This document shows, one piece after another, positions 1 through 12,093 of a stretch of DNA of 12,093 nucleotides. Positions within the stretch are counted from its first letter, which is position 1. Each line of letters begins with the position of its first letter. This DNA is from a virus (lineage: Duplodnaviria > Heunggongvirae > Uroviricota > Caudoviricetes): IMG/VR virus record IMGVR_UViG_2600254977_000008, one strand, 5' to 3'. Below the pieces are notes generated by a model, which saw only the letters and a program-made list of their open reading frames with translations, did not search any database and was not told the origin of the DNA. A program made the translations under genes and the position numbers.

Positions 1-165
1 CTTGTGCGTGTGCCGTTGACATTACAGCGTAAATATCCGGACATTTCACCATCACACCTTGATGTGGTGAAAACTGAAATCGCGAAAGCCTCCAATGTTG
101 CAGCTAAGGCCGGTGAAAACGTGGGCGGGTGGATCGATGATTTCAGACGCACAGAAGGCAGCTAA
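1..165 (+). CDS. nu1: Terminase small subunit (Nu1-like), 3' partial (C-terminal 54 codons)
   Basis: Frame open from the window edge to TAA at 163-165 (...[36 protein letters not shown]). It sits directly upstream of the large terminase and overlaps its start by 29 nt, as Nu1 does with A in lambda. Assigned by position and synteny, not by a search. Confidence 0.7.
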
Positions 166-2065
166 TGCAGCCGGTGCGATAGCTACAGGGCTTTTATCTC
201 TCATTATTCCTGTTCCACTGACGACAGTTCAGTGGGCCAATAAACATTATTACCTTCCTAAAGAGTCGTCTTATACCCCGGGGCGGTGGGAAACACTGCC
301 GTTTCAGGTTGGCATCATGAACTGTATGGGCAACGATTTGATTCGCACGGTTAACCTGATTAAATCTGCCCGTGTTGGTTATACAAAGATGTTGCTGGGA
401 GTGGAGGCTTATTTTATTGAGCATAAATCACGCAACAGCCTTCTTTTTCAGCCCACGGACTCAGCTGCTGAAGATTTTATGAAATCTCATGTTGAGCCAA
501 CGATAAGGGATGTTCCTGCATTGCTGGAGCTGGCTCCATGGTTCGGAAGAAAACACCGCGATAATACGCTCACCCTGAAGCGTTTTTCCTCCGGTGTGGG
601 TTTCTGGTGTCTGGGGGGAGCGGCAGCAAAAAACTACCGTGAAAAATCCGTGGATGTGGTTTGTTATGACGAGCTTTCCTCGTTCGAACCGGATGTTGAA
701 AAAGAGGGTTCGCCAACCCTGCTGGGGGATAAACGTATTGAGGGCTCTGTATGGCCAAAATCCATTCGCGGCTCGACGCCTAAAATCAAAGGCTCCTGCC
801 AGATCGAAAAAGCCGCTAACGAGTCGGCACATTTCATGCGTTTTTATGTGCCCTGTCCGCACTGTGGGGAGGAGCAGTATCTGAAATTTGGCGATGATGC
901 CTCGCCTTTCGGTCTTAAGTGGGAGAAGAATAAGCCAGAAAGTGTTTTCTACCTTTGTGAGCATCATGGCTGTGTGATCCATCAGTCTGAGCTTGACCAG
1001 AGTAACGGGCGGTGGATCTGTGAAAACACGGGCATGTGGACTCGTGACGGTCTGACATTTTTCAGCGCCGCGGATAATGAAATTCCGCCGCCGCGCTCCA
1101 TCACATTCCATATCTGGACGGCGTACAGTCCGTTCACCACCTGGGTACAGATTGTCTATGACTGGCTGGATGCACTGAAAGATCCCAACGGCCTGAAAAC
1201 CTTTGTGAACACCACGCTGGGCGAGACCTGGGAAGAGGCCGTGGGCGAAAAACTCGATCACCAGGTGCTGATGGATAAGGTTGTGCGTTACACGGCTGCG
1301 GTGCCTTCCCGGGTGGTTTATCTGACGGCGGGCATTGACTCGCAGCGAAACCGTTTTGAGATGTATGTCTGGGGATGGGCTCCGGGAGAGGAAGCCTTTC
1401 TGGTGGATAAAATCATCATTATGGGGCGTCCCGATGAGGAAGAGACGCTGTTACGTGTGGATGTGGCGATCAACAAAAAATACCGCCATGCAGACGGAAC
1501 CGAAATGACCATTTCCCGTGTCTGCTGGGACACCGGGGGGATCGATGGCGAAATTGTCTATCAGAGGTCAAAAAAACACGGTGTTTTCCGGGTGCTGCCG
1601 GTAAAAGGTGCATCTGTTTATGGCAAGCCGGTGATCACCATGCCAAAAACCCGCAATCAGCGGGGCGTGTATCTGTGCGAAGTGGGGACGGACACCGCAA
1701 AAGAAATTCTCTATGCCCGTATGAAAGCCGATCCCACGCCTGCGGATGAAGCCACGTCGTATGCCATCCGTTTTCCTGATGATCCGGAGATTTTTTCGCA
1801 GACAGAGGCGCAGCAACTGGTGGCGGAAGAGCTTGTGGAGAAGTGGGAAAAAGGAAAGATGCGTCTGCTGTGGGATAACAAAAAGCGGCGTAACGAAGCG
1901 CTGGACTGCCTGGTGTATGCCTACGCGGCATTACGTGTGTCCGTGCAACGCTGGCAGCTTGATCTGGCTGTACTGGCAAAATCCCGGGAAGAAGAGACGA
2001 CCCGGCCAACCCTTAAAGAACTGGCAGCGAAGCTGTCCGGAGGAGTGAATGGTTACAGTCGCTGA
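137..2065 (+). CDS. A: Terminase large subunit (lambda gpA-like)
   Basis: 642-codon ORF with ATG at 137 and TGA at 2063-2065. Collinear with lambda gpA along its full length, with conserved blocks such as [16 protein letters not shown], the Walker-A-like KSARVGYT at nt 362-385 (the same residues 76-83 as in lambda), [74 protein letters not shown] and RRNEALDC. The ORF track starts at 95, but the ATG at 137 gives the lambda-like N-terminal length. Confidence 0.95.
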
Positions 2066-2255
2066 ACTGCAGGCGCTGCGTCAGGCGCGCCTTGATTTAT
2101 TAACCGGTAAACGGGTGGTGTCTGTCCAGAAAGATGGTCGCAGAATTGAATATACGGCGGCTTCTCTGGATGAGCTTAACCGGGCGATCAATGATGCGGA
2201 GTCGGTACTGGGGACAACCCGGTGTCGCCGTCGTCCGCTGGGAGTGAGGTTATGA
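2049..2255 (+). CDS. W: Head completion / head-tail joining protein (lambda gpW-like)
   Basis: 68-aa ORF, the same length as lambda gpW, with the conserved core LLTGKRVVSVQKDGRRIEYTAASLDEL. GGAGGAG lies just upstream of the ATG at 2049. It overlaps the end of A by 17 nt, and its stop overlaps the B start (ATGA). Confidence 0.9.
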   Translation: MVTVAELQALRQARLDLLTGKRVVSVQKDGRRIEYTAASLDELNRAINDAESVLGTTRCRRRPLGVRL

Positions 2256-3876
2256 AACGAACGCCTGTCCTGATTGATGTGAACGGCGTTCCGCTTCGTG
2301 AGAGTCTCAGCTACAACGGGGGCGGTGCAGGATTTGGCGGGCAAATGGCTGAGTGGTTGCCACCGGCGCAGAGTGCCGATGCGGCCCTGCTGCCCGCGTT
2401 GCGTCTGGGGAATGCCCGGGCAGATGATCTGGTGCGCAATAACGGAATAGCGGCTAATGCGGTGGCTCTGCATAAGGATCACATTGTCGGGCATATGTTT
2501 CTGATCAGCTACCGTCCGAACTGGCGCTGGCTGGGGATGCGGGAGACCGCAGCAAAAAGCTTTGTCGATGAGGTGGAGGCGGCCTGGTCGGAATACGCCG
2601 AAGGGATGTTTGGCGAGATCGANNNNNNNNNNNNNNNNNNNNNNNNNNNNNNNNNNNNNNNNNNNNNNNNNNNNNNNNNNNNNNNNNNNNNNNNNNNNNN
2701 NNNNNNNNNNNNNNNNNNNNNNNNNNNNNNNNNNNNNNNNNNNNNNNNNNNNNAACCACGCAGTTATTCCGTACGCGTTTTAAAGCCGTGAGTCCGAAAC
2801 GGGTGGACACGCCTGGACACGGTATGGGGAACCGTTTTCTGCGGGCCGGTGTGGAGGTCGATCGATATGGCCGTGCCGTCGCGTACCATATCTGTGAGGA
2901 TGATTTTCCGTTCTCTGGTAGTGGACGATGGGAACGGATCCCGCGTGAACTTCCCACCGGGCGTCCGGCCATGCTGCATATTTTCGAGCCGGTGGAGGAC
3001 GGGCAGACCCGTGGGGCTAATCAGTTTTACAGCGTCATGGAACGGCTGAAGATGCTCGATTCCCTGCAGGCAACACAGCTTCAGTCGGCCATAGTGAAGG
3101 CGATGTATGCAGCGACGATTGAAAGTGAACTTGATACCGAAAAGGCCTTTGAATATATCGCCGGCGCGCCACAGGAGCAGAAGGATAATCCGCTTATTAA
3201 TATTCTGGAGAAGTTTTCCAGCTGGTATGACACGAATAACGTGACACTGGGCGGTGTCAAAATTCCGCACCTTTTCCCTGGTGATGATCTGAAACTACAG
3301 ACTGCGCAGGATTCAGACAATGGATTTTCTGCGCTTGAACAGGCGCTGCTGCGGTATATCGCCGCCGGTCTTGGCGTTTCCTACGAACAGTTGTCCCGTG
3401 ATTACTCGAAGGTCAGTTACTCAAGTGCCCGCGCCTCCGCCAATGAGTCGTGGCGCTATTTTATGGGGCGGCGAAAATTTATTGCGGCCCGGCTGGCCAC
3501 GCAGATGTTTTCCTGCTGGCTGGAAGAGGCACTTCTTCGGGGGATTATTCGTCCGCCACGGGCACGTTTTGATTTTTATCAGGCGCGATCAGCCTGGTCA
3601 CGGGCAGAGTGGATTGGTGCCGGAAGAATGGCCATTGACGGGCTCAAGGAAGTCCAGGAATCAGTGATGCGCATTGAGGCCGGACTGAGCACGTATGAGA
3701 AAGAGCTGGCGCTGATGGGCGAGGATTATCAGGACATTTTCCGCCAGCAGGTCAGGGAATCTGCTGAGCGGCAAAAAGCCGGACTCTCACGTCCGGTGTG
3801 GATAGAGCAGGCGTATCAGCAGCAGATAGCGGAGAGTCGTAGGCCGGAAGAGGAGACAACACCACGTGAGACGTAA
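2252..3876 (+). CDS. B: Portal protein (lambda gpB-like), interrupted by a 131-nt N-run at 2623-2753
   Basis: ATG at 2252 preceded by GGAGTGAGG, then MKRTPVLIDVNGVPL...YNGGGAGFGGQ...LLPALRLGNARADDLVRNNG matching the lambda gpB N-terminus. After the gap: ...LFRTRFKAVSPKR...IPRELPTGRPAMLHIFEPVEDGQTRGANQFYSVME...LQSAIVKAMYAATIESELDT...LLRYIAAGLGVSYEQLSR...ARSAWSRAEWIGAGRMAIDGLKEVQE...GLSTYEKE, ending at TAA 3874-3876. Segments upstream and downstream of the N-run are in different frames (start positions 2252 versus 2755). Confidence 0.9.
2623..2753. other. Run of 131 N (masked or unsequenced gap) inside the portal gene
   Basis: Counted directly from the sequence. The flanking B-homologous frames are offset by one base relative to a 131-nt gap. 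Confidence 0.99.
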
Positions 3877-5371
3877 TCTTTCACACATTATTGCCGCAGC
3901 ATTCAATGAACCGCTGCTTCTGGAGCCCGCCTATGCGCGGGTTTTCTTTTGCGCGCTCGGGCGCGAGATGGGGGCAGCAAGTCTTTCGGTACCACAACAG
4001 CAGGTACAGTTTGATGCTCCCGGAATGCTGGCTGAAACGGACGAGTACATGGCCGGAGGTAAACGACCGGCCCGTGTTTACCGGGTGGTGAACGGTATTG
4101 CTGTACTGCCGGTGACCGGCACGCTGGTGCACCGGCTGGGTGGTATGCGGCCATTTTCCGGAATGACAGGCTATGACGGCATTGTCGCCTGTCTTCAGCA
4201 GGCAATGGCGGATAGCCAGGTGCGGGGCGTACTGCTGGACATTGACAGTCCGGGCGGGCAGGCCGCCGGCGCGTTTGACTGCGCTGACATGATTTACCGC
4301 CTCCGTCAGCAGAAGCCGGTCTGGGCACTGTGCAATGACACGGCCTGTTCTGCAGCCATGCTGCTGGCGTCGGCCTGCTCCCGACGGCTGGTTACCCAGA
4401 CATCCCGTATCGGCTCCATTGGCGTGATGATGAGCCATGTCAGCTATGCCGGTCATCTGGCGCAGGCCGGTGTGGATATCACGCTGATTTACTCAGGGGC
4501 GCACAAGGTGGATGGCAATCAGTTTGAAGCGTTGCCGGCAGAGGTTCGCCAGGACATGCAGCAGCGGATTGATGCGGCGCGCCGGATGTTTGCCGAAAAA
4601 GTGGCGATGTTTACCGGTCTGTCTGTTGATGCAGTCACGGGAACAGAGGCCGCTGTTTTTGAAGGTCAGTCCGGCATTGAGGCCGGGCTGGCGGATGAAT
4701 TAATCAATGCGTCGGATGCCATCAGTGTGATGGCCACGGCGCTGAACAGTAATGTCAGAGGAGGCACTATGCCGCAATTAACTGCAACGGAAGCCGCCGT
4801 GCAGGAGAACCAGCGAGTGATGGGGATCCTGACATGCCAGGAAGCGAAAGGACGTGAACAGCTTGCCACGATGCTGGCAGGGCAACAGGGCATGAGCGTT
4901 GAACAGGCCCGGGCGATTCTGGCCGCGGCGGCACCGCAGCAGCCGGTGGCATCCGCGCAGAGTGAAGCCGATCGCATTATGGCGTGTGAAGAAGCGAACG
5001 GTCGTGAACAACTGGCGGCAACGCTGGCGGCGATGCCGGAGATGACGGTGGAAAAAGCCCGCCCGATCCTGGCGGCTGCACCACTGGCGGATGCCGGGCC
5101 CTCGCTTCGTGATCAGATCATGGCCCTGGATGAGGCAAAAGGGGCAGAAGCGCAGGCTGAAAAACTGGCGGCCTGCCCGGGAATGACCGTGGAGAACGCC
5201 CGGGCTGTGCTGGCTGCGGGATCAGGTAAGGCCGAACCGGTCTCTGCATCCACAACCGCCCTGTTTGAACATTTCATGGCGAATCATTCACCGGCAGCGG
5301 TGCGGGGTGGCGTGTCACAGACGTCAGCAGACGGTGATGCGGACGTGAAAATGCTCATGGCCATGCCATGA
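3866..5371 (+). CDS. C: Prohead protease / minor capsid protein C (lambda gpC-like, S49 SppA-type serine protease fold) with a C-terminal scaffold-like repeat region
   Basis: 501-aa ORF whose only feasible start is GTG at 3866, just after an in-frame TAG at 3827-3829, with GAGGAGA 10 nt upstream. Conserved with lambda gpC: AFNEPLLLEPAYARVFFCAL, NGIAVLPVTGTLV, SGMTGYDGI, DSPGGQAAGAFDCAD, KPVWALCNDTACSAAMLLASACSRRLVTQTSRIGSIGVMM, GVDITLIYSGAHKVDGN, FTGLSV. Overlaps the B stop by 11 nt. Confidence 0.9.
   Translation: MRRNLSHIIAAAFNEPLLLEPAYARVFFCALGREMGAASLSVPQQQVQFDAPGMLAETDEYMAGGKRPARVYRVVNGIAVLPVTGTLVHRLGGMRPFSGMTGYDGIVACLQQAMADSQVRGVLLDIDSPGGQAAGAFDCADMIYRLRQQKPVWALCNDTACSAAMLLASACSRRLVTQTSRIGSIGVMMSHVSYAGHLAQAGVDITLIYSGAHKVDGNQFEALPAEVRQDMQQRIDAARRMFAEKVAMFTGLSVDAVTGTEAAVFEGQSGIEAGLADELINASDAISVMATALNSNVRGGTMPQLTATEAAVQENQRVMGILTCQEAKGREQLATMLAGQQGMSVEQARAILAAAAPQQPVASAQSEADRIMACEEANGREQLAATLAAMPEMTVEKARPILAAAPLADAGPSLRDQIMALDEAKGAEAQAEKLAACPGMTVENARAVLAAGSGKAEPVSASTTALFEHFMANHSPAAVRGGVSQTSADGDADVKMLMAMP
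4556..5371 (+). CDS. nu3: Possible nested in-frame scaffolding protein (Nu3-like) sharing the 3' end of C
   Basis: In lambda, Nu3 is translated from an internal in-frame start within C. Here an in-frame ATG at 4556 (MQQRIDAARRMFAEKV...) has GAGG 11 nt upstream and falls within a few codons of where I recall the lambda Nu3 start aligning. A second in-frame ATG at 4586 has no obvious SD. The exact start is unverified. Confidence 0.35.
   Translation: MQQRIDAARRMFAEKVAMFTGLSVDAVTGTEAAVFEGQSGIEAGLADELINASDAISVMATALNSNVRGGTMPQLTATEAAVQENQRVMGILTCQEAKGREQLATMLAGQQGMSVEQARAILAAAAPQQPVASAQSEADRIMACEEANGREQLAATLAAMPEMTVEKARPILAAAPLADAGPSLRDQIMALDEAKGAEAQAEKLAACPGMTVENARAVLAAGSGKAEPVSASTTALFEHFMANHSPAAVRGGVSQTSADGDADVKMLMAMP
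4814..5233 (+). repeat. Three tandem in-frame copies of a roughly 40-codon motif in the 3' part of C / Nu3
   Basis: Unit 1 (4814-4942) RVMGILTCQEAKGREQLATMLAGQQGMSVEQARAILAAAAPQQ. Unit 2 (4973-5092) RIMACEEANGREQLAATLAAMPEMTVEKARPILAAAPLAD. Unit 3 (5114-5233) QIMALDEAKGAEAQAEKLAACPGMTVENARAVLAAGSGKA. Similarity is also visible at the nucleotide level, for example gaagcgaaaggacgtgaacagcttgcc versus gaagcgaacggtcgtgaacaactggcg. Confidence 0.8.
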
Positions 5372-5407
5372 AGTCAGTGCTGACCATCAATATGAGGTTT
5401 TAACAAA

Positions 5408-5755
5408 ATGGTGACGAAAACCATCACTGAACAGCGTGCGGAAGTACGTATTTTTGCCGGTAATGATCCGGCTCATACCGCCACAGGCAGCAGCGGGATT
5501 TCTTCTGCAACACCGGCTCTGACGCCCCTGATGCTGGATGAAGCCACCGGGAAACTGGTGGTCTGGGATGGACAGAAAGCCGGTAGTGCGGTTGGCATAC
5601 TGGTACTGCCGCTTGAAGGCACAGAGACGGTGCTGACCTATTACAAGTCGGGGACCTTTGCGACGGAGGCAATCCGCTGGCCTGACAGTGTGGATGAACA
5701 CAAAAAGGCAAATGCCTTTGCCGGCACAGCCCTGAGTCACGCGGCTCTGCCGTAA
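5408..5755 (+). CDS. D: Head decoration protein (lambda gpD-like)
   Basis: 115-aa ORF with GAGG about 10 nt upstream of ATG 5408. Conserved motifs NDPAHTAT, TPLMLD, KLVVWDG, AVGIL, YYKSGTF and AFAGTA. Confidence 0.9.
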   Translation: MVTKTITEQRAEVRIFAGNDPAHTATGSSGISSATPALTPLMLDEATGKLVVWDGQKAGSAVGILVLPLEGTETVLTYYKSGTFATEAIRWPDSVDEHKKANAFAGTALSHAALP

Positions 5756-5762
5756 CACGTTA

Positions 5763-5784
5763 TCAGGCCACCATGGTGGCCTGA
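5763..5784. repeat. Perfect 22-bp palindrome TCAGGCCACCATGGTGGCCTGA in the D-E intergenic region (potential RNA hairpin or protein-binding site)
   Basis: Every position pairs with its mirror position (checked base by base). It lies 8 nt after the D stop and 29 nt before the E start. As RNA it would form a stem of about 9 bp with a 4-nt loop. There is no U-tract after it, so it is not a canonical intrinsic terminator. Confidence 0.6.
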
Positions 5785-5812
5785 CTGATTTCTGAATGAA
5801 AGGAACTGATTT

Positions 5813-6841
5813 ATGGGATTGTTTACGACCCGCCAGTTACTCGGTTATACCGAACAAAAAGTGAAATTCCGTGCGCTGTTTCTGGAGCTGTTTTTCCGCC
5901 GTACGGTGAATTTCCACACCGAAGAGGTGATGCTGGACAAAATTACCGGAAAAACGCCGGTGGCGGCCTATGTCTCCCCGATCGTTGAAGGAAAAGTGCT
6001 TCGCCATCGCGGTGGTGAAACCCGCGTGTTACGTCCGGGCTACGTCAAGCCGAAACACGAATTTAATTACCAGCAGGCGGTTGAGCGCCTTCCTGGTGAA
6101 GATCCGGCTCAGCTGAACGACCCGGCCTACCGTCGTCTGCGTATCATTACCGATAACCTCAAACAGGAAGAGCACGCCATTGTCCAGGTGGAAGAAATGC
6201 AGGCGGTGAATGCCGTGCTGTATGGCAAATACACCATGGAAGGGGATCAGTTTGATACTGTCGAGGTGGATTTCGGGCGCTCTGAAGGAAATAACATTGA
6301 GCAGGCTGACGGTAAAAAATGGTCTGAGCAGGACCGTGATACGTTTGATCCGACGCATGATATTGACCTCTACTGCGATCAGGCCAGCGGCCTTGTGAAT
6401 ATCGCCATTATGGACGGTACGGTCTGGCGTCTGCTGAATGGCTTTAAGCTGTTCCGCGAAAAACTGGATACCCGTCGCGGCTCAAATTCACAACTCGAAA
6501 CGGCAGTGAAAGATCTGGGCGCAGTGGTGTCCTTCAAGGGGTATTACGGCGATCTGGCCATTGTGGTGGCGAAAACGTCTTATGTGGCAGAGGACGGTAC
6601 CGAAAAACGTTATCTGCCGGAGGGCATGCTGGTGTTGGGGAATACGGCGGCAGAGGGGATTCGTTGCTATGGTGCCATTAAGGATGCACAGGCGTTGTCT
6701 GAAGGAGTGGTGGCTTCTTCCCGTTACCCGAAACACTGGCTGACCGTGGGCGATCCGTCCTGTGAATTCACCATGACGCAGTCCGCTCCGCTGATGGTGC
6801 TGCCGGATCCGGATGAGTTTGTGGTGGTACAGGTGAAATAA
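5813..6841 (+). CDS. E: Major capsid protein (lambda gpE-like)
   Basis: 342-aa ORF (lambda gpE is about 341 aa). Conserved blocks LFLELFFR, YVSPIV, PGYVKPKHE, DPAYRRLRII, AIVQVEEMQAVNAVLYGKYTM, EKLDTRRGSNSQLETAVKDLG, YGDLAIVV, MVLGNT, RYPKHWLTVGDPSCEFTMTQSAPLMVLPDPDEFV. Stop TAA at 6839-6841. Confidence 0.95.
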   Translation: MGLFTTRQLLGYTEQKVKFRALFLELFFRRTVNFHTEEVMLDKITGKTPVAAYVSPIVEGKVLRHRGGETRVLRPGYVKPKHEFNYQQAVERLPGEDPAQLNDPAYRRLRIITDNLKQEEHAIVQVEEMQAVNAVLYGKYTMEGDQFDTVEVDFGRSEGNNIEQADGKKWSEQDRDTFDPTHDIDLYCDQASGLVNIAIMDGTVWRLLNGFKLFREKLDTRRGSNSQLETAVKDLGAVVSFKGYYGDLAIVVAKTSYVAEDGTEKRYLPEGMLVLGNTAAEGIRCYGAIKDAQALSEGVVASSRYPKHWLTVGDPSCEFTMTQSAPLMVLPDPDEFVVVQVK

Positions 6842-6848
6842 TCCGTGA

Positions 6849-6879
6849 GCGGGGGCGAAATGCCCCCGTGTCTTTTTTC
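6849..6879 (+). terminator. Rho-independent terminator-like hairpin just downstream of the major capsid gene (likely a partial or attenuating terminator inside the late operon)
   Basis: GC-rich stem CGGGGGC (6850-6856) pairs with GCCCCCG (6862-6868) around the loop GAAAT, followed by TCTTTTTT (6871-6878). It begins 8 nt after the E stop and ends 14 nt before the FI start codon. Confidence 0.6.
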
Positions 6880-6892
6880 ACAGGAGGCTGAG

Positions 6893-7276
6893 ATGGCAAC
6901 AAAAGAAGAAAATCTGAATCGTCTTCGTCAACTGGCTGACCTGCTGGGGCGCGAGGCGGATATGTCGGGGAGTGCTGCGGATATTGCTCAACGTGTGTCT
7001 GAGTGGGAAGAGGAGCTTGCTGTTTCCCCGGAGGGCATTATGCACTCTGATGAGAGCGGGGCTGATCAAAATCACACAGACGATGGTGAGCAGTTGAACA
7101 ACACGGATGCTCCGGATGATGTTAAAGCCGTCCGGGTACGGAAGTGCCTGCAAGTAATGGGGTATTGCCCGGAGACAGGTCGTCCCGTTGAGCTGGCGTT
7201 ACGGGGTATGCGTGTTCTGGTGCCATCATCACTGGCAACGGCCATGATACAGCACGGAACGGCTGAATATGCGTGA
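6893..7276 (+). CDS. FI: DNA packaging / head assembly accessory protein (lambda gpFI-like)
   Basis: ATG at 6893 with a strong AGGAGG 5 nt upstream, immediately after a terminator-like hairpin. Positionally equivalent to lambda FI between E and FII. Charged N-terminal segment (MATKEENLNRLRQLADLL...RVSEWEEEL), a very acidic linker (HSDESGADQNHTDDGEQLNNTDAPDD) and a C-terminal domain. The ORF-track start at GTG 6845 would read through the hairpin and is not favoured. Confidence 0.75.
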   Translation: MATKEENLNRLRQLADLLGREADMSGSAADIAQRVSEWEEELAVSPEGIMHSDESGADQNHTDDGEQLNNTDAPDDVKAVRVRKCLQVMGYCPETGRPVELALRGMRVLVPSSLATAMIQHGTAEYA

Positions 7277-7622
7277 TTTTCAGAATGCCTTTGATGCTGC
7301 CCTCGCCGGGGTAGACAGTACGATCGTTGAAGTGATGGGGCTCTGTGCGCAGTTCACCTCGGGGGCACAGTGTGGCAGCGAAGTTCAGGGGGTTTTTGAT
7401 GATCCGGAGTCGCTGGGGTTTGCCGGTGGCGGGGTCCGTATTGAAGGAAGCAGCCCGTCATTATTTGTGCGGACGGATACGGTTCGTGCCGTGCGGCGTG
7501 GTGACACGCTGACCATTAATGGTGAGATATTCTGGGTGGATCGTGTTTCTCCGGATGACGGGGGCAGCTGTTATCTCTGGCTCAACCGTGGTCAACCACC
7601 CGCAGTTAACCGGCGACGATAA
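7269..7622 (+). CDS. FII: Head-tail connector protein (lambda gpFII-like)
   Basis: 117-aa ORF, the same length as lambda gpFII. Conserved F-NAFDAA, GVFDDPE, GVRIEGSSPSLFVRTD, RRGDTLTI and the C-terminal FWVDRVSPDDGGSCYLWLNRGQPPAVNRRR. Overlaps the FI stop by 8 nt. Confidence 0.95.
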   Translation: MRDFQNAFDAALAGVDSTIVEVMGLCAQFTSGAQCGSEVQGVFDDPESLGFAGGGVRIEGSSPSLFVRTDTVRAVRRGDTLTINGEIFWVDRVSPDDGGSCYLWLNRGQPPAVNRRR

Positions 7623-7637
7623 ACGCAGGGTGAAATT

Positions 7638-8171
7638 ATGGCGATAAAAGGGCTTGATCAGGCGATTGACAATCTGAGCCGGGTTCGTAAAAACGCCATT
7701 CCGGCGGCTTCAGCAATGGCCATTAACCGCGTGGCCACAACGGCGATTAATCAGTCTTCATCACAGGTTGCCCGGGAGACAAAGGTTCGCCGGAAACTGG
7801 TTAAGGAACGGTCCAGACTGAAACGGGCGACGGTCAGAAATCCGAATGCCAGAATTATCGTTAACCGCGGTGATCTCCCTGTGATTAAGCTGGGGATCAG
7901 GATGCTGGGGCGTCGCCCGAACAGCATACTTAAAGCCGGTCAGCATCGGTATCAGCGGGCATTTATTCAGAGATTAAAAAATGGTCGCTGGCATGTCATG
8001 CAGCGTGTGGCCGGGAAAAACCGTTACCCCATTGATGTGGTGAAAATCCCGATGGCGGCCCCACTGAAACAGGCATTTGATGAGAATGTTGACCGTATCC
8101 GGCGTGAACGCCTGCCTAAAGAACTGGCATACGCGCTGAAACAACAACTGAGGATTGCAATAAAACGATGA
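7638..8171 (+). CDS. Z: Tail completion protein (lambda gpZ-like)
   Basis: 177-aa ORF. N-terminus MAIKGLDQAIDNLSRV...AMAINRVA...SQVARETKVRRKLVKERSRLKRATV and C-terminus AFIQRLKNGRWHVMQRVAGKNRYPIDVVKIPMA...RIRRERLPKEL match my recollection of lambda gpZ almost residue for residue. It lacks a basic Arg/Lys-rich internal stretch that I recall in lambda gpZ. Confidence 0.9.
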   Translation: MAIKGLDQAIDNLSRVRKNAIPAASAMAINRVATTAINQSSSQVARETKVRRKLVKERSRLKRATVRNPNARIIVNRGDLPVIKLGIRMLGRRPNSILKAGQHRYQRAFIQRLKNGRWHVMQRVAGKNRYPIDVVKIPMAAPLKQAFDENVDRIRRERLPKELAYALKQQLRIAIKR

Positions 8172-8563
8172 AACACACTGACATTCGTGCCGCAGTGCTG
8201 GATGCACTCGAGCAGCATGAACACGGGGCGACGCTGTTTGATGGTCGCCCCGTTGTTTTTGACGAAGAGGATTTTCCTGCGATCGCGGTTTATCTGACGG
8301 ATGCAGAGTATACCGGTGAAGAGCTGGATGCAGATACCTGGCGGGCCACGCTGCATATTGAGGTGTTTTTACCGGCACAGGTACCGGATTCAGAGCTTGA
8401 TCAGTGGATGGAAAGCCGGATTTACCCGGCGATGACCGCGATCCCGGCACTGGCAGGACTGATTACCACGATGGTTACGCAGGGCTATGAGTATCGTCGT
8501 GATGACGATATGGCGTTATGGAGTTCTGCAGATCTGACTTATTCCATTACATACGAGATGTGA
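8168..8563 (+). CDS. U: Tail terminator protein (lambda gpU-like)
   Basis: 131-aa ORF, the same length as lambda gpU. Conserved [79 protein letters not shown] and [18 protein letters not shown] overlap with the Z stop. Confidence 0.95.
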
Positions 8564-8570
8564 GGACGAT

Positions 8571-9323
8571 ATGGCAACACCAAATCCCCTTGAGCCGGTA
8601 AAAGGTGCCGGTACCACTCTGTGGGTTTACAACGGCAAGGGTGATGCTTATGCAAACCCGTTGTCAGACGATGACTGGCAGCGACTGGCTAAGGTGAAGG
8701 ATCTGACGCCGGGCGAGATGACGGCAGAATCCTACGATGATAACTACCTGGATGATGAAGACGCGGACTGGACCGCGACCGGGCAGGGGCAGAAATCTGC
8801 AGGTGATACCAGTTTTACGCTGGCCTGGAAACCGGGAGAGGAAGGCCAGAAAGGGCTTATAGGCTGGTTTGAAAGCGGCGATGTCCGGGCCTATAAAATC
8901 CGTTTTCCGAATGGCACGGTGGATGTGTTTCGTGGCTGGGTCAGCAGTATCGGTAAGGCCGTGACGGCGAAAGAAGTGATCACCCGCACGGTGAAAGTCA
9001 CTAACGTGGGTAAACCTTCTGTAGCGGAAGAACGCAGCAAAATTACGCCGGTCAGTGCGATTAAGGTGACGCCGACATCCGGTACGGTGGCAAAAGGGAA
9101 AACAACCACCCTGACGGTTTCTTTTGAGCCGGAAAGTGCAACCGACAAGACGTTCAGAGCGGTTTCCGCCGATCCGTCGAAAGCCACCATTAGTGTGAAA
9201 GATATGACAATTACGGTAAACGGCGTGGCGACAGGTAAGGTGCAGATCCCTGTGGTGAGCGGAAATGGTCAGTTCGCCGCAGTGGCTGAAGTCACCGTTA
9301 CTGAAGCGGGCGCTGCAGGGTAA
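8571..9323 (+). CDS. V: Major tail tube protein (lambda gpV-like) with C-terminal Ig-like (Big_2-type) domain
   Basis: 250-aa ORF with long runs matching lambda gpV: [109 protein letters not shown]. The C-terminal third ([22 protein letters not shown]...FRAVSAD...ATISV...[32 protein letters not shown]) resembles the dispensable Ig-like domain of gpV. Confidence 0.95.
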
Positions 9324-9336
9324 ACGGAGGTAATAC

Positions 9337-9768
9337 ATGTTTCTGAAAACAGAACAATTTGAATATAACGGTGTGTCTGTCACGCTTTCCGAATTGTCTG
9401 CGCTGCAGCGTATCGAGCATCTTGCCCTCCTGAAACGGCGTGCAGAACAGGCAGAATCCTGCGGCAACCTGCAGGTAAGCGTGGAAGATCTCGTCAGAAC
9501 CGGCGCGTTTCTGGTGGCGATGTCCCTGTGGCATAACCATCCACAGAAAACGCAGTCACCGTCAATGAATGAGGCCGTGATGAAGATAGAGCAGGAAGTG
9601 CTCACCACCTGGCCTGCCGATGCCATTGCCCGGGCGGAAGACGTGGTGTTGTGCCTGTCCGGGATGATCGAAGCTGTTCGTCCGGATACTGATATTACTG
9701 AAGTGGCGAAAAATAACACGCTGACTGATGATGATTTTTCTGCGGGAAAGTCTTCGACGGCGAGCTGA
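9337..9768 (+). CDS. G: Tail assembly chaperone (lambda gpG-like), zero-frame product
   Basis: 143-aa ORF with GGAGG 6 nt upstream of the ATG. Conserved MFLKTE-FE-NGV-VTLSELSALQRIEHLAL-KR-AEQAES, TGAFLVAMSLWHNHPQKTQ-PSMNEAV, IEQEVLTTWP and the C-terminal SAGK-ST-S. TGA at 9766-9768. Confidence 0.95.
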   Translation: MFLKTEQFEYNGVSVTLSELSALQRIEHLALLKRRAEQAESCGNLQVSVEDLVRTGAFLVAMSLWHNHPQKTQSPSMNEAVMKIEQEVLTTWPADAIARAEDVVLCLSGMIEAVRPDTDITEVAKNNTLTDDDFSAGKSSTAS

Positions 9769-10208
9769 ACTTTGCCCTCAGACTGGCGCGTGAGATGGGG
9801 AGACCCGACTGGCGCGCCATGCTTGCCGGGATGACATCCACCGAATATGCCGACTGGCACCGTTTTTACCGCACGCATTATTTTCAGGATACCCAGCTGG
9901 ATATGCATTTTTCCGGGCTGACGTACGCTGTACTCAGCCTGTTTTTTTGCGATCCGGATATGCATCCCTCTGATTTCAGTCTGCTTGTCCCCCGGCATGA
10001 GGAAGAGCAGGTGGAGAGGCCGGATGAGGACAAAATGCTGATGCAGAAAGCGGCAGGACTTGCCGGAGGCGTCCGGTTCGGTGGGGACGGAGGGCGCGAT
10101 ATTTTATCGTCTGCGGATGTGGCGGATGTCATGGTGGATGATGCCGCATTAATGATGGCTTCAGCGGGGATTCCGGGAGGTGTGAGATATGTCCCAGCCG
10201 GTTGGTGA
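9337..10208 (+). CDS. T: Tail assembly chaperone G-T fusion made by programmed -1 ribosomal frameshift at 9744-9750; the T-frame part is 9750-10208
   Basis: Slippery heptamer G GGA AAG (zero-frame phasing) lies 5 codons before the G stop, as in lambda. The -1 frame is open from 9735 to TGA at 10206-10208 and encodes VFDGELNFALRLAREMGRPDWRAMLAGMTSTEYADWHRFY-THYFQD...DMHFSGLTY-VLSLFF-DPDMHP-DFSLL...LMQKAAGLAGGVRFG...AGGVRY, which matches lambda gpT. The ORF-track Met at 9795 is internal to this frame. Confidence 0.85.
9744..9750 (+). promoter_or_regulatory. Programmed -1 ribosomal frameshift slippery heptamer GGGAAAG (G-T frameshift site)
   Basis: The heptamer is phased G GGA AAG in the G frame, identical in sequence and relative position to the lambda G-T site. 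The -1 frame downstream is open and encodes a gpT homolog. Confidence 0.85.
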
Positions 10209-12093
10209 TCTTGTTATTGACCTGAGTCTGGATGCTGTCCGTTTCGATGAGCAGATGAGCCGGGTAAGGCGTCATTTTTCAGGTCTGGATACCGACGCCA
10301 GAAAAACCGCCAGTGCTGTTGAACAGGGCCTGAGCCGCCAGGCGCTGGCTGCACAAAAAGCCGGGATTTCCGTCGGGCAGTATAAAGCGGCCATGCGAAC
10401 CCTGCCCGCACAGTTTACGGATATCGCCACGCAGCTTGCCGGTGGTCAGAATCCCTGGTTGATCCTGCTGCAACAGGGCGGTCAGGTGAAGGACTCCTTC
10501 GGCGGGATGATCCCCATGTTCAGGGGGCTTGCCGGTGCGATCACCCTGCCGATGGTCGGGGTCACCTCGCTGGCGGTGGCGACAGGTGCGCTGGCGTACG
10601 CCTGGTACCAGGGCGACGCCACGCTTTCAGAATTTAATAAAACGCTGGTCCTTTCCGGCAATCAGGCCGGACTGACTGCCGATCGTATGCTGACGCTCTC
10701 AAGAGCCGGGCAGGCAGCAGGGCNNNNNNNNNNNNNNNNNNNNNNNNNNNNNNNNNNNNNNNNNNNNNNNNNNNNNNNNNNNNNNNGTCGCGCGTTTTGC
10801 GTCTGCATCCGGTGTGGAGGTGGATAAAGTCGCTGAAGCCTTCGGGAAGCTGACCACTGACCCGACGTCGGGACTGATGGCGATGGCGCGCCAGTTCCGT
10901 AACGTGACGGCAGAGCAGATTGCGTATGTTGCACAGCTGCAGCGTTCCGGAGACGAGGCCGGGGCATTGCAGGCGGCGAACGATATCGCCACGAAAGGCT
11001 TTGATGAGCAGACCCGTCGCCTGAAAGAAAACATGGGAACACTGGAGACCTGGGCGGATAAAACAGGGAAGGCATTCAAATCGATGTGGGATGCCATTCT
11101 GGATATCGGTCGTCCGGAATCCTCAGCGGATATGCTCGCCAGTGCGCAGAAGGCATTTGATGAGGCGGATAAAAAATGGCAGTGGTACCAGAGCCGGAGC
11201 CAGCGCCGGGGAAAGACCTCCTCTTTTCGTGCGAACCTTCAGGGGGCATGGGATGACCGGGAAAATGCCCGTCTGGGTCTGGCAGCGGCCACGCTGCAGT
11301 CGGATATGGAAAAAGCCGGTGAACTGGCGGCAAGGGACAGGGCTGAGCGTGAGTCGTCACAGCTGAAGTATACCGGAGAGGCGCAGAAGGCGTATGAGCG
11401 CCTGCAGACGCCGCTGGATAAATATACCGCCCGTCAGAAAGAGCTGAATAAGGCCCTGAAAGACGGAAAAATCCTGCAGGCGGATTACAACACGCTGATG
11501 GCGTCGGCAAAAAAGGATTATGAATCGACGCTGAAAAAGCCGTCAGGTGTGAAGGTGTCTGCCGGTGAGCGCCAGGAAGACCGGGCGCATGCAGCCCTGC
11601 TGGCGCTTGAAACCGAGCTCAGGACGCTGGAAAAACACAGCGGTGTGAATGAGAAAATCAGCCAGCAGCGCCGGGATTTATGGGAAGCGGAAAGTCAGTA
11701 TGTGGTCCTGAAAGAGGCCGCCACGAAACGGCAGTTATCTGAGCAGGAAAAATCCCTGCTGGCTCATGAGAAAGAGACGCTGGAGTACAAACGCCAGCTG
11801 GCTGAGCTGGGAGACAAGATTGAACACCAGAAGCGGCTGAATGAGCTGGCACAGCAGGCGGCGCGGTTTGAACAGCAGCAAAGCGCGAAGCAGGCGGCAA
11901 TCAGCGCAAAAGCCCGCGGCCTCACCGACCGTCAGGCGCAGCGGGAGTCGGAAGAGCAGCGCCTTCGTGAGGTGTACGGTGATAATCCGGCTGCGCTGGC
12001 GAAGGCCACATCGGCACTGAAGAACACCTGGTCTGCGGAGGAGCAGCTTCGTGGAAGCTGGATGGCCGGGATGAAGTCCGGCTGGGGAGAGTG
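10189..12093 (+). CDS. H: Tail tape measure protein (lambda gpH-like), 3' partial, interrupted by a 63-nt N-run at 10724-10786
   Basis: ATG at 10189 with GGGAGG 8 nt upstream, overlapping the T-frame stop by 20 nt. N-terminus PVGDLV-DLSLDA-RFDEQM-RVRRHFSG...QALAAQKAGISVGQYKAAMR-LPAQFTD-ATQLAGGQ-PWLILLQQGGQVKDSFGGMIPMFRGLAGAITLPMVG-TSLAVATGALAYAWYQG...FNKTLVLSGNQAGLTADRML-LSRAGQAAG. After the gap (frame shifted by 1): VARF-SASGVEVDKVAEAFGKLTTDPTSGL-AMARQF-NV-AEQIAYVAQLQRSGDEAGALQAAN...RRLKENMGTLETWAD...KSMWDA-LDIGRP ... KALKDGKILQADYNTLMA-AKKDYE-TLKKP...ISQQRRDLW-AESQ...GLTDRQA-RE. It continues past the window end. Confidence 0.9.
10724..10786. other. Run of 63 N (masked or unsequenced gap) inside the tape measure gene
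   Basis: Counted directly from the sequence. The flanking H-homologous frames are offset by one base even though 63 is a multiple of 3. Confidence 0.99.

Follow-up and report, generated by a model that had tools for sequence, protein, structure and literature searches.

The window, a stretch of 12,093 nucleotides of viral DNA, comes from a phage-21-like prophage, of which it is the head-tail module: its identity to 21-type lambdoid phages is 90-97% over the entire length, and its open reading frames run in the order terminase, portal, C homolog, D/shp homolog (positions 5408-5755) and E homolog (5813-6841, with a PF03864 match at 1.8e-65). The homolog of lambda C and phage 21 gene 5, a head maturation protease by its match to phrog_53 (1.9e-228), occupies 3866..5371 on the plus strand in the ORF list and has a GTG start, with positions 3866-5368 translating into a protein of 501 aa. 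Its S49 (SppA/ClpP-like) peptidase domain spans aa 146-293 (4301..4744, plus strand; Pfam PF01343 at 1.5e-34, and NCBIfam SppA_dom), and residue alignment places Ser162 (nt 4349-4351) on lambda C Ser166 and Lys214 on lambda Lys218. Ser166 of lambda C was reportedly established as the catalytic residue by Medina et al. in 2010. The expectation of the sequence-only reading that the 3' part of this gene would double as a scaffold frame was borne out: an ATG at 4769 has a Shine-Dalgarno sequence, GGAGG (4760..4764, plus strand), ahead of it, and this ribosome binding site is annotated in the two phage 21 records (M81255.1 and OL657228.1) together with the gene that follows it, gene 6 or scaffolding protein. 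This nested in-frame gene (4769..5371, plus strand), the homolog of lambda Nu3, would encode a putative scaffold of 200 aa, identical in sequence to the last 200 aa of the protease. Its initiator methionine is invariant across 20 aligned homologs, and many database proteins start exactly there.

Within the C-terminal part that protease and scaffold have in common lie three copies of a unit of about 40 aa, delimited with a unit HMM, all on the plus strand and each coinciding with a feature of M81255. Box 1 (Tri1; aa 314-357, 4805..4936) reads ENQRVMGILTCQEAKGREQLATMLAGQQGMSVEQARAILAAAAP, corresponds to the 'Tri1 box' of that record (4836-4939 in window positions) and has a pN/pS of 0.12; box 2 (Tri2; aa 367-406, 4964..5083), EADRIMACEEANGREQLAATLAAMPEMTVEKARPILAAAP, corresponds to the 'Tri box' (4976-5086; pN/pS 0.17), and box 3 (Tri3; aa 414-453, 5105..5224), LRDQIMALDEAKGAEAQAEKLAACPGMTVENARAVLAAGS, to the 'Tri3 box' (5117-5230; pN/pS 0.13). 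The motif [RQ][IV]M[AG] begins at aa 317, 370 and 417, i.e., at nt 4814, 4973 and 5114, so that the spacings of 159 and 141 nt first read from the sequence are exact. The triplication proposed along with them also held: local alignments of unit against unit scored 84-103 (BLOSUM62), where shuffled sequences averaged about 25 (standard deviation about 5) and did not exceed 50 (z = 12-16), and the unit HMM found three matches of 78-81 bits each in a near-identical protein (P0001). At the DNA level, neither Tandem Repeats Finder nor a direct-repeat finder detected the repeat, which is seen in the protein only. We discarded the idea that the repeat acts in cis as DNA or RNA, since it is conserved at the amino-acid level only. 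Box 3 is followed by a C-terminal tail (aa 454-501; 5225..5368, plus strand) that was delimited by alignment, has a pN/pS of 0.30, is predicted to form a helix at ALFEHFMANH, and ends in a conserved LMxMP. In the AlphaFold2 (AF2) model of the 200-aa protein, helices are placed in this tail at residues 160-173 and 192-196 with low confidence.

Lambda gpC is a homologous S49 protease with 53% identity to the window protein, and lambda likewise has a nested in-frame scaffold gene at the same position of its head module. According to the literature, prohead assembly in lambda depends on the scaffold, which the protease degrades. As the initial reading had stated, lambda C is 439 aa long against 501 aa here and carries only one unit; this lies at about aa 358-400, and each of the three window units aligns to it with z = 15-23. 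This single box is orthologous to box 1 of the window, the two having a VMG/IMG insertion in common and being positional counterparts, and the lambda tail that follows it (ALDRLMQG...LLNTPV) is homologous to that of the window in alignments. The linker between protease and box is about 50 aa longer in lambda than in the window protein. The annotated lambda nu3 start at nt 5132 is not homologous to the window ATG at 4769, the homologous lambda ATG being that at nt 5342, which carries an AGGAGG. Phage 21 gp6 (200 aa) nearly equals annotated lambda Nu3 in length (201 aa), but the idea of a length constraint behind this was rejected because the two starts are not homologous.

The repeat had been put forward as the least lambda-like feature of the window, but the true close relative here is phage 21, not lambda. 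The GenBank record M81255.1 ('Bacteriophage 21 head gene operon'), which dates from the 1990s, has, at matching positions, features named 'Tri1 box', 'Tri box' and 'Tri3 box', with the label 'function unknown; putative'. By sequence correspondence, the repeat of the window consists of the 'Tri boxes', three in number, of the head protease/scaffold pair (gene 5/6) of the phage 21 type and as such was already known; it is conserved rather than unusual because close relatives carry the same three copies, the condition that the initial reading had itself set. Phage 21 gene 5/6 (M81255.1; complete genome OL657228.1) is 98% identical to the window gene in nucleotides, with the same gene boundaries, the same nested start and ribosome binding site, and three boxes. 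The two proteins differ at 11 of 501 residues by point substitutions only (V312A, A364T, A373V, A405S, L407Q, K433Q and N444S among them), five of which fall inside boxes, four in inter-box linkers and none in the protease domain. Searches of the literature found no function for the Tri box, and a full-text search with the motif string EAKGRE returned nothing relevant. A paper on the JBD30 procapsid likewise offered nothing of relevance on scaffold contacts.

With respect to structure, the initial reading had asked whether each unit forms a helix-turn-helix; the AF2 models have three helices per box. A single unit was modelled as three helices at a pLDDT of 86, and in the 200-aa scaffold the boxes reached pLDDT 70-80, with linkers at or below 62 and a pTM of 0.27. 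Each box is thus predicted to be a small three-helix bundle, and the scaffold to resemble beads on a string, its bundles joined by disordered linkers rich in Pro, Ala and Gln. The most invariant residues, A-K-G-R-E, fall in the loop between helices 1 and 2, and conservation spans the hydrophobic core in each of the three helices; the net charges of boxes 1, 2 and 3 are 0, -3 and -2, i.e., neutral to acidic. A sequence search of the PDB with the unit profile matched designed helical-repeat proteins only, and Foldseek searches with the 200-aa and single-unit models gave no significant match. No Pfam model for aa 314-453 was matched at E<=1, S49 being the only Pfam match of the protein, and the 200-aa scaffold had no NCBIfam match. 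The box region was matched by PHROG clusters only, namely phrog_8399, a 'head scaffolding protein' cluster, and phrog_8940, a 'capsid assembly protein' cluster, each over three stretches.

The gene is widespread. Of 5426 complete E. coli genomes, 1866 (about a third) contain at least 80% of it, and among 85 alleles, taken from the window and from 84 related loci that were fetched, 84 have the same 501-codon gene. The search for related loci with the single protein returned only close relatives (71-99% identity), and the wider diversity was drawn from a unit-profile search and from tblastn against a phage collection. The latter produced 181 phage records with the box, mostly in one copy; the single-box carriers include lambda, N15, phi80, HK629 and phages of Vibrio, Xanthomonas, Proteus and Aeromonas. 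The unit-profile search matched at least 1432 representative proteins (clusters at 50% identity) at E<=1e-3, and the best 150 of these comprised 137 with one box, 10 with two and three with three. The box is present in one copy in lambda and in most homologs, in phages of Gammaproteobacteria with lambda-type head modules, and its number grew independently to two, three or four in several lineages. Box duplications within a protein are seen in P0025, P0110 and P0102, and a four-box variant occurs in 104 E. coli genomes. Copy number is stable among near-identical relatives, in which the two-box variants are singletons. The three-box state is itself found outside E. coli, in the Salmonella Gifsy-1-type prohead protease, another lambda gpC homolog, whose three boxes match those of the window position by position (69-82% identity per box; about 60-65% over the scaffold part) and whose C-terminal extension is longer than that of the window protein.

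The same data bear on the age of the triplication, for which replication slippage and an expansion introduced in assembly had both been raised at the outset. Neither survives: the units are only 55-66% identical in nucleotides and 35-40% at third codon positions, close to saturation, and each is under purifying selection, with a pN/pS of 0.12-0.17 for the boxes, as against 0.10 for the protease and 0.24-0.78 for the linkers (64 alleles, which are related and not independent counts). Slippage and an assembly artefact are, moreover, at odds with the recurrence of the 501-codon gene in nearly all alleles and of at least 80% of it in the many complete genomes. The boxes of the E. coli and Salmonella (Gifsy-type) homologs cluster by position, and from these sequence relationships the triplication is older than the split of those homologs, and the three boxes, each of about 40 residues, are old paralogs maintained by purifying selection. 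The case that could be made for a recent slippage product, an artefact or a neutral expansion without function is that copy number does change on occasion, as in two rare two-box deletion variants (P0013 and P0019, each in a single contig), and that boxes 2-4 of the four-box variant are mutually 82-89% identical, so that unequal recombination does happen in the region. Set against the lack of a tandem repeat in the DNA, the divergence and constraint of the units and their age, this explanation is barely credible, and we regard it as already refuted by these results.

There are several things that the boxes might do other than bind the capsid. They could be self-association modules by which scaffold binds scaffold or protease within an internal core rather than contacting the shell, with extra copies raising the order of the network. 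This is in keeping with the Nu3-Nu3 and C-Nu3 interactions reported for lambda (PMC3224144), with the AF2 prediction, in which the protein is disordered but for the well-ordered boxes, and with the frequent use of small three-helix bundles as homo- or heterotypic binding units. AF2, however, does not pack the three boxes together (pTM 0.27) and one box suffices in lambda, and we consider self-association unlikely, if the most serious of these alternatives. More improbable is that the boxes dock onto the portal (gpB/gp4) to nucleate assembly and incorporate the portal. Box-bearing proteases do always directly follow a lambda-family portal gene, but conserved module order accounts for that adjacency; the scaffold also far outnumbers the 12 portal subunits. 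Portal-protease fusions matching the region are among the members of the portal family phrog_21, and the incorporation of B into the lambda procapsid requires Nu3 (Ray & Murialdo 1975, tabulated in PMC3224144), although two-hybrid screening did not detect an interaction of Nu3 with B (PMC3224144). The slightest prospect among these roles is that of repeated substrate cassettes, each with an S49 recognition or cleavage site, e.g., around the invariant EAKGRE loop, whereby the scaffold would leave the procapsid in small pieces. The protease does degrade the scaffold in lambda-type phages (PMC3224144, PMC8508860), and it is in the loop between helices 1 and 2 that the most invariant residues sit; yet conservation that extends over a three-helix hydrophobic core is expected if the unit is a folded domain, not if it is a linear site, and the disordered linkers are more plausible as cleavage targets.

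Capsid docking is the role that we infer to be the most likely, with the box as a module that tethers scaffold and protease to a shell of E-family capsid protein. Lambda Nu3 was reported to interact with E in two-hybrid assays, as well as with itself and with C (PMC3224144), and the box-bearing proteases are constantly paired with capsid genes of this family: four distant ones all lie in modules of the order terminase-adaptor-portal-protease-decorator-MCP with a PF03864 E-family capsid protein. The box would be a protein-docking module through which the scaffold, and the protease whose C-terminus is identical to it, are anchored on the inside of the shell as it assembles, and this docking would bring protease and scaffold together inside the procapsid before the one degrades the other. 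With three boxes the molecule may be multivalent, bridging up to three capsid subunits or binding with higher avidity, and the lambda scaffold would be monovalent by comparison. The proposal of the sequence-only reading that the extra copies could affect valency or stoichiometry is a reasonable hypothesis. Taken as a whole, the reading of the Tri boxes as old, selected paralogs within gene 5/6 that act as multivalent capsid-docking modules is one that we think somewhat probable.

Several observations run counter to docking. The capsid could be bound by the conserved C-terminal tail instead of the boxes, as it is by the extreme C-termini in P22 and HK97. One stand-alone two-box protein (locus L089) adjoins a 297-aa ORF without an E-family match. 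The boxes, being neutral to acidic, are unlike the basic coat-binding helix-turn-helix of P22. The helix-turn-helix at the C-terminus in P22 and helical motifs in phi29, 80alpha and SPP1 are coat-binding scaffold elements (PMC11565965), and the P22-type scaffold resembles the box in having a small helical module within a largely disordered scaffold. That likeness is a functional analogy: there was no sequence or significant fold match between the box and P22-type scaffolds, and no P22 chain was among the fold matches listed. The P22 module is a two-helix hairpin with a basic coat-binding face at the extreme C-terminus, features that the box lacks, having three predicted helices, being repeated, and being followed by the 48-aa tail. 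A parallel in gene organization is offered by P2 gpO, Mu gpI/gpZ and T1-like phages, in which an N-terminal prohead protease is joined to a C-terminal helical scaffolding domain (PMC8508860; bioRxiv 10.1101/2023.05.21.541620). In these, as in the window, protease and scaffold come from one gene or from nested genes, and the sequences of both differ from those of the window. To our knowledge, no Tri-box motif is present in the P2, Mu and T1-like fusions.

For the scanning of genomes these findings carry little weight, the boxes being a conserved feature, annotated before, of head genes of the phage 21 type, which E. coli prophages very commonly carry. To the study of phage assembly they offer a box that lacks a curated domain model, is nevertheless conserved in many head modules of the lambda type, and occurs in nature in one to four copies. 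Host defences that sense scaffold domains have been reported, for CBASS and T1-like protease-scaffold fusions, and a bolder and rather doubtful extension is that the Tri box is the actual capsid-docking mini-domain and that its expansions from one to two, three or four copies adaptively tune valency or visibility to such defences. If that extension is true, the 21-type and lambda-type phages would constitute a natural experiment in multivalent versus monovalent scaffolding of the same T=7 shell.

The window holds the structural module from the left arm of a lambdoid prophage, and phage-21-type lambdoid phages match it at 90-97% identity across its full length. Its genes run from the large terminase (95-2065) and the portal (about 2222-3876, broken by a run of N) through the C homolog, a 501-aa ORF at 3866-5371, to a small ORF of decoration type (5408-5755), a major capsid protein of the E family (5813-6841; PF03864 at 1.8e-65) and, downstream, head-completion and tail genes. 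Runs of N interrupt the portal gene (2623-2753, 131 bases) and the tape-measure gene (10724-10786, 63 bases), and ORF calls spanning them are unreliable. A GGGAAAG heptamer at 9744-9750, near the end of a G-like ORF (9337-9768) and 5' of a T-like ORF (9795-10208), is the -1 frameshift site expected for a G/GT pair of lambda type.

In the C homolog, an S49 peptidase domain (aa 146-293) is followed by a short linker, by three boxes with Pro/Ala/Gln-rich linkers of 9 and 7 residues between them, and by a 48-residue C-terminal tail homologous to the tail that follows the box of lambda; its Ser162 and Lys214 align to lambda Ser166 and Lys218. The motif [RQ][IV]M[AG] occurs at aa 317, 370 and 417 (nt 4814, 4973 and 5114), matching the spacings of 159 and 141 nt given by the sequence-only reading, and the triplication is real: pairwise local alignments among the three units score 84-103, against a mean of about 25 (sd about 5, maximum 50) with shuffled partners, i.e., z = 12-16. 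The repeat is not visible at the DNA level, where Tandem Repeats Finder and a direct-repeat search gave only short chance matches. The statement that lambda has one copy was also right, as lambda C (NC_001416; 439 aa vs. 501 here, 53% identity) has a single unit at about aa 358-400, which aligns to each window unit at z = 15-23. So too was the placing of a scaffold-type motif in the C/Nu3 overlap: a nested scaffold gene begins at ATG 4769, with GGAGG upstream at 4760-4764, and comprises the last 200 residues of the C homolog, that is, all three boxes and the tail. The homologous position in lambda, shared with the start of phage 21 gene 6, is Met309 (nt 5342), which has AGGAGG upstream, whereas no Shine-Dalgarno is obvious at the annotated nu3 start (nt 5132, Met239 of C). 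This suggests that translation of the lambda scaffold may begin at 5342, giving 131 aa, and not at 5132, giving 201 aa. Separately called lambda-like proteins of 137 aa (P0088-P0090, of which P0088 was read) may fit the 5342 start.

The triple repeat was already known, being annotated in the closest relative, phage 21, as documented here by the GenBank feature table. The C homolog gene is 98% identical to coliphage 21 gene 5 (11 of 501 residues differ between the proteins), and M81255.1 ("Bacteriophage 21 head gene operon") lists both gene 5 and, nested in it, gene 6, for which a separate ribosome binding site is marked. Within gene 6 are three repeat_region features, "Tri1 box", "Tri box" and "Tri3 box", each noted as "function unknown; putative", which map to 4836-4939, 4976-5086 and 5117-5230 of the window, all inside the 4814-5233 first singled out; the window repeat is almost certainly the Tri boxes of phage 21. 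The "Tri1 box" feature (locus 2471-2574) starts one base out of frame relative to the other two and lies 31 nt downstream of where the HMM places the start of unit 1, an offset that is an annotation quirk and no biological difference. The newer complete phage 21 genome (OL657228.1) labels the gene pair "capsid protease/scaffolding protein" and "scaffolding protein". It also annotates two "CII binding sites" on the minus strand of gene 6 (locus 2409-2422 and 2643-2656; window about 4774-4787 and 5008-5021), whose sole basis is the pattern ttgynnnnnnttgy and which are probably chance matches.

Slippage and assembly error, both raised by the sequence-only reading as possible origins of the repeat, are refuted. 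Aligned in register, the units share 47-60% protein identity and 55-66% DNA identity, third codon positions are only 35-40% identical, and where units agree in an amino acid they agree in the codon in 38-47% of cases. The triplication is an old duplication that has been conserved as protein. The window and related loci gave 64 distinct alleles of 501 codons, among which pN/pS (summed over related alleles, the counts not being independent) was 0.12, 0.17 and 0.13 for boxes 1 to 3, 0.10 in the protease domain, 0.30 in the C-terminal tail, and 0.76, 0.78 and 0.24 for the three linkers; the low values for the boxes, like the divergence of the units, speak against both origins. So do a length of exactly 501 codons in 84 of 85 alleles (the window and 84 fetched related loci) and the age of the repeat: the boxes of E. 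coli 21-type and Salmonella Gifsy-type homologs match best by position (82%, 80% and 69% for boxes 1, 2 and 3), which makes the triplication older than the split between the two.

Of 5426 complete E. coli genomes, 1866 carry at least 80% of the gene, often in more than one copy. With one unit as tblastn query, the box was found in 181 of 50,697 phage records, nearly all of them single-copy, including lambda, N15, phi80, HK629 and mEp237 and phages of Aeromonas, Vibrio, Xanthomonas, Stenotrophomonas, Proteus and Serratia; several copies occurred in 21-like phages and Gifsy-1. A profile of 31 units, run against 1.84 billion representative proteins, gave 1432 matches at E<=1e-3, and the best 150 of these have one box (137), two (10) or three (3), with 48 of the 50 proteins of at least 380 aa among them being single-box. 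In each of two database proteins, P0110 and P0102, the two boxes are each other's closest relatives. One box is therefore the common and probably the ancestral state, and expansion has occurred several times independently. A four-box variant of this protease/scaffold (protein P0025; related locus L090:1-1043) was found in 104 complete E. coli genomes (for example at NZ_CP041435.1 2573566-2574309), and the 82-89% mutual identity of its boxes 2-4 indicates that unequal recombination expanded it more recently. Across sequence space, proteins with three boxes are the minority, yet they are very abundant in E. coli and Salmonella prophages.

P0091, a stand-alone two-box protein of 195 aa (L089:4001-4588; Logan SRR25568644 contig 270, 23.7 kb), has no S49 protease next to it; it is preceded by a small-terminase-like ORF and followed by a 297-aa ORF without a Pfam or PHROG match and a tape-measure-like protein of 828 aa. 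P0091 could be a scaffold that has become separated from its protease, or belong to a satellite-like element with its own scaffold. P0149 (844 aa; a tape-measure N-terminus fused to full-length lambda C) and P0122 (439 aa; a portal-like N-terminus fused to the C-terminal half of the same protein) seem to come from prophage rearrangement or gene miscalling and not to represent domain architectures that occur naturally.

These analyses show the box to be a selected unit, predicted to be foldable, that is common to protease and scaffold. AlphaFold2 modeling of the 200-aa protein with 20 homologs gave pLDDT of 70-80 in the boxes, 62 or less in linkers and tail, and a pTM of 0.27, meaning that the boxes are predicted to be ordered beads whose mutual arrangement is not fixed. 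A single unit modeled with 31 aligned units reached pLDDT 86, with helices at residues 2-9, 18-25 and 32-41, the invariant A-K-G-R-E lying in the loop preceding helix 2 and G-M-[ST] capping helix 3. Foldseek searches with the box models returned no significant match and a PDB sequence search with the unit only designed helical repeats, and homology to a solved scaffold domain cannot be claimed. No Pfam or NCBIfam model covers the box, and the PHROG families "head scaffolding protein" and "capsid assembly protein" each match it three times.

The favored reading is that the box is a docking module, which would tether scaffold and protease to the inner side of the assembling shell; with three of them, the 21-type scaffold would be multivalent. 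The lambda scaffold Nu3 has reported interactions with E, itself and C, is needed for portal incorporation and is degraded by gpC (PMC3224144, PMC8508860). In four distant phages (Xanthomonas FoX4, Vibrio K288, Proteus PM87 and Aeromonas 13AC503A) it is present with a terminase-adaptor-portal-protease-decorator-capsid module that has an E-family capsid protein, and in P22, phi29, SPP1 and 80alpha the coat-binding elements are small helical motifs in largely disordered scaffolds (PMC11565965). Two points weigh against capsid docking: the boxes carry a neutral to acidic charge, unlike the basic hairpin of P22, and the conserved tail is an alternative candidate for capsid binding; we would give docking to the capsid specifically an even chance at best. 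The boxes might instead mediate self-association, dock to the portal or serve as repeated protease-substrate cassettes. What remains of interest in the box is that its function is still putative, and that natural variants with one to four copies offer a simple experimental handle.

What the first reader, a model, noticed from the sequence alone, without database searches (positions are those of the whole stretch)
9735..10208. Conserved G-T programmed -1 frameshift (GGGAAAG) producing a gpGT tail assembly chaperone
The lambda slippery heptamer G GGA AAG is present with the same phasing, 5 codons before the G stop. The -1 frame is open from 9735 and encodes a clear gpT homolog with no SD-equipped start of its own. 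This argues that T is expressed only as a low-frequency G-T fusion, which matters for annotation because standard gene callers emit a truncated T ORF starting at 9795.
Basis: partly seen in the sequence, partly recalled or inferred. Interest (0 to 1): 0.4.

Follow-up and report, generated by a model that had tools for sequence, protein, structure and literature searches.

The report
Lambda-type G-T tail chaperone frameshift
This is the well-known phage lambda trick in which a few percent of ribosomes slip back one base at GGGAAAG near the end of tail gene G to make a G-T fusion protein, found here in a common E. coli prophage; it is ordinary biology, though genome annotation still gets it wrong.

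Summary
Gene G (9337-9768, + strand) carries GGGAAAG at 9744-9750 phased G GGA AAG, followed by five sense codons and TGA. The -1 frame is open from 9735 to 10208 and encodes an equivalog-level gpT homolog.

The predicted fusion has 290 aa, with the junction ...SAGK|VFDGELNF....

In 350 related loci, 348 carry an in-phase slippery heptamer at exactly the same place. Most are GGAAAAG or GGGAAAG.

T-frame coding constraint begins at the slip site, not at an ATG:
- The ATG at 9795 has no usable Shine-Dalgarno sequence.
- That Met is Phe or Leu in 34 of 39 representative relatives.

RefSeq does annotate T as the truncated ORF 9795-10208. The exact fusion protein is absent from a collection of about 15 billion proteins.

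The window is 99.6% identical to a prophage of UTI89-like E. coli.

The mechanism is the textbook lambda G-T -1 programmed frameshift, so the feature is already known and of low interest.

The one modest extra is a predicted nested stem-loop at 9758-9828, starting 7 nt after the heptamer. It folds better than synonymous recodings (z about -2.2). Covariation support is inconclusive, so it remains only a candidate 3' stimulator.

The parts
9326..9330 (+). Shine-Dalgarno GGAGG of gene G
   Evidence: Sequence. The anti-SD duplex is -10.8 kcal/mol, and the pairing stretch ends 4 nt before the ATG.
9337..9768 (+). Gene G, tail assembly chaperone gpG (143 aa), the zero-frame product
   Evidence: ORF. 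PF06894 E=5e-51. TIGR01674 equivalog, 166 bits. 71% identical to lambda gpG. RefSeq WP_000479095.1.
9735..9768 (+). 34-nt overlap in which both the G frame and the -1 (T) frame are open; the only place where a -1 shift yields a G-T fusion
   Evidence: -1 frame stop TGA at 9732-34 and G stop at 9766-68.
9744..9750 (+). Slippery heptamer G GGA AAG (Gly-Lys in both frames)
   Evidence: Same heptamer, phase and distance to the stop as lambda. An in-phase heptamer is at the same position in 348 of 350 relatives.
9750..10208 (+). T segment read in the -1 frame (152 aa plus stop). With 9337-9750 it forms the gpGT fusion CDS join(9337..9750,9750..10208), 290 aa
   Evidence: Translation. TIGR01715 equivalog, 212 bits, profile positions 1-110 aligned from residue 5. 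PF06223. No T-frame stop in 39 of 39 representative relatives, and 3-periodic variation starts before any ATG.
9795..10208 (+). The truncated 'T' ORF emitted by gene callers (137 aa); probably not an independent gene
   Evidence: RefSeq CDS WP_000533402.1. Anti-SD duplex only -2.3 kcal/mol. This Met is Phe or Leu in 34 of 39 relatives. The ATG lies inside the predicted hairpin.
9758..9828 (+). Candidate 3' stimulatory RNA structure. Outer stem 9758-9765/9821-9828 encloses hairpin 9784-9799/9804-9819. It starts 7 nt after the heptamer.
   Evidence: MFE -38.2 kcal/mol, z=-3.5 against dinucleotide shuffles. z=-2.2 against synonymous recodings. 83% of cells paired in 39 relatives, but the robust covariation measures are not significant. 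Status: suggestive only.
8571..9323 (+). Context: major tail tube protein V with a C-terminal Ig-like domain, immediately upstream
   Evidence: PF16461 E=2e-69 and PF02368.
10189..12093 (+). Context: tape measure protein H. Its start overlaps the end of T by 20 nt, it runs off the window, and it is interrupted by a masked N run at 10724-10786.
   Evidence: PF06791 E=5e-47. RefSeq annotation. N run.

Best explanation
This is the G-T tail assembly chaperone locus of a lambda-like prophage, expressed by programmed -1 ribosomal frameshifting.

Proposed mechanism:
- Ribosomes start at ATG 9337.
- Most read through to TGA 9766-68 and release gpG (143 aa).
- A small fraction, about 4% in lambda, slip back one base when GGA (tRNA-Gly) and AAG (tRNA-Lys, mnm5s2UUU) occupy the P and A sites. 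The tRNAs re-pair with GGG AAA.
- Those ribosomes continue in the -1 frame from GTC 9750 to TGA 10206-08, making a 290-aa gpGT fusion.

By analogy with lambda, the G part binds the tape measure protein H, encoded immediately downstream. The T part recruits the major tail protein V, encoded immediately upstream. The fixed G:GT ratio is what tail assembly requires. Neither protein is in the mature virion.

Shown here: the anatomy, the homology, the conservation of the site, and the lack of an independent T start signal.

Inferred from lambda: that the shift actually happens, its frequency, and the protein functions.
For: Anatomy and phase.

Homology:
- G matches TIGR01674 and PF06894; the T frame matches TIGR01715 and PF06223.
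- Gene order is V-G-T-H.

Comparison with lambda:
- TTTCTGCGGGAAAGT and the five codons to the stop are conserved, while the preceding 60 nt are diverged with in-frame indels.
- tblastn of the fusion against 50,697 phage records gave 185 matching records. In all 40 listed, the match is split into 2 pieces in different frames.

Conservation of the site:
- 348 of 350 related loci have an in-phase heptamer at the same position inside the overlap: GGAAAAG 236, GGGAAAG 105, GGGAAAA 3, AAAAAAG 2, GGCAAAG 1, AGAAAAG 1.
- The T frame is stop-free in 39 of 39 representatives. The G frame is stopped in 38 of 39.
- Column entropy by T-frame codon position is 0.55/0.43/1.17 already between the G stop and ATG 9795.

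No independent start.

Literature:
- Lambda G-T frameshift at G GGA AAG, about 96% zero frame (PMC3296357).
- A 30:1 ratio, with G binding H and T binding V, conserved across long-tailed phages (PMC5009743).
- G_GGA_AAG is highly shift-prone in E. coli (PMC5009743, PMC6924986).
- Phage 434 is annotated with the joined GT CDS at the homologous site.
Against: There is no direct evidence of the fusion protein for this sequence. Frameshift efficiency was not measured. The heptamer by itself occurs at chance frequency in the window. The primary papers (Levin 1993; Xu 2004, 2013) could not be read here, so details taken from them rest on reviews and on my memory.
Confidence: 0.94

Rival explanations
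1. T is an ordinary separate gene translated from its own start (ATG 9795, as RefSeq annotates, or ATG 9819 as in phage PhiR12_1), and the heptamer is incidental.
For: Gene callers and PGAP annotate it this way. An ATG exists at 9795, 9819 and 9831 in the T frame.
Against: - Anti-SD duplex is -2.3 kcal/mol at 9795. The GGAGA near 9819 is 15 nt away. G scores -10.8 and H -11.6.
- Met-9795 is Phe or Leu in 34 of 39 relatives. Annotators pick different starts in different relatives.
- Protein-coding constraint in the T frame, and TIGR01715 positions 1-11, lie upstream of the ATG and run up to the slip site.
- Both ATGs lie inside the predicted stem-loop.
- From memory, in lambda T has no independent expression (Levin 1993).
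Confidence: 0.03
2. T is made by termination-reinitiation: ribosomes finishing G at TGA 9766-68 scan 27 nt and restart at ATG 9795, giving free T coupled to G.
For: The short distance between the G stop and ATG 9795. Translational coupling is common in phage late operons (general knowledge).
Against: The same points as for the first rival. The ATG is not conserved and conserved T-frame residues precede it. This model would also not explain why an in-phase slippery heptamer is kept at one exact position in 348 of 350 relatives.
Confidence: 0.02
3. The frame change happens at the RNA level: RNA polymerase slips on the A run, deleting or adding a base. It is not a ribosomal event.
For: A few relatives have A6 runs (AAAAAAG in the Stx1 and VT1-Sakai phages), where transcriptional slippage is conceivable.
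Against: The window has only A3 flanked by G3, far below the run lengths (about 7 or more) known to give polymerase slippage (PMC5009743, general). From memory, lambda with the same heptamer was shown to shift during translation (Levin 1993). tRNA-Lys modification changes the lambda G:GT ratio (PMC3296357).
Confidence: 0.01

Closest known systems
Bacteriophage lambda G / G-T programmed -1 frameshift (Levin, Hendrix & Casjens 1993; Xu, Hendrix & Duda 2013, 2014)
   Same: - Same heptamer G GGA AAG, same phase, same five codons to the TGA stop.
- Same junction peptide apart from flanking residues (SAGK|VFDGEL).
- Same V-G-T-H gene order.
- G is 71% identical and the G-T DNA 87% identical.
   Different: - The C-terminal tail of G just upstream of the site is diverged and 3 aa longer.
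- T carries small insertions and a 4-aa longer C-terminus.
- The first T-frame codon is GTC, not GTG, so it cannot even be annotated as a GTG-started T as in the lambda RefSeq record.
Conserved tail assembly chaperone frameshift of long-tailed dsDNA phages (Xu, Hendrix & Duda 2004)
   Same: Two overlapping ORFs lie between the major tail protein and tape measure genes. The second is in the -1 frame with no start of its own and is joined to the first at a slippery site.
   Different: Nothing essential. This is a close-sequence member of the founding lambda family rather than a remote analog.
N15 / phi80 / mEp237 / cdtI-type G-T sites
   Same: Homologous G and T, with the slip site at the same alignment position.
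   Different: They use G GAA AAG, which is not a perfect X XXY YYZ and is described as 'less slippery' (PMC6924986). In some clades the G stop follows 0-1 codons after the heptamer instead of 5.
E. coli dnaX -1 frameshift (A AAA AAG with an upstream SD-like element and a downstream stem-loop)
   Same: A lysine A_AAG A-site slip decoded by the single E. coli tRNA-Lys. There may be a stem-loop 5-9 nt downstream.
   Different: There is no SD-like stimulator upstream of the heptamer here (sequence 9724-9743). The shift extends the protein rather than truncating it. Efficiency is about 4% rather than about 50%. The downstream structure is unproven.

Membership tests
Lambda-type gpG/gpGT tail assembly chaperone with programmed -1 frameshift | Upstream ORF is a gpG homolog | tested here: met
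   TIGR01674 equivalog, 166.1 bits (cut-off 74.45). PF06894, 172 bits. 71% identical to lambda gpG.
Lambda-type gpG/gpGT tail assembly chaperone with programmed -1 frameshift | Downstream ORF, in the -1 frame relative to G, is a gpT homolog | tested here: met
   TIGR01715 equivalog, 212.1 bits (cut-off 77.35). PF06223, 51.6 bits. Frame relation.
Lambda-type gpG/gpGT tail assembly chaperone with programmed -1 frameshift | Locus lies between the major tail protein gene and the tape measure gene | tested here: met
   V (PF16461) is at 8571-9323 and H (PF06791) starts at 10189. RefSeq annotation agrees.
Lambda-type gpG/gpGT tail assembly chaperone with programmed -1 frameshift | In-phase slippery heptamer X XXY YYZ inside the two-frame overlap, with no -1 frame stop between it and the T domain | tested here: met
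   G GGA AAG at 9744-9750. Overlap at 9735-9768. -1 frame open to 10208. Conserved position in 348 of 350 relatives.
Lambda-type gpG/gpGT tail assembly chaperone with programmed -1 frameshift | T has no independent translation start | tested here: met
   Computational only. Anti-SD pairing is weak or misplaced at all three T-frame ATGs. Met-9795 is not conserved, and T-frame coding constraint starts at the slip site.
Lambda-type gpG/gpGT tail assembly chaperone with programmed -1 frameshift | A G-T fusion protein is actually made at a few percent of G | not testable with these tools
   Needs mass spectrometry, a western blot or a reporter assay. Inferred from lambda (PMC3296357, PMC5009743).
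Lambda-type gpG/gpGT tail assembly chaperone with programmed -1 frameshift | Both G and GT are required for tail assembly and absent from virions | not testable with these tools
   Genetic and biochemical property, known for lambda only (PMC5009743).
-1 PRF with a 3' RNA structural stimulator (dnaX / IS911 type) | Stable structure beginning 5-9 nt 3' of the heptamer | tested here: met
   The predicted stem starts at 9758, a 7-nt spacer. MFE -38.2 kcal/mol, z=-3.5. A similar fold is predicted in lambda, Stx1 phage and mEp237. z=-2.2 against synonymous recodings.
-1 PRF with a 3' RNA structural stimulator (dnaX / IS911 type) | Structure supported by compensatory base changes across relatives | tested here: inconclusive
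   - 39 sequences: 83% of cells paired, covariation score 0.137 against 0.079 (0 of 500 shuffles).
- Pairs with a change on both sides: 7 against 5.6 (102 of 500 shuffles). Pair types: 22 against 20.4 (132 of 500 shuffles).
- There is no excess stability in the Providencia-like and L209-like clades.
-1 PRF with a 3' RNA structural stimulator (dnaX / IS911 type) | Upstream SD-like stimulator 6-17 nt 5' of the heptamer | tested here: not met
   9724-9743 reads CTGATGATGATTTTTCTGC, with no GGAG or AGGA-like stretch. The upstream 44 nt are unstructured, z=-0.2.

The most novel reading that the evidence does not exclude
The nested stem-loop at 9758-9828 (7-nt spacer) is a genuine, selected 3' stimulator that tunes G:GT stoichiometry in the lambda, mEp237 and phi80 clades. 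It also buries the spurious T-frame ATGs at 9795 and 9819. Other clades, which use G GAA AAG with the stop codon directly after the heptamer, would achieve the same tuning by other means. As far as I recall, lambda G-T frameshifting is usually described as depending on the heptamer without a defined structural stimulator. I could not read the primary paper to confirm this.
Probability: 0.3. Interest if true: 0.3.

Novelty: already known. Interest (0 to 1): 0.1.

Why it matters
Biologically it adds nothing new. It is the founding example of the conserved tail-chaperone frameshift, sitting in a prophage found in hundreds of complete E. coli genomes.

Its practical value is for annotation:
- RefSeq/PGAP and phage submitters emit a truncated stand-alone 'T' of 137 or 129 aa.
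- The true 290-aa gpGT product of this variant is absent from a collection of about 15 billion proteins.
- The truncated ORF is recorded on at least 1000 contigs, the counting limit.

A simple rule would fix thousands of records. The rule is a gpG homolog, an in-phase [GA]G[GA]AAA[GA]-type heptamer, and a gpT homolog in the -1 frame.

Tried and rejected
1. Rfam scan of the whole window: no family at gathering score.
2. The genome-contig scan for diverse G homologs mostly returned low-coverage lambda DNA contigs in unrelated species, so it gave little diversity. Diversity came instead from phage records and three viral-contig scans seeded with cdtI, Providencia and mEp237 GT fusions.
3. Primary papers (Levin 1993; Xu 2004, 2013) are not held. 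Literature claims rest on PMC5009743, PMC3296357, PMC7618472, PMC6924986 and PMC4066793.
4. I looked for a second in-phase slippery site in the 34-nt overlap and found none.
5. The portal gene looked frameshifted (ORFs 2222-2791 and 2788-3876). This is an artefact of a masked 131-nt N run, not a pseudogene.
6. The 444-aa antisense ORF 8664-9998 has no Pfam hit and is not conserved in lambda. I take it to be a shadow ORF.
7. Upstream structure or an SD-like stimulator: none.
8. L119-L121 looked like in-frame G-T fusions from their tblastn spans. The sequences show the ordinary GGAAAAG site plus other indels. I did not pursue them.

Full report
**1. What is in the sequence**

Gene G
- The + strand carries an ORF from ATG 9337 to TGA 9766-9768 (143 aa).
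- It is preceded by GGAGG at 9326-9330. The anti-SD duplex is -10.8 kcal/mol.

The heptamer
- GGGAAAG lies at 9744-9750.
- G-frame codons start at positions congruent to 1 mod 3. The local reading is therefore GCG GGA AAG TCT TCG ACG GCG AGC TGA.
- The heptamer is phased G GGA AAG and is followed by five sense codons and the stop.

The -1 frame
- It has TGA at 9732-9734 and then stays open from 9735 to TGA 10206-10208.
- A -1 slip on the heptamer gives ...D-F-S-A-G-K | V-F-D-G-E-L-N-F....
- The fusion has 290 aa: 138 from the G frame and 152 from the T frame.

All coordinates and statements in the finding are correct.

**2. Is it more than chance?**

The bare heptamer is not. There are two copies in the window against 2.07 expected. 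The configuration is.
- No other in-phase X XXY YYZ exists in the 34-nt overlap.
- The -1 frame runs 147 codons past the G stop.
- The arrangement is conserved.

I collected 350 related loci. They came from IMG/VR, GTDB genomes and GenBank phages, and G-T protein identity to the window ranged from 100% down to about 35%.
- When the loci are anchored on the invariant DWR motif of T, 348 have an in-phase heptamer at exactly the same place inside the G/-1 overlap.
- The counts are GGAAAAG 236, GGGAAAG 105, GGGAAAA 3, AAAAAAG 2, GGCAAAG 1 and AGAAAAG 1.
- The two exceptions carry indels and look degraded.

In the pairwise alignment with lambda, TTTCTGCGGGAAAGT and the next five codons are conserved. 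The 60 nt just upstream are scrambled and differ by two in-frame indels.

**3. What the two reading frames encode**

- G matches TIGR01674 (phage_lambda_G, equivalog, 166 bits against a cut-off of 74) and PF06894.
- The -1 frame product from 9750 matches TIGR01715 (phage_lam_T, equivalog, 212 bits against a cut-off of 77). Profile position 1 aligns to residue 5 after the junction.
- The ORF starting at ATG 9795 begins only at profile position 12.
- The flanking genes are the lambda-type tail tube protein V (PF16461 plus a Big_2 domain) and the tape measure protein H (PF06791). This gives the canonical V-G-T-H order, confirmed by RefSeq annotation of identical DNA.

**4. Does T have its own start?**

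T-frame start codons between 9735 and 9900 are ATG 9795, 9819 and 9831.

| Start | Best anti-SD pairing |
|---|---|
| ATG 9795 | -2.3 kcal/mol |
| ATG 9819 | GGAGA placed 15 nt away |
| ATG 9831 | -2.2 kcal/mol |
| G (9337) | -10.8 kcal/mol |
| H (10189) | -11.6 kcal/mol |

Evidence from 39 representative relatives (alignment A4):
- The residue at 9795 is Phe or Leu in 34 of them. The only invariant Met is the internal one of RAML.
- Annotators accordingly start 'T' at different, non-homologous places in different phages.
- Column variability between the G stop and ATG 9795 already has the three-base periodicity of T-frame coding. Entropy is 0.55/0.43/1.17 at codon positions 1/2/3, and 0.49/0.25/1.26 further downstream.
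- The T frame is stop-free in 39 of 39. The G frame is closed in 38 of 39.

T-frame coding therefore begins at the slip site, as expected if T is made only as a fusion.

**5. Mechanism**

The best explanation is the lambda mechanism.
- tRNA-Gly and tRNA-Lys slip together from GGA AAG to GGG AAA.
- This yields a few percent gpGT beside gpG.
- G binds the tape measure protein and T recruits the tail tube protein.

The literature available here supports this for lambda:
- About 96% of ribosomes stay in the zero frame, and the ratio is sensitive to tRNA-Lys thiolation (PMC3296357).
- A 30:1 ratio is essential for tail assembly. Neither protein is in virions, and the frameshift is conserved across long-tailed phages (PMC5009743).
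- G_GGA_AAG is highly shift-prone in E. coli (PMC5009743, PMC6924986).

Occurrence and rate for this particular sequence are inferred, not shown.

**6. A possible extra: downstream RNA structure**

The fold
- The 80 nt after the heptamer fold into an outer stem (9758-9765 with 9821-9828) that encloses a hairpin (9784-9799 with 9804-9819).
- The structure starts 7 nt after the heptamer. MFE is -38.2 kcal/mol and z=-3.5 against dinucleotide shuffles.
- Similar folds are predicted for lambda (z=-3.7), Stx1 phage (z=-2.4) and mEp237 (z=-5.5).
- Both spurious T-frame ATGs (9795, 9819) lie inside it.

Control for protein coding
- The region codes for a conserved peptide, so I recoded the T frame synonymously 300 times per sequence.
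- The native sequence is more stable than its recodings in the lambda, mEp237 and phi80 clades. The window gives z=-2.2, lambda -2.2, mEp237 -3.2, and the strongest -3.7.
- It is not more stable in the Providencia-like and L209-like clades. My E. coli-phage codon table probably biases that comparison.

Pair counting
- On 12 sequences the result looked good: 90% of cells paired and 5 pairs with double changes.
- On 39 sequences the two robust measures were not above shuffles. Pairs with a change on both sides were 7 against 5.6 (102 of 500 shuffles reached the observed value). Pair types were 22 against 20.4 (132 of 500).

I rate a real stimulator at about 0.3. Sharma et al. (PMC4066793) report conserved hairpins in 3 of 5 prophage frameshift clusters, so even this may not be new. 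Rfam has nothing here.

**7. Provenance and novelty**

- The G-T stretch is 100% identical to prophages in many complete E. coli genomes, including the type strain ATCC 11775.
- 3648 of 5426 complete genomes carry a match of some kind, and in 854 records the best match is at least 99% identical.
- The whole window is 99.6% identical to a prophage of UTI89, NU14 and UM146.
- The biology is textbook, so I rate it 'already known'.

The annotation remark is valid.
- RefSeq gives G (WP_000479095.1) and a separate T from 9795 (WP_000533402.1) with no joined CDS.
- The exact 290-aa fusion is absent from a collection of about 15 billion proteins. The 137-aa ORF and G are each recorded on at least 1000 contigs, the counting limit.
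- At least one curated record, phage 434, shows the correct joined annotation at the homologous site.

**8. Verdict**

It is an ordinary, already known feature and rates low interest (0.1). The residual novelty is confined to an unproven downstream structure.

Noticed in passing
window 2623-2753 and 10724-10786: Two masked N runs of 131 and 63 nt. The first makes the portal gene look split into two frames (ORFs 2222-2791 and 2788-3876). The second makes the tape measure ORF appear to end at 10827. In ATCC 11775 the portal gene (1593 nt) and the tape measure gene are intact.
   Followed up: yes
L112-L117 and about 236 of 350 related loci (heptamer position equivalent to window 9744-9750): Most relatives use G GAA AAG, which is not a perfect X XXY YYZ because the P-site GAA to GGA re-pairing has a middle mismatch. 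PMC6924986 calls it 'less slippery'. How these phages reach a workable G:GT ratio is not obvious.
   Followed up: partly
L115/L116 (cdtI, mEp460), L117 and L199-L206 (Providencia-like): In these clades the G stop follows the heptamer after 1 or 0 codons (GGAAAAG TCC TGA; GGAAAAG TAG; GGGAAAA TAG), instead of 5 codons as in lambda. A stop codon directly 3' of the shift site might itself act as a stimulator.
   Followed up: no
window 9758-9828 (+): A predicted nested stem-loop starts 7 nt after the heptamer and buries the T-frame ATGs at 9795 and 9819. It is more stable than synonymous recodings (z=-2.2), but covariation is inconclusive.
   Followed up: yes
L086-L098, L100-L102, L104-L107 (genome-contig scan): Lambda G-T sequence turns up on short or roughly 48-kb contigs, most with titles reporting coverage of about 0.7-3x. 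The assemblies are of unrelated organisms such as Kitasatospora, Oceanobacillus, Leeuwenhoekiella, Bradyrhizobium and Enterococcus. This is almost certainly lambda control or ladder DNA contaminating public genome assemblies.
   Followed up: no
window 8664-9998 (- strand): A 444-aa antisense ORF spans V, G and the start of T. It has no Pfam hit and is broken into ORFs of about 120-140 aa in lambda, so it is most likely a shadow ORF of the G+C-rich coding strand.
   Followed up: partly
L103 (Shigella flexneri CP182557.1, locus 1501-1773): The G homolog is cut to 29 aa by a premature stop, with indels downstream. This is a decayed copy of the locus in a cryptic prophage.
   Followed up: no
L001 1216-1650 (lambda NC_001416 10115-10549): The lambda RefSeq record itself annotates T as a stand-alone CDS starting at the GTG formed by the last base of the heptamer, not as a joined G-T CDS. 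In the window that codon is GTC, so even this workaround is unavailable.
   Followed up: yes
window 8571-9323 (+): The major tail protein V carries a C-terminal Big_2 Ig-like domain (residues 161-241), as in lambda gpV.
   Followed up: no
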